This document shows positions 1 to 64,000 of a stretch of DNA of 64,000 bases, piece by piece. How positions within the stretch are numbered: the stretch's first letter is position 1; the number at the start of each line of letters is the position of its first letter. The position numbers and the translations under genes were made by a program. The notes under the pieces are model-generated. The model was given only the letters and a program-made list of their open reading frames with translations. It was not told where the DNA came from and searched no databases. The stretch comes from Guillardia theta CCMP2712. Lineage: Eukaryota; Protista; Cryptophyta. The DNA is taken from positions 343,657 through 407,656 of the forward strand of contig NW_005434593.1 in the NCBI RefSeq assembly GCF_000315625.1, written 5' to 3'.

Positions 1-336
1 CCTCCAGAGGAAAGGAAGCTCAAGGATAGCCACTCCCCTTTTCACACCCCTACTTCATCCCCTTTCTTCTCAATTTTCCCACTTCCTTTCCTCTCATCAC
101 AACAAACCCCCCCACTCCTCTTTCTCTAAACATCTCCACCCTTCTCCTCCTCCTCCTCCTCCTCCTCCTCCCCCTCCCCCCCCCATCCTCCCCCTCCTCC
201 TCCCCCTCCTCCTCTCCCCACTCGCCTCTCCTCCTTTCTTCCTTTCCTCTCCTCTCTTTTCCTCACTCGCCTCTTCAAAGTTCTGCTTCTTCTGCATGTT
301 CGCCCGCAGCTTTTTGACTTCCTCCATGATGACCAT
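1..336 (-). CDS. 5' end of a gene running off the left edge (MVIMEEVKKLRANMQKKQNFEE...), product unknown
   Basis: ATG at 336 in a CACCATGG context. A 22-codon exon (336-271) is followed by a GC-type donor (GCGAGT) and a purine/GGA-rich intron-like tract. Confidence 0.45.
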
Positions 337-772
337 GGTGAAGTGCCAGGTTGTGGTAACCACGCACCCGGTAGACCAGAACTTGCAATTGCGAAAAATG
401 CGCAGAGCCGCTAGGCGACGAAATGCAGATACACGGAGGAGGGGGAGGAAAAGGAGGAAGAAAGAGGAGGAAGAGGAGGAGGAGGAGGAGGAGTACAAGA
501 GGAGAGCAGGAGGACACGGAGTGAAGATCGTAGAAGCGGCGTTTGAGTTTTTGATGAGATAGAGGGAGGAGGATAGCAAAGAGAAGAGGTAACGAAAGAT
601 GTGGATGGAGCGAAGAGACAAAAGAAGGAGAATCCATGAACAGGACATGGACGAGAGAGAAAAGCAATCATTTGACGCGATGACGAACAATTGTGATGGT
701 CGCCTTTGCCTGAATGATCCTGAGCAGGAACAGGCTACTCGCGAAGCTTGTTTCCCCAGTGAGGAGTGGGAT

Positions 773-2897
773 ATGACAGTCAACTTCATCCTCTCTCTCC
801 TCCTCTGCTGCCTCGTGAGCTGCCATGTGGATGTATTGACGATCAACGAACGCATGCATGCGAACAAGGAGGTTTCATGGCCCGCGAACGTTCGGCCTGC
901 CATGAGGTTGAGAGGAGGAGGGCCCAGTGACTTCGGTCTGGATCCAAACACGACGGAGATTGTATTGGAGGATGAAGACGACTCGTCGGAGATCATAGGA
1001 GAGGGGACGGCTGCTCCTGGCCCTGGGGTGCAGGTGCAGGAGGGATACATTGAGGAGAAGAACAGCGTAAGAGTGCAAGAGTTGAGTTGTGATGTAACAA
1101 GATCGGCTTGACTCCTGTGTAGATGGAGATCACAGACGTCTTCGAGGAAGTGCAGAAAATCCTCGAGAGGCTCAACAACGTCACGATCGACGACGTCAGC
1201 AGGTGCCGCCGGAGGTGTCCCTGGCGCCCGTTGCCTGCTGACATGCTTGACGTGCAAGACTGTATGAAGAGTTCAGGGCCAAGAACCCGCAGGCTGTCGT
1301 GGTGGACCGCCCAAGGTTGTTTCACTTCGAAGTTCGCAGGGGGAACGTGACGGCGGTGGAGGAGCTGCTGAAGGAGGGGATCTCCATCGACCACAGGACC
1401 TTCGTCGGGGATTCAGCGCTGCACCTAGCAGTGCTTGAGAATCGGGTGAGGAGGAGGAGGAGGAGGAGGAGGAGGAGGAGGAGGAGGAGGAGGAGGAGTT
1501 TGCAAGGAAGTGAAGTGAAGGTGATGGGAAGACGGAGATGGTCGAGCTGCTGCTGAGCCGAGGAGCCAAGATCGATGCCTTCAACAAGAAGCGGAACACG
1601 GCTCTGCATTTCGCGGCGGAGCTGAACAATGTGATCCCTTGTGACTGCTGGAGGGGCGGGGGGGATGGAAGTGATGGTGACGATGATGATGTTGACGACG
1701 ACGACGATGACGACGATGTACTTGATGATGATGATGATGAGGAGGAGGAGGAGGAGGAGGAGGAGGAGAGAAAGGATGAGTGGCGGAGAGAGGGAGCAGA
1801 TGATGACGATGATGATGCAGGTTCCTATGATCCACCAGCTGCTGGAGCATAACGCTGACATCAACGCCCGAAACCTGTGAGCTGACTATGGGAGGAGGAG
1901 GAGGAGGAGGAGGAGGAGGAGGAGGAGGAGGAGACTGAAAGTCGATGGCAGCGGGGACGGAACTCCTCTCATGACGGCTGCTATCCATGGCCGCGAGGAG
2001 GCGCTTCAGGCCCTGCTAGATCGTGGTGCGAACATGAGTATCAGTCAGTGCCTTTCCTCGCACGTTCTTCCTTGCTGACAACGCGGGCAGGAGCGAGGAA
2101 AGGAAGTACCGTCCTCCATCACGCAGCCGGTGCGGCCCTGCTCCCTCCTCTTCCCAGCCATCTCACCCGCAGGAGGAACAGGTTGGGGGCACGTCGAGAT
2201 AGTCCGCCTGCTCCTCCGCCATGGGTTCGACCCCTTCGCCGCCACTCCCTTCGGCCGCACAGCCTACGACTGGGCCTACTACCACAACCACACCCTCGTT
2301 ATGGACGAGCTGAAAAAGTGCGACTTTGCTCGCCGTCAAGCTCGACCCCGGCTGAGAGGTGTTGACAGGTACGGGCTGGAGGCTCGAGACGGGTGCATGG
2401 AACCCTTGCTGGAGATCAAGAAGTGGGCGGAGGAGAAGCGGCAGAGGAAGGAGGCGAGGGAGAGGGGGGAGCAGGTCCCTGTGAGGAGGAAGCGGAGTAC
2501 AGGGGAGGAGATCGTTGAAGAGCCGCTGATTATCGCTCCTCCCTTTCGAGTGGAGGTGAACGAGACTACTGGGGATGAAGTCTTGAAGATTCCTGCGATA
2601 GGGAAGGTGAAGGTAAGAACACTACCCCCTCCTTCTCCTCCTTTGCTTCCTCGTCTTCCACTTCCCCTCCTTTCCGTCCTCCTGTTCCTCCTCCTCCTCC
2701 TCCTCCTCCTCCTCCTCCTCCTCCTCCTCCTCCTCCTTCCCCTCTTCCTACTCCTACTCTCCTTCTCCTTCTCCTCCTCTCCTCCTCTCTCGTTCTGCGC
2801 TCCCTCCTTCCCCTCTTCCGACATCCCCGTCCTCTATCCACTTGCACTCCTCGTCCTCCCTCCCCTCCTCTCCCATTCCTCGCAGAGTCTGAAGTGA
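773..2897 (+). CDS. Ankyrin-repeat protein with N-terminal signal peptide and MRLRGG motif (multi-exon)
   Basis: Spliced exons give MTVNFILSLLLCCLVSC (signal-like) and ankyrin motifs GDSALHLAV, RNTALHFAA, GTPLMTAA, GSTVLHHAA, GHVEIVRLLLRHG, GRTAYDWA. GT-AG introns contain GGA runs. Stop at 2895-2897. Confidence 0.85.
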
Positions 2898-3073
2898 GAT
2901 AGCAGAAGAACGTCGCCGAAGCAGGAGGAAGCGAAGACGATGTCTGCCTCTGATAAGCACAAGGGGAGGAGGATGGGAAGGAGCTGCGAGAGCAGCAGGG
3001 AACCAAGAGGTGAGGAGCTGCTGAACAAGGTGACCGAGGAAGCCGAGAAACCGAGGGGAGGAGAGACTCGGGA

Positions 3074-3114
<41 letters not shown>

Positions 3115-3250
3115 ATGACAAGGGGGCGGTGGAGGGGCAAGACAGGGCAAGGCAAGGCAAGACAACATTACTTTACATAGACATGAAAGAAGAAGTTACC
3201 ATTACCAATCAGATTCTTCTAGAGTACAAAAAGCATCAAGTTTGCGCTTT

Positions 3251-4508
3251 TCAGCTTGTCAAACTTGACGTCCCTCTTGACTTCTGCCTCTCCTCGTCAG
3301 TTGGGCTCGAGCTGGCCATCAGCTGACCTTGTGGTGTAGCAGCCAGTAGGAGGCGGAGCAGATGTTGTGCCTGTTTGCGGCGACGCTGCGAGAGGCGAAA
3401 TGCGGATCGAAGCCGAGATCGACAACCTGAGAAGGACGAGCACGAGCACGAGAACGAGAACGAGAACGAGCACGAGAACGAGAACGAGCACGAGAACGAG
3501 CACGAGCACAGAGAGAGAGAGAGAGCTGTCAGTATGAGAAGATTGAAGGTGTAATACGTGAAGGAAGAATGGAAGATTTGAGGGCGGCGCGAGGGAAAGA
3601 GGAGAAGGAAGAGAAAACGCGGTGGCAGCGACAGGCAGAGCGGAAGAGGAGGGAGAGAAGGAGGAGACGAGGAGGTCGAGGCAAGAGCAGGAGGGAGGAG
3701 AGTGTTTGTTTCGCACCTGCCGCAAGAGGTCCTGGTCGACTGAGATGACTGGGGCTCGATTGACAGAATCGACAGAAAGCTCGCAGTCAATGAAAGAGGG
3801 GGGGGCCTTTTCCCTGCACAACATGTTAACAACCCTTCAGCCTCCTTCCTTGCTTCCTTCCTTGATTCTCCTCCTCCTCCTCCTCCTCCTCCTCCTCCTC
3901 CTCCTCCTCCTCCTCCTCCTCATCCTCATCCTCCTCCTCCTCTGCTTCCTCCTCCACCACTTCCTCCTCCTCCTCCTCCTCTCTTCTGCACAATCTCCAC
4001 AGTCTCCTCTTCCTCCTGCTCACTTGCTCTTTTGCTGGGCAACGGTATCGAAGGATTTCCTGCTCGTACAGTCAACATGCTGGAGAGGAGGAGGAGCAAG
4101 AGGAGGAGAGGAGAGAGATTGAGCTGGGAGGGGGATGGGGAGGGAGAGAAGGAGAGGCGGAGGAGAAGCAGAAAATGGAGCAGGGAGGGGAAGGACAGGA
4201 AGAGGAGAGAAGGGGGAGGAGAAGGAGGAAAATCGAGCAAGGAGGGGGAGGGGAAGGGAGGGGAGAGGTGAGCTGCGTCATGGCGGACCTGCACCAGACG
4301 TGCTGGCTGCACTCCTCGAAAGTGATGCGGCGGGCAGGGTCGATGTTGAGCATGCGGCGAACAAGATCGCGACACTCGCTAGACATGAAGGTGGGGCACT
4401 CGAACTTGCCCTGAGGGAAGCATGAGGAGGAGGCAGATGAAGAGGAGGAGGAGGAGGAGGATGAGGACGAGGAGAAGGAGGAGCGGCAGCAGCAGCAGCA
4501 GCAGCAAC

Positions 4509-4555
<47 letters not shown>

Positions 4556-7071
4556 GACGAGCAGCAGCAGCAGAATGCTTGTGAGACTCTGAGCAGCTGG
4601 GCCTCACCTTCATGATCTTCCTGCACAGCTCCTGACTATTCGCCCCTTGGAACGGGAAGTAGCCGCAGACCATGGCGAAGAGCACGACGCCTGTGCTCCA
4701 CACGTCCACGCAGGGCGCGAGGTAGGGCTTGCGCGCGACGATCTCGGGAGCGGCGTAGGAGGGGGAGCCGCAGGCTTTGCGGAGCCTTTGGCCGGGCTTG
4801 AAGGAGACGCTGAAGCCGAAGTCAACGATCTTGATGTTCTTGTCCTGATCCATGAGCAGGTTGTCGAGCTTCACGTCCCTGTGCACGATGCCGCAGGAGT
4901 GGCAGTACTGGAGGCCGTCAACGATCTGAGCGAAGAGGCGGCTTGCTTCGCTCTCGTGCAGCCGTCTGTTCTCCCGCACGTACTTGCACAAGTCTCCCCC
5001 GCTGCTGTACTGCATGATGAGCAGCTGGCGGTAGGGGGCGTCGACCACCTCGAAGAGGCGGATGATGTTGGGGTGACAGAGGGCCTTGAGGATGCGAACC
5101 TCCCGCGCCACTCGCTTCCTCGCCGTCGGCTCCGTCAGCTTGCTCTTCTCAAACGTCTTGATCGCCACCATCTCTCCTGTCAGCCGATGCGTCCCGAGCT
5201 TCACTTTCCCGTACGCTCCCTCCCCCAACGTCCTACCAAACGTGTAGAAGTCCACCGAGGAGAAGGGCTGGTGCAGCGTCGCCACGTGCTCGTCGCCGAT
5301 GCTGCGCACGAGGTTCTGCAGGCCCGACACGTCCAGCTCCTTCTGGTTCGCCGCAAACATGCTGACCGGCTGCACCGAAGGCTCCAGGCTCCCAGCTCGC
5401 TGACTGCTGGGCATCTTGTACTCGGAGTAGGGACGGGTCATGGCCTTGACCGGGTTCGGCTTCGCCGCGTCGTAAGCTCCTTCAAGGTACTTCCTGGTGA
5501 TAGGCATCGCGTTCTCGAGCTTCGCGCTCGTCCGGGCGATCCTCTGCGAGCAGTCGTAAGGATTCTGAGCTGGGCAACAGCTGAGCAACAAGCTTCTCAC
5601 CTCGGCGTCATCGTGAGTTTCAGCCGCATGCTTCTGAGCCTCTTGGTTGCTGACTGCCCACCGACCGTTGGGGATATTGTGGGCCTGCAGAGGGAACCTG
5701 CGCGAGGACGGGGCCGTTCCCTCGCCCCCCTTCGTCTCTGCATCGTTGTTCTTCGCTCCCTCCAGCTTGTCCGAGTTGACGACCGTTGGCGCTCGCGAGA
5801 CTTCACTGCTGTTGGAAGAAGAGTTGAAGCGCAGAGCACCTCCTCCTCCTCCTCCGCCTCCTCCTCCCTCCGGGCCTTGAGCCTTCGGCGTCCCTCTTGC
5901 GCTCTCTCCGTTCTGCCAGACCTGCCTCTGGTACTCCCCGTAGGGAGCGGAGGAGTCCTTTCCTGTGTCAGCGACAGCCCACCTGTTGAGCATACGCGAA
6001 GACCCCGGCCGCACCCGACGACCTGCGTCTTCTTTGAGAATCTCGTGCTGGCGACCGTTGACGCTGAAGTTGTTGTTGTTGATGCTGCCGCTGTTGTTGT
6101 TGTTGGTATGGTTGTTGTTACTGTTGCTGGTGTTGTAATATGCTGCAAAGTAAGGAGAAATGACATCCTTTTCCTGGAGTGCTGATAGCGGCGGCTTGAC
6201 AGTGGAGTATGGGACGTGGTTGACTTTTGTACTCCCATGCACTTCCATCGGCTCCTCCCCCAGCCCGTTTGGCATCTGAGGCTTCGAGTCGTACTTGGAG
6301 GAAGGGAAACGTTGGTGCTGAGAAAGTATCGCGTCAGAGACACGCGCAGCATGCAAGGAAGCAGAACCTTGAAAGCTGCCGGATACAAGACGCCAGCAGT
6401 AGGAGGGCCAACGCGAGACGACGGGGCGGAGCCTGGAAGAGGGAGGGAGGAGGATTACAACGAAGTTCGCGTGAGCATGGTATCAAAATCACCTGCTGAG
6501 TTTATGTTCTCCCCCTCTCCTCCTGTCGGGGACTGAGCTCTCGCGGCTCCGGCTTCTCTCGCTTCGAAGACTTTTGACACAAACCTGCTAGCTCCATTCG
6601 CATGAGCAGTCTGGGGGTGGGCGGGGTGAGCTGTTCCAGGACGCTTGAGGAGGGCAACCGAAGGCCGGGCAGAGAAAGGTCGAGCTTGCATCCCTTCTCG
6701 ACGCGGAGCAGAAGGATGTCTCTGAAAGTTTCCTGTCTCCTCGTTGACTTCCGCATTTAGCGCTGAGCTCCCCCCATTGAGAACGTTGTGGTTGTTGTGC
6801 ACATACTTGGTGTAATCGTTGGGGGGGGTCGGGTTGAGACGAAACCCGTTTGGGATTGTGACTTCCTTCTTGTGTGTTCTCTTCCACCTCGCAATCCTCG
6901 CCTCCTCGCGAGCATGCTGCAGTGACAGCAGGTCTCAGTCGCATCACGCCATCATCAGACCTGTCGACGCACCAGTTTGGCAAAGTCGGGGATCCGTCGG
7001 GCTGAGAAAGGAGCATCTCGTACGTTGGTGTTCACAGGGTTCGCCTCGCCAGTGTATCCTATGAAAGCCAT
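3251..7071 (-). CDS. CAMK-group (MARK/SNF1-like) Ser/Thr kinase with long low-complexity N-terminus and C-terminal UBA-like domain
   Basis: ORF 4278-6356 has GEGAYGKVK, VAIK, HRDVKLDN, DFG, CGSPSYAAPE and DVWSTG. Downstream exons encode DQDLLRQVVDLGFDPHFASRSVAANRHNICSASYWLL (UBA-like). Probable start MAFIGYTG at 7071. Ends approximate. Confidence 0.9.
3428..3524. repeat. (GAGCAC/GAGAAC)n hexamer plus (GA)n microsatellite in a kinase intron
   Basis: Direct tandem repeats visible in the sequence. Confidence 0.9.
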
Positions 7072-8197
7072 CTTCTCCGACTGAGCTGATGCAGGCCATA
7101 TCAGTCAGAAGCTGATTGAACCTGCTTTCTTACAAACCTGCTGTCTCCCAACAATCCAGTTGGACTCAACGAATCAAGCCTGTATCGTGATGGTGCAATA
7201 ACTACAGACGAGATATGCTCCTGATTGGAACCCTCATCCTGGTTGCTAATGCACTTTCATGAACCAGCTGTACCGACAACCTGTCAAAAACTGTTGAAAT
7301 GAATGATTAGACAGGACTTGGACCAAAGACATAGGAAAGGACTGGAATAATTTTTTTCTGGTATCTCGTTTCAAGACTTGGAACAAAAAACATGGAAATG
7401 AAAGTCTTTTCTGCACTAACTCGTTCTCTATGCGTCATGTACCAAACTAGAGAGTTCGAAGAACGAAAATATCGAGCTACGCATCCATTGTAAAACATTA
7501 TTGAATTATCTAGGATGGTTGATGCCAGCGATGGTGATGGTGATGGTAATGGTGATGATGACGGCTGAGAGAGATGGAAGAGCAAATACTAAACGTTTCC
7601 TTGACTTGGATAATTTGATGCGAGAGATCATGGAAAACGTTTGAAGGATCAGGAAGACAAGGAAGAGTTGTGTGCGGGAAAGGTACATCCTAATTTTTGC
7701 AAACTTTGACCTTCGGGAGCTTGTATGCAGAAGATTGAAGGGGATGGGAATGGAGCATGATGCCAAAGGAGAGAAAGGAGAAGGAGGAGGAGGAGGAGGA
7801 GGAGGAGGAGGAGGGAAGGGTTGGTATGGATGGGGAAAATGCGGAGACGCAGTAGGTTGCTTTCGGCCATAGTGCCGTTGGCGGGCCAGCCCATACCTGC
7901 AGGTTGAGACAGATGGAGGGGTAGGTGGTCTGACATAGCACCCCCCAGAGTACCACCCGTACTTGAAAGGGACCCAAGATCAGAAGTACCCGTCCTTTAT
8001 ATACATTTTGAGGGGGCCCAGTAGTATTTCTCGAAAAGAAGGGGGTGGGATACACTGGCCAGTTGTGTCTGTGGACTCTACGGTGGGGTAGTCACCCCAC
8101 CCCCATGGATAGCTTCCTCGAATTGGGGCGGCGCCGGCGGTACATCCGACTCACTGCGCCGAGGGCCGTGTCCGGCCGGGCGGATTGCCCGGCCCGG

Positions 8198-8297
8198 NNN
8201 NNNNNNNNNNNNNNNNNNNNNNNNNNNNNNNNNNNNNNNNNNNNNNNNNNNNNNNNNNNNNNNNNNNNNNNNNNNNNNNNNNNNNNNNNNNNNNNNN
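8198..8297. other. Assembly gap (100 N)
   Basis: Run of N. Confidence 1.
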
Positions 8298-8584
8298 ACA
8301 ATGAATGTCCGGCGGCGATCCGGGACTCAGTCCGTCACTCGGAGCGGTCCGGGCCCGGGGCCTGCTCAGCACTGAGTTCAGGACGGGGGGGGGGGCGGCC
8401 GGGCGCCGATACCGGCGGTCGCCCGATCGGCCGCGGGCCGATCATAGCGGCCTGGCGGCGGCAACCGTTCGGACTCGTCCGCCCGGCCGCCGAGCAGCTG
8501 AACTCAGTGCTGAGCAGTGCGCGGATCCATCAGAAGGCTCCGAGTGACGGACTGAGTCCCGGATCGCCGCCGGACATTCATTGT
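8298..8584. repeat. GC-rich nested inverted repeat (foldback/MITE-like)
   Basis: 8298-8345 is the exact reverse complement of 8537-8584 (48 bp). 8362-8381 is the exact reverse complement of 8498-8517 (20 bp). The left arm is truncated by the gap. Confidence 0.9.
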
Positions 8585-10217
8585 AACGGCCGCACGGCCG
8601 GGCCGCACGGCTGGGCGGCCCGGGCCCGGGGCCCGGTCGGCACTGTGCAACACCCGGTGACCGGGAAGTTCAGTGTGACAAGTGACTCAGAGAGCCTCCC
8701 GGCGGCGACGCCGCCGGCTCACGTGCAGTGCCACCGCTGGCCTTGAGCCGGCCCGACCGGACGAGGGGTCCCTGCCCAATTGTGTCGACTACCCCTATAT
8801 GAAAGGTTAAGATGGTAGGTGGTAGTGGTTTACCACCCCAGTGAAGAAGGGGGTATAGATCATAGTGACAGCAATGCTAATAATACAAATACGAGCTATT
8901 ATAGTCTGCTTAAACGTATGTTTATGAGCTATTAGGTGGGATATTTAATCACTATATTGTTTATTTAACATTTTGTTGGTTAAATAAGGCTAAGTCTAGC
9001 GTCCTACGTGTGAGCCGCTCCAAGGCTGTTTGGCGGCTCCACTTTCCAAATTGTAGCAAATTTTGAAATTATAACTGAATATATTTGAAATTAGTGTTTA
9101 TCAATCGAATAGAACTTGCCAACCTTACTGAAGCTTCTGGACCCCTAATCGACAGGGCAAGAGATTTCAGTCAATTAAAATTTTAATTGAGACTTGAAAG
9201 AAAAATTATACACACCCGTGATAATTCCATCTCTTCAGAAACAAATAGTAGGGTAGGGTACTTATCGTTCACCATGGTTTCACGGCATCCTACATGCTCA
9301 TGCATCCTTTCCCCAGCAATTTCGACGTCTCCCCCGCGTCTCCCTCCTCCGCCTCTCCCTCCTTCCACTGCCCCTCTCCCTACTGGACCAATCTCCTCCT
9401 CGCCCCCTCTGTCCCTCTCCTTCCTCGATCTATCGTCAAAATCCTCCTATTGCTCTCTTCCTCCTCTTTTCTGGCGTTGCACACGATAATCGTCAACTTT
9501 TTCTGCATCTTGCTTCCAGGCTCTCCTCCTCCGTGCCAATCCCCTTAGCATTTCCTTCCCTGTGTTTCATACTACGTGCAAACTTGAAACTGCATCGAAC
9601 AATCCACATCCGATCCTCGTGATTCCTTAGCTTGCTTGAGACCCTGCAGTCTTTTGCGAACCTTCATCATCACACTCCTCGTACTTTTTCTTTTCTCAAC
9701 TCTCTCACTCACTCTCTCTCTCTCTCTCTTTACCAGAATCTGTATCAGCATATACTGGTTCTTGTTCTCTTCCTTGTTCTGATTCTTATTCTAACTCTTG
9801 GTCATGTTCTACCTCTGGTGCTGTTGCGTACATGCGTGCTCATGGCTCTCTCGACCTCGAATTATATTTCGCCCCAACCTTGCTGCTCGTGCTTTGCAAT
9901 GTCTTCCGTCCGATGAAATTCCATCGTGTGACTTCACTATGGATCATGCTTGTCGAGTTGATCATGCTCTGTCTCCTGAACTGAGTGTAAGGACATGACG
10001 TGGTAGATTTCATTCAAGTCTGCATACATATCACAACGACTGGAGCTTGTTGGTCGCAAGGGAACTCACATGTTACTGTCAGGTTCACACAGATCACCCC
10101 GAGCCCAACTCAAGCGTGTCTCCGGTCGTGATTGCCAAGGAAGGAAGGGGAAACGAGGAAGCAGCGAGTGGGCAAACGCTTTATCGAACAACACTTGAAT
10201 ACCTTCAACAATAGGAG

Positions 10218-11444
10218 ATGGCTGATCCTCAAGAACGAGAACCGTGTCCTCATAGAATTATAGATGATCTTGGGGGTGCCTTTGCTTTTGGGGCGGTAAG
10301 AGTGACAGTGCAGGAAAGGTAGCGGAATACGACTGACGGAGGCGATGCAGGTCGGAGGAGCCATGTTCCACTCTTTCAAGGGAGCCAGAAATGCGCCAAG
10401 AGGAGAGAGAATGGCTGGAGCCATCGAGGTGGGAAGAGAGAACAAGTTCAGCAAGGCCTTACGAGATTGTAGGCTGTGAAAGCCAACGCCCGTCGACTTG
10501 GTGGAAGCTTTGCTGTTTGGGGAGGCTTGTTCTCTACGTTCGATTGCTGTTTCATCGCTATAAGGAGCAAGGAAGATCCCTACAACTCAATCGTGAGTGG
10601 ATGCCTTGTCTGCTGAATCCTCCCCCCCCCCCGCCCCCCGGACCAGTTATTCCTTCGTCGTCCTGCTGGTCGATTTCTGAACTCGTTGTGTGATGGAGAC
10701 GTGCACAGATGTCCGGCTTCTGTACAGGAGCAGTCTTGGCATCCAGAGGAGGAGTAAGCATGTGAACTTTGCGCTGAGACCTGGTAACATGGAACAGGCG
10801 TCGGCCGCCATGAAGGCCGGATTCGTCGGAGGAGTCATCCTTGCGGTTATCGAGGGACTCAATGTCGCAATCACGAGGATCATGAACAATCTCCCGCAAG
10901 AGCCCGTCGGTCCTCCCCCCAAAGGCTCGGACGATTCCCAGCAGATTGCGGTACCTCCTCGCCCTCCCCCCTTGACGATGGATCCCTCACGTGCTGCTTT
11001 AGCAGGAGGAGATCCCCTGGTGGGCCAAGTGGCTGGGGACCCCAGAACAGAAGGCCAAGGTTGACTTCTCCGACCCCAAGGAGGTGATGCCACCATCGGC
11101 TCGAGACCTCCCTGACAGCTTCTCAGATGGATGCGTCCCCCGGGTTTGCGGGAGGAAGGGATGACTTTGCTCAATCGGAGAAGGTGGGGGAGGGGGAGGA
11201 GGAGGAGGAGGAGCGAGTATTGATGGATCCTGACGTTCTTGGTAGAAATGGTCTTCACCCCTTGAGAATCAAGTGGACGCCAAGCAGGTCTACATGCTGA
11301 TTCGAGGCCATATGTTTGCCGGCCTGCAGGTGAGGGTTGGAAGGAGCTTCGCCTACCTGTGATGGGGATGAGGACACTTGACGATAGTGGCAGGAGGGAA
11401 ACGTGCGGTCCAGGTTCTCATACATCCCGCACTCTCGCGAGTAG
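10218..11444 (+). CDS. TIM17: Mitochondrial inner-membrane translocase subunit Tim17 with C-terminal extension
   Basis: Spliced: [77 protein letters not shown]...[23 protein letters not shown]...[11 protein letters not shown], the canonical Tim17 signature. C-terminal exons are less certain. Confidence 0.93.
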
Positions 11445-12179
11445 CTGAGGGAAGATGAAGAACAGCGAATAGAAGATAGACGAGCTGAGAAGAATAAGGG
11501 GGGACCAGTGCAAGGTCCTGATGGTTAGCAGGTCAAAGCCTCCTAGGTAGTCCAAGATATATCATTGAGTGGAGCTTGATGCTGAGAAAAAATCATCTGT
11601 TGTATGTGCTCGGGTGAGTTCTTCATACAGTCTCACCGTTTCGCATTAAGTCGCTCAGACATGTTTTTCGGTCGGCCCAGCGCACTTGAAACCTGTTGAA
11701 TTAACTGATCAATTGTCAATCGCCGCAGCCGCTGAAAGGCCGGGCCAGCCTCAGTGGACCCCGGCGTTGACAATGAGCGATGAACACCGTCGGCCCGGCC
11801 CGAGGTACTTACCGTGGCAGTACTCGGAGTCTCAGTCTCACTCACCGTCGCGGGCACGCCCGTGCAGTGGTGATCAATGAGTGTGCGGCCCGGAGCCCGG
11901 GCCGCTGCCAGTACCCGGTAGCCTAGTACGATGCCACGGTGGTTGAACGCCGAGCCTCATGGCTCAGCGGCTCCCGTTCACCCGGCCGGCGGGAAGCCGC
12001 TGGAAGATCTCCCCGGGAGATCTGACCGACTCTGGGACTGAACGGGAGGGAAGGTCCGCACCCGGTGACCTGTAGAGGAGGCCGCCGGGCTTGACCGTGC
12101 CGCCTGACACTGTCGCCGCGCCACAGCCTCCGGCCATACGGCGAGAAGACTCTCCGAAAAAGACAGAGAGAACCAACCC

Positions 12180-14880
12180 TCATCCTGCCGACTGCTAACT
12201 TGAAATCAGTACGAGGACAAACAGGAGAGTAGAGGAGGCTGAGTCACTACTTGTAGGCGATCGGTTGAATTTCTGGGGGACCTGAAAAGGGTTGGTGTGG
12301 TAAAGATGAGAGGCTCTATTGTCAAAGTGCCCCGGAAATGAGGGGCATGCTAGCAAGAGGAGCAATGTCGACTACCGGTAGTTTTCTCTGCAAGGACCCG
12401 GTCTGGCATAATTGGCTCTTGACGATCAGGTGTCACACAAAATCTGCTCGTGGTACGGATGAGGCAAGCGGGGGGCTGCCGTCGGACATGCCTGAGGACC
12501 AGGTACTATAGGCCCTAGGTGGGGTGCCAGTGGCATGGTCATCATTCCTAGTGGGTAGGGTGGCGTGGCAGTGGGCGCCAATTATCATCGGACGATGGGT
12601 GGGCACTATCCCTTCTGGAGAGTGGGGTGGTACGGTGCCGGCCTATTTCATTTTTTTTAGGGAACCTTGAGGGAGAATCAGGGGGGTGGCGGCAGACCGG
12701 GTAGTGAATGTTGGGGGGGAGGCCCGGGGGGTCCCATCAGTCATCATTACCAGACTAGGGGTTCTCTCTTTTCTCTACAATGGGTTTTTATTGTTATTGT
12801 TCCTATAATAGTAATAATAATGTGCACCTGTTGCACGAAGCCTCCGAGTAACTTAAGACAACAGACATTGGGGGTCTTTGGGGGGTCAAATAGGGGGTAG
12901 TGGTACTGGGTCTTGACCGAGATGACTAGAGCAATCTGTGATCGCCGCGGCCCAGAATCAACAGGACCGGTCATGGGACCGATGGTCAGAGAGGGGGTGA
13001 GGGTGCAGAATCTGGTAGTTAACAGTTGTTAATGTGTGAGGGGTGGTCAAGGGTAATAAAAAAGGTTACTACTGTTGACGAGGTACGATCGGTGACGAGC
13101 GTGCAGGGGTACCCCTAGAAAAAGAACCACCTCCACGGTATAAGGAAGGGTACAAACGATGCCATCCGGTACTATGTGGCCACAGGGGTCCAATTTTGGT
13201 GAAAATAATTGCCATGGGAGGGGTACTAGTGGGAGAGATGTACCAGTGGATACGGTCCTAGGATCGCCCGAGGTCCGGAGCTTGCCAGAGGCAGACATAT
13301 ATTTGAGTTAGAGGGTGGGATAAAACGGGTCGAAGGTAAATTTGGGGGTGGGGTGGATGAGGAGGAGGGTACGACCAAGGGGGTCGTCGGCGCGGTAGTG
13401 TAGGAGAAGAAGGGAAGGGGGTCACGGTTTGCAGTAGTCATCAACTTTCATCACTCGCTTTCCTACCACACAGAGGGCAGGACTACCGGGTGGAGTGTCA
13501 TAACAGTGTCTGGATCAGTACAGGGGTAGGTGGGCTGACGTATGTTCTAGGGGACGGTGGGGTGAATTTCAATTGTAAAAATTTGGTTGCTGTATCACCC
13601 TACCGGGTATTTACACGGAAAGTGGACGGGTTATCAGGAATGGATAGAGATGGTGGGTCCCTTTTGAAACTAATTCGGGGAGGGTAGGAGGGTGCCTAGT
13701 GCCCGAGGTGCGTATTAGACTACCCTATCCTATGAGCCATTATTCACTGGGGCCTGCCGAATTGGCGTAATTTTTTGGCCTTTTCATAATCTATAGTGTG
13801 GGGTAGGGTACCAGCATATCAGTGGGGTGGCGGAAAAAAAAATTTATCGGTGGAGTCATCAGCGACAGGGAGCCAGGGGTCATTGGTAAGTACTAGTAGT
13901 GGAACAGTGTCAAGAAAGGGGGTGGGGGTACAGGCACGAAAGGGAATAGGGATCGATGGAGGCAATCCCAGGGGTGTAGGTCAGAAAGGGTGGAATCAAC
14001 CCTTCAGGATCCTTGAGCAAATCTGGTAGATGCACGGGTACAGAAACTTTGGATATGGTGGGGTGGGCGAATGTTAAATTCAAGGGGGTAAGGCAAGATT
14101 TTTAGATGGGGGTGGGGGTAGTAGGCAGTACATACCGTTCCATGTTCGAAGTGAAAAACCAGATATGGTGGGGTGTCATAGCCGACGCAGGGGGTAGTGG
14201 AAGTAGAGGGGGTAGTGCGTCAGGCTAGCAGGGGGTTGGAGGATACGAGGATATTTAAGAAGAGGGGTCATTCTGATCCAAAGATAGAGAAGGGGGTACT
14301 TTTAGGCAGAAATCATGGATTTTAGTATGGTGGGGAGTCAGTAGTGTGGCTGAGAACGGGTGGGGTTGACGAAACTAAATCAGATACAGAAAGGATCAAG
14401 GGTTGGGTCTTTCGATTGGGTCTGACTGAAATTGGGGGGGTAGGGGTGGGTACCCCAGCGGTCATAAACCGACCCAAAGACGGCACGATGCTGTGATGGG
14501 GCAAGGGGAGAGTGAGGCGGTGGCTGACTGTTAAGAAAGTAGCAGCGATGGCATTCAAGACGAGAGCTGTAGAGAACAGTAAGGCGATGTCCTTAGCGAA
14601 GATTGCTGCTGGAAAGCTGATCATACAGAGAGATTGTAAGAGACGCTTGAACGAAGAAGTGTAGTGGAGAAACAATGATTGCAGGAAAAGTGGACTGGAA
14701 TGAAGAATATTTGTGGAATAATGGCAGACGCCACATGAACAACAATCTGATGATAAAGTTAAGTATAGGAAGATGAAACATTGTGGGAAACATGCAGGCA
14801 AGGCTGCAAGAGCGAACCAAGTTGGAAGCAATTTGGTTAGTTGGGAGCTAGGAAAAATTGGAATGTCAAACTGGTAGTTG
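12180..14880 (+). pseudogene. Degenerate coding-like sequence, possibly a decayed non-LTR retroelement, overlaid by GGGT/GTAC-rich texture
   Basis: 14497-14877 reads as one protein-like frame interrupted by in-frame TAG/TGA/TAA (WGKGRVRRWLTVKKVAAMAFKTR...), with the antisense mirror frame open (14322-14831). No intact RT motif was seen. Confidence 0.3.
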
Positions 14881-15206
14881 TATTTCTCAAGGGGCTGAGC
14901 TTTTTATGTGTTTATGAGGTTTTGATTGGTAAGTATGAATTGTGAATGTTCTGTGCAAGGAGATATTTCTCATGAAAGTTTCAAGAATTTATTGATTTCG
15001 AAGGTTCGTACATGAAATGTTTTCCTGAGCAGCCAGCAGTGAGCAGGCAGGATAGTATTATGCATACAGTGGGATTCAAAGAAGCTAATATCGCAGAGAG
15101 ATGTAGGTATGGATTGAAGGGTAAAAGAATGTGATCCAAAATGAAGGTGGTACAGTTGAAGGCAATGTACTTGTAGAGCAGAGGCCATACCAATCATGTT
15201 AGTCTC

Positions 15207-16912
15207 ATGAAACTAACCCGCTGCCTTAGCAATTGCTCTCATGGAGCTTGGGATCTAAACGTGGGTCTAGCTGTCCGACGATACTCTTTTTCAAAACTTG
15301 AGATCATGGGAAGACCTGTCGCTTCAGAAGAGAACAAGCAGCTCGGCCTCTGCTTTGCTCATGCGGTATCTGCAGCCTATCTCGAGTGTTCAGTGCCATG
15401 ACTGTACTCTGATAGGTCACCGCACCCTCAGAGGATCCTGCGTCCGTCGTAGCTCGGTCAGGCAGGCTCTGTATCTTCGCAGCTCTGGAAGAATGTTGCC
15501 CAAGTTCTATCCGAAATCCAACTTCGGCCAAGGGACGGCGCGGCCTCACCATGATTGAATTCAACAAGTCTTTAGAGAGAGCCGGGTTCCGAAAGATGCG
15601 AGATCGCAGGATTGATGCTGCAACAAGACAGGAGGATCCAACGGGAGGTGAGAGAGGCCATTCTTGTTCATGTCGTGTGCTGATCGTATTGCAAGCCGGC
15701 CTCTGCTTGTTCAGCTTTCGCCAATGGAAGAACCCAGACGACGAATCTAAGAAATGGGACCTCTTCAAGAGCTGGGAGTACCTTGTCGAAACATTTCCTC
15801 ATTTTGGCGCGGAATGCAACTGGGAAAAATTCCTCTCTGTGTGCAAAAGATACGAAGAGGGATGGAAGCCATACTCGGGAGCAGGAAGAAAGATGGTCAA
15901 AGTCGTTGTAGCAGATAGAAAGAACAGCAATAAGAGCAAACCAAAAACCAACATGAACCAACAACATGGAAATCCATCAGTGCTGCGACCGCTGCAGTGG
16001 CATTCTCTACAAATGAACTCATGGATGGAAAACATCTCTGGCTTGCAATCACGGATCGGACCTGCGGATAGCTCTATTGTCAACTGTCTAGGAGTAAGAT
16101 GAGATCATACGACGAGAGAGAATTCTGATATCAGTGTGAGCAGGGGACAGCAGATCTTTCAAAGTTTCAACTGCGTGATCCGAAGTTCGTCAAACCGGAT
16201 GGCAGGGAAGACAAGGCGAACACCTCCAACATGCTGGAGTTACTCGCAGCAGCAGGAGCAGCACTGGGAACGATCAGTTCAAAGACAGATCAGGTGACGT
16301 TGTCTGACTGGTACCTCCAAGTATTGACGTACCTTTTTCCCTTGAAGCAGCATGGTGTGATCAAACCAGAGGCCCAACACCCTGCTCTTGTTCGAACCAA
16401 GAACGAAAAGCCACAACCCACAACTTCACAGATCAGAGCTCCCTGGACACCAGGAATTGCTGGCAAGCAGAATCAAGGTTTGCTTTGTAGCTTATTGGAT
16501 ACTCCCTATGTGACTCTCCTCAGGGTTTCTACCAAGTCAAGGCGAGGGCTCATCGTCATTTCTGAAAGTGCCTTCGACGCGATCGTTGACTTCCGTTGTC
16601 CAATGTCTGCCGACCAAGACAGCAGACAAGAACATGAAGGAGCACATGGAAAATCCCAAAGGGATCCGAGTTTCCGATCTCCTGGCCCATGACGGAGGCA
16701 ACCTGCCCCTGAAGAGAGATAGACAAGAAACGGTGAAGCTTGCTGTCACTGCTGCACTTGCTGACATCCTGCAGCAGGACAAGGATCTCAACATAGAAGA
16801 CAAACAACTTCATAAAGCCATCAAGCTCGCTTGTGGCCCACACAACAAAAGCAAGTCAGGTCTAGACCCCCTGCTTCACCTCTGGGAGCAGGCGAACATA
16901 GTTGGATTGTGA
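15207..16912 (+). CDS. Hypothetical multi-exon protein (5' end uncertain)
   Basis: Short GT-AG introns join ORFs 15207, 15551, 16231 and 16568 (…GLTMIEFNKSLERAGFRKMRDRR…GLCLFSFRQWKNP…LDPLLHLWEQANIVGL*). No recognisable domain. Confidence 0.6.
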
Positions 16913-17367
16913 TTGCTTTACATGATTGCACACGAGTCAAATTAGTTTAGAACTTCTAGTAATGTAATGGAAAGTGAAATCAAGAGTGAAGTGGAAGAAG
17001 CGTGCGGACTTATGTCTGGCCCCGGAAGAGAAATGTTACTTTCGTACACGAGCGATAGATAACAGAAGCGGCACTTGACATTTGGATGGGAAAAGAAGAT
17101 TCGGAGACAGCAAATGGGTCGATGAACTATAAGCAAAGAGTGAGAACAGGAACATGATACTGCAACGTCGACAGTTGAAACTCGTTCTCAAGTGCAGCAT
17201 CGACCGAAGAATCACATTTCACAAGGATATGTAGATGCGAAAGTAAAACCTAGAATTTACCATAAGAAGCAGATGTGCAATGAACGGAATGATAAAATCG
17301 GTTGCTGGAAATATCTCTGGATGAAAACAACAAATCTATTACTCAGACTTTATTGAAAGCCAATAAT

Positions 17368-17529
17368 TTAATAGCCACGGGCAGCCATGCGCTGCTGGTT
17401 GTTGGCAGGGGGCTCATCGTTGGAGTCGATGACGGTGTTGGGGGTAACACCGTTGGCGTTGTGAGGCTCAGCCCAGGTGTTGATGGTGTTGACGTCATCG
17501 AGCATGGTCATGGCGAGGAGAGCGAACAT
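17368..17529 (-). CDS. 53-aa small protein, copy 1 (MFALLAMTMLDDVNTINTWAEPHNANGVTPNTVIDSNDEPPANNQQRMAARGY)
   Basis: 161/162 nt identical to 19423-19584. Strong C-ending codon bias. Branch point and acceptor (GCTGAC...TCAG) lie just 5' of the ATG. Confidence 0.8.
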   Translation of the reverse strand: MFALLAMTMLDDVNTINTWAEPHNANGVTPNTVIDSNDEPPANNQQRMAARGY

Positions 17530-19422
17530 CTTCCCTGATACAACGGGTCAGCAAATGCTACGAAAGTCGTGAAATATCTGCTCTATACACAATAGAACAT
17601 CACAAGATGAGAATGGTTTGTAGTGTGATCACCGAGCGTGTTCATGTGTGAAAAACCGAATCAATTTTGTTTGAAAAAATATCCATCCATTCAGTGTTCA
17701 ATGGCTGCATTCGAACCAAACGCAAACAAGAAAATTGACACAAATATCACAGTAGCATAGAGGGACGCTAATTTTTGACGAACAAGTGTCAAGGAGAAGG
17801 AGAATTCATCTCCACGCGATCGTCAAGCATGCAAAGGAGGCGTGGCGGGAAGCGCCATTACCTGAGTTTGCCTCTCCTCCTGTCTCTCCGAGGCAACTAA
17901 AGCCCCTCCCCCGAAATAGAACACGAAAAAAAAATAACCCCCACCCCAAAATGTTCCACACCCTACCCTTGGGAAGCCCTAGATCTGACATCCCCTAGTT
18001 TGCGAATCCACCAGTAGATTGAGTACCTTCCCCCTCTTTATCACCCCTCATGTTCGCCTCTACATTACCCCTTACTACTTGTCATACCCCTCTAATTGAA
18101 CAGCTCTGCTAATCGGACCCCACCATGCTACTTTGAACCCCCAGATTTCGTTCAATCTGTCTACCCTACCCCTCTGTGTAGGTCCTCCTTTCTGATTGCC
18201 CACCCACCGTGATAATGGTACTACCGTTCTCACTACCCCCTGGTCCTACCACATTTAACCCACCCTACAGACTCTTTCCCCCACCTATTCACTTCATACA
18301 CAAGCTCCGTGCTTCACCCATGGTCCACAGAACTTGATCAATTACCCCTTGAAACCGCCTGGAAAATAGGGGTAGAATGTTTCGGGGTCAAGATGCTTCA
18401 GCTTCCAGTTCAGTTTGAGACTGAGCTCAAATCTCAGTAGTAAATTTCGTGTATTGAGTATGAGCCCCCAATCTATTTCTATCCCTACCCTACCAATCAG
18501 ACTATTCTTCCATGGACCCTATCTTGATACTACCAACACACCGGTACTCCAACATACCCTACCTAGGAACATCAAAAAATGGTGCTGTACCCCTACAAAT
18601 ATAAACAGAAACACCCCACCCATCCTCCACACCCCTTTGTTCTATTTCGGGCAGTGCTACCCGAATAAGACTGGGACCCACCCCACCTATACCATACTTG
18701 TTAAATAAAGTACCCACCCGTTTCCTCAAGTACCCCTGGTCTGAGATGGTATTACCCAGCACAAATCCTGTCTCCATCCGACGGTATCGGCAACCACCCC
18801 TTCAAACCCAGGCACTACCCAGGCATTCTAGAGCCAATTTTGGTTACCCACCCCATTGTTGAAACAGACAAAATATGGGGTGAGGTAGTTCACCCCACAG
18901 GCCTGTTTCCCTCACCAATCTACAGAAATGGTTGGAGAAAGAAGGGGTGGTGATAGAGTTCGGAGGGTGGGGGGGTGTTGAGGGTGGTCTTCTACTTATA
19001 GGGCCGGGCGAGGAGTTTGAGGTATCAAAGGTGAGACCTGATCATATTCCATGCTGTTGCCCTGCGTTATATCCGAACAGCTCCTGCTCTTCCTCCTCTC
19101 ATGCTCCAACACAAGCACTTCCATCTCACATGCTCTGTTTGCTCTACCCCTGCATTCAGCCCTTCGAATGGTTGCTGTGAATCCCTCCTGTATCTGCGCC
19201 AGGAAATGTACTCGCATGGGAAATGTTGTGTTTGTGGGAGGAAGTGGTGGATAGGCACACTTGTACATCTGTTGGAGTGCAGCGGTGAATGAGAACATCA
19301 ACAGCACGATTATCTCATCAATTTTGAATGTGAATACGATGGAGAGATGAGAGGAGAGGGTCCATTGAAGAGTTGTTCTACATGTGATTACGTGCACGAT
19401 ATTGACTCTAGTTTGCAGGAAG

Positions 19423-19584
19423 ATGTTCGCTCTCCTCGCCATGACCATGCTCGATGACGTCAACACCATCAACACCTGGGCTGAGCCTCACAACGCCAAC
19501 GGTGTTACCCCCAACACCGTCATCGACTCCAACGATGAGCCCCCTGCCAACAACCAGCAGCGCATGGCTGCCCGTGGCTACTAA
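19423..19584 (+). CDS. 53-aa small protein, copy 2 (identical protein)
   Basis: Inverted copy of 17368-17529, preceded by TTGAC...TTTGCAG|GAAG ATG. Confidence 0.8.
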   Translation: MFALLAMTMLDDVNTINTWAEPHNANGVTPNTVIDSNDEPPANNQQRMAARGY

Positions 19585-19695
19585 ACGTCTAAAGGAGATT
19601 GCTTCCATGTAATTGCACTATTTTTCAATGAAACTTAAAACATCATTTCATGTCCCAGCAACATGCAGTTGCAACCTTTATTAACACATGTGAAA

Positions 19696-24299
<4,604 letters not shown>

Positions 24300-24994
24300 G
24301 CCGAACCCCAAGACGAAGCTGGAGCATGAACATGTGCTTGCGCTTGTCCGCTTACATGGGATTACCTTAGCGTAAGGACCTTGCTCTACACCTCCTCCTC
24401 CTGCTAAGAATGTGCGAGATATGATGATGAAGATCGCCATTGCCCCTCTCCATCCTCCGCTCAGCCTCCTCCTGGCCATCTTGCTCGCCCACCATGCGCG
24501 CTCCGGAGAGAACAAAGTTGGAGGGGGTAGAGGCGTGAATATGGGGGGTGATGGTGTAGGGATCTATCATTGTACAGGTGAATCTATGGTATAAAGCAGG
24601 GGTATAGTGGCATTTGTATGGGTGGGGTTTCTACTGTAGGGGGTGGGGGTAGTACCAGCGATCGCCCGATAAGTAGTTCATGTTCAAGCCTGCCTCAGTT
24701 ATAAGCAGAGGAAGAGAAAAAGGCAGAAGGTTTCACCCCTGTCGCCCGAACCGAACGGAAGCGAGCGGTCGCATTTCTAGCATTTTGGGTGAGAGGAACG
24801 AGACGAGAGGAGAGGAGAGGAGAGGAGAAGAAGAGAAGAGAGGTGAGGTAAGGCAGACGGAGGAAGACACATTAAGTTTCTTGTTGAGCTCAGTCAGGGG
24901 CAGTGAAGGTTGAAGGTGCAAGAAACCGTAGTAGGGAGTGACAACTACCGACAAGAATTTGTTAACGCAGGAGAATTGAGATAAACCGAACAAA

Positions 24995-26409
24995 ATGAGT
25001 ATGAAGCAACTTCTGGGCTTCTGTTTGATCTCTGTGCTACTGCTGCCATGTAGTTTCTGCTTTCCTCTTGCCGCAAGGGGTGGGATCTTTGCTATGAGGA
25101 ATTTCAAACTAAGGCATGGTGCAAACAAAGTCTCAACCAGTCGCAGCGGACTCTCCGCACTGAGATCCAAGTTTGAGTTCTATGAAGTGCAGCAGAGCAG
25201 ACAGTACAACATCGCTAAGATCCAGCAGGGTTACTACGTGACAGATGCCGACGGTCAGGTCCCTCTAGAAAACGTGCTTGCGCAGAAATTCAAGAGCTCG
25301 ACGAGGGCGGCAGATGACATGACAGCGATCGAGAAAGACATGGGACTTGACGACTTCGTTGCGCTTCAATCAGAGTATCCAAAGCCAAAATATCTGCCAT
25401 CCCTCGCGGCGAATGATCCGATCGTTCAGGCCATTACGAACAAGTGTGGGGCAGGACAAGTCTTGTCGTTCCACCTGCTGGACAAACGATGGAATGGGAA
25501 CTATATCATGCGATATGCAACATCCGATGGCGATCTGTTTGTGAAGCTGAATCACGAGGAGAACAAGTCTGTCTTCGTTGCGGAGGCGGTCGGTCTCACA
25601 TCGCTCCTCAAGTCAGGAGCTGTCCGTGCCCCGAAACCACTGCATGTCGGAGAAATCCATGGAGGAGAGGATGGGAGAGGCTCGTTCTTGATCACCGAGT
25701 TCCTGGAGCTGTCTCCCTTTGGAAGCATGACCACAACTAATCAAAGGATCCTCGGAGAGCAGATCGCCAGGCTTCACACTAGCGGAAATCTTGACGACAT
25801 TCACAAGGGACGGTTCGGGTTCATGGTGAACAACTTTCATTCCCGTACGCCTCTTGACAACACTTGGAGCTCCACGTGGGTTGAATTCTTCACTCGAAGA
25901 TTGACGTCGCAACTTGGCATGCTGCAGAAGGAACAGGTTTCTCGATCTTGCTACACTCGATCTTGCTACATGATGAGTTCTGACTTTGTACTCTTTAGGA
26001 TTGGAGACCTTTCTTCAACGTGAAGAATCAAACCTTTGTCAGCCTTCTATCACGGGTCATCGACCAACTTCCACATGATTTTAACAAGCTGGCCATCACA
26101 CCTTCGCTCTTGCACGGTGATTTGTGGATCGGGAATGCGGGTGCCACAACCGACGGTCCTGTCCTCTTCGATCCAGCCTGTTTCTTTGGTCACTCGGAGT
26201 TCGATCTTGCAATCATGAAGATCTTCGGGGGATTCTCCGACGAGTTCTTCCAGGCATACTATGAAATCTTGCCACAAGAAGAGGGTTTCGAGCAGCGAGA
26301 GCGATACTACCTGCTCTACAACTATCTGAATCAGCTGAACCTGTTCGGAGACGAGAAAGTCCTTGTGAAATGCATCAGTGTAATGCAAGAGATCTTGCAG
26401 GGAGATTAG
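24995..26409 (+). CDS. Fructosamine/ketosamine-3-kinase family protein, probably plastid-targeted
   Basis: Motifs FVKLN, FVAEAVGLTSL, PKPLHVG, GRFGF, PSLLHGDLWIGN, FDPACFFGHSEFDLA, YNYLNQLNLFG. One intron at about 25937-25999. N-terminal signal peptide ending ...SFC|F followed by an S/R/K-rich transit-like segment. Confidence 0.9.
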
Positions 26410-27593
26410 AACATGTGAGGCATTGACGTGTTAAGAAATGTAATCTAGTAATCCGCCCTTCCCAACCTAAAATGATCTCAACATAACTCTCCGACTGTTC
26501 ATCTCACAACGGAAAGTGTAAAAATGTGCAAGTTTCTCCTTGGCTTTTGTCTGCAAACTCAAAACTTGTCTCATGCTTTAAGGATGCCACGGCTGAGTGT
26601 ACGTGTTCTGATCATCGTCAAGGTACCCTCTTCCTCCATCGTTGTTTCCCCATGGACCATCCTGATAGAAGAATTCAGCCGTACATACGAGCAGCAAGAG
26701 CGCAGGCTCCTTGAAATTCAACAAAAGCTATGCCCCTCCCGTTGTTTTCTTCTTTCATCTGAAACCTATTCTACTCCCTTCGTTTAATCCCTCCCTTTCT
26801 TTCTCTTTCCTGGCATTTGCAGCCTCTCGAACAACCTACGCATCCATCTACTTGCGTCGCCTACTCTATCTTCATTGTTGACTCACATTGGGTGGGTTGA
26901 CGCTCCAGTTTGGCTCTGGTCGGTGAGGCACGCACTGAAATCGTTGTTAGAAACACACATTCCCCCATCTCCCCTATGGTGTCGAGTTCTTGACTTTGAA
27001 GCGTTTCTATCTATTTGCTTCCTTTGTCCACTCTCAGCCCATTTCAACAGGGTTCTCCGATACCTCTTTCCCATCCGTTCTTTCCTGACTGTTCATCCTG
27101 CTTCATTCTCCAATTTCTATTCCCCTTCGTCTCACTCCGAATCTCCTTTTCCCTCCCTCCTTATCCCCCTTCCCCCTCCCCAATTATCCCCCTTCCTCAC
27201 TCTCCACATCCCACTTCTTCTCTCTCCTCCTCCACCTTCTTCTCTCTCCTCATCCTTCATATCTCATTCTCCCATTCTCATCTCTCCTCTTCCTCTTTTA
27301 CCTGGTGCCATGAGCACTTCGACGCCTCCGCTCCAGCCAGCTTCACCAGCATTCTGGGCCCTTTACTCTCGTCTCTTCACTGAGACCCCACCCCCATTAT
27401 ACTAAAACAGTACCCTACCCGTCCTATGCAAAGTATTTGGAAGATAGCGTATGGGGTATATCGAATACCCCCACCCTGTTAAAATACAATACCCGTGTCC
27501 AGGACTGAAAGAGCGAAGGTGGGGTTATCTTGATGTCAAGCCGCATCCCCGCTCATGCCACTTCCGTTGCCTGACTTGACAGGACCCAACAAA

Positions 27594-28219
27594 ATGTCGC
27601 GCAAGTCGCGTTCTGCAGGAGGAATCAGAGAGGAGGTGAGAGGATGGCGGATAACTTCTGCTCCTGGAGCTCTTGGGTGAGTTGGTAGGATTGAGATTGA
27701 AAGCATTCCAGTAACTCGATATGATTGACAGCGTCGTCTATGACTTCCTGCCCATCGATTTCAATCTTCTCCTCGAGGAGCACGCTAACTGCGAGGAAGG
27801 CAAGACATTAGCGATGCTAGAGGTGATGTCGATCACAATCACAATGCACCTTATAATGCTGCTGCAAAAGTGTAATATCGGTTGGTGCTACTTGAATGGT
27901 CGAGGGTGTCCCAGGGATTACAAAGAAGCTACCAAGTGGTTTTCGAAGCATCCCAAGCAAAACTCAAGTGCAGGAAGTCAATACAACATGGGGTGAGAAC
28001 ATACTGATAGAACACTGAGATATCCTACTATCAAGCTCCAACTTACGCGTATCTTCTGGCAGTGTTATGTACTCGTTCGCTCTTGGGGTTGATAAGTTGG
28101 AGCGGCAAGCGTCGGAGGCTTTTGGATACTACAACAAGCTCAGAGTGCAAGAGCGACAGATGTATGAGATATGCAACTCAGGAGCCAAAGCCCTAGATCC
28201 GAGCTATACCACTAACTGA
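27594..28219 (+). CDS. Small Sel1-like repeat protein
   Basis: Spliced CNIGWCYLNGRGCPRDYKEATKWFSK and SQYNMGVMYSFALGVDK...AFGYYNK match the Sel1 repeat consensus. Several short introns. Confidence 0.75.
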
Positions 28220-28395
28220 CATGTGAAACAATTATCTTACTGTATGAAACGAAACTTAATCACTAAAACCTATGATGTGATATGATGCTTGAGATAAATG
28301 TTGATAGTTTCAGCATCATTCCCTCGCGCCCATTCATCAGCGAGTTTAGATCTCATCAATCATTTATTTACACTTGTACATGCTGGATAATCAAT

Positions 28396-30530
28396 TCAAA
28401 CTTCTTCCCTGATCCACTTGAGAAAAACATCGAGGCAATACTTCCCTACTGGGTGGATGCAGGGCCAGAAAACGAATATCAAGAGTGCAGTTATCAAGAC
28501 TATGATCACTTCACGAACTGCGTTCGCCCCTTGAGCTCCTTTGCCGGTGTAAGAGCAAGGGTAGTCGTTGCGGCATCCCATGGATATGCAGAGATTCAGC
28601 AGACCATCATTGTTGGAGTCCTTGACAGAGTAAGTCCACGGACCTGCGACCCCGATAGACTGGAAGCTGCGAGAGTAAAATTATTCATTGCTGAAAGACT
28701 TAGCCCCAGACGTTCGCACCTGCACATGGTGTTGTAGATGTCCATGCAGTAGCTGCAGCATAAGGGAAAGATGTTGAGCTCGTTTATGAAGTCCACGGGT
28801 GGGTTGGTCGAGTTGGCGCAATCGCTGTCTTGTTGGCACTGAGAAATCAACCTATGACCCATGTCAAACAGATGTATCAAACAGCTGTTGGCGCCGTTGT
28901 GCTTCAAGTCGCAGCGGCTTTCTGACCTTCTAGTGCAACAATCTCTGTGAGCATATTCTTCAATTTGTGAGGTATGGTTGATGAATGTCTGCAGGGCAGG
29001 ACATCTTGAATCGCTTGCAAGGTTCTGAAATGATCGCCAGAATGTGACTCATAAGGGACTTCAAGGGGAACAAGATTGCCTGCAAAGCGAGCGAACAGCA
29101 ACATATGTCCGAGCATTCCGGCTCTTGGAAAAGGTTTTGACAGTCACAGCGACTTCGGACGGCGGTGTCAGAACGTATGTAGCCTTCCTGTCTTGATGAT
29201 CAGACTTTCAACAGGTGCTGACTCCAAACATCTCACACAGCAATCAGGCAGAAGAGCTCGTCTTTGCCTCAGCGAATAGGAAAAACCATAACGCCCGGAA
29301 ACTTCCCCGCAATGCGACTCAAAGGGGCTGCACGTCGTGAGGAAGAGAGACGGAGGGAGAGCACGAGACCTGGTGTCAAGATACTCGAAGCATTTCTTGT
29401 ACGTCAGTTCCTCGGTCGATACGACAAAATCCCAGGAGTAAGCACCAGCCTGAGTCTTCTTCCCGGCACAAACACTCCCGAAGTACTTGGCGCTGACCCC
29501 TGAAACGAAGGATCAAAGTCAGGACAGTGAGAGTCAAAGCCTTCCTGACGAGGTCGTGCAGAAACCCTTCTGCAGACGGAAAGTCTCACTTCACTGCTAC
29601 ACAGCAGCAGGCAAAGGAACCTGAATAATGCCTCCAACGTACAGACAGCCCGGAGAGGAGGAGTCTTGCGCGGTCAGGTAGTTCCGCAAAGTCGGAGGAG
29701 GCACACCAAAGGTCCAAGAGCTAATCTGATGTTGATAGAACGAGTCCCCTCCTTGCTTGATAGACACGTTGACACCACTCGTATTGCCGATCTGATACTT
29801 GCTCACATAATACGAGCCCTATCACAACAGCTCTGATTCAGCAGACACCAACCCACACTCGCATCACCGGACACTCGGTCGAGACTTGGCTGTAGATGCC
29901 GTACAGATCAATCTTGCTGGAAGCTGCGTTGCATCTGACATCACATTCACAAACCACGTCAACTCGATCAAGATTCAAAACAAAAGCGAATGAACGCACA
30001 GATCTGAGCTACAGCAAGCGTAGTTGTAAACTCCCATGGAGTCTTCTTTCTGGCCTCTGCCATGTGATTGCGTTAGCGCTGACGTCAATCTTAATTGCAT
30101 GAGACACCGAGCTTGATAGCACTGATCTGACGACACACACCCAAGGCTGATGGATCCATCTGAGTACATCTTTGCAATGCATGAAGATGTAGCGGCACAG
30201 GTCGACATCGAAGTTGACGACACTGTATAAGTGCTTCCAGTCTTGGTGACTTGTTGTACGTAACACTTCAAACATGCTGCTGGCAAGACTGTACAAAGGC
30301 ACTTGTTAGGTACCCGAGCATGAGATTACAGCGAGATTCAGTGACAGCATCCAATTGAAGAAGGCAAAGAAGACTCAATGAAAGTTGCGGAGGTTGAATC
30401 AAGGAAGGCAGGGCAAGGCGTGAACGAGAGATGGAGGAGGAGAGGAGATGTAAGAGACACGGAGGAAGAGACGAGGGTGAAAGAATCTCTTACTGGTGAG
30501 GAGGAGGAGGAGGAGATTTAGGCGCAGCAT
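28396..30530 (-). CDS. Secreted/type I membrane Cys-rich protein with N-terminal three-finger (Ly6/uPAR/toxin-like) domain
   Basis: Signal MLRLNLLLLLLTILPAAC, then LKCY...TCAATSSCIAKMY...LGCVSSDQC...YACCSSDLCN (8 Cys), further Cys-rich exons, and a C-terminal hydrophobic helix VIIVLITALLIFVFWPCI. Middle exons only partly resolved. Confidence 0.75.
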
Positions 30531-30710
30531 GGCTCCTCAGTCCACACCGACGAAATTATGAATTTTCACTATTCAGCTTTGAAATTTATTCATAATTATA
30601 TCGAATTAGAATATAACATCAATTGTAGTTCTGCATAACGTTTATAAGAATTTCAGAACTATGCACAATAAAGAGTTGCTACCGTTCTCTGCGAAAGATG
30701 ATGAGAAATC

Positions 30711-30908
30711 TCCTCCTCCTCCTCCTCCTCCTCCTCCTCCTCCTCCTCCTCCTCCTCCTCCTCCTCCTCCTCCTCCTCCTCCACCACCACCACCACCACC
30801 ATACCACAATTCCTCCCCTCTTGCTCTTTCGCTCGCACCTGACTCTATCTGCTCTTTCGTGTGAAGCTCAAGAAAATTATGATGGTTGGAAAGCGATGTG
30901 AGGAAAAA

Positions 30909-30957
<49 letters not shown>
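30711..30957. repeat. (CCT)n(CCA)n and (GGCA)n microsatellites
   Basis: Direct tandem repeats at 30711-30800 and 30911-30957. Confidence 0.9.
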
Positions 30958-30958
<1 letters not shown>

Positions 30959-31304
30959 GGGAAACGAACGAAGCAGGCAGGCAAGGGCAAGGGCTGGGGG
31001 ATGAGAAGAAACCGAAGAGAATCAGAGAATGAAGGAATAATCGAGTCAGAAAGTGAGATGACTTCGAAAGGATGCAGAAAGACATGAAAGATGGGGAGGA
31101 GGGAGGTGAAGACTCAGTCACAGATAGTCGAGCCATGAGCGTCTTCAAGACTCTCCGACAGTCTATGGAGCCTCATTGTCCCGACCAGCTCTATGAAGCC
31201 TGTTAAACTAGCTCTTGCGCTGTGCATCGATCAGTCACATGCGTCCCAGTGAAGCTGACAGAGCGAAGGGGCTAGGAAGACTGTATTGCAGTGCTATAGC
31301 TGAT

Positions 31305-34262
<2,958 letters not shown>

Positions 34263-34795
34263 GCTTCCGGGATCCTTGCAGCCGTGATGCTGTCTGAGGC
34301 GGGTCCGAGTATGAGGGGGATGATCTTGGAAACGGGGATGAGGGGACGGTTGTAGGCGATAGTGATGGCGGAGCGGGAGAAGCGGGAGGGATCAGCGACG
34401 ATGGGTGAGAGGAGGAGGAGGAGAGCATGCACGAGACCCTCTCAGTCTTCTCCGTCCTCCTTGCTACCATATCTCCACCCTCTCTCGTCCCAGGCTGTAC
34501 CCCCGCTCTCCTGCTCCGTAGCCTCGCCTCCTTGTCACTATCGGTCGCTGTCACTGAGCGATGCCTGGTTGTCTGTATGCGTGACAGCGAATGTGTTCAC
34601 CAGCTCTCCTCGTCTCTTCTTTGTTCTTTGTCTTCTTAGTGAAAAATTCTTCTTCTCTTCGTACATTCACTTGCATATTGGACCGATCTTTGCATGATAT
34701 CCGTGAATCCCAGTTCATGAAAACCTCTGTAATCGTAGTGGTACATGTCCCTGATGTGAGGAGCGGATCTCTTGCTGGGTGCTGACGTGTCTCAG

Positions 34796-37006
34796 ATCTC
34801 ATCGGAAGTCTCATCCCGTATGCCATCTGCGCCCTCGCATCGGCCATAGCGACGGCATGGCTGATCGAGGTCGGGAGGTAGAGCATTCGTTCTGAGATAG
34901 CATAGTAGAGATTCAGTTGCGATGCAGGGGGAGGCGAGGAGACCTCCAAGAGTTCTCGAGGCTGTTCACGAAGACAAGGTCTTTGTGACGAGCATGGAAC
35001 CGCTCTGAACGCTCATCCCTGCCCTGCAGCGGATTCTCCGAGGCTGAGGACGCGGAGGCATTTCGAAAAGTGTCCACTGAAGAGGAAAGAGGAGGAGGAG
35101 GAGGAGGAGGAGGAGGAGGAGGAGGAGGAGGAGGAGGAGGAGGAGGAGGAGGAGGAGGAGGAAAGACCTGCAGGCTCATATTGCTACCAGGTTCGCAAGT
35201 ACTGGGATGAGCGACCCTGCAACTCTGGTTGGAAGTTTCCAGGCATCGAGTTCGGGTCCAAGGAGGTGAAAGAGAGGAGTAGCGTCGCTGGGATTGACCT
35301 GGATCGATTGATAGCACTGGGAAGAAGTGACGAGGAGGAAGTACTTTGTGGTAGAGGCTGCAGATTCCATCGCTTCCTCCTCTAATCTGATGTGCAGGAA
35401 TATCACATCCCCGTGTTCGCGGAGTTCGACAAGTGGAAGGGAAAGAGGGTGATGCAACCTGTTCTACTCGTGGACGACGAAGTGAGAATCATGAAAGGTG
35501 CTTGAGATTGGCGGAGGAATCTGCACGACAGCGACAAGGTGAGCATCGAACATGGGAGTGCAGGAGTGAAACGAAGTTGATGTCATGGTCTGTCAGTTTT
35601 GCGAAGGCTGGTGCCAAGATTACTGTTGTAGAGTTGTCGCCGAAGAGCATGTTTGTGCTGATATAGCAAGATAGGTTTGATTGCTGATGGAAGCAACAGG
35701 GAGTTATGTCAGAAACGCTTCAAGATCTTGGGGTTGGAGGACAGAGCAACATTCTATGTTGCCAACGCGGAGTCGCTGAGCTCCGTGGTTAGTGTAGAGA
35801 AAAGAGGGAGGAGGCGGAGGCGGAGGAAGCGAGGAAGAGGATGGGGCTGAGATTGGCTGCAGGTTCCTGTTGAGACCTATGACCTGGTTTGGTCGTTTGG
35901 AGTGATTCATCACAGTCCTAATCCTGAGAGAATCATCGACCAGGTTGGAGAGAAGAGGAGGAAAGACGAAGACTCTGACCTGTCTCGCTTCCATAGATCA
36001 AGCAGTACATGGGGAAAGAATCAAAGCTGAAGGTGAGGTTCAGAACATCTGAACTTGCAAACTTGCTGCAGCTTCCACTTGAAGAATGTGAGTTGACATG
36101 GCAGCTCATGGTCTACTCGAAGATCAGCTTCAAGTTGTTTTGGGTCTTGAACCACACAAGGCAGTGGAGCTTCGCAAAGATGGACGAGGTCCTGCTTCCT
36201 TCTCTCCTCTCCTCTCCTCTCCTCTCCTCTCCTCTCCTCTCCTCTCCTCACCTCACCTCACCTCTCCTCTCCTCTCCTCTCCTCTCCTCTCCTCTCCTCA
36301 CCTCTCCTCTCCTCTCCTCTCCTCTCCTCCTCCCCTCATCCTATCCTCTCCTCCCCTCTCTTCTCCTCCTCAATCCCCTGCTGCAGGTCGTCGCTCACTA
36401 CTCGGAGGCAAGGGAAGGCAGTCCGGTCACCTACACCTACTCCTACAGGGGTCTTGCGAAGCTCCTGCAGGACTTTGATGTGAGGAGGAGGAGGAGGAGG
36501 AGGAGGAGGAGGAGGGAGGGAGAGAGTAAGAAATCATGCGGCAGGTCCTGTACATGGGGAAAGCGCACATTTTTCCATATCAGATCGAGCCGTACAAGAG
36601 CGGCAAGTACGTCGTCGATCCTTTGTGGCAGGGAGTCTCGGTAGGCTCAAATCCTCACATCCCCCTTACACTACCCCCTGCTTCTCTTCCTCCTCCTCCT
36701 CCTGTTCCTCCTCGTCTTCCTCTTCCTCCTATCTCCTTCTCCTCCTATTCCACCACCACCATCTCCGCTTTGCTTCTCTCCTCGTCCTCGGTCATTCTCT
36801 CGTAGAAAGGAAGATGGGAGGAGCTCGAGGAGGAGCTGGGCTGGCACCTCCTGGCAGAGGCGAGGATGAGCGAAGGAGGAGAGAGGAAGGAGATCAGTAA
36901 GTTTGTGCTCAACTGGTCACGATCTGACGTCCTTGCCCCTCAAGTCTTCGAGTCTTCCGTCTCCTCCAGGTTCGAAGGGCTACGAGGCGTGCTCCCCAAG
37001 GAGTAG
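34796..37006 (+). CDS. Class I SAM-dependent methyltransferase with N-terminal TM anchor (5' end unresolved)
   Basis: Spliced: LIGSLIPYAICALASAIATAWLIE (TM)...VRKYWDERPCN...RKYFVEYHIPVFAEFDKWKGKR VLEIGGG...FAKAGAKITVVELS...YDLVWSFGVIHHSPNP...LGWHLL. Confidence 0.82.
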
Positions 37007-37072
37007 ATTTCTGCTCCTGCTCGCCTCAAGCATTCTTAACGCCCGACGCTCGAGTGCCGAGCTGCTCCCCAG

Positions 37073-40000
37073 CTAGGAGGAGCGGCAAGGGGAAGAAGCT
37101 TGAGCTAGCCTTAGAGACTCGGGCGACAAGGAAGGAAAGGAAGATGGAGGGAGGACATGGAGACAGGACGATCGCGAGGGAGCGAGGAGCAGGAGGAGAA
37201 GAGGAGTGGGGGGAGGGGAAGCATGTTTCTGCAGATAATTACTTTGTTGTATATCACATGCTTCTCAGCCTCTTGTGCTCTCGCTCATTCTACCTCACCG
37301 CTTGCTCGCATCGCGCGAAGGAAGCTTCCGCTGCGGTTGGCCAACGACCTTCTTGTCCTTCATCATCGATCTGCAGCGACAATCAGCACAGGCAACAACG
37401 AGGAGGAGGAGGAGGAGGACGAGGAGGAGGACGAGGAGGAGGAGGACGAGGAGGAGACCTGTCGGCAGCCGTCTCGCTCTTGGCCGACGTGGGGCGACGG
37501 GAGGAGGAGCGGACGCTGCTGGCCAGTGCGGAGAGGGAGAGGGCGGAGGAGTCAGACTCCTCCGAGGCCAGCGAGGACAAGGACTCCTCCGAGTTGCAGG
37601 CGGAGATCTGACCCGCTCCCTCTGCCGTGCAGGAGACATGGCGCATTGCCTGCTCGACAGGTCAGTGACTTCACTCACCTCCTCCTCCTCCTCCTCCTCC
37701 TCGCGAGCTCACCTTTCCCAGCTCGCAGGAGGAGACCATGCTGGCGAAGCGAAGGGTGCAGAGGGTCTCGTGGGAGGAGGTCTCGATGGGGGAGCAGTTG
37801 GCGATGAGGAGCGCCTTGCCGTCGCCGGAGAGGCAGGGCTGGAGGAGGAAGGTGAGCTTCGAGTTCCTGTAGGGCACGTGCGGCGACTTCTTGGAGAGGG
37901 CAACGAAGACGTCGGAGAGGGCGGAGAGCGACTTGTTGATCGCCTGCGTCTCCTTCAGCCTCTCCCCCGTCGCGTGCGACTTGGCCAGCCTCTCCGACCC
38001 CGCCAGGTCCACCAGGTGGAGGGTCCCGTGCAGGGCCTGCTGCTGGCCCCCGACTCCCGCCTTCCTGCCGGTGATGCGCATGGAGAAGACCGTGTGGCTC
38101 CTCGAGGATCGCTCGTTCATGTCCGTCTTGGCGATGCTCTTGTTCCTCTCCGCCTCCGCCATCATCTCCTCCACGTCCTCCATCGTCCTCACCCTCCTGT
38201 AGATCAGGTCCGACACGTCGTGCCGCCCGTTCTCTCCCAGCGTGATCGTGTACTTCTTCCCCTCCCGCTCCTCCTCCGCACACAGCAGGTCCCTGACGTG
38301 CTCCTGGTAGATCTCGAGGAACGACGCCTCCAGCTGGTACTCCCACCCGCTCTCTCGCATCCCCTCCACCCCTCCCAGGATCTGACCCATCGACCTGGGG
38401 ATGATGCCCTGGTCCTCCCTTGACCCGAACATCGTGTGCGTCTTCCCGGACCCGGTCTGGCCGTAGGCGAACAGCGACACGTTGTACCCGTCCAGCGCGC
38501 TCTGCACAAACTGAGAGACTTCGGAGAAGACGTCCTCTTGCGAGCTCATGGCGGGGAACACCCGGTCGAACCGGAAGCCGTTGGACTGGCCGTTGTGCGG
38601 CACCATCACCGTCCCCAGCTCCTCGTCCACTCCCACCACGCTCCTCTCCGAGCTCGGCCGGACCCTCGCAAACACTCGGATGTTCCCCTTCAGCTCCTGC
38701 AGCTCGTTGTGCAGCCGCCGCCGCAGCCCCTCGGCCTTGGCGAGCTTTTGCTTCAGGTCCAGCACCTGCTCCTTGAGCGACGTCACCAGCGCCTTCTGCG
38801 CGTCCGCGTCCTCCTCCGCCGCCTGCATGCGGCTCTGGGCACTGGCTCGCTCGCTCTCGAGGGTCATGAGCTTGCTCAGCTGGTCAGCGATCTTTGCGGG
38901 CGTGTTGCAGACGGTCTTGTACGTGCGGAACTCTGCCTCCAGCACTGCAAGCTTCTCCATGCTGTCCGCCTTCGCTCTCCCCAGCTCCTCCAGCTTGCTC
39001 GCCGACTCTGCCTGCTCCACCTTCGAGGTCTCGAGCTCCACCTGAGCCTTCTGGAGCTGAGACTGGAGCTCCTGTGCCTTCGCCTCCTGCTCTGAGAGAG
39101 AGGTCTTGAGCTTGTCCATGTCTCGCTTCATCTGAGTCCTCTCCTCCTTCAGCCTACACGGTGCTTGTCAGACTCTTCCCCCTCCCCCTCCCCCTCCCCC
39201 TCATCCCCCGAACGCTCACCTGCTGAGGTCCTCCAGGAGGGAGTCTCGCTCAGCTGCCAGCTCCTTCGCTCGGCCCACCTGCATGTCCTGAGCCTGCGCC
39301 ACCGTCTTCATCGCGTCTCGGATCTGCGCGTCCTTGTCGTCGAGCCGGGCCTGCATCTCCTTCAGCTGGGACAGGTTCAGGTCCCTCTCAGCTGTCAGCC
39401 TCGCCATCTCTGCCCTCGTCTCCTCTCTCTCCGCGCTCCTCTTGTCCAGCTCTGCCCTCCTGCCCTCCAGCTGCTGTTGGCAGAGCTCGATCTGCGCCCT
39501 GCTGCTTGCCAGCTGCTCTTCGTAGGACTGGATCCTGCTAGAGAGCGAGCTCTTCTCCTCTCTCGCCTTCTCCAGCGCCGCCTCCATCTCCGACATCTTC
39601 GCCTTCATGCCCTCCATGCTCGAGTCCCTGCTCTGGCAAGTCTCCTGCAGCCTGGACTCCAGCTCGGAGACCCTCCGCTCCCTCTCCTGCATCTCGAGCC
39701 TCATGTTCGAGAGCTTGTCCTTGCTCTCCTCGTTGACCTGCGAGATCTTCTCCTCCAGCTCGCTGCACTTTCTCTCGAGCTCGGCGGCCCTGGCCAGCAG
39801 CTGCTGCTTTTCCTCCACCATCCTCTCCTTCTCGTACTCTAGAGTCGCGATCCTCCTCTGGTTCTCCTCGTACGCCGCATCGCGGGTGGAGCAGCTCATG
39901 TGCACCTGGGACCGGAGGTCCTCGACCTCCTTGTCTCTCTGCTGGGCTCTCGCCTCCAACTTCTGCACCTCCGCCGTCCTGGACTCCAGCTGGGACTGGC

Positions 40001-42321
40001 AGACGGCCAGCAGGGCCTTCATGTCACCGATCTTCTCGTCCTGCGCCTCGAGGCGAACTTGCATGGTCCTCTTCTCTCCCACCTCCCTGTCGAGGTCCTT
40101 GGAGAGGTCGGAGATCTTGTAGTTGCTCGTCTCGCGCTCGTGCTGGAGGGAAGACTTGGCTGACTCCAGCTGGTTTCTCAGCTCATCGATCGCACTCGTC
40201 TTCTCGTCGATGGTGGAAGCGAGCTGCTTGCTGCTCTCCTGCAGGCCCTCCAACTCCTGCCGCAGCCTCGTTGACTGCTCCTGCAGCTGCGAGTTCTCGT
40301 CCTGCGGCAGATAGTCAGAGGAGCCAAGGACAGGTGTGCGGATGAAGGAGATGGAGGAGAGACGGATGGAAACTGAGATGCGAGGAGCAGGTGGTGGGTA
40401 GGATACAACAGGGAAGCAGCAGAGAGGAGGAGGAGGAGGAGGAGGAGGAGGACCTTTGAGGCTGAGAGCTCCTTGTTGGATGTCTGCAGCTGCTCCGAGA
40501 GCGTCTGGATCTTCTCATCCATCTCCTCGAGCTCTTCCTGCATCCTTGCCCTCTCCTCCTTCGCAGCCTCCAGCTCTCCCTCAGCAGCCTCCAAGGAGGA
40601 CCGAGCGGCGTCGAGTTGACCCTGCAGGTCCTCCCCTGCCAGCTTCAACGAGTCGCGCTCCTCCTGCAGCGTCCTGTTCGTCTCCTCTACCTCCTGCCAC
40701 TTGTGCAGTAGGGCCGACAGCTCTGCCTTGGTCTTGTGAAACTCAACGTCGTTGCTGGACGCCTCCGAGCGGTACTGAGCAAGCTCCTCCTCCAGCCTCT
40801 CCAACGTCTCCACCTTCTCCTTCAGCTGCTGCTGCAGCTGCTGGGATGATGAGGCATGCAAAGCCTCTGCCTCTGCCAGCTGAGACTGCAGCTCCTTCAC
40901 CAGCTCGGCCTTCTCAGCCAACGCTGCCGCCTGCTCGCAGACCTCCTCGTCCTTCCTCCGCAGGTCTGAGCTCAGCGCCTGGTTGAGGTGATCGAGCTCG
41001 GCCTGCAGGATCTCGACCCTCTGCTCTCTCTCCTCGAGCTTCTTCTGCAGGGCCGCCAGCTGCTGCGATGTCTGCTCATGGATGGTGACCACGTCGTTCT
41101 TCTCGCTCAGGGTGCTCTCAAGGGCCTCCAGTGCCTCTTTGTGCTCGAACTGCATCTGCTCGATCCTGACTTGCAGCCGCTGGATCTCCTCGTCCTTCTC
41201 CTCGCTCAGGCTCAAGAACCTCTCCGACTCCGTCCTGTTCTTCTCCGCCCAGTACTCTTGCAACTCCTCCATGTGGCTGCAGAGGAGGGGCAAGGATACC
41301 ATCATCTCATCGATGTCAGACGTCATGAACGACAGCCCGTTTCTGATCCGAGTGATCTGCAGGGTTGCAAGTAAGAGTCCTGATCCAAAACACAGGGGAC
41401 GAGGGGAAGGAGATAATGGAGGAGGAGGAGGAGGAGGAGGAGATAATGGAGGAGGAGGAGGAGGAGATAATGGAGGAGGAGGAGGAGGAGGAGGAGGAAA
41501 CACTTTGGGGCAAAGCACAAATACCTTAGCTACACTTTCTTTCTTCTCGTTGGCGAACATCTCTTGTTCTTCCGTGATCTGCCTGCACGCATCCTCCAAA
41601 CGGCTGGCAAGGTCATCTCTGTCCGCCACAAGCGTCTGAATGTCTGCCATCGCTCCTTCCTTGGCGACCCGGAGCTTCTCCTCTTGCGACCTTTCCTTCT
41701 TGAGCTGCGAGGTCAGGGAGGACACCTGGAGAGCCGTCAGACTGATCGCAAAGGATCGGAAGGAGCACCTGGTCTTTGTACGCCTTCTCTCTGATCGCAA
41801 ACTCATCGTCCACCTTGCACAAGCGCTCGACGACCTTGTTTCTCTTGGACAAGAGCTCCTGCGTTGCCTGCCTGAACTTCCTCAACATGGTCTTCTCGTA
41901 GGCTGCTTGCTTCGCCGGCTCGTTCTTCTTGAGACCCAGAGGCTGTGCAAGGAGACTTTCATAGTCTTCGCTGGGGCTGATGAGCTCTTGGTAACTGTGG
42001 CGATCTCAGAAAGCATTCAATACAACAAGGTACGGCTTACATAGAGTGATTCTTCACCACGTCTGCATCCTTTCCTCCCTTCACCCTGCAAGGAGAGAAA
42101 TACGGACCGTTCGTCCCTGCAGATCCTGCAGAGACTTCCTTGAGCCATCCTCGAGCACACATCACCTCGCTCATCATCTTCTTCAGCATCTGTGCGGCAG
42201 GCTTCGGGGCCCGCATGAGAGAAGGGGGCTGGTTCTCTTCTCCAGCTCTTGATCCTTCTCCTCCTCTCGTCTTCCCCTTCAAGCTCATCTCTGCTAGTCC
42301 ATGATTCGGACTGAGAGGCAT
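37073..42321 (-). CDS. Kinesin-14 (C-terminal motor, KIFC1/Kar3/Ncd-like) with very long coiled-coil stalk
   Basis: Neck RRRLHNELQELKGNIRVFARVRP, P-loop YGQTGSGKTHT, switch NERSSRSH, LVDLAGSER, HVPYRNSKLT. Preceded by the coiled-coil ORFs 39216-40253 and 40178-41806. Ends approximate. Confidence 0.93.
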
Positions 42322-42815
42322 CAGAGCTCCTCCTCCTCCTCCTGCTCCTCCGTCGCCTCGCATCCCGCTGCTCTGGCACTGGCTGCTGTCCTAGTTTTCA
42401 AATCTTTTCGTCCGTTGGCGTGTGGCAATAGGAAGGCGTGTAAAACTTAAAATACAGTGCACCACCCACCCCATCTCCCAGAATCTCCTGGGTGATACTA
42501 CCCTCGCCCACGGGAATCGGAAGCTCTTTTCAATAATTAGGGCCGTTTCCCGCCGGCTCCCAGATTCCAGATTCCAGATTTTTTCGTACAAATATAACTC
42601 AATTTCTTTTTTTCTTCTCCAAATATTTTGGAGAACTCAATTATAAATTATACAAAATTGATGCGATCCGACGCGGATCCGATCACCCGTGGCCCTGGCC
42701 GGCATCCGAGGATGATCCGGGCCGCAGGGGGCGGGGCCCGGCCGGGCGGGGGCGCCTCGCCGCTTGGCAGTTGACTAAAACTTTTGATTTTTGAAACGGT
42801 CAGACTGGTTTCCGA

Positions 42816-43625
42816 ATGCGAGGGCCAGCGGCGTTTGTCGTTGCCGTCGTGATGGCGACGGGAGCACGAGGAGGTGATGAGAGCTGAAGTGATGATAATG
42901 ATAAGACTCCTTGAACCTGCTCCTCATGCCTGACTGTGTTTGAGTGTTCTGTCTCTTGTCGCAAGGACTAGTTTAAGTTGTCTCTTTTTGTACCTGCTTG
43001 CCTCACTGCAGCTGTTCTGAGATGATCATGTCAAGCGCCATTACTTGTCAGCTCGTGTAAACTTGCTTCAGTTCACGGATTGAAGTGCTACCAGCCATCA
43101 AAGACTGTGGCTCTCCAAGACAAGATTAACCTTGATGCGCTAGCTGTACCGCCTTCTTGGCCGTCACTAGATACCTATCCCACAGGGTTGATAGAGCATG
43201 ATTGCAGTTCGCTGAAGGAAGAGCAGGATTGGGGCACAGGTGGCTTCTGTCTCAAGATTGTGATGCGCAACGCATCGATCCAGCGGGACGTTGCCACAGG
43301 TTCTTGCTATCGGTCGTTGCTGGTGGGTTACAGGTCGGATCAGATCGGTGGACTTTCTGACGCTGCTTGCAAGGTGTTGAGCGGAATTCAATGTGATTCC
43401 AACGGCAAGACCGGTCAGGCATATTCCATTCTCACCAATCAGACTTTCACTTACTACTGTTGCACCGGGAATATGTGAGACAGCAAGACTACACATGCTT
43501 CTTCTGACTCACTGATTGGAAGGTGCAACTCATCACCAAGACGTGCATTGGGTTCCTTCACGACTCTTGCAACATGTCTCCTTTCCTGCTTCTTGTTTGT
43601 ATCTAGAATGACTTCAATCTTATGA
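42816..43625 (+). CDS. Putative GPI-anchored three-finger/Ly6(quiver)-like protein
   Basis: Exons 42816-42873, 43072-43474 and 43523-43625 give MRGPAAFVVAVVMATGARGVHG|LKCY...C...FCLK...GSC...YYCCTGNMCN followed by SSPRRALGSFTTLATCLLSCFLFVSRMTSIL* (small residues then hydrophobic tail, GPI-signal-like). Confidence 0.78.
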
Positions 43626-43918
43626 GGATCTTTAATGAATAAATGTCTCCCCAACTTGCGATGTCAACACAGCCCTTACATCTCTGTTCTCCTCCAAGGA
43701 GCCTTCTCAACAAAAAAATTCCTATGCAGGACCTCCAGCAGTACAAGCGATCAGAGTGTGGGAGTGATCGGATAGATCAGAAGCACTGTGCAGCACGTCA
43801 TGCCGCAGGGGAGATCTTCAGCGCTGCTTTGATCGTTGGCATACTAACAAGATCGGGACAAGGACAAGGCTAGGGCTGCGCTTGTATGGGAACTGAAGCA
43901 GCAATGAGAGTGATAGCG

Positions 43919-46211
43919 TCATGCCATCATGCCACCATTGCCTCCCCATGCGACACCATGGGACTTCTGAAACCTGCATCGGAGGTGAGCCAGCGACAAG
44001 ATCAGAGGGCCATTGACCTGCTCCCCCCTGTGAGAGTTGTGTCCGGCAGCATGTATGGCCTTGCGAGAGAAGGTCCGAGGTCGTAAAGGATCCTTGCAAG
44101 ATCATCCCGCATGTCGCTTGCACTTGTGTACCTGACGCTGTGTCAGCAACAAACTCTGAACGAGGTCGCTCAACCGTCGGTCAATTTGCTTCTGTAAGGC
44201 CTTGTCCACCACCTAAACAGGCACCATCATCCTATAAAAGCAGCAAGACACTCTTGTCCTGAACCTGGGCGAAGGGCGGAGACATGTTAAAAACAATGCT
44301 TTTGAGGTCTGGAGCTTTCAACTTCAGGTCTCCGACCATCGTCTTTCCCCATGAGCCTCCTGACACCTTTGGACCACCGCTCAGTAACCGAAGCTCGTCA
44401 AGGAATTTCACCGAGAAAGGAAGCTGCCCAGAAGTCAACTTGAAAAGAGTGGCTCCAACACTCCACAGGTCACTAGACGGAGTCATGGCAACTTCGTTAT
44501 ACTAAGACCAAAAAATCAGAGAAACCCCGGTCAAATCCTACCACCGATGAGGTAGCGATACCTGTTCTGGAGGCATGTACCCATGTGTTCCAGCATACAT
44601 CATTGCGTCCTGCATTGCTACCAGCTCTCCGTACATGGGAAGGAACTCACTAAAGTCAATCTGACAATCCATGTTCCTGCATATTCACAAAATTTAGTGC
44701 CCATGGGAACAAGTTGTATCGTTCAATTCCTTACTTGTCGTATTTCTCCATGAGATTCTAAAAACAAAGAGGAATGGAAATTATCAGCATGGTCAAAGCA
44801 GTCGTCAGTTACAACCTTGAGGCGAGGAAGGGAGGGTTGTCGGTGCAGGATCTTGAAGCATTCTGAAATCTGTTCCAAGCCAATAGAGCTTTGCCCTTGA
44901 CTGATAGACAAGAAGACCTCTCGGAGTTTGTCCAGGTGCTCCTCAGCCCCGTTGACATACGTCAGAGCGACCAGCTCGCCATACATGGACCCGAATTCCT
45001 CATAGCCGATGCTCCCGTCCCCATCAATATCATATTTCTTTACAAGAGATTCGACTTGCCCACGGTCCGGTTGAAGCCCCAAGCTGTTCAGACAATCGTA
45101 CACAGAATCGAAGTCTAGAGAGCCTTTCCGGTCACGATCCAGCGATTCAAACACTTGCCGCAAGGCGGTTGATGTCCCTGACTCCGAGATCGAATTGTAC
45201 TCCGGGTCAAAGATGTAAGAGGGCAGTCCTATTCGGTCACTTCCCAGGACTCCAGTAGCAGTGCCAAAGTCTATCAACTTGTATATCCAACCTCCCTCGC
45301 CATCATCCACTCTGATGATGTTCTGCGGTTTGATGTCTCGGTGTATCAACCCAGAGCCATGCACATCTATGAGAGCATCCAACACGTTGATCCCGACCCT
45401 TCACATCGCAAGTTGTCAGAGGAGGGGGATTTCGCCAGCTTTCAAAAACCTGCAGGCCTCAGATACAGAGATAGGACCTCGCTCCACGATGATATCATGC
45501 ACAGACTTCCCCTTGAGGTGTTCGAGGATCAAGTACACCAGCCCTCCATTCTCTGCCTGCACATGCAGAAAGTGACTCAACGTGGGTATGAGTTCCAAAA
45601 CTTCAAGTCCTTACGATGCATCCGAAGTCAATTAGTCTCGCAATGTTCGGACAATTCAAGCGCTTCATCGCAAACCCCTCTCGTAATAGTAGAGACATCT
45701 CCCCCTCCTATCCTGTTTTGTCAGTTCTCTCAAAGTGATCTTTAACATATCAACACTTTCCTTCGGCCGCACAAGCTTGATCGCAACTTCTCGTGGCTTT
45801 TCATGCGGGTTGACATGCTCAGCAAGAAGGACAGTTCCGAACGATCCGCGACCGATCTCACGAACAAGGCTGTATCTTTCTCGTATTGGTCGAGGCAGAA
45901 GTTGCCAGAGCTTCATGCCGGATGGGATCTCAGTGAAGGAACTTGCCAGTCTGTAAAGGCAAGTCAAGGAATGAGAGGGATACAAGGACTTACATCCTAT
46001 GCTGCAAGCCCCTTGCCTTCTTACGGCATAACGAAATCCTTGGAGCTGAACAGAGAAATCCTGTTCCCTTGAATGGAACGGCCTGACATGATTGCTGAAC
46101 GCAGAAAGCTGGTGAGTTCACTACAGCGCTTGCACCAGTGAGCAGTGCCAGGAGCATCACTGTGAACGCCATCGAGAGGTCTTGGACGGCTGGTCTGATC
46201 ATGTCCAACAT
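43919..46211 (-). CDS. PknB-like Ser/Thr kinase with four EF-hand-like motifs inserted between DFG and PPE; N-terminal signal + transit-like peptide
   Basis: Motifs RYSLVREIGRGSFGTV, VAIK, HRDIKPQN, DFG (45271-45263), EF loops DIDGDGSIGYEE and DKNMDCQIDFSE, GTHGYMPPE (PPE at 44573-44565), SDLWSVG, RYTSASDMRDDL. N-terminus MAFTVMLLALLTGASAVVNSPAF. Confidence 0.88.
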
Positions 46212-46276
46212 CGGCGCTAGTCACTCAAGACATTTTATACCCCGTGATGCATTCCTGCTGAAATCTGAGTCAGAGC

Positions 46277-46606
46277 ATGGCTCGATCACACCTCAGACCC
46301 TCTCACGACTCCTCCCTGGCACCATTAGAATCCTACCTGACACGGTATCTCAGCTTCTCTCCTCTCCCCTCTCCTCCTCCCCTCTCCTCCTCCCCTCCCC
46401 TTCTCCACATGCTGCTCCTGATGCTCCTCAGGCTGTCCCCCCTTGCGACTCCTTCTCGCCTCCATCATCAATATGTGCTCTCCCCTTGCCTCTACCTCGA
46501 TAATCTTCTAGTAGACACAATAAGTAAATATGGGTATGTCCGTCGGTCGGACACCTTTATGGACACCCGGCGGATCCAGGGACCTTGCAAGGGGACAAGA
46601 AATGTG
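46277..46606 (+). CDS. Possible small spliced ORF (MARSHLRPSH...), unknown
   Basis: Two plausible GT-AG introns, the first with a TCC-rich tract and CTGAT branch. No motif recognised. Confidence 0.25.
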
Positions 46607-47046
46607 ACAATGCTCGCCTTGGCGCCCTTGGTGAGGCGAACGATTGTACTTGGAGCGGGAAGGGAGAGAAGGAGGAGGAGTAAGAGGAGAGGGGGGGTGA
46701 GAACTGTAGGAGGACAGAAGCGGTAGAGAGGCGAGAGTGACTGAGCACGGTCATATCAACTGTAGTACAAGGAAGTCTGCACTGTATGCGCGGTCCATCA
46801 TAGACGACGTCGAGAAAGAGGGAAACAGGGAGGCGATGTAAATAAAACTCAGGTACTAGGAGTGGGAGACGAACGTGACGTCTGAATTTGAACTATGAAA
46901 CGCTTCTGTGCAATTTTTGCAGTTGGCTATCCAATCACAAGAACGGCATGAACTTCTCTACTATGTTCGCACTGTATTTCTCTACAACATCGCTGATCTC
47001 AACAATGGAAAGCAAAAATGAAAAGCATCCGTGATGTACAACCTTA

Positions 47047-47841
47047 TCACTCCATGCTCCAAACACCCTCTCTCGGGGCCTGCACAAATCCAACATCATC
47101 TCGACGATACTCAAAACATTCGTCACTCACAGCAACTGGTTGAATGTTCGTGGACTTCAAGTACTGCCAGAAGACACCAAACAAGCTCAAGCCTACACCA
47201 CACGGAGCACAAAAAAGTCTCAGTTGAATCAAGAATGCCAAAATACAGAAGCAAACAACACCGCCAACAGTCATGGCGAGACACCGTCCAGCCGGCCAAA
47301 AATCATCTTTATCCAGACCCCTGAAAGACATGCCAAAGAAAGAAGAGTTGTCATCAGAAGAGCTCGAACATCAATGACGAGAATAGAAAAGTCAATACCA
47401 TTCTCCGAAGATGTCATCGTTTCCACCGGTTCCATATTGATGCCCGAGTGGATCTTGCTCGTTAATACTGTCATATTCACTGGACCTTGGAGTTCCTTTC
47501 ACAGCCTGAAAGTTTTGATCGTGTCAAATTCTCAGATTCCCAAGGAATCGTTCAGGATATTTACTTCATATGCTTCGGGGTTGATACGAACTCCACGGCT
47601 TGAGTCAGGCTCTAAAACCTGACCGATCGTGTCTGCAAAGAGATTTCATTACATGTGCTAAAATGAAAATGGAGGAATGCAAAGAGAATATGCGAGTACC
47701 ATTTGCTTTGACAGGAAGAGAAGTTCTGAAATAGCGAACTCCACCAAACTTGTGCAAATCCGTTTTGCTGCAAGTCAAAATGCGCTGCGCGGAGGTGGCA
47801 AGGGGCCGTTTGACCAGATTCAGTAAGGCTGTTCTTGCCAT
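47047..47841 (-). CDS. Small mitochondrial single-TM protein, similar to complex I NDUFB8 (ASHI)
   Basis: Presequence MARTALLNLVKRPLATSAQRIL...RYFRTS. Spliced C-terminus DPLGHQYG...DDIFGEWGLDKDDFWPAGRCLAMTVGGLSLFGVFWQYLKSTNIQPVAAPRE resembles the NDUFB8 layout. Confidence 0.55.
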
Positions 47842-48429
47842 TCTAGGGAAAGGAAACGAAAAGGTCAGTCACTGACTGAAATGTTATTGACAAAGAAATT
47901 TTAAGCATTTTTAACTGAAGGATAGAAGGCTGTGAACCATCGTATAAAGCGATTTCGAGATAAAGAAATGAGCCCTGATATTCTAAGAGAACACGAAAAG
48001 GTGGGCAGCATGAAAGCATGAACGGACATATAGAGACATGCAACGGACAGCAAATTGATGATTCAGGGGAAGAAAACTGGCAGACCATATGAGCATGAGT
48101 ATAGAGAATCATGTAATAAGGAGCGAGCTTGACTAGCTTGACAAGCTCTGTTTTGTAAGAACACTTTGGAAGCACGTGGAGGAGCTGGGTTCTTGAGCAT
48201 TAGGGGTTGCTGATCCAACAGGAGCGCGCGAGGCTGAATTATCAGCATTCCCAGAGGACAGGCGAGGAAATAACGCTCTTCAAGGCAGGGTGGGTGGTCG
48301 TTTCAGCCGTGGTGTCATAGAGAGTACCGGGTCCTTATACTACAATTCAAAGGATGAAGGGGGCGGGTAGTACAGGATAAAGGTAGCAGCGGGGGTAGTG
48401 GTGAATGGTGACTGAACTTGCTAAACGGA

Positions 48430-49020
48430 GTATAGTGACGATCGGACACTGAGGAGCCCGGGGCCCGGCACCGGCGGCGGCCCGCCATCCCAGTGGGCCG
48501 CCGCAATCATTTGATCCGCCCGGATCATCCTGATCGGATTGACAGGCTCTGAACCGGCGGTGTTCAGTGCGCGGGCGGGCCGTCACGGCGTGACCGGGCC
48601 ACCGTGCCGTAGCCACCGAGACATTGGGCCGGTGGAGGCCCGGCCAGCACCGTGCGGCCGCCCGGGATGTGCGTGACTCCGAGGTGAAACCGGCCCTCAC
48701 TGGGAGTCAGCTAGTAAGCCGCATGGCATCTTGAAGCATCCGATCGGAGAACGGCGACTAGGCCCTTCCAGCGCGCCGGGCCGGCGGCTCAGTATCGCAC
48801 AGGCTGGTATGCCGCAGTGCTGTGTCACGCGCAGTGTGGCAGCCGATGGCAGCGAAGTCGGACTGACCGGATGCGTTTGCAAGTCAGATCACCTGAGACG
48901 TCAGCCGTCTTGCGAGGCCGAGAGACCATCCAGCGCTGCCGTTTCCTTGCCAAGTTCGCCGAGCCTCGGATCCGCCAGCCACCACAGACCGGACCCGACC
49001 CGGTGTGGCCGTCCTAGCAG
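48430..49020. repeat. GC-rich, palindrome-dense (CCGG/GATC/ACTCAG) intergenic segment of the same kind as 8110-8760, 11700-12130 and 42660-42760
   Basis: Dense CCGG, CCCGGG, GATC and TGAGT/ACTCA words with no coding signature. Confidence 0.6.
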
Positions 49021-49299
49021 AATTTGACTCGGTTTTTCATGTTTTTTTGTGGCTTAGTACCCCACCCCCAAGTGTCGTCACCCTACTACCCCTAGCAGTT
49101 CTCTTACTACCCCCTAGGCCTGATGTGTAACCGACTGTTTCTATCTTGCACTGAAAGCTTCTTCCCCACCCCCACTACCCTCGCTACACTTTTGGTCCAC
49201 CCCACCCTCTTGCTACCACCCCTGCACCTGTTGTCGAGAGCGGGAGAAATGGAGGGAAATGTGTAGAAATGAAAATACAGGATGGATGAGTGTGAGAGC

Positions 49300-49800
49300 C
49301 TGAGAGGAGGAAGAGGGATAGAGAGGGGGGTAGAGGGATAGAGGGATAGAGGGATAGTGAGGGGGGTAGAGGGATAGAGGGATAGAAAGGGGAATAGAGG
49401 GATAGAGGGATAGAGAGGGGGATAGAGGGATAGAGGGATAGAGAGGGGGATAGAGGGATAGAGGGATAGAAAGGGGAATAGAGGGATCGAGGGATAGAAA
49501 GGGGAATAGAGGGATAGATACTAGTGGTATAGAGGGATAGAGAGAGGGACAGAGGTAGGGATCGAGGGATAGAGGGATAGTGAGGGGGATAGAGGGATAG
49601 AGGGATAGAAAGGGGAAAAGAGGGATAGAGGGATAGTGAGGGGGTCAGAGGGATAGAGGGATAGAGAGGGGAAAAGAGGGATCGAGGGATCGAGGGATAG
49701 AGAGGGGAATAGAGGGATAGATACTAGTGGAATAGAGGGATAGAGAAAGGGACAGAGGTAGGGATCGAGGGATTGAAGAAAGAGGGATAAGGGGACAGAG
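49300..49800. repeat. (AGAGGGAT)n degenerate minisatellite
   Basis: Dozens of AGAGGGAT/AGAGGGGGAT units. Confidence 0.92.
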
Positions 49801-49966
49801 AGAACAAGGGGTTGGGCGGCTTAAATGATGCTCTCGATGAGACGGAGACGCAGATAAGGTCTGCTCTGAGACGTGGTACTGACTTCAATGTGCAGATTGG
49901 ATTCATTTCATGGTTATACCAGGAATTCGATCTGTAGAGACGTGATTTGTACAACTACATCTAGAA

Positions 49967-52900
49967 ATGGGGCGAATCGCCCACATTTTGTTGGAGGCTC
50001 TTGTTCTACTACTGCTCAACAGCACAGACTCTGCAATAGTGATCTCTTCCATTTATCCTCCAAGAGGACCAGAAAACGGAGGCACTACTGTAACATTGGA
50101 GGTCTTCTTGTCTTTGGTAGCAATAATGACGAAATGACCAATTACGTAGGGCGATGGGTTTGTGGAGGGAACAACCTTCTGTCAATTCGGGAATTCTGTG
50201 CCCACATCAGCCTCGTTTCTGAACACCAACAAAGTACTTTGCATTTCTCCTGCAAGTCTAGAAGGAGGAAAAGTGGTAGATGTTGGGATTTCAGTTGACT
50301 CTGGCAGGGCTTTAGGTCAGATTCAGGCATACGTTACACTTATCAACCATCAGGTAATTCATTGACTAGTCGAAAGATTCTGACTGGTTGCATTCTAGCA
50401 AGTATCTCCTCATTCCTTCCGAGTGTTGGACCTTTAACTGGATCTACTGAAGTGACGCTGAGGGGTACAAATTTTTTCAACGCTCCTGGAATTTCTTGCG
50501 ATTTTTTTGCGATTGGAGCAGTGCCTGCATGGTGGATTTCAAGTTCCCTTGTGGTTTGTTTATCGCCACCGTCATCAGAACCCGTGGTGCAAGTTGAGTT
50601 CAGTAACAACGGAGTAGACTACACAGACAATGGGTTGAAATTTCACTACTCCCTTTCTGCTCTCCCACTGAGCTTGATTCCAAGTATCGGATTGAAAGAA
50701 GGAAATTTCTTTATCAGCGTTGTTGGGAATAATTTTGTAAATTTCACCACATTTCGCTGTAGGATAGATGGAACATATGTGATCTCGTCAGTTTTCAATG
50801 AATCCCTGGCTTTGGCAAAATTGCCTCCCAGGACTCGCCTGGATTCGCTTGCTTCCATGAATGCATATGAAGGACCCGATTGCGTTCGCCTGGATTGCTC
50901 AAACAACAATGTTGAATTTCTACCTCAAGATGGTTTGTCATTTTGTTACTTCGGTAGGCCTCCAAACATTTCAAGAAGTTTCCTGACCATCTTGAACAGA
51001 TGCTGTACAGATCTCGAAAATCCAACCTTCTGGAGGTCCAGTTGCTGGTGGAACAGAATTGAGCATCGTTGGCAGTTTCTATACCATGGGAAACACCAAG
51101 TACAGTTGTTCGTTTAACTTGACACACATCAGCGAAGCCACGATTTCGTCATCTTCTTTGATTTCGTGTCTGAGCCCAGTACTGGATGAAGGACTTTACA
51201 AGATCGATATCCTTCTAGACCAGTTGCTGATATCAAAAATCGGGGTTGCAACTTACTATAAAGCCTACGGTAGTACACTCGATGCTTGAAAATTGATTGA
51301 TGCTTTATGCAGGCAATATTTTGATATTCTTCTTTTCACCACAATCTGCACCTGAGTTAGGCGGAAGTTCTGTATCGGTGACAGGATTGAACTTTCAAGA
51401 CAGCCCATCGCTGGTTTGCAGATTTGGCGAAACAGACAGCAATTCAACTACCTTTGTTTCGAGTACTTTGTGCGAAGTTTTTATTTGTCCATTTGACTTC
51501 CTCTGATTGATTGTGCATCAGGATACTCTGTTTGACTCCATACAACTTCGGGTCTGTCAAGCTATACGTGTCAGTAAGTACATCTATTTCTCAGATTTCG
51601 GCCCCGATAATGTTGCTTTGTGATAGAATAACAACGTGGATTTTGCTTCAAGCACCTCACCATTTGAATTTCAAGGTGCTGCACCTTGATATGCATTGAG
51701 AGATATCTGAATTCAACATTGCAGCGTCACCTGTCATCACGGGACTGCTTCCTTCAGCTGGTTATACCATGAACCAAATTTATGCAGTTACCATTGTTGG
51801 ACGGAACTTCTTGCAAGGACAGAGACTTTCGTGCGTTCTCAATCGAGAAAATTTGTTTGTTGAGGCAAAGTTCATAAGTTCATTGCTTATTCAATGTGCA
51901 TTTCAACTCATGAGAGAAGAGCAATCCTCGCTATATTTTTCATTGGATATTGATGGATTTTATGTTCGAAATGACATACCGTTCCTTCTCGTTTCAAGGC
52001 CAAAATTGTATAACGTTTTCCCCACAATTAGCGGATCGGATGGAGGCAATCTTGTTGCAATATTCATGTATCCATTGTTGGATCAGGGATATCAATGCGT
52101 TTTTGATGAAAATATCTCTTCTGCAGCATCGATACTTACGAGCTCTAGTCTGAACTGTATCACACCACAGGTTTACCCAAGCCGTGTAACGCTATTTGTT
52201 GCATTAGTCGAAAACTTGCAGCCACTTGTGGATAAGTGGGAGTTCCTGTTTTTGTCACCATTGCGTTGCTTGAATTTCACTTTTTCAAAGGATGACGTAT
52301 CTTTGCAAGTCTTTGGAAATGGATTCTATTTCTCGGATGACCTGTCTTGTAAGCTTTCTTCAGGACAAATCATAAGAGCGAGCTGGTACAGCTCTACAAA
52401 GATATCATGTGTTTCCCGAGCCATAATTGGACAAGAAACGAGCATGGCAGTGAGCAACAATGGTCAAGATTTTGTGACGTGTTCCTCGACAATCGCTGAG
52501 CAACCTTTTCAATCCTTCAACATAACTATATTTCCGACGAAAGGGCCTCTGCTTGGAGGGACTTATGTACACGTGTACGGTCTTGCCTTCTTGACTTCGA
52601 TAGAGCTTGCATGTTCATTTTGTACATCACTCTCACAGGCATCTAGCTCTGCATGTATCAGTCCAAGTATGGACAAGGAGATGGATTGTGATGTTCAGAT
52701 ATTTGTGAATGGCATCATGCAGCAACATATGCCTATCACATTTCGATATCAGAATTCCTCGGGCTTGCTTTTAATAGAACCATCGGCGGGTCCCATCAAC
52801 GGTGGAACTGTAGTGCATGTGCGGTCAGTGGAGATTGACAGCAATCCTTTCTTGTGCTCGTTTGGAAAGCTGAAAGTTAAATCGTTCATGGTTACTTCGA

Positions 52901-55900
52901 CGCATTTCAAATGTGCAACTCCTCCCAACAAAGCAGGCCTCTCGCCATTTTCGTTGTACTTCCCTTCAACTTCATTTCAAATGGGCAGCCCATTGAATTC
53001 GTTCATGTTCTACACCTCCCTTGATGGATTTGAACTCTCCGTGTCATCTGGTTATATCAACACCATCAATTTGGTAATAATCACAGGAAATTTCCAATAT
53101 TTTGGCGAAGAAATTCTTTGTAGATTTGGTTTTTCTGTGGTTCGTGCAACGATCTTGACTTTCACATCAATATCCTGTGGTGCATTTTCGAATGCGTTAG
53201 GGACTGTATACGTAGATGTTGCTTTGAATGGAGTTGATTTTTCTGACGTACATCGATCATTCACATGGATCGCTCCTGTAATTTGTCAAAGTATACAGCC
53301 CACTTTTGCATTCACAGAAAGCAGGTCTTCCATCACGGTCTATGGACAAAATTTCAGGAATTCTCAGGATTTGTCTTGTGGATTTTCTGATTTCACTGTG
53401 CAGACAAATTTTCAAACATCTTCTGTGATTACATGCTCGCTTTGGTTATTCGATAGCCAAATCACAGAGGTCAATGTAGTTGACAATGCTACAGGTCAAA
53501 CAGCTTTTTGTGGCCTTATTTCTATATTTCCAAGTTTCTTTTCGATCCATCCTTCTATTGGGCCTATTGTTGGATCATCATTAGTCACGTTGGAATCTTT
53601 GTTGAAGCCCTTTGCACAACATATAACATGCTCATGGGAGTTTAACAGTACGACCAATTGCCAGACGCCTGCAGTCCTACATACCTCGGATTCTGAATCT
53701 TTCTCAAGTGAAAGGGTTACTTGCCGAACCCCGTTTTCTGGAATGTCTGCTCAAACAAGGTTGCTGATTTACTTCCAATACCCCAAAATCCTGTTGCAAG
53801 CATTCACTTATGAATTTGAGCAGCTTGCAACGATAAATGCAGTGCAACCATCTTCGTTGAGAATGGGAATTCAGATTGTCACGGTAGTTGGAATGCACTT
53901 TAGGTCAAACCCTCACCTTGTCTGCAACATCAATAGTCATATTTCTCGGCCCCTGTGGTTGTCATCAACAAAACTTTTGTGTACAGTGAATGTAGGGAAT
54001 GATGCACAATTTTCACTCGCGGTATCTAATAATCAGGCCGATTTCAGTAATGAGATTTGGTTGTTCTCGTCGAAGTCCCTTGCCATCGCCACGGTTTATC
54101 CCAGCTACGGTCCCCTTCTTGGCGGGACATGGATCACCATAAGCGGAGGTGGCTGGGCGAGTGACGATAGGATTTCTTGCGAGTTTGGTTCCCTTGTGTC
54201 GAGTGCTGAACAGGTTCGCTCTGCTTCCCAGGCGACTATGGCTTGCCGCGTGCCAGGCTTTCTTTCAAACGAGGTATCGCCTTCGGAGAAGCTTGTAGAG
54301 CTCCGAGTGACTGCTCAAGGAGCAGGAGGTATACGAGTGGGGTATGCGAATTTCATGTATAGAGCCCCTGGTAGAATCATGTCAGTAGAGCCCACCACGG
54401 GGAGTTATCAAGGAGGCGAGACGCTGACAATCTATGGGGAGTTTTTCCCTATGGCGTCAACAGTGACTTGCAACTTCACAACCACAGGGGAGGATAATGC
54501 AACAGGAGTGCAGAGTACGTCGAGTCAGGGAGTTTGGCGGTCATCGAGCATGGTTTACTGCGTCAGTCCAGCAGCTCAAGTTGGCGCGACAAAAACCGAG
54601 CTGTATGTGAACTTTGATAACTTTTGGTCAATTCGCTCCCCTAGCTTTGTTTACCACCTCAGCCCACCTGGACTGATACGGGCATTGTCATTTGTCGAAA
54701 ACAACATTACTACAAAAAGACTCATAATTCTTGGCTCAGAGTTTTTACAGAATCACGGGTTATGCTACATTGAAACGCATAGAGCACCATGTCAGAGAAT
54801 GTCAAGCACTATGATGCAGTGCTTTACTAAGCACATTTCTCTATCCAATTTTTCAATCAAGATTTCCTACAACGAGAAGGATTTCAGTAATGAGATTTGG
54901 TTGTTCTCGTCGAAGTCCCTTGCCATCGCCACGGTTTATCCCAGCTACGGTCCCCTTCTTGGCGGGACATGGATCACCATAAGCGGAGGTGGCTGGGCGA
55001 GTGACGATAGGATTTCTTGCGAGTTTGGTTCCCTTGTGTCGAGTGCTGAACAGGTTCGCTCTGCTTCCCAGGCGACTATGGCTTGCCGCGTGCCAGGCTT
55101 TCTTTCAAACGAGGTATCGCCTTCGGAGAAGCTTGTAGAGCTCCGAGTGACTGCTCAAGGAGCAGGAGGTATACGAGTGGGGTATGCGAATTTCATGTAT
55201 AGAGCCCCTGGTAGAATCATGTCAGTAGAGCCCACCACGGGGAGTTATCAAGGAGGCGAGACGCTGACAATCTATGGGGAGTTTCTCCCTATGGCGTCAA
55301 CAGTGACTTGCAACTTCACAACCACAGGGGAGGATAATGCAACAGGAGTGCAGAGTACGTCGAGTCAGGGAGTTTGGCGGTCATCGAGCATGGTTTACTG
55401 CGTCAGTCCAGCAGCTCAAGTCAGTTGCACTGATCTGATCGTCGAGTTGAGCTTTGATTTGCAATTTCAAGTGAGCTCCGCTATGCACTACTGTGTTTAC
55501 TCTCGATGGATTGAACACGTATTTGCCTCGCATCTGAATCAGAATCCCCTGATTTCAGTGACGATCATCGGGGTCGGATTTAGGGATGGTGACTCTGTAT
55601 TGATCGGGAATCATCTAATCCAAAGGATTCCACAAAGAAGTTCCCGATCTATAGTTCTTGATGATTTGAGTATTCCAACTCTGGAATTTTTGAAACATAC
55701 AAATTTGTGCATTTCTGATAATACTTCGCTCTGCTTGTCGAATTCACGCTCATTTTCTTTGAAGGGTTTTACTCGTGCTTGGTCGGTCAGCCCCAACGAG
55801 ATTTGCTCGTTTGGTGGAACAGTCATCTCCATGCAAACAGATTTTGCGAATTCCAAGAATCAGATTGTCTGCATCTTCGACAATATTCTTGTCGATGCCA

Positions 55901-58900
55901 AACGAGTCAATGCAACTTTGTTTGAGTGTATCTCTCCGCCTATTTCTCAGGGTATTGACTTTGTCCTGTTTAGAATTCTAGACTTGCAGTCACATCTGGC
56001 TCAGACTCAAGTTACAATGTCAGTTTATTCAAAAGATAACTACACAATTGTTTTTGAAGAAGTTAGGAGAGATGGCTTGAATCTTCGCTTGAAAGTGAGC
56101 AATTTGATCTTGGGAAAATCAACTTGTCAATGCATTTTTAAAGATCAAGAAAGTGCTATGCTTCTCAAACAAGATTCGGCAAAGGTCACATCTGAGTTAC
56201 TCGAGTGCGAGATACCATGTATCAATGCAAAGGTACTCAAGTTCAACGTTCGTTGTGGCTGCAGTTTCTCTGACACTCACGTCCTTGCTCTGCCTATTGT
56301 CCTGAAATTGTTTGCTTCCAGCAGCGTGGCTTGGAACAATACTGCCATCAACATCATTGGAGATAATTTTCTGCCTCAAGACGTTCAGCTTCTGTATGGA
56401 AAGAAGACTGTCCAAGGACTGTATTTGTCGTCCACTCATTTGCGCCTGCAAACTCGCAGTCGGGATCGTGGAACCGTATGGATTTCTCTGAGCTTTTGCT
56501 CCCTCATGGGCGGGTCACTCTCGTTTCACAGCGAACCTTCAGTCCTGCATATTCGACCTTCTGTTGGCCCAGTCAATGGTGGAACAAATGTCACCGTCGC
56601 AGTCTCTAAAACAGATCTCCAATTTTCCTGTGTTTTTGGGGAACGCATAGTTGAGGCTCACTACATCACTTCATCTTCGGTGTATTGTGTTTCCCCGTCG
56701 TTTGAGACTCCGATTCGCGTGCCTGTGTCGTATGGTAACCCTCATAGCCTTGATAAATCTGCGACAACATCTGCCTATTTCATTTTTCAAGTTGATGACA
56801 GGATAATTGGTATACAGCCTTCCGCGGGACCATTCGAAAATCCGACAAGTGTATTGATCAATTTGAAAGGAAGTAGTATCTGGGAAAAAGGATCAATTCA
56901 TTGCTTCTGCAATGCAAAGCAGCATTCTGTGGGTAAGCTCTTGTCATCGTCACAAATTTCATGCACTTTCTTTGCAATGGATATGCAAGAGCCGGCCCTA
57001 ATTTCTGTCACAAGTGAATATGTGAGGACGATTGACCCTATACTGTACTATCATGAAGATATACCTCGCATCATATCAGTAACTTACAAATTTGCTCTGA
57101 ATGGAATGAAAAATGTTTATTTCATTCAAGGATATGGATTTACCAAAAGTTCCCTCTCGCCCACTTGCAAGATTGGTTCTAGCTTGTTATCAAGAGCACT
57201 GTGGATTTCACATCAAAAGATGTTGTGCATGATGGATAATCAAGTATTCAGCAAATACAAACAAGGCAATTACACAATTCGTGTCAGCAACAACGGAATA
57301 CATTACTCAAATTCCTTCAAAATACTCCAGGTGATGGAAACCTTCATTGCAAACAGCCTTCAGCCAACATGGGGCATAGCCGGGGGCGGGGCGACAGTGG
57401 TGACGGTATGGGGAGCTTTGATAGGGGAGGCAGGCAGGGGAGTGGTGTGCAAGTTCGGAGAGAAGGGAAGGCCTACGGAAGGGCAGGGGGTAGGCTCGTC
57501 AGGAGTAGTCTGCGAGGCGCCCGGACAGCAGGAGCAGCGGGCCAGCTTGTACTTGTCCACGGACGGGGGTCTGACTTTCGAAGACAGCGGACGAGTGTTT
57601 GAGTACATCCAAGCGGGGACGATCATACGGCTAGAGCCTTGCGAGGGGCCGGTATCAGGAGGCACACGCGTGAGGGTGATCGGGTCAGGGATGATGGGGG
57701 GAGAAGGGCTTGGGTGCCGTTTCGGAGGCGTGGGAGGACGAGAGGGGAGGGCGCGTTGGGAGTCGAGCAGCGTTGTGAGCTGCATCGCGCCAGAGCACAC
57801 AGGGGAGGAGGCAGTGGAAGTGTCAATAACGAGGGACGGGCAAGGGACGGCGACGACGGGAGGGGCCGGGTATAGGTACAGTACGTGGCCGGAGGTGACG
57901 GGGGTGTATCCGAGTCAAGGACCGACGCGAGGAGGGTTTGTGGTCAGGGTAGCGATGGACGGGGTACAAGGGAAAGGAGGACGGTGGGAGGCGGCCTGGT
58001 GTCGGATAAGAGAGGGGGAGGAGTGGCTAGGAACGACGGCGTCAGAGGGGTCGAGGATCGAGTGCGTGATGCCAGCACATGGGAGAGGGAACGCATCGCT
58101 GGAGGTCAGCCTCAACGGGCAGGACTGGTCCACGGGAGGGCGGGTCGAGTACAGAGAGCCGCGGTGCGAGGTGGTAAGGGTAGAGCCGTCGCTGGGGCCA
58201 GAGAGGGGCGGTACGGTAGTGGAGGTCAGGGTGAGAGGTTGGGCGACAGCAGGAGGGTCAGGGGGAGGGTCAGCGGTCTGCATGTACGACGGGGAGGCAG
58301 GGGTGGAGGGGACGGTTGTCGGAGGGGGAGTAGTACGATGCAAGACGCCCGGGGCAAGACGGGGAGGGGGAAGCGAGCCAGGGCGGGAGGTCGAGGTGAG
58401 CGTCGAGGCAGTAGGCACAGAGGGCCGGTGCAGCGGAGGAAGGTACATGTACTACGGGGGGGTAGAGGTAACGGGGGTGAGGCCTTCGATCGTTACAGCG
58501 GGGACGGGGACGGCGCTGACGGTAGTAGGAAGAGGCTTCTTGATCGGGGCGGAGGGACGTTGCAAGTACTGGGACATGAGGAGCGGGGGCGGGCTGAGCT
58601 GGGAGGAGGCGATAGGAGTAGGGATCACGTCAAGCATGGTGCGGTGCGGGAGCATAGAGACCGGGGGCCCAGGGATGCATGGAGCGAAGGAAGTGGACGT
58701 GAGCATCAACGGAGTAGACTACACGGGGGCTGGGGCAGAGGTGCTGTACGAGGCTGCAGCGACGCTGACGGGCATCATCCCGAGCAGGGGGCCGGCAGAC
58801 GGGGGCGGGAGCATAACGCTGATAGGGGCGGGGCTGAGCAAGTATACGGTGGAAGGGGCGCGATGCCGGGTAGGAGCTCAAGACGCAGGGTACGCGAGAT

Positions 58901-61900
58901 GGATAACATCGAGCCAGGCGGAGTGCAGCCAGGTACAGGGGGGCAGGGGGAATGTAACGGTCGAGCTGAGGGGGAGGGAAGGGGAGGTAATAGCACGCGG
59001 GATCAGGTACGAGTATTCACAGAGGTGGAGCGTGACGAGGGCTTCACCAAGCGTAGGCCCTGTTAATGGAGGGCAGAGGGTAACACTGTACTTGGGTGGG
59101 GACGAATCGCAAATGCCGAACGAGAGCGGTGCAGTGTGTTTGTTCGGCTCCCAGAGGACAAGCCCTGCACAGAGAGTCAGTATGTCGGAGGTGCAGTGCG
59201 AGAGTCCCGCTCGCCTCGGGGGCGGGGAAGGGCTGGTTTGCCTTTGGGTAACGGACAGAGGTACTGTGTCCTGGGATATCGAGAGCTGCAGGGTCGGAAG
59301 CGGGGGTGTACCATATCTGTACATGGCTACAACCAGGATCTCGGGCGTGGAGCCATCCTTTGGGGCGCTACATGGTGGGACAGTCGTTACTATCTCGTTG
59401 GATCCAGGTATGGGCTTGATGCAACCAATCCAAGTGGTATGCGAGTTTGGAGGCAAGCCAGGAGAAGGATCGGTATTGGAGACAAGCCTTGCGAGAGGGC
59501 CAGAGCAAGTGAAGGTCAGGTGCACGACACCCAAGGGAGAAACCGAAGGAGCGGTGCAGCTGAGAGTGTATCTGGAGGGTCCTGATGGGTCAACAGAGAG
59601 CGTGACAGACTTCTGGTATGAGGAGGCAGCTCGGGTGACCGACATAAAGCCCTGTCGAGCCCGACTCGTCAATGCACAAGCGATCACGATAGTCGGGGCG
59701 TACTTCAAGAGATCAGCCAGCCTTGCGTGCAAGCTTGGACTCATGACTAAGACAGCAGCTAGGTGGGAATCTAGCACCATGGTAGTCTGTATACTACCGG
59801 CAGGACAATATCCAGCAGTGTCAGGGTCAGGCGGAAACATGACGGTAGCTATCAGCAACAACGGGGTAGACTACTCAAGGCCGGGAACTTTGCGACTGCA
59901 GTACACAGGAGCAGGAGGAAAGGGAGTGGAGAGGATAGAGCCAACATGGGGCATAGCCGGGGGCGGGGCGACGGTGGTGACGGTGTGGGGAGCTTTGATA
60001 GGGGAGGCAGGCAGGGGAGTGGTGTGCAAGTTCGGAGAGAAGGGAAGGCCTACGGAAGGGCAGGGGGTAGGCTCGTCAGGAGTAGTCTGCGAGGCGCCCG
60101 GACAGCAGGAGCAGCGGGCCAGCTTGTACTTGTCCACGGACGGGGGTCTGACTTTCGAAGACAGCGGACGAGTGTTTGAGTACATCCAAGCGGGGACGAT
60201 CATACGGCTAGAGCCTTGCGAGGGGCCGGTATCAGGAGGCACACGAGTGAGGGTGATCGGGTCAGGGATGATGGGGGGAGAAGGGCTTGGGTGCCGTTTC
60301 GGAGGCGTGGGAGGACGAGAGGGGAGGGCGCGTTGGGAGTCGAGCAGCGTTGTCACTTGTGTGACACCAGATGGCATTTATCCTGGAGTCGTCAGTCTTT
60401 TTCTTTCGTCTCCGACCTCGGCGTCAGCTTTTTTGTTTCGCCCAATTTTTGAGTGCACCATTTTGAGGGTGAATTTCATTCAGAAATTATACAGGGGAAG
60501 CTCAGTGCATTCAACAAGGGTACTTCTTCGATTTGATCCCGTTACAGATTGGGGTTTACATGGGATATTGTGTAGGATTGGAGCTAGCATAAGGGGCAAG
60601 GCAAGCTGGTTGACTCAGAGCAATCTGATGTGCACATTCCTTGAATCAAGCCCATATCACATCATTAACAAATCAGTCGAAGTCAGTTACAATAGACAAA
60701 ATTTCCAGATGTGCGGAACAATAAGAGAAACGCCAACAGCAGTAATCAAAATCGAACCAACCTGGGGCATTGTAAACCAAGTAACGCATGTGACAGTCTA
60801 CACATCATCGAGCTTTTCCTTTCAAGGATTACCGATAGTGTGTAGATTTGGGAACACTGCAGCTTTGTCCACTGCTCAAACACTACACAACGGTATATAC
60901 ACATGCAAAGCAGAAGAGCAAAGAGAGCAGAGGGCCAGCTTGTACTTGTCCACGGACGGGGGTCTGACTTTCGAAGACAGCGGACGAGTGTTTGAGTACA
61001 TCCAAGCGGGGACGATCATACGGCTAGAGCCTTGCGAGGGGCCGGTATCAGGAGGCACACGCGTGAGGGTGATCGGGTCAGGGATGATGGGGGGAGAAGG
61101 GCTTGGGTGCCGTTTCGGAGGCGTGGGAGGACGAGAGGGGAGGGCGCGTTGGGAGTCGAGCAGCGTTGTGAGCTGCATCGCGCCAGAGCACACAGGGGAG
61201 GAGGCAGTGGAAGTGTCAATAACGAGGGACGGGCAAGGGANNNNNNNNNNNNNNNNNNNNNNNNNNNNNNNNNNNNNNNNNNNNNNNNNNNNNNNNNNNN
61301 NNNNNNNNNNNNNNNNNNNNNNNNNNNNNNNNNNNNNNNNTATATCCGAGTCAAGGACCGACGGGAGGAGGGTTTGTGGTCAGGGTAGCGATGGACGGGG
61401 TACAAGGGAAAGGAGGACGGTGGGAGGCGGCCTGGTGTCGGATAAGAGAGGGGGAGGAGTGGGTAGGAACGACGGCGTCAGAGGGGTCGAGGATCGAGTG
61501 CGTGATGCCAGCACATGGGAGAGGGAACGCATCGCTGGAGGTCAGCCTCAACGGGCAGGACTGGTCCACGGGAGGGCGGGTCGAGTACAGAGAGCCGCGG
61601 TGCGAGGTGGTAAGGGTAGAGCCGTCGCTGGGGCCAGAGAGGGGCGGTACGGTAGTGGAGGTCAGGGTGAGAGGTTGGGCGACAGCAGGAGGGTCAGGGG
61701 GAGGGTCAGCGGTCTGCATGTACGACGGGGAGGCAGGGGTGGAGGGGACGGTTGACGGAGGGGGAGTAGTACGATGCATGACGCCCGGGGCAAGACGGGG
61801 AGGGGGAAGCGAGCCAGGGCGGGAGGTCGAGGTGAGCGTCGAGGCAGTAGGCACAGAGGGCCGGTGCAGCGGAGGAAGGTACATGTACTACGGGGGGGTA

Positions 61901-64000
61901 GAGGTAACGGGGGTGAGGCCTTCGATCGTTACAGCGGGGACGGGGACGGCGCTGACGGTAGTAGGGAGCGGCTTCTTTGCTGGGTTGCGAATGCAATGCA
62001 GTTTTCGACTAAGACATCGAATGCTGTCTGAGTTTTTGCCTCTTTTTCATTCTTTTTATTCATCCAGGGTTGTTGTTTGTTGGCTCCCTGCTGTTTTATC
62101 CGAAAAGTTGAAACTTTTTGATTTTCGTTTTTTAGTATCCGATTTGGTTTTTGATTCTACATTACGGATTGTTACTAGCCCAAAACTAGATGGCGTTTTT
62201 CCTTCGTTTATTGGTGTTGGGTACGCAGGTTGGATCACAATGTTCAGTCACTCAGATGTTTTCTCTTTGTTGTATGACCTAGACTTGCAATGTCGCTTTG
62301 GAGACGTTGTATCAACAGCCGTCATAATAGATGGAAAACGTGTAAATTGTTCTATCTTTGCTACAAGAATCGGAAACATATCGCTTTCTTTGTATCTCGC
62401 GAACAGGTCGTTTGGTGTAACTCCCGTTATAGTTCAAGTAAAGGAGCAAGCATTTCATTCTACATCTACTTGCAGCAATATCAGTCTGCTGTCTGTCAAT
62501 CCATCTTCAAGTCCAGATGGCATGAATGCAGTGATAACTTTGAAATTTCAAACAACCTGCAGCATTCTTCAATTACCATTATTTTGTCTGTTTTCATCCC
62601 AAATTCAGGAATTACAAATGCAGACATTTGGTTGCGGGAATGATACCAATTCAGTTTGTTGTGAGGTACCAAAATGGCGAAATGAAAGCTTTATTCAAGT
62701 GCGTTTGACCTCGCCGAATCACTCTTCAAATGCTCTAGATTACTTGATTTACAAAAGCCCATATATTTCGAATTTGGTACCATCATCATCATTTCTTGTT
62801 TCAACACAATTCGCTTTAACTGTGCAAGGCTCTGGTTTTTCCAATGACATGGTCTGTGTCTTTGGGAGTAATGGGACCAAATCTGTAATATGGTTCCAGT
62901 CAAATACAGCAATCATATGCCACAGTTCTGGTCTTAAACCGGGTAATTACACCTTTCAGCTCAAGTCCAGAGCCAGCACATTCACAATTAGCAATCCCTC
63001 AATTTTTCAGCTAAACATCGCAAAACATATCAATAACATTGTTCCCAAATTTTCTTTTGAAGGTCAAAGATCAAGTCTGACAGTGAGTGGAGGACCTTAC
63101 AGGGATGATGGAAAGTTGAAATGCAATATAATCTATCCAAATAATTTGACAAAAGAAGTTACAGCAACGGTGCTAACAGATCATCAACTGAAATGCGTTC
63201 TCTTCCCACAATTACCTGGAAAGTACCTTGTTGAAGTTGTGCAAGACTCGGTCACTGTTTCGCACACCCAGGAACGGATGCTCTTCCACGAGGTTGTTCC
63301 CTTGCCCTCAGTAGATAGCATGTTTCCGAGCACGGGTCCAGTAGCGGGCTTGTCACAGGTCACAATCATCGGAAAGAATTTCTTTGGGCTACAATCTATC
63401 TCAAGAGACGTATACTGTGTATTCGACGGGACGAAAGGGGCACCTGGAAAAATAGGAAGCGATAGCGAGGTCCTATGTCAAACGTCTCCACATGCGGTGG
63501 GGACGGTCGGAGTTGGTATACAGGTCTCATCGATGCCAATGCTTGATACCATGCTCCGTTTCGAATACCACGCGGTACCTAAGATAATGCAGGTGAGTCC
63601 CAGCATTGGGCAATGGTCGAGACATCCAACGGCGGTGACGGTCTACGGGGAGGGCTTTTTCGATGGAGAAGGGCTTTCTTGCATCGTCGGATCAAAGGGG
63701 AGCTATAAAGGGAAATACATTTCTTCATCTGCTGTCGTCTGTCTTCTTGAAAACCTTGACGGAGGTAATCATACTGTGACCATCAGCAACGATGGGGTCA
63801 CTTACATGAAGTCGGATGTGTCCATCGAGATGCTTTCTCGCTCTATGATCATGTCTGTGAAACCTTCGAAATGTTATTGGGTACGTGGAATGAAGCTGAC
63901 GGTATTTGGGAAGTCATTTGGGCCTAGAAGTGACTTCAAGTGTGTCTTGACTTCCTGGTCAGTAGCTCCTATAGTGATAGAGGGCAAGCTGATAGGCCTG
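49967..64000 (+). CDS. Giant secreted/surface protein of tandem IPT/TIG (Ig-like, plexin/fibrocystin-type) domains, 3' end beyond window
   Basis: Signal MGRIAHILLEALVLLLLNSTDSA, then a recurring unit (I..I.P..GP..GGT.V.V.G..F....C.FG...A...SSS...C..P...V.VSNNG.DF). A few short introns up to about 51725, then one huge open frame (3328-aa ORF) that resumes after the gap at 61343 and appears open to 64000. Confidence 0.92.
54040..55421. repeat. Intragenic direct duplication 54040-54581 / 54880-55421
   Basis: 542 bp, one mismatch seen (54445 T vs 55285 C, F to L). Confidence 0.95.
57362..61977. repeat. Intragenic direct duplications 57362-57776 / 59939-60353 and 57532-58541 / 60925-61977
   Basis: Near-identical G/A-rich coding blocks. 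The third copy spans the N gap. Confidence 0.93.
61241..61340. other. Assembly gap (100 N placeholder; true size probably 57 bp)
   Basis: Flanks align to 57847 and 57905 in the paralogous copy, leaving 57 nt, which would restore the reading frame. Confidence 0.9.

Follow-up and report, generated by a model that had tools for sequence, protein, structure and literature searches.

Among the targets and processes under the control of LU (Ly6/uPAR/three-finger) proteins are complement, nicotinic receptors, TGF-beta signalling, fertilisation, and lipolysis. The toxins of elapid snakes also derive from three-finger (LU) proteins. The LU domain is defined as a unit of 60 to 90 residues carrying ten ancestral cysteines, which pair 1-5, 2-3, 4-6, 7-8, and 9-10 (PMC6600238). 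An invariant asparagine follows the last of these cysteines, and many LU domains, among them most snake toxins, no longer have the 2-3 pair (PMC6600238). In animal LU genes, a signal-peptide exon is followed by two domain exons that are flanked by phase-1 introns (PMC6600238). In an HMM survey from 2026, LU proteins turned up in every animal phylum but were absent from the 1,500 fungal, 169 plant, and 2 choanoflagellate genomes examined, and the fold has been proposed to arise with the transition to animal multicellularity (PMC13719153).

Here we describe gene 1, which lies in a 64,000-nucleotide stretch of the genome of the cryptophyte alga Guillardia theta (the window, to which all positions refer; 343657-407656 of contig NW_005434593.1) and encodes an N-terminal 76-residue module that is probably an LU-type domain on a membrane protein outside animals. 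An earlier note on this DNA, made from the sequence alone, had pointed out the module and had called the family one described essentially from Metazoa, which is fair given the absence from fungal, plant, and choanoflagellate genomes in the 2026 survey (PMC13719153). Searches of the full-text literature turned up no account of LU domains from any protist, cryptophytes included. The fold type is familiar and the lineage is unexpected.

Structure and expression of gene 1

The region from 27800 to 30900 was analysed using Logan transcript contigs from three studies (X1, X2, and X4) and raw RNA reads (X18). Gene 1 is on the minus strand and is interrupted by eleven short introns of 42 to 205 nt. 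Eleven exon joints are present in the transcript contigs, and the ORF that starts with the ATG at 30530 encodes 464 amino acids once spliced. A protein from the MMETSP collection (P0001) begins at an internal Met, comes from a transcript identical to gene 1, and has introns 2 and 3 spliced. In the JGI transcript contig L018, introns 1 and 2 have been removed and intron 3 is still present, and the 380-aa product of L018 (P0004) is identical over 372 aa to residues 93 to 464 of the gene 1 protein. The features of the gene are as follows.

30494-30530, minus strand: exon 1, which encodes most of the signal peptide from the start codon (30530-30528) onward and ends in phase 1 (from joints and translation)
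30289-30493, minus strand: intron 1, 205 nt, GT..AG, phase 1, separating the signal peptide from the module; spliced in X1, X2, X4, and L018
30108-30288, minus strand: exon 2, encoding the last part of the signal peptide (...LPAAC) and residues 1-54 of the module (LKCY...CYQA), comprising predicted fingers I and II and cysteines 1-5
30057-30107, minus strand: intron 2, 51 nt, GT..AG, phase 2, joint 30056/30108; spliced in P0001 and L018
30000-30056, minus strand: exon 3, 57 nt (a multiple of 3), with predicted finger III and the CC pair (GQKEDS...YACCSSD)
29935-29999, minus strand: intron 3, 65 nt, GT..AG, phase 2, directly ahead of the final Cys-Asn; removed in P0001 and still present in L018/P0004
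29928-30271, minus strand: stretch encoding the 76-residue module (precursor residues Leu19-Asn94), split by introns 2 and 3
28396-29934, minus strand: rest of the coding region, with the Cys-rich ectodomain, the TM helix, the 22-aa tail, and the stop codon in the last exon (from joints and P0004)
29867-29934, 29621-29817, 29544-29569, 29370-29498, 29236-29327, 29080-29186, 28925-29024, 28720-28849, and 28396-28666, minus strand: downstream exons
29499-29543, minus strand: 45-nt non-canonical intron, best read as GA..AG, with a 5-nt direct repeat (TCAGG) on its flanks
28456-28509, minus strand: predicted TM helix, V428-I445; the Kyte-Doolittle maximum of the protein is at residues 423-447

The first three introns had been proposed in the earlier note from the genomic letters, and all three are removed in contigs of X1, X2, and X4, in each of which the joints 30288/30494, 30056/30108, and 29934/30000 are found. 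All three are of the GT..AG type on the minus strand. The transcript joints agree exactly with the coordinates that had been given for the first and third introns (30289-30493 and 29935-29999), whereas the second, although spliced as proposed, lies at 30057-30107 rather than at "about 30105-30055", a displacement of 2 nt. The joining of CCSSDL to CN through removal of intron 3, on which the predicted C terminus of the module depended, is seen in the contigs of X1, X2, and X4 and also in P0001. Gene 1 is a genuine nuclear gene of the alga and is expressed.

Some transcripts and genomic features depart from this simple picture. Intron 1 is retained in one low-depth transcript contig. Because intron 2 is open in frame when retained, a genomic ORF (29978-30286) runs through it. 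In this unspliced ORF, the first bases of intron 3 encode a Cys, such that the translation reads ...CCSSDLC and contains all eight cysteines plus one extra. The intron at 29025-29079 (minus strand, 55 nt) has GC..AG ends, and its removal is seen in three transcript contigs. Immediately upstream of the 5′ end of gene 1, positions 30700-30800 and ~30910-30960 are occupied by long microsatellites of the (GGA)n and (GCCT)n types, and reads seem to be cut at 30703-30810.

The 45-nt element at 29499-29543 has ends that are neither GT-AG, GC-AG, nor AT-AC. It is removed in X1, X4, and L018/P0004 and is retained in X2 and P0001. Its removal yields the 464-aa membrane form, and its retention brings in a stop codon that yields a 191-aa form without the TM helix. 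This variation could reflect non-canonical splicing, an indel polymorphism, or template switching by reverse transcriptase. Retention would give rise to a secreted 191-aa form with the identical three-finger-like module. Pairs of membrane and secreted forms are known for animal LU proteins, and the pair proposed for gene 1, here predicted from transcripts, would resemble them.

The gene 1 protein begins with a signal peptide (residues 1-18) in which A-x-C precedes the cut, and cleavage probably occurs after Cys18. The module, residues 19-94, lies directly behind the signal peptide. It is followed by a region of ~330 aa (residues 95-440) that contains 26 further cysteines and four N-x-S/T sites. 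Several CC and CCC clusters occur among these 26 cysteines, in the part encoded by 28396-29866 (minus strand). The ~330-aa region matches nothing in Pfam and no cluster of the ESM Atlas, and it may therefore represent an undescribed Cys-rich domain. The tail after the TM helix is 22 aa long. P0004, which includes this cytoplasmic tail, has no match in Pfam, and no Ser/Thr kinase domain follows the TM helix. The rest of the ectodomain was also checked for a second LU module, and neither a CCxxxxCN signature nor a Pfam match was found.

The description in the earlier note of a larger Cys-rich ectodomain with a C-terminal TM helix is borne out by the 26 extra cysteines in residues 95-440 and by the hydrophobic stretch V428-W442. 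Likewise, the term "receptor-like" is apt, as the signal peptide, ectodomain, single TM helix, and short tail correspond to a type I membrane layout. The architecture, in which a probable LU module is combined with a novel Cys-rich region and a TM helix in a protein with no kinase and no GPI anchor, is new. The gene 1 product would be a 464-aa type I membrane glycoprotein whose module is held, presumably at the cell surface, on a long Cys-rich, N-glycosylated stalk with a single TM helix. The 22-residue tail carries no enzymatic signalling domain. By analogy with every characterised LU domain, the role of the module would most likely be extracellular protein binding.

The 76-residue module and its likeness to three-finger domains

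The spliced translation of the mature N terminus is exactly the 76-residue string that had been derived in the earlier note. It contains exactly eight cysteines in the order reported there, ending in CCSSDLCN, and its Asn codon ends at 29928, the position at which that note had placed the start of the feature. The cysteines occupy module positions 3, 25, 31, 45, 51, 69, 70, and 75 (spacings 21-5-13-5-17-0-4), and Asn comes next. The length of 76 residues falls inside the range of 60 to 90 that defines LU domains (PMC6600238), an Asn stands right after the last Cys, and the spacing of the eight cysteines fits LU positions 1, 4, 5, 6, 7, 8, 9, and 10, with the 2-3 pair absent. The disulfides predicted from this correspondence would be Cys3-Cys31, Cys25-Cys45, Cys51-Cys69, and Cys70-Cys75 (module numbering). 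The module would then be the eight-Cys version of the LU domain without the loop-I disulfide, as in short-chain toxins, and would have the shape of a small core from which three beta-hairpin "fingers" protrude. As in animal LU genes, a phase-1 intron follows the signal-peptide exon of gene 1. The module itself is divided among three exons by two phase-2 introns, which are at positions unlike those of animal LU genes.

When the spliced module was scanned against Pfam, only five families were matched at E < 10, with end-to-end alignments, and apart from DUF7622 all of them are three-finger families. These are DUF7622 (E 0.008), UPAR_LY6 (PF00021; E 0.0086, 17.0 bits versus a gathering cut-off of 24.8), Toxin_TOLIP (PF00087; E 0.014, 16.6 bits versus 21.2, profile positions 1-72 of 72), CD59 (PF25152; E 0.26, 11.4 bits versus 33.9), and Activin_recp (PF01064; E 0.36, 12.3 bits versus 20.9, profile positions 2-78 of 79). 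All five scores are under the curated gathering cut-offs, and the E values near 0.01 apply per protein, are not significant proteome-wide, and were obtained with a sequence chosen for its motif. The P0001 fragment, which is without finger I, matches the same five families, and the unspliced ORF matches Activin_recp only.

Two observations bear on the source of these matches. The translated segment L018:50-280 differs from the true module only at the first residue (Met for Leu) and the last (Val for Asn), and it loses 4.5 to 5 bits in Pfam, which indicates that the signature residues Leu1 and the final Asn carry weight in the match. The other Cys-rich parts of the gene 1 protein (seven exon peptides and P0004) have no Pfam match whatever, and thus Cys-richness alone is not the source of the Ly6 and toxin matches of the module. 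The ESM Atlas neighbours of the module belong exclusively to three-finger families, led by cobra cytotoxin (0.85) and SLURP1 (0.83) and followed by PATE, activin receptor, TGFBR2, and CD59, where scores below 0.9 are to be taken as a lead only and ten matches within the same clan arise for a third of shuffled proteins.

Two targets were modelled with AlphaFold2, each from a 2-row alignment that holds no evolutionary information. Model 1, made from the unspliced ORF, has a pLDDT of 63.6 and shows a disordered intron insert with three hairpins around it. Model 2, made from L018:50-280 with intron 2 spliced, has a pLDDT of 66.5. In an exhaustive structural comparison of model 2 with 48,161 PDB representatives, ranks 1 to 36 are all three-finger proteins. 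Foldseek with the same model returned three-finger proteins as 49 of the top 50 matches, with target-normalised TM scores of at most 0.65 and every E value above 0.1. Model 1 gave an identical ranking with lower Z scores, its use in the ESM Atlas fold search gave mixed, uninformative matches, and a search of a viral fold library found nothing. The module is therefore predicted to adopt a three-finger fold, from models of moderate confidence that place three-finger proteins on top. Because AlphaFold2 may recall the fold from the Cys motif, the models do not count as evidence separate from the sequence signature, which they may simply echo. The reading of the module in the earlier note as a three-finger or Ly6-type domain holds to the extent that the LU signature, Pfam, ESM, and the models agree, and it is weakened by scores below the cut-offs and by the moderate pLDDT.

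Relatives and origin of the module

A module-profile search against 1.84 billion representative proteins yielded no relative at E < 0.001. The two proteins that it returned are gene 1 itself (P0001) and a repetitive artefact (P0002). Only chance-level matches were obtained in a sequence search of the PDB (ASFV C122R, a plant protease inhibitor, and the BMPR2 tail CC..DLCN at E 2-4). When the alga's own genome (87.1 Mb, 669 contigs) was searched, the queries (the ORF and the profile of the module, P0001, and the last exon) recovered gene 1 only and no paralog; weak matches at four further loci (L004-L006 and L013) have no LU pattern. A six-frame search of the genome with PF00021 gave no match, gene 1 included, because the introns split the domain, and the one match to PF00087 (L011) is spurious and falls in a MORN-repeat-like ORF. 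Metagenome scans for contigs of Hanusia or other orthologues found none.

The sole orthologue found is a protein of Hanusia phi (P0003, from EukProt), which is 60-67% identical to the gene 1 protein downstream of the module. Its N terminus (residues 1-25) aligns with finger II with a score of 30, compared to 18.4±3.5 for shuffled sequences, and 7 of 2000 shuffles reach that score. After finger II, the protein proceeds straight to R-CNAAS, as if the in-frame 57-nt exon 3 had been skipped or were absent, and Cys2, Cys4, Cys5, and the CC pair are missing from the region aligned with the module. The ORF retains several other introns, and P0003 may therefore derive from an unprocessed or aberrant transcript. 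Conservation of the Cys framework in the sister genus Hanusia is not borne out by P0003 as available.

A second gene in the window resembles gene 1 in part.

42816-43625, plus strand: gene 2, a 187-aa model with a signal peptide, LKCY...YYCCTGNM-CN, and a hydrophobic GPI-like tail

Both genes contain LKCY...CCxxxxCN, and in both, one intron follows the signal peptide in phase 1 and another precedes the final CN in phase 2. The gene 2 model has nine cysteines at non-canonical spacing and no Pfam match, and it has a paralog (80% identical) on another contig (C19:701467-701744). The intron before CN that is shared by genes 1 and 2 is suggestive of what may be a diverged local family. The protein family envisaged in the earlier note stands on slender grounds, as gene 1 has no sequence paralog in the genome and gene 2 shares the motif and intron phases but not the Cys spacing. 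P0003, as available, is without most of the framework.

On this evidence, we consider the odds to be reasonably good that the module is an LU-type three-finger domain. Given an LU fold, the choice between homology and convergence is roughly even and slightly favours homology. The slight lean to shared ancestry comes from the fact that the likeness includes residues other than Cys, namely LxCY, Y-x-CC-x2-D-L-C-N, and the invariant Asn. The LU domain would in that case not be an animal invention, and a true homologue would reside on a cryptophyte surface protein, either much older than Metazoa but diverged beyond detection by sequence or anciently transferred between animals and cryptophytes, and possibly as one of a small LU-like set sharing the pre-CN intron. 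This fuller proposal is a tentative one, and we rate its chances as short of even.

A small disulfide-rich, three-hairpin domain could instead have originated independently in the Guillardia lineage, with CCxxxxCN and LxCY arising from structural constraints. Such a convergent look-alike is consistent with the lack of a significant sequence relative among the 1.84 billion representatives or in the PDB, with the absence of any report outside Metazoa (PMC13719153), and with the fast evolution of gene 1, which is no more than 60-67% identical to its counterpart in the sister genus. The positions and phases of the internal introns, with phase 2 before the final CN, are also unlike the two-exon layout of animals. 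However, the likeness to LU domains reaches Leu1, Tyr4, Tyr-x-CC, and Asp-Leu-Cys-Asn, all of which add measurable Pfam score, and the Cys spacing matches the LU consensus over the whole domain. We regard an independent origin as somewhat unlikely.

The sub-threshold Pfam scores are also compatible with a module that is not a three-finger domain at all. A lineage-specific Cys-rich N terminus could match a short LU motif by chance, and the AlphaFold2 models would then be hallucinations triggered by the motif, consistent with a pLDDT of ~64-66 from a 2-row alignment and with Foldseek E values above 0.1. The Hanusia phi ORF, without most of the framework, points in the same direction. We judge a chance resemblance of this kind to be improbable.

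Contamination of the assembly with animal DNA, or the acquisition of a Ly6 or toxin gene from an animal in very recent times, would account for a domain type otherwise known from animals, and a plant "hit" elsewhere has been ascribed to insect contamination (PMC13719153), but this explanation is extremely improbable. Gene 1 lies inside a contig covering at least this 64-kb window and has ordinary eukaryotic genes around it, among them a fructosamine-kinase-like ORF (24995-26020) and a kinesin (37674-39131). It has eleven short introns in a window whose composition and short introns are those of a eukaryotic nuclear genome, and it is transcribed in same-organism runs of several studies and in the MMETSP and JGI transcriptomes. 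It has an orthologue in Hanusia phi and no animal protein at E < 0.001, and nothing was flagged as resembling human sequence. The earlier note had called contamination unlikely, and the contig neighbours, introns, transcripts, and orthologue bring it close to refuted.

If the module is a genuine LU domain in a cryptophyte, its existence would either overturn the dating of the fold to multicellularity or document a rare transfer between animals and protists, and it would provide a single-celled system in which to ask what an LU domain binds. If it is convergent, the module would be a clean case of one disulfide knot and signature that evolved twice. HMM thresholds evidently miss such domains, and structure-based screens of protist proteomes are therefore worthwhile.

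Comparison with known three-finger systems

Single-domain Ly6/uPAR proteins, such as CD59, PSCA, Lynx, SLURP, GPIHBP1, and Prod1, have ten cysteines, whereas the gene 1 module has eight, with the loop-I pair missing. These proteins are GPI-anchored or are secreted alone, and the module is instead fused to a Cys-rich region of ~330 aa, a TM helix, and a short tail. Gene 1 also differs from them in that the internal introns of its module are elsewhere, its Pfam scores are sub-cut-off, and its host is a cryptophyte alga.

The short-chain three-finger snake toxins and cytotoxins have the same eight-Cys framework as the module, and their family profile (PF00087) is aligned over its full 72 positions. 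Target-normalised TM scores from Foldseek are 0.63 to 0.64 for erabutoxins and 0.65 for a homodimeric neurotoxin. In contrast, finger I of the module, in which 21 residues separate Cys1 from Cys2, is much longer than that of the toxins, and finger III also exceeds theirs in length. Snake toxins are secreted, stand-alone proteins of ~60 to 75 aa from the venom gland, whereas the module forms the N terminus of a 464-aa membrane protein or of the 191-aa isoform. The likeness to these toxins is no sign that the gene 1 module is toxic.

The receptors for TGF-beta, activin, and BMP are membrane proteins of type I whose N-terminal ectodomain has the three-finger fold, a layout like that of gene 1, for which the fold is predicted. 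The C-terminal signature of the BMPR2 domain (...CCSTDLCN) is almost the same as that of the module (...CCSSDLCN), and the alignment with PF01064 is full-length, at E 0.36-4. The TGF-beta receptors carry a Ser/Thr kinase, whereas the gene 1 protein ends in a 22-residue tail and has a long Cys-rich region between its module and the membrane.

Follow-up and report, generated by a model that had tools for sequence, protein, structure and literature searches.

A conserved algal gene, silent in ordinary cultures, may encode an expanded Ly6/uPAR-like three-finger domain

Does a gene on the forward strand (42816–43625, hereafter gene 2) of a 64,000-nt stretch of the genome of a marine alga, Guillardia theta (the window, analysed at its full length), encode a three-finger protein of the kind found in animals? 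A 2026 survey, which recorded Ly6/uPAR (LU) or three-finger proteins in all animal phyla but in neither plants nor fungi nor two choanoflagellates, suggested that they arose with the step to multicellularity (PMC13719153). Our literature search found no description of such domains from algae. The window itself is eukaryotic in character, with dense introns of 43–60 nt and approximately 50% GC. Based on the evidence set out below, we favour the reading (probability roughly 0.6) that gene 2 is a four-exon gene for a secreted, probably tethered, expanded Ly6/uPAR-like binding module.

We assessed the gene model first against the initial annotation, which had described a signal peptide, LKCY, YYCCTGNM/CN and a hydrophobic tail, along with two GT..AG introns (introns 1 and 3 in Table 1). 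All of these are present in the sequence. The reported count of nine Cys in the domain had to be corrected to eight, since a further segment between them, listed here as intron 2, is an intron. With this segment taken out, four exons encode a 170-aa precursor with a mature domain of 117 aa, and the earlier uncertainty over an odd Cys is removed; eight is the canonical three-finger count. We consider the segment an intron because its residues are absent in homologues, its counterpart in a close relative carries a stop, and its ends, internal motif and length are intron-like. Specifically, the 17 aa that splicing would remove between Cys4 and Cys5, including one Cys, are missing from all homologues (P0002 and P0005–P0008), in which CYRSLL[VI]LSG[IV]QCD is uninterrupted. 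The counterpart in L001, a metagenome contig described below, differs at 6 of 51 nt, including an in-frame stop at 43350. In gene 2, a CTGAC motif resembling a branch point is placed 14 nt 5' of the AG. RNA contigs over both neighbouring genes contained GT..AG introns of 43–60 nt, usually with a CTRA-type motif 10–25 nt before the AG, and the short introns of gene 2 match the length and motif pattern of these RNA-confirmed introns.

The remaining parts of the model are similarly ordered. Exon 1 encodes the predicted signal peptide in 19 full codons and a split codon, with Arg2 in the n-region and the core AAFVVAVVMA. The (-3,-1) rule places cleavage after V-H-G, leaving LKCY as the mature N-terminus, and cleavage directly before L[KR]CY is predicted by the same rule in gene 1 (the paralogue, 12 kb away on the reverse strand) and in the metagenome loci L002, L003 and L004. 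Reading through intron 3 gives a stop directly after ...CCTGNM, and splicing yields YYCCTGNMCN; the CC-x4-CN motif is therefore found only in the spliced message, because the unspliced frame stops right after NM. The ORF is intact, all six splice sites are canonical and all splice dinucleotides are kept in L001. All three splice junctions are predicted.

Table 1. Predicted features of gene 2 and the N-terminal part of gene 1 in the window
Feature	Position	Strand	Length (nt)	Phase	Content
Gene 2, exon 1	42816–42873	+	58	ends in phase 1	ATG at 42816
Gene 2, intron 1	42874–43071	+	198	1	GTGATG...TTCAG; 17/198 nt (8.6%) differ from L001
Gene 2, exon 2	43072–43322	+			Starts V-H-G-LKCY; long first loop with P-x-W...YP-x-G; Cys2, Cys3 (FCLK), Cys4 (GSCYRSLL)
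Gene 2, intron 2 (newly recognised)	43323–43373	+	51	0	GTGGGT...GCAAG; in frame and stop-free in the window strain
Gene 2, exon 3	43374–43474	+			VLSGIQC (Cys5) DSNGKTG; third loop; FTYYCC (Cys6, Cys7); TGN and 2 nt of the Met codon
Gene 2, intron 3	43475–43522	+	48	2	GTGAGA...GGAAG; splits the Met codon before the final Cys-Asn; CTGAC motif inside
Gene 2, exon 4	43523–43625	+			Cys8-Asn; N-S-S; PRRALGS spacer; 15-residue hydrophobic stretch; SRMTSIL; TGA at 43623–43625
Gene 1, N-terminal part	29931–30530	-			Signal peptide and 76-aa eight-Cys domain, LKCY to YACCSSDLCN
Gene 1, signal-peptide intron	30289–30493	-		1	From genomic sequence
Gene 1, 51-nt intron	30057–30107	-	51	2	From genomic sequence and P0004
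Gene 1, pre-CN intron	29935–29999	-		2	From genomic sequence and P0004

We then questioned whether this model is maintained by selection. A phmmer search of gene 2 against 1.84 billion representative proteins returned three matches only: P0001, an 81-aa fragment sharing 95% identity with the query; P0002, with 57% identity over the best-matching stretch and reading CYRSLLV-LSGVQCD; and P0003, a bacterial repeat protein (E = 4e-4) that we regarded as spurious. A profile search added the homologues P0005–P0008. P0001 is encoded on L001, a 4-kb contig collinear with positions 42713–46713 of the window at 94% identity. Under the revised model, 12 of 513 exonic nucleotides (2.3%) differ between gene 2 and L001 vs 26 of 297 intronic nucleotides (8.8%; Fisher p = 9e-5). 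There are no substitutions in the 58 nt of exon 1, a single synonymous change in exon 3, and eight substitutions in exon 2, six of them synonymous and two within a single codon (T to N). The mature domain shows one amino-acid change vs seven synonymous changes, and dN/dS is 0.06 there and 0.18 overall; three of the four amino-acid differences fall in exon 4. From these comparisons, gene 2 is genuine and purifying selection acts on it.

Conservation extends well beyond this close relative. Four more homologous loci (L002–L005) were detected in separate metagenome assemblies, one of which is a TARA ocean sample, and three (L002, L003 and L004) were modelled with GT..AG introns chosen to keep the frame and maximise similarity. 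The mature domains of gene 2 and L002 align with z = 25, and the region of exon 2 is alignable with L002–L004. In L001–L004, the four loci that could be modelled in full, all eight Cys and both terminal motifs are invariant. Invariant or nearly so in gene 2 and these loci are L[KR]CYQ, P-x-W...YP-x-G, [FY]CLK, ATGSCYRSLL-LSG-QCD-NGK-G and [FY]TY-x-CC-x4-CN, and exon 3 holds the most conserved block of the family. Taken with gene 1, the sequences support a small family comprising the two genes and at least five metagenome loci; six-frame motif scans of the window found no further members.

How the product might be attached to the cell was assessed from exon 4, a candidate GPI-attachment signal or very short membrane anchor. 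In all modelled members, CN is followed by N-S-S or N-G-S, a spacer of 5–10 residues with Arg or Pro, a hydrophobic run of 12–15 residues and 6–9 polar residues (in gene 2, N-S-S with 7, 15 and 7 residues in the respective segments), and this layout is kept in L002–L004 while the sequence drifts. The shortness of the hydrophobic runs, which do not reach the length of a standard transmembrane helix, favours a GPI signal. By this route, the domain would probably be held on the outer face of the plasma membrane by its C-terminal hydrophobic signal, most likely with the tail swapped for a GPI anchor at N-S-S, right after the last disulfide. A three-finger-like product that is instead fixed by a short type I transmembrane anchor with a cytoplasmic stub of 6–9 residues, or released altogether, is possible and somewhat improbable. 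It would suit the polar ends that follow the hydrophobic run in gene 2, L003 and L004, which include Arg and are atypical for GPI signals, and also the setting of the gene 1 domain in a longer protein rather than one of GPI-type single-domain form. However, at 12–15 residues the runs are too short to form a typical helix across the plasma membrane, an Arg immediately precedes the run in L002, and the N-S-S or N-G-S with its spacer in all members is the usual GPI-signal layout. GPI anchoring is putative, and so is the role as a channel or receptor modulator that the initial annotation had suggested.

Whether gene 2 adopts the three-finger fold is less directly visible. Its eight Cys lie at positions 3, 42, 57, 76, 88, 110, 111 and 116 of 117, with gaps of 38, 14, 18, 11, 21, 0 and 4 residues, and have the LU pattern of 8–10 Cys with LxC at position 3 and a CC-x4-CN end (the CN being supplied by the inferred splice). 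The domain measures 117 aa vs approximately 60–95 residues for a typical LU domain, and its loop lengths are far outside the usual range. Exon translations, searched whole and in pieces, gave no Pfam match even at E <= 10, and phmmer found no match among PDB sequences. In a language-model search, the neighbours of gene 2 were the TbetaRII ectodomain and the QVR, Ly-6-related and UPAR/Ly6 clusters, and nine of the ten best family-bearing matches belonged to one clan, with scores of 0.75–0.85 that serve as leads only. The last exon of L002 matched Pfam CD59 with E = 0.005, covering only 19 residues around the terminal CC-x4-CN. Aligned with gene 1, the gene 2 family reached 81% probability in hhalign over the 14 C-terminal columns, and the global alignment of the two genes gave z = 6.3, with similarity limited to LKCY and the final 14 residues, in agreement with the earlier remark that the genes otherwise share little.

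More support came from gene 1, whose two introns in the initial annotation (the signal-peptide and pre-CN introns of Table 1) are likewise present in the sequence. The transcript ORF P0004, from the MMETSP collection of marine microbial eukaryote transcriptomes, is identical to spliced gene 1, and the pre-CN intron is proven because this ORF reads ...CCSSDLCNAASS... The 51-nt intron, absent from the initial annotation, lies in frame after Cys5, and its removal takes out one Cys to leave eight, spaced by 21, 5, 13, 5, 17, 0 and 4 residues; domain size and loops fit the LU range. The spacing from the second Cys (5, 13, 5, 17, 0, 4) is presumably close to that of CD59. Gene 1 is not a GPI-type single-domain protein, because the domain forms only the N-terminal part of a far longer product, which has its own C-terminal hydrophobic segment.

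For the Pfam scan of gene 1, the query was the spliced fragment P0004:1-62, without the first 23 mature residues including Cys1. Its best five matches were UPAR_LY6 (E = 0.007, 17.3 bits, gathering cut-off 24.8), Toxin_TOLIP (E = 0.01, 17.0 bits, cut-off 21.2), DUF7622, CD59 and Activin_recp, and the named three-finger families aligned in register, each at the C-terminal end of its profile. A PDB sequence search ranked BMPR2 best, followed by CD177 and PSCA, none of them significant. The AF2 model of gene 1 had a mean pLDDT of 59 (65–73 for the bulk of the core, under 50 in the intron-encoded insert that the input included) and formed three beta-hairpins. Its top 16 Foldseek matches were ectodomains of TbetaRII, BMPRII, ALK1 and GPIHBP1 (E = 0.05–0.6). 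A comparison with 48,161 PDB representatives by VIA-align, independent of Foldseek, placed three-finger proteins in all of the first 12 rows with Z of 3.7–5.1, namely Prod1, bucandin, PSCA, mambalgin-1, Lynx2, CD177, irditoxin, GPIHBP1, TEX101, ringhalexin, bungatoxin and a second CD177 entry. Searching the ESM Atlas by shape was uninformative, since the rows were mixed and had TM < 0.5. Every single fold or profile value for gene 1 is thus sub-threshold, and all point in the same direction; we take three-finger membership as moderately supported and the fold as highly probable for this gene. The structure prediction proposed in the initial annotation did not succeed for gene 2, whose model reached a mean pLDDT of 33 and was unusable; its input consisted of unspliced exons, with 17 intron-encoded residues in, the final M-C-N out, and an alignment of five rows.

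The initial annotation had drawn on intron positions shared by the two genes to argue for an old paralogous family. The pre-CN introns do coincide, at an identical site within the codon before CN and both in phase 2. Those of phase 1 lie three and six codons before LKCY in the two genes, within signal peptides that cannot be aligned, and this half of the comparison is inexact; phase-1 introns are common at the ends of signal peptides. The 51-nt introns occupy differing sites and phases (phase 0 between Cys4 and Cys5 in gene 2, phase 2 after Cys5 in gene 1). Gene 2 is far more closely related to L002–L005 than to gene 1. Unlike genes 1 and 2, these loci encode CCDSDLCN with no intron, and in L002–L004, where the 5' ends lie on the contigs, the signal peptide is fused directly to L[KR]CY with no intron. 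Their introns are found elsewhere, after CYQ-x, in YP-x-G, before [FY]CLK and in the third loop, and L003 and L005 have an additional one just after CNG. The positions of introns change quickly within the family, because L002–L005 share none of those of gene 2. The family itself, with gene 1 and at least five metagenome loci, was borne out, and the intron argument for its age was weakened by L002–L005. The shared CN intron may be ancestral and lost in the other lineage, or may have been gained in parallel. An introner-like element was also considered as the source of the paired introns and was rejected, since no sequence is shared within the approximately 200-nt, pre-CN or 51-nt pairs (z <= 0).

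With both genes in view, the three-finger reading of the initial annotation retained the sub-threshold matches of gene 1 and the motifs and Cys of gene 2 in its favour, and it stands without a Pfam or PDB sequence match for gene 2. Gene 2 could alternatively be a lineage-specific Cys-rich surface protein that adopts a separate fold, sharing LxCY and CC-x4-CN with Ly6 proteins and gene 1 by convergence or chance. Such a protein would account for the lack of a significant sequence or profile match to three-finger families, for the failed structure prediction, for a likeness to gene 1 that is limited to 14 C-terminal columns and LKCY, for loops of twice the normal length, and for language-model scores below 0.9, a level often reached by shuffled proteins. 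We consider it unlikely, however, given that the eight Cys match the core three-finger disulfides exactly in their order and in their end motif and are invariant in L001–L004, that the mature N-terminus is L[KR]CY in every member, that a single clan accounts for almost all of the named language-model neighbours, and that gene 1 has the same end motifs, one exact intron match and independent three-finger support. A three-finger fold for gene 2 is thus, in our assessment, moderately probable.

If gene 2 does encode a three-finger module, cleavage of the signal peptide would expose L-K-C-Y at the N-terminus, and the Cys positions would match the core disulfides C1-C3, C2-C4, C5-C6 and C7-C8, the last two of which may be set by the CC-x4-CN motif. 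The contact surface for a ligand would then be formed by the 38-residue first loop (P-x-W...YP-x-G) and the ATGSCYRSLL-LSG-QCD-NGK-G block. The product would presumably be non-catalytic and bind another surface or secreted protein.

Gene 2 is silent in ordinary cultures, based on approximately 11 RNA-type runs from 5 studies. This lack of a transcript is an outcome that the initial annotation had named beforehand as refuting it. Depth was zero across 42405–43612 in three transcriptome assemblies, in which both neighbouring genes were covered at approximately 20 to 260. The share of sequence words from 42700–43700 present in the RNA-type runs was 0.00–0.05, derived from the 3' end of a neighbour; the transcript of the convergent downstream gene ends at 43613–43630 and overlaps the stop codon of gene 2. 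Gene 1 served as a control and was expressed: the same runs held 0.44–0.46 of its words (29860–30300), which is the expectation for spliced mRNA, vs 1.00 in DNA runs. One raw-read RNA run (X7) was thinly sampled, with 7 reads over 3 kb.

Silence in runs where gene 1 and both neighbours are expressed, together with the absence of any matching protein from genome-annotation or transcriptome sources (all matches being ORFs on metagenome and Logan contigs), might suggest that gene 2 is a decaying, non-functional duplicate in the window strain, a silent pseudogene in waiting, but this is very improbable in view of the intact ORF and canonical splice sites with their dinucleotides kept in L001, a domain with so low a dN/dS and 7 synonymous vs 2 non-synonymous nucleotide changes, introns that diverge approximately four times faster than exons, and deep conservation in four further taxa. 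Returning to gene 2 as a functional gene, we infer conditional expression because it is selectively constrained though silent; it would probably be used solely in a particular life stage or condition.

Among known systems, the animal GPI-anchored single-domain Ly6/uPAR proteins of the snake-toxin-like clan (CD59, Lynx1/Lynx2, PSCA and Drosophila sleepless/quiver; PF00021, PF25152, PF17064) resemble gene 2 in their signal peptide, L-x-C-Y start, aromatic-x-CC-x4-CN end, eight Cys in the core order, and small residues leading straight from the domain into a short hydrophobic tail. Unlike these, whose domains measure 70–90 aa, gene 2 belongs to a non-animal marine alga and has a domain of 117 aa with a greatly enlarged first loop and inter-loop linkers, and unlike most Ly6 proteins it has no extra loop-1 disulfide. 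Long loop insertions and a CC-x4-CN end also characterise the three-finger ectodomains of TGF-beta, activin and BMP type II receptors (PF01064, PF08917). These were the top Foldseek matches of the gene 1 model and the top named language-model neighbour of both genes, and the ectodomain of BMPR2, the best PDB sequence match of spliced gene 1, ends ...YRFCCCSTDLCN; all E-values for type II receptors were non-significant (0.05–2). Whereas in those receptors the ectodomain leads to a transmembrane helix and a kinase, gene 2 ends after its short tail. Like gene 2, elapid three-finger toxins (PF00087) have an eight-Cys core with no extra loop-1 disulfide, begin with LKC... and carry CN at the C-terminus, and several (bucandin, mambalgin-1 and others) are among the structure matches of gene 1. 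However, these toxins are secreted, soluble and 60–75 aa long, while gene 2 has a predicted anchoring tail and no sign of a toxic role.

A broader and more tentative proposal is that the LU three-finger domain is not an animal invention, and that a homologous family exists in this alga and its relatives, in which gene 1 would be the constitutively expressed protein of several domains and gene 2 the silent single-domain one on a GPI anchor. We regard this as possible rather than likely. If true, the fold would predate animals, or genes would have been transferred between animals and algae, and the silent gene 2 might serve in recognition at a particular life stage, on gametes for instance. A conserved algal family with the signal peptide, LxCY, an eight-Cys core and CC-x4-CN would challenge an origin at animal multicellularity, and would offer a simple single-celled setting in which to study the binding partners of such domains. 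Metagenomes, including at least one from the ocean, contain relatives. For genome annotation, both genes illustrate that short, in-frame, stop-free introns (51 nt in each case) can be read as coding and distort Cys counts.

Intron turnover is very fast in the gene 2-type gene, which encodes only 170 amino acids. Almost no intron positions are common to gene 2 and its orthologues in different taxa at the metagenome loci L002, L003, L004 and L005, and these four loci share intron positions only partly among one another. Intron lengths also differ, at 80-180 nt in L002-L005 versus 48-51 nt in gene 2. In the paralogue, gene 1, the identical transcript ORF (P0004) skips a hidden intron that, if taken as coding, would add 17 amino acids and one extra cysteine; the hidden introns of genes 1 and 2 are equal in length (51 nt) but differ in position.

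Features in and around genes 1 and 2 (window coordinates)
Feature	Position	Strand	Details
Gene 1 intron	30057-30107	minus	51 nt, GTGTCT...GGCAG, phase 2, in-frame, stop-free
Very GC-rich block	42660-42770		direct GATCCGA-type repeats; within the intergenic region 5' of gene 2
Transcript end, convergent downstream kinase gene	43613-43630	minus	RNA transcript
AATAAA	43637-43642	plus	sequence

Genes 1 and 2 are encoded on opposite strands, with 12 kb between them. Sequence comparison hints that they arose by local duplication and rearrangement, because the gene adjoining the gene 2-like gene in L002 (L002:3493-3855) is homologous to the gene abutting gene 1 (window 27871-28198; tblastx, E = 1.5e-18). 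Similarity was also detected between the WGTGGFCLKIVMRNAS segment of gene 2 and five repeats of WG-x-NNYCYKV-x-x-x-N-x-T in P0003 (phmmer, E = 4e-4), a bacterial protein of 1252 amino acids, apparently a secreted repeat protein from the Bacteroidota; this match is probably coincidental.

Upstream of gene 2 lies a minus-strand gene with its transcript start near 42375-42383, and the two genes are separated by a divergent intergenic region of 430 nt. The GC-rich block of this region, at which the metagenome contig L001 carries a 4-nt insertion relative to the window, may be a bidirectional promoter. Elsewhere in this region, 45 nt (42538-42582) suggest a short repeated or shared element, since a single RNA contig of low depth from run X2 matches this stretch alone and runs on into unrelated sequence at both ends. 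At the other end of gene 2, the kinase-gene transcript overlaps the stop codon (43623-43625) and last codons, and the AATAAA motif corresponds to AATAAT in L001.

What the first reader, a model, noticed from the sequence alone, without database searches (positions are those of the whole stretch)
44565..45271. Kinase with a whole calmodulin-like module inserted in its activation loop
Seen: about 190 residues lie between DFG (45271-45263) and GTHGYMPPE (PPE at 44573-44565), against the usual 20-30. They form two repeated EF-hand pairs (LRQVFESLDRDRKGSLDFDS...YDIDGDGSIGYEEFGSMYGELVAL and LREVFLSISQGQSSIGLEQ...YDKNMDCQIDFSEFLPMYGELVAM); loops 2 and 4 look canonical, 1 and 3 degenerate. Catalytic motifs (GRGSFG, VAIK, HRDIKPQN) are intact. 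Established: CDPKs and CCaMK carry their EF-hands C-terminal to the kinase domain. Inference: an independently evolved Ca2+-switched kinase in which Ca2+ binding directly repositions the activation segment.
Basis: partly seen in the sequence, partly recalled or inferred. Interest (0 to 1): 0.88.

Follow-up and report, generated by a model that had tools for sequence, protein, structure and literature searches.

The report
Kinase with calmodulin-like module in activation loop
A cryptophyte alga makes a protein kinase with a four-EF-hand, calmodulin-like calcium sensor built into its activation loop; the layout is real, transcribed and conserved, I found no description of it, but calcium control is still untested.

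Summary
A 12-exon gene on the minus strand (transcript 46259-43613, CDS 46211-43919) encodes a 575-aa protein identical to UniRef A0A7S4H8U4 of Guillardia theta, which is auto-named 'Calmodulin'. DFG (residues 246-248) and PPE (440-442) are 191 residues apart. The insert has four parts:
- a conserved post-DFG anchor;
- a disordered, variable linker;
- two EF-hand pairs;
- a helix that leaves EF4 and runs straight into the P+1 loop.

Spliced transcript contigs from three independent studies keep the whole insert. HRD, DFG and EF1-EF3 lie on one uninterrupted exon.

The architecture is conserved. The four-EF-hand form occurs in Guillardia and Hemiselmis virescens, as a fragment in Hanusia phi, and in about seven metagenomic clusters. 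A sister subfamily has a single inserted pair, and G. theta has a paralogue of this type (GUITHDRAFT_104043).

Across the family the calcium ligands of EF2 and EF4 are invariant, while EF1 and EF3 decay. AlphaFold gives a confident model (pLDDT 84, pTM 0.85). The excised module matches calmodulin and troponin C.

The kinase core is nearest to bacterial PknB/Stk1 kinases, not CDPKs. All full-length orthologues carry a signal-peptide plus transit-peptide-like leader.

I found no paper describing this layout. FAM69/DIPK, with one EF-hand in the N-lobe, is the closest precedent. Calcium switching is likely but was not tested. I class it as a new variant of a known kind.

The parts
43613..46259 (-). 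Whole transcript, 12 exons: 46259-45994, 45950-45761, 45707-45615, 45556-45450, 45398-44816, 44757-44735, 44676-44562, 44501-44412, 44366-44265, 44212-44175, 44131-44018, 43973-43613.
   Evidence: Spliced contigs of runs X1, X2 and X4, from three studies. Ten introns are GT-AG and one is GA-AG.
43919..46211 (-). Coding sequence of 575 codons plus stop. The product is identical to P0153 (UniRef A0A7S4H8U4_GUITH).
   Evidence: exact identity checked by script.
45917..46211 (-). N-terminal leader, residues 1-84. A hydrophobic signal-peptide-like core (MAFTVMLLALLTGASA) is followed by a basic, acid-poor, transit-peptide-like stretch. The leader contains intron 45993-45951.
   Evidence: Hydropathy and composition of the leader, and the same layout in orthologues P0221, P0220, P0209, P0219 and P0194. 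Targeting itself is inference.
45263..45874 (-). Kinase N-lobe and catalytic core up to DFG: GRGSFG 45853-45836, K131 45778-45776, HRDIKPQN 45343-45320, DFG 45271-45263.
   Evidence: Pfam Pkinase covers residues 99-264.
45215..45262 (-). Conserved post-DFG anchor TATGVLGSDRIGLPSY (residues 249-264).
   Evidence: Mean pairwise identity of 57% among orthologues. It forms short strands in the model.
45173..45214 (-). Variable, disordered linker (residues 265-278).
   Evidence: Mean identity of 14% and variable length among orthologues. pLDDT is below 50.
44960..45172 (-). EF-hand pair 1 (residues 279-349). The EF1 loop at 45139-45104 is degenerate. The EF2 loop at 45031-44996 is canonical.
   Evidence: Pfam EF-hand_7 at 280-342, E 9.6e-15. 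Calmodulin is the best match among solved structures. Loop comparison.
44610..44935 (-). EF-hand pair 2 (residues 358-427), split by introns 44815-44758 and 44734-44677 around a 23-nt exon. The EF3 loop at 44902-44867 is degenerate. The EF4 loop at 44739-44646 (which spans an intron) is near-canonical, with Gly6 replaced by Cys.
   Evidence: eight helices with high pLDDT. Orthologue P0018 gives two Pfam EF-hand_7 stretches.
44565..44645 (-). EF4 exit helix FLPMYGELVAMQDAMMY running into the P+1 loop GTHGYMPPE (residues 416-442).
   Evidence: Model helix 334-350 is followed directly by the P+1 loop. The sequence is conserved as M[YF]GELVA.QD...GT.GYM[SP]PEQ.
43919..44564 (-). Kinase C-lobe and C-terminal tail (residues 443-575), including the conserved tail motif HGVAW.
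   Evidence: Pfam Pkinase second stretch. PknB, Stk1 and StkP align across the whole C-lobe. Alignment A1.

Best explanation
This is an expressed, single-copy Guillardia theta gene for an active-looking Ser/Thr kinase. Its activation segment has been replaced by a calmodulin-like module of four EF-hands.

The segment runs in this order:
1. DFG.
2. A conserved 16-residue anchor.
3. A floppy linker.
4. EF1-EF2.
5. EF3-EF4.
6. The EF4 exit helix.
7. The P+1 loop and PPE.

The most likely mechanism has three steps. Calcium binds the conserved sites EF2 and EF4. This changes the shape of the two lobes. Because the EF4 exit helix is continuous with the P+1 loop, the change moves or orders the substrate-binding part of the activation segment, so calcium takes the place of activation-loop phosphorylation.

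Shown here: the architecture, its transcription, its conservation, the intact catalytic residues and the selective conservation of calcium ligands.

Inferred: calcium binding, calcium dependence of activity, the coupling route, and whether calcium activates or inhibits.

The kinase core looks PknB-like (bacterial type). A conserved leader of a signal peptide plus a transit-peptide-like stretch suggests that the protein works in the complex plastid or its surrounding compartments.
For: Gene model and expression:
- Spliced contigs of 1578, 1822 and 2083 nt from three studies carry 44816-45397 uninterrupted. They show all eleven introns.
- The resulting ORF equals P0153 exactly.

Domains:
- Pfam Pkinase comes in two stretches around EF-hand_7.
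- For P0074 the precomputed Pfam order is kinase, EF-hand, kinase.

Conservation:
- A search of 1.84 billion representative proteins found collinear relatives at 41-49% identity: P0003, P0007, P0008, P0018, P0074.
- A profile search found about ten clusters.
- Named taxa are Guillardia theta, Hemiselmis virescens and Hanusia phi.
- EF pairs are 42-43% identical among orthologues, against 59-61% for the kinase core and 14% for the linker.
- EF2 loop positions 1, 3, 5 and 12 are D/D/[DNS]/E in every member that has an EF2. EF4 positions are D/[DNS]/[DN]/E in every member aligned. EF1 and EF3 vary.

Structure:
- The full model has pLDDT 83.9 and pTM 0.85, and only the linker and the tail are disordered.
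- The module modelled alone has pLDDT 81.8 but pTM 0.57. This hints that the kinase core fixes the orientation of the lobes.
- The module matches calmodulin and troponin C over about 140 columns at probability 1.0.
Against: - No biochemical data exist.
- In G. theta itself EF1 and EF3 are degenerate and EF4 has Cys at the usually Gly position 6. At most two sites could bind calcium.
- I could not see model coordinates or the PAE map. The position of the module relative to the active site is therefore not known, and the pTM argument is indirect. The five models ranged from pLDDT 67 to 84.
- The alignment behind the model is shallow (18 sequences).
- The intended docking test did not run.
- Raw RNA reads were few: 7 reads from about 6% of run X19. 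Expression is therefore low, or not measured well.
Confidence: 0.6

Rival explanations
1. The EF module is a permanent structural or docking element, not a switch. It binds calcium constitutively or not at all. It serves to recruit substrates, to dimerise, or to hold the activation segment permanently in the active shape. The kinase is then calcium-independent.
For: - Half of the EF loops are degenerate in G. theta and in several orthologues.
- The two-EF-hand relative P0230 has lost recognisable loops altogether, and Pfam finds no EF-hand in it. The fold can therefore persist without calcium sites.
- The confident single-state model fits a rigid scaffold equally well.
Against: The ligand positions of EF2 and EF4 are invariant in every four-EF-hand orthologue, while the neighbouring loops drift. 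That pattern is what selection for calcium binding would produce, not selection for fold alone.
Confidence: 0.25
2. The module works by CDPK-style release of autoinhibition. Without calcium, the module or the conserved post-DFG segment (R-x-G-L-P-[SA]-F) blocks the substrate groove. With calcium, the EF lobes clamp an internal hydrophobic helix and move away from the groove.
For: - The post-DFG segment is conserved, and the residue at the possible phospho-acceptor place is Ala in many orthologues and Ser in others.
- Each EF pair is followed by a conserved amphipathic helix, M[YF]GELVAL.
- The N-terminal lobe hangs on a flexible linker.
Against: - No junction or autoinhibitory helix like that of CDPKs is present.
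- The global model is unlike CDPK structures, with TM 0.25-0.29.
- The pseudosubstrate reading is pattern-spotting only.
Confidence: 0.12
3. The architecture is an artefact: a gene-model fusion, a retained intron, or a minor isoform. The real mRNA would lack the EF region.
For: None found. Contigs can drop rare isoforms, and the X1 assembly breaks at intron 2.
Against: - HRD, DFG and EF1-EF3 lie on one exon with no stop. That exon is present whole in the spliced contigs of three studies.
- Both ends of the insert lie inside exons.
- Orthologues from other genera have the same layout, some as single ORFs on genomic contigs of up to 28 kb.
Confidence: 0.02

Closest known systems
CDPK (calcium-dependent protein kinase) and CCaMK
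   Same: A Ser/Thr kinase and a calmodulin-like or visinin-like EF-hand sensor on one polypeptide, so calcium can be read without free calmodulin.
   Different: - In CDPK and CCaMK the EF-hands follow the kinase domain, after an autoinhibitory junction. Here they sit between DFG and PPE, and nothing EF-like follows the kinase.
- Global fold similarity to CDPK structures is low, TM 0.25-0.29.
- CDPKs are absent from the best C-lobe matches.
FAM69/DIPK kinases (PMC3696010)
   Same: An EF-hand motif inserted inside a kinase domain, and predicted to give calcium control.
   Different: [quoted passage not shown] It is a Cys-rich atypical kinase of the metazoan secretory pathway. Here four EF-hands (about 150 residues) sit in the activation segment of a classical kinase.
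Bacterial PknB/Stk1/StkP Hanks-type kinases
   Same: - They are the best or joint-best matches to both halves of the core.
- They are the best structural match, with target TM-scores of 0.83-0.86 for the top three PknB chains.
- The NCBIfam model PknB_PASTA_kin scores 153.6 bits, above Pfam Pkinase at 131.6.
- They share the GT..YMSPEQ signature.
   Different: - There are no PASTA repeats and no transmembrane segment.
- The score is far below the family cut-off of 450 bits.
- The two activation-loop threonines of PknB have no counterpart here. This is from my own knowledge of PknB.
- N-lobe scores are no better than for CDPK and CaMK.
Kinases with large inserts between subdomains VII and VIII (Greatwall/MASTL, NDR/LATS, plant AGCVIII). 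From my own knowledge, not tested here.
   Same: They tolerate a long insertion at the same place in the activation segment.
   Different: Their inserts are mostly disordered or regulatory peptides. None is a folded calcium-sensor domain.
Engineered domain-insertion switches (for example a ligand- or light-sensing domain inserted in a kinase loop; calmodulin inserted in GCaMP). From my own knowledge.
   Same: A sensor domain inserted in a surface loop passes its conformational change to the host protein.
   Different: Those are man-made. This would be a natural example, conserved over a whole algal class.

Membership tests
Eukaryotic-type protein kinase (Pfam PF00069) | Gly-rich loop, beta-3 Lys, helix-C Glu, HRD..N catalytic loop, DFG, and APE-type motif with the P+1 loop. 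| tested here: met
   GRGSFG 106-111, VAIK (K131), REG helix-C Glu, HRDIKPQN 222-229, DFG 246-248 and GTHGYMPPE 434-442. Pkinase scores E 4e-38 in two stretches.
EF-hand / calmodulin-like four-EF-hand module | Helix-loop-helix units in pairs. The 12-residue loop has oxygen ligands at positions 1, 3, 5 and 12, and Gly at position 6. | tested here: met
   - Pfam EF-hand_7, EF-hand_1 and EF-hand_6 all score above their cut-offs.
- The model has eight helices.
- Foldseek's best matches are calmodulin and troponin C over about 140 columns.
- At loop level EF2 is fully canonical, EF4 lacks Gly6, and EF1 and EF3 are degenerate.
Calmodulin proper (the name UniRef gives this protein) | A free-standing protein of about 149 residues with four canonical EF-hands and very high sequence conservation. 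| tested here: not met
   The protein has 575 residues and a kinase domain. The module is only 19-27% identical to calmodulin and troponin C in the structural alignment. Two of the four loops are degenerate.
CDPK | Domain order: kinase domain, autoinhibitory junction, then a C-terminal calmodulin-like domain. | tested here: not met
   All the EF-hands lie between DFG and PPE. The residues after the kinase domain (about 549-575) hold no EF-hand.
CDPK | A CAMK-group kinase core. | tested here: inconclusive
   For the N-lobe, CDPK1 and CaMKI score about the same as Stk1 and StkP (68 against 69 bits). For the C-lobe, only PknB-type kinases align in full.
FAM69/DIPK | A single EF-hand between helix C and beta-4 of a Cys-rich atypical kinase. 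| tested here: not met
   The insert lies after DFG, not in the N-lobe. The N-lobe is uninterrupted in Pfam (residues 99-264). The family description comes from PMC3696010.
Stk1/PknB PASTA kinase (NCBIfam NF033483) | Kinase domain, transmembrane segment and extracellular PASTA repeats, with a score of at least 450 bits. | tested here: not met
   The score is 153.6 bits, from the kinase part only, and there are no PASTA repeats. The resemblance is limited to the catalytic core.
Cryptophyte plastid-targeted protein (bipartite leader) | A signal peptide followed by a transit peptide, with Phe at position +1 for import into the stroma. | tested here: inconclusive
   - Every full-length orthologue has a hydrophobic core followed by a basic, acid-poor stretch.
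- 'SA|F' occurs in P0221 and P0220 and in P0341, and 'SPA|F' is possible in G. theta.
- No signal- or transit-peptide predictor was available, and the cleavage sites are guesses.

The most novel reading that the evidence does not exclude
This would be a natural 'domain-insertion' calcium switch, in which a calmodulin-like module has replaced the phosphorylatable activation loop. Calcium would then gate the P+1 loop and substrate site of the kinase directly. The kinase core would be of bacterial (PknB-like) type, and the protein would be imported into the cryptophyte complex plastid as a plastid-resident calcium-decoding kinase. It would be a third, independent solution to calcium-regulated phosphorylation, alongside CaMK with calmodulin and CDPK/CCaMK.
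Probability: 0.3. Interest if true: 0.85.

Novelty: new variant of a known kind. Interest (0 to 1): 0.66.

Why it matters
Kinases that read calcium through their own EF-hands are textbook cases. In all the described ones I know of, the sensor is appended to the kinase and works by moving an autoinhibitory segment.

Here the sensor is the activation segment. If calcium controls it, this would be the most direct coupling between a second messenger and the catalytic machinery of a kinase that I know of. It would also be a natural counterpart of the domain-insertion switches that protein engineers build.

The family offers natural comparison material: two-EF-hand and four-EF-hand forms, and canonical and decayed loops, for studying how such a switch evolves.

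The conserved plastid-type leader raises a second possibility. Cryptophytes may decode calcium signals inside the complex plastid with a dedicated kinase of bacterial type.

On the practical side, the database name 'Calmodulin' for this protein and its paralogue is wrong.

Tried and rejected
**Complex prediction.** I submitted the kinase N-part, the kinase C-part, two calcium ions and the EF module as partner. The aim was to test whether the module docks on the core without the covalent tether. The tool did not fold the job, because of its rule on pairing eukaryote chains with possible microbe chains. This gives no evidence either way.

**Model coordinates and PAE.** Neither is exposed, so I could not read the position of the module relative to the active site.

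**ESM Atlas searches by features and by structure.** They returned only ordinary CDPK-type clusters and bacterial kinase domains. No cluster of 50 or more members shares the architecture. This is not evidence of absence for small families.

**Own-genome search with the large exon.** It found no second collinear copy. The two-EF-hand paralogue turned up only later, through P0074.

**High-scoring metagenomic kinases P0231-P0249.** They are probably not closer relatives. P0231 has two kinase domains in tandem, and the regex suggests the same for P0232-P0249, which would double their score.

**Origin of the kinase core.** I did not build a tree to test bacterial against eukaryotic origin, because no balanced sample of eukaryotic kinases could be fetched. 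That question stays open.

**Literature.** Seven full-text searches found no description of the family. Subscription journals are not covered.

**Raw RNA reads (X19).** Only 7 reads were laid. That is too few to show transcript ends or minor isoforms.

Full report
**1. What is in the sequence**

The minus strand between 46.3 and 43.6 kb carries a eukaryotic gene with short introns of 43-60 nt.

I laid public runs on 43600-46400. Three runs from three different studies (X1, X2, X4) each hold a spliced contig of 1578, 1822 or 2083 nt. Their joints define eleven introns. Ten are GT-AG, and intron 2 (45760-45708) can only be placed as GA-AG. The runs are only guessed to be RNA by their records. 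However, they hold about 0.6 of the sampled words, against 0.81-0.99 for the DNA runs, and they carry precise intron-sized deletions. They must therefore derive from spliced RNA.

The stretch 44816-45397 is present whole in all three contigs. This single exon encodes the end of helix E, HRD, DFG, the linker and EF1-EF3, so the EF region is part of the mature mRNA. Both borders of the insert lie inside exons: the N-terminal border in exon 5 and the C-terminal border in exon 7.

The assembled mRNA has one long ORF of 575 codons (46211-43919). It is letter for letter P0153, which is UniRef A0A7S4H8U4 of Guillardia theta, auto-named 'Calmodulin'. The genome size, 87.1 Mb in 669 contigs, fits that species as far as I remember.

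**2. Anatomy**

| Element | Residues |
|---|---|
| GRGSFG | 106-111 |
| VAIK (K131) | 128-131 |
| HRDIKPQN | 222-229 |
| DFG | 246-248 |
| PPE | 440-442 |

There are 191 residues between DFG and PPE.

Pfam splits Pkinase into two stretches around EF-hand_7 at 280-342. For the relative P0074, the precomputed Pfam order is kinase, EF-hand, kinase.

The insert has these parts:
- A conserved anchor, TATGVLGSDRIGLPSY (249-264).
- A variable linker (265-278).
- EF1-EF2 (279-349).
- A short inter-lobe turn.
- EF3-EF4 (358-427).
- The EF4 exit helix FLPMYGELVAMQDAMMY, which ends four residues before the GT of the P+1 loop.

Each pair ends in MYGELVA[LM], the sign of an internal duplication.

Loop chemistry:
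- EF2 (DIDGDGSIGYEE) is canonical.
- EF4 (DKNMDCQIDFSE) keeps all its ligands but has Cys at position 6. The Hanusia phi fragment P0250 has the same Cys.
- EF1 has Lys at position 5 and Ser at position 12.
- EF3 is unrecognisable as a binding loop.

**3. Conservation**

I searched 1.84 billion representative proteins with the HRD-to-EF3 exon. Among the best 150, the only proteins that also hold a kinase were collinear relatives at 41-49% identity (P0003, P0007, P0008, P0018, P0074) and fragments. The rest are multi-EF-hand proteins. A regex scan of all fetched sequences confirmed that only family members have EF loops between DFG and APE.

A family profile found about ten clusters and then a sharp drop from 590 to 324 bits. 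Named members are:
- Guillardia theta.
- Hemiselmis virescens, MMETSP1356.
- Hanusia phi.

The other members come from metagenomes and metatranscriptomes. Some sit as long ORFs on genomic contigs of up to 28 kb.

A sister subfamily has a single inserted EF pair: P0074/P0205, P0230 and P0340. It includes a G. theta paralogue, GUITHDRAFT_104043 (P0341), at G000:C15:505643-507920. In a small tree of the EF pairs, all first pairs form one clade with support 95/92. The second pairs and the single pairs fall on the other side. This fits a duplication inside the insert before the four-EF-hand species diverged. The sequences are short and several branches are long, so this is suggestive only.

Mean pairwise identity among seven non-redundant orthologues:

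| Region | Identity |
|---|---|
| Two kinase halves | 59% and 61% |
| Post-DFG anchor | 57% |
| Two EF pairs | 42% and 43% |
| Linker | 14% |

The calcium-ligand positions of EF2 and EF4 are invariant in every member that has them, while EF1 and EF3 drift. That contrast is the best available evidence that calcium binding, and not just the fold, is under selection.

**4. Structure**

AlphaFold2 on an 18-sequence family alignment gave mean pLDDT 83.9 and pTM 0.85 for residues 80-575. Only the linker and the C-terminal tail fell below pLDDT 50. The model shows eight helices for the four EF-hands. The last of them (model residues 334-350) leads straight into the P+1 loop.

The module folded alone reached pLDDT 81.8 but only pTM 0.57. 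A two-lobed sensor whose lobes are free to move would be expected to behave this way. The higher pTM of the whole protein hints that the kinase core fixes the lobes. I could not inspect the PAE or the coordinates, so this is soft evidence.

Foldseek matches the isolated module to calmodulin and troponin C over about 140 columns, at E about 1e-7 and probability 1.0. It matches the whole model to PknB kinase domains, with target TM-scores of 0.83-0.86 for the top three chains. CDPK structures reach only TM 0.25-0.29 overall. The ESM Atlas holds no cluster with the same overall shape.

**5. What kind of kinase**

- N-lobe plus catalytic loop: S. aureus Stk1 and StkP score about the same as CDPK1 and CaMKI, at 69 against 68-66 bits.
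- C-lobe: only PknB, Stk1 and StkP align over its whole length. Eukaryotic kinases match just the part from the P+1 loop to helix F, and CDPKs are not among the best 60.
- The NCBIfam model PknB_PASTA_kin scores 153.6 bits, above Pfam Pkinase at 131.6 but far below its own cut-off.
- The family consensus GTHGYMSPEQ is the usual bacterial Hanks-type signature. This is from my own knowledge.

I read the core as PknB-like, at about 60% confidence. I did not build a tree.

**6. Leader**

The ORF begins 84 codons before the kinase. A hydrophobic core (MAFTVMLLALLTGASA) is followed by a stretch with 8 Lys/Arg and a single acidic residue.

Every full-length orthologue has the same layout. 'SA|F' motifs occur in P0221, P0220 and the paralogue P0341, and 'SPA|F' is possible in G. 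theta. This is what a cryptophyte bipartite plastid-targeting signal looks like, as far as I know. No predictor was available, so targeting is inference. Two out-of-frame AUGs precede the start codon in the contig.

**7. Mechanism**

Shown: the layout, its transcription, its conservation, the intact catalytic residues and the selectively kept EF2 and EF4 ligands.

Inferred: calcium binds EF2 and EF4. The resulting opening of the lobes, above all the swing of the EF4 exit helix, is passed to the P+1 loop four residues away. This sets the substrate-binding part of the activation segment. The N-terminal lobe, held by a floppy linker, may dock or undock.

I put calcium-regulated activity at about 0.6, and this particular coupling route at about 0.4-0.5.

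Rivals are a constitutive scaffold (0.25), a CDPK-like release of a pseudosubstrate (0.12) and an artefact (0.02, rejected and by the orthologues).

**8. Compared with what is known**

CDPK and CCaMK share the idea of kinase and sensor on one chain, but not the topology. FAM69/DIPK is the only described case that my searches found of an EF-hand inside a kinase domain. It has one motif, in the N-lobe of an atypical kinase. Large inserts between subdomains VII and VIII are known in other kinases, but as far as I know none is a folded calcium sensor.

Seven full-text searches found no paper on this family or on the two accession numbers.

**9. Verdict**

I class it as a new variant of a known kind, with interest 0.66. 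The scan's own note s1-432981, on the same gene, called it bacterial-type and organelle-targeted. My tests agree in part.

Noticed in passing
window 45708-45760 (minus strand): Intron 2 of the kinase gene can only be placed as GA...AG. The same joint stands in the contigs of two studies (X2, X4), and the X1 assembly breaks exactly there. The spliced product restores the motif 'GEM' that the orthologues conserve.
   Followed up: partly
window 45917-46211 (minus strand): An 84-codon leader with a signal-peptide-like core and a basic, acid-poor stretch. The layout is conserved in all full-length orthologues, and 'SA|F' motifs occur in several. This suggests import into the cryptophyte complex plastid. 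Two out-of-frame upstream AUGs lie in the 5' end of the transcript contig.
   Followed up: partly
G000:C15:505643-507920 (loci L015, L016): A paralogue in the same genome (GUITHDRAFT_104043, P0341, 553 aa). It has a single EF-hand pair in the activation segment, its own leader with 'SAFTAP', and a coiled-coil stretch before the kinase. It represents a sister subfamily with two EF-hands.
   Followed up: partly
window 44735-44757 (minus strand): A 23-nt micro-exon (NLMEKYDK) between two 58-nt introns, inside EF-hand 4. It is confirmed by the spliced contigs of three runs.
   Followed up: yes
One is in frame (45 nt). If retained it would add 15 residues (VKFLDELRLLSGGPK) to the C-lobe. The other changes the C-terminal tail to one ending in the conserved motif HGVAW.
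   Followed up: yes
window 46347-46400: A purine-rich simple repeat (GGAGAGG-like) just upstream of the transcript start. The reads tool skipped it as a repeat.
   Followed up: no
P0153 and P0341 (database records): UniRef names both EF-insert kinases 'Calmodulin'. The name comes from the inserted module and misdescribes proteins of 575 and 553 residues that have a full kinase domain.
   Followed up: yes
P0231-P0249 (metagenomic proteins): P0231 carries two tandem PknB-like kinase domains, and a regex scan suggests the same for the 600-1050-aa proteins P0232-P0249. That would explain why they outrank single-domain kinases in the family profile search.
   Followed up: partly
P0001 (215 aa, ENA): An ORF 98% identical to the large exon. 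It reads on into the intron exactly as the window's ORF 44723-45385 does. So a second, slightly different Guillardia-like genome with the same exon-intron border exists in public assemblies.
   Followed up: no
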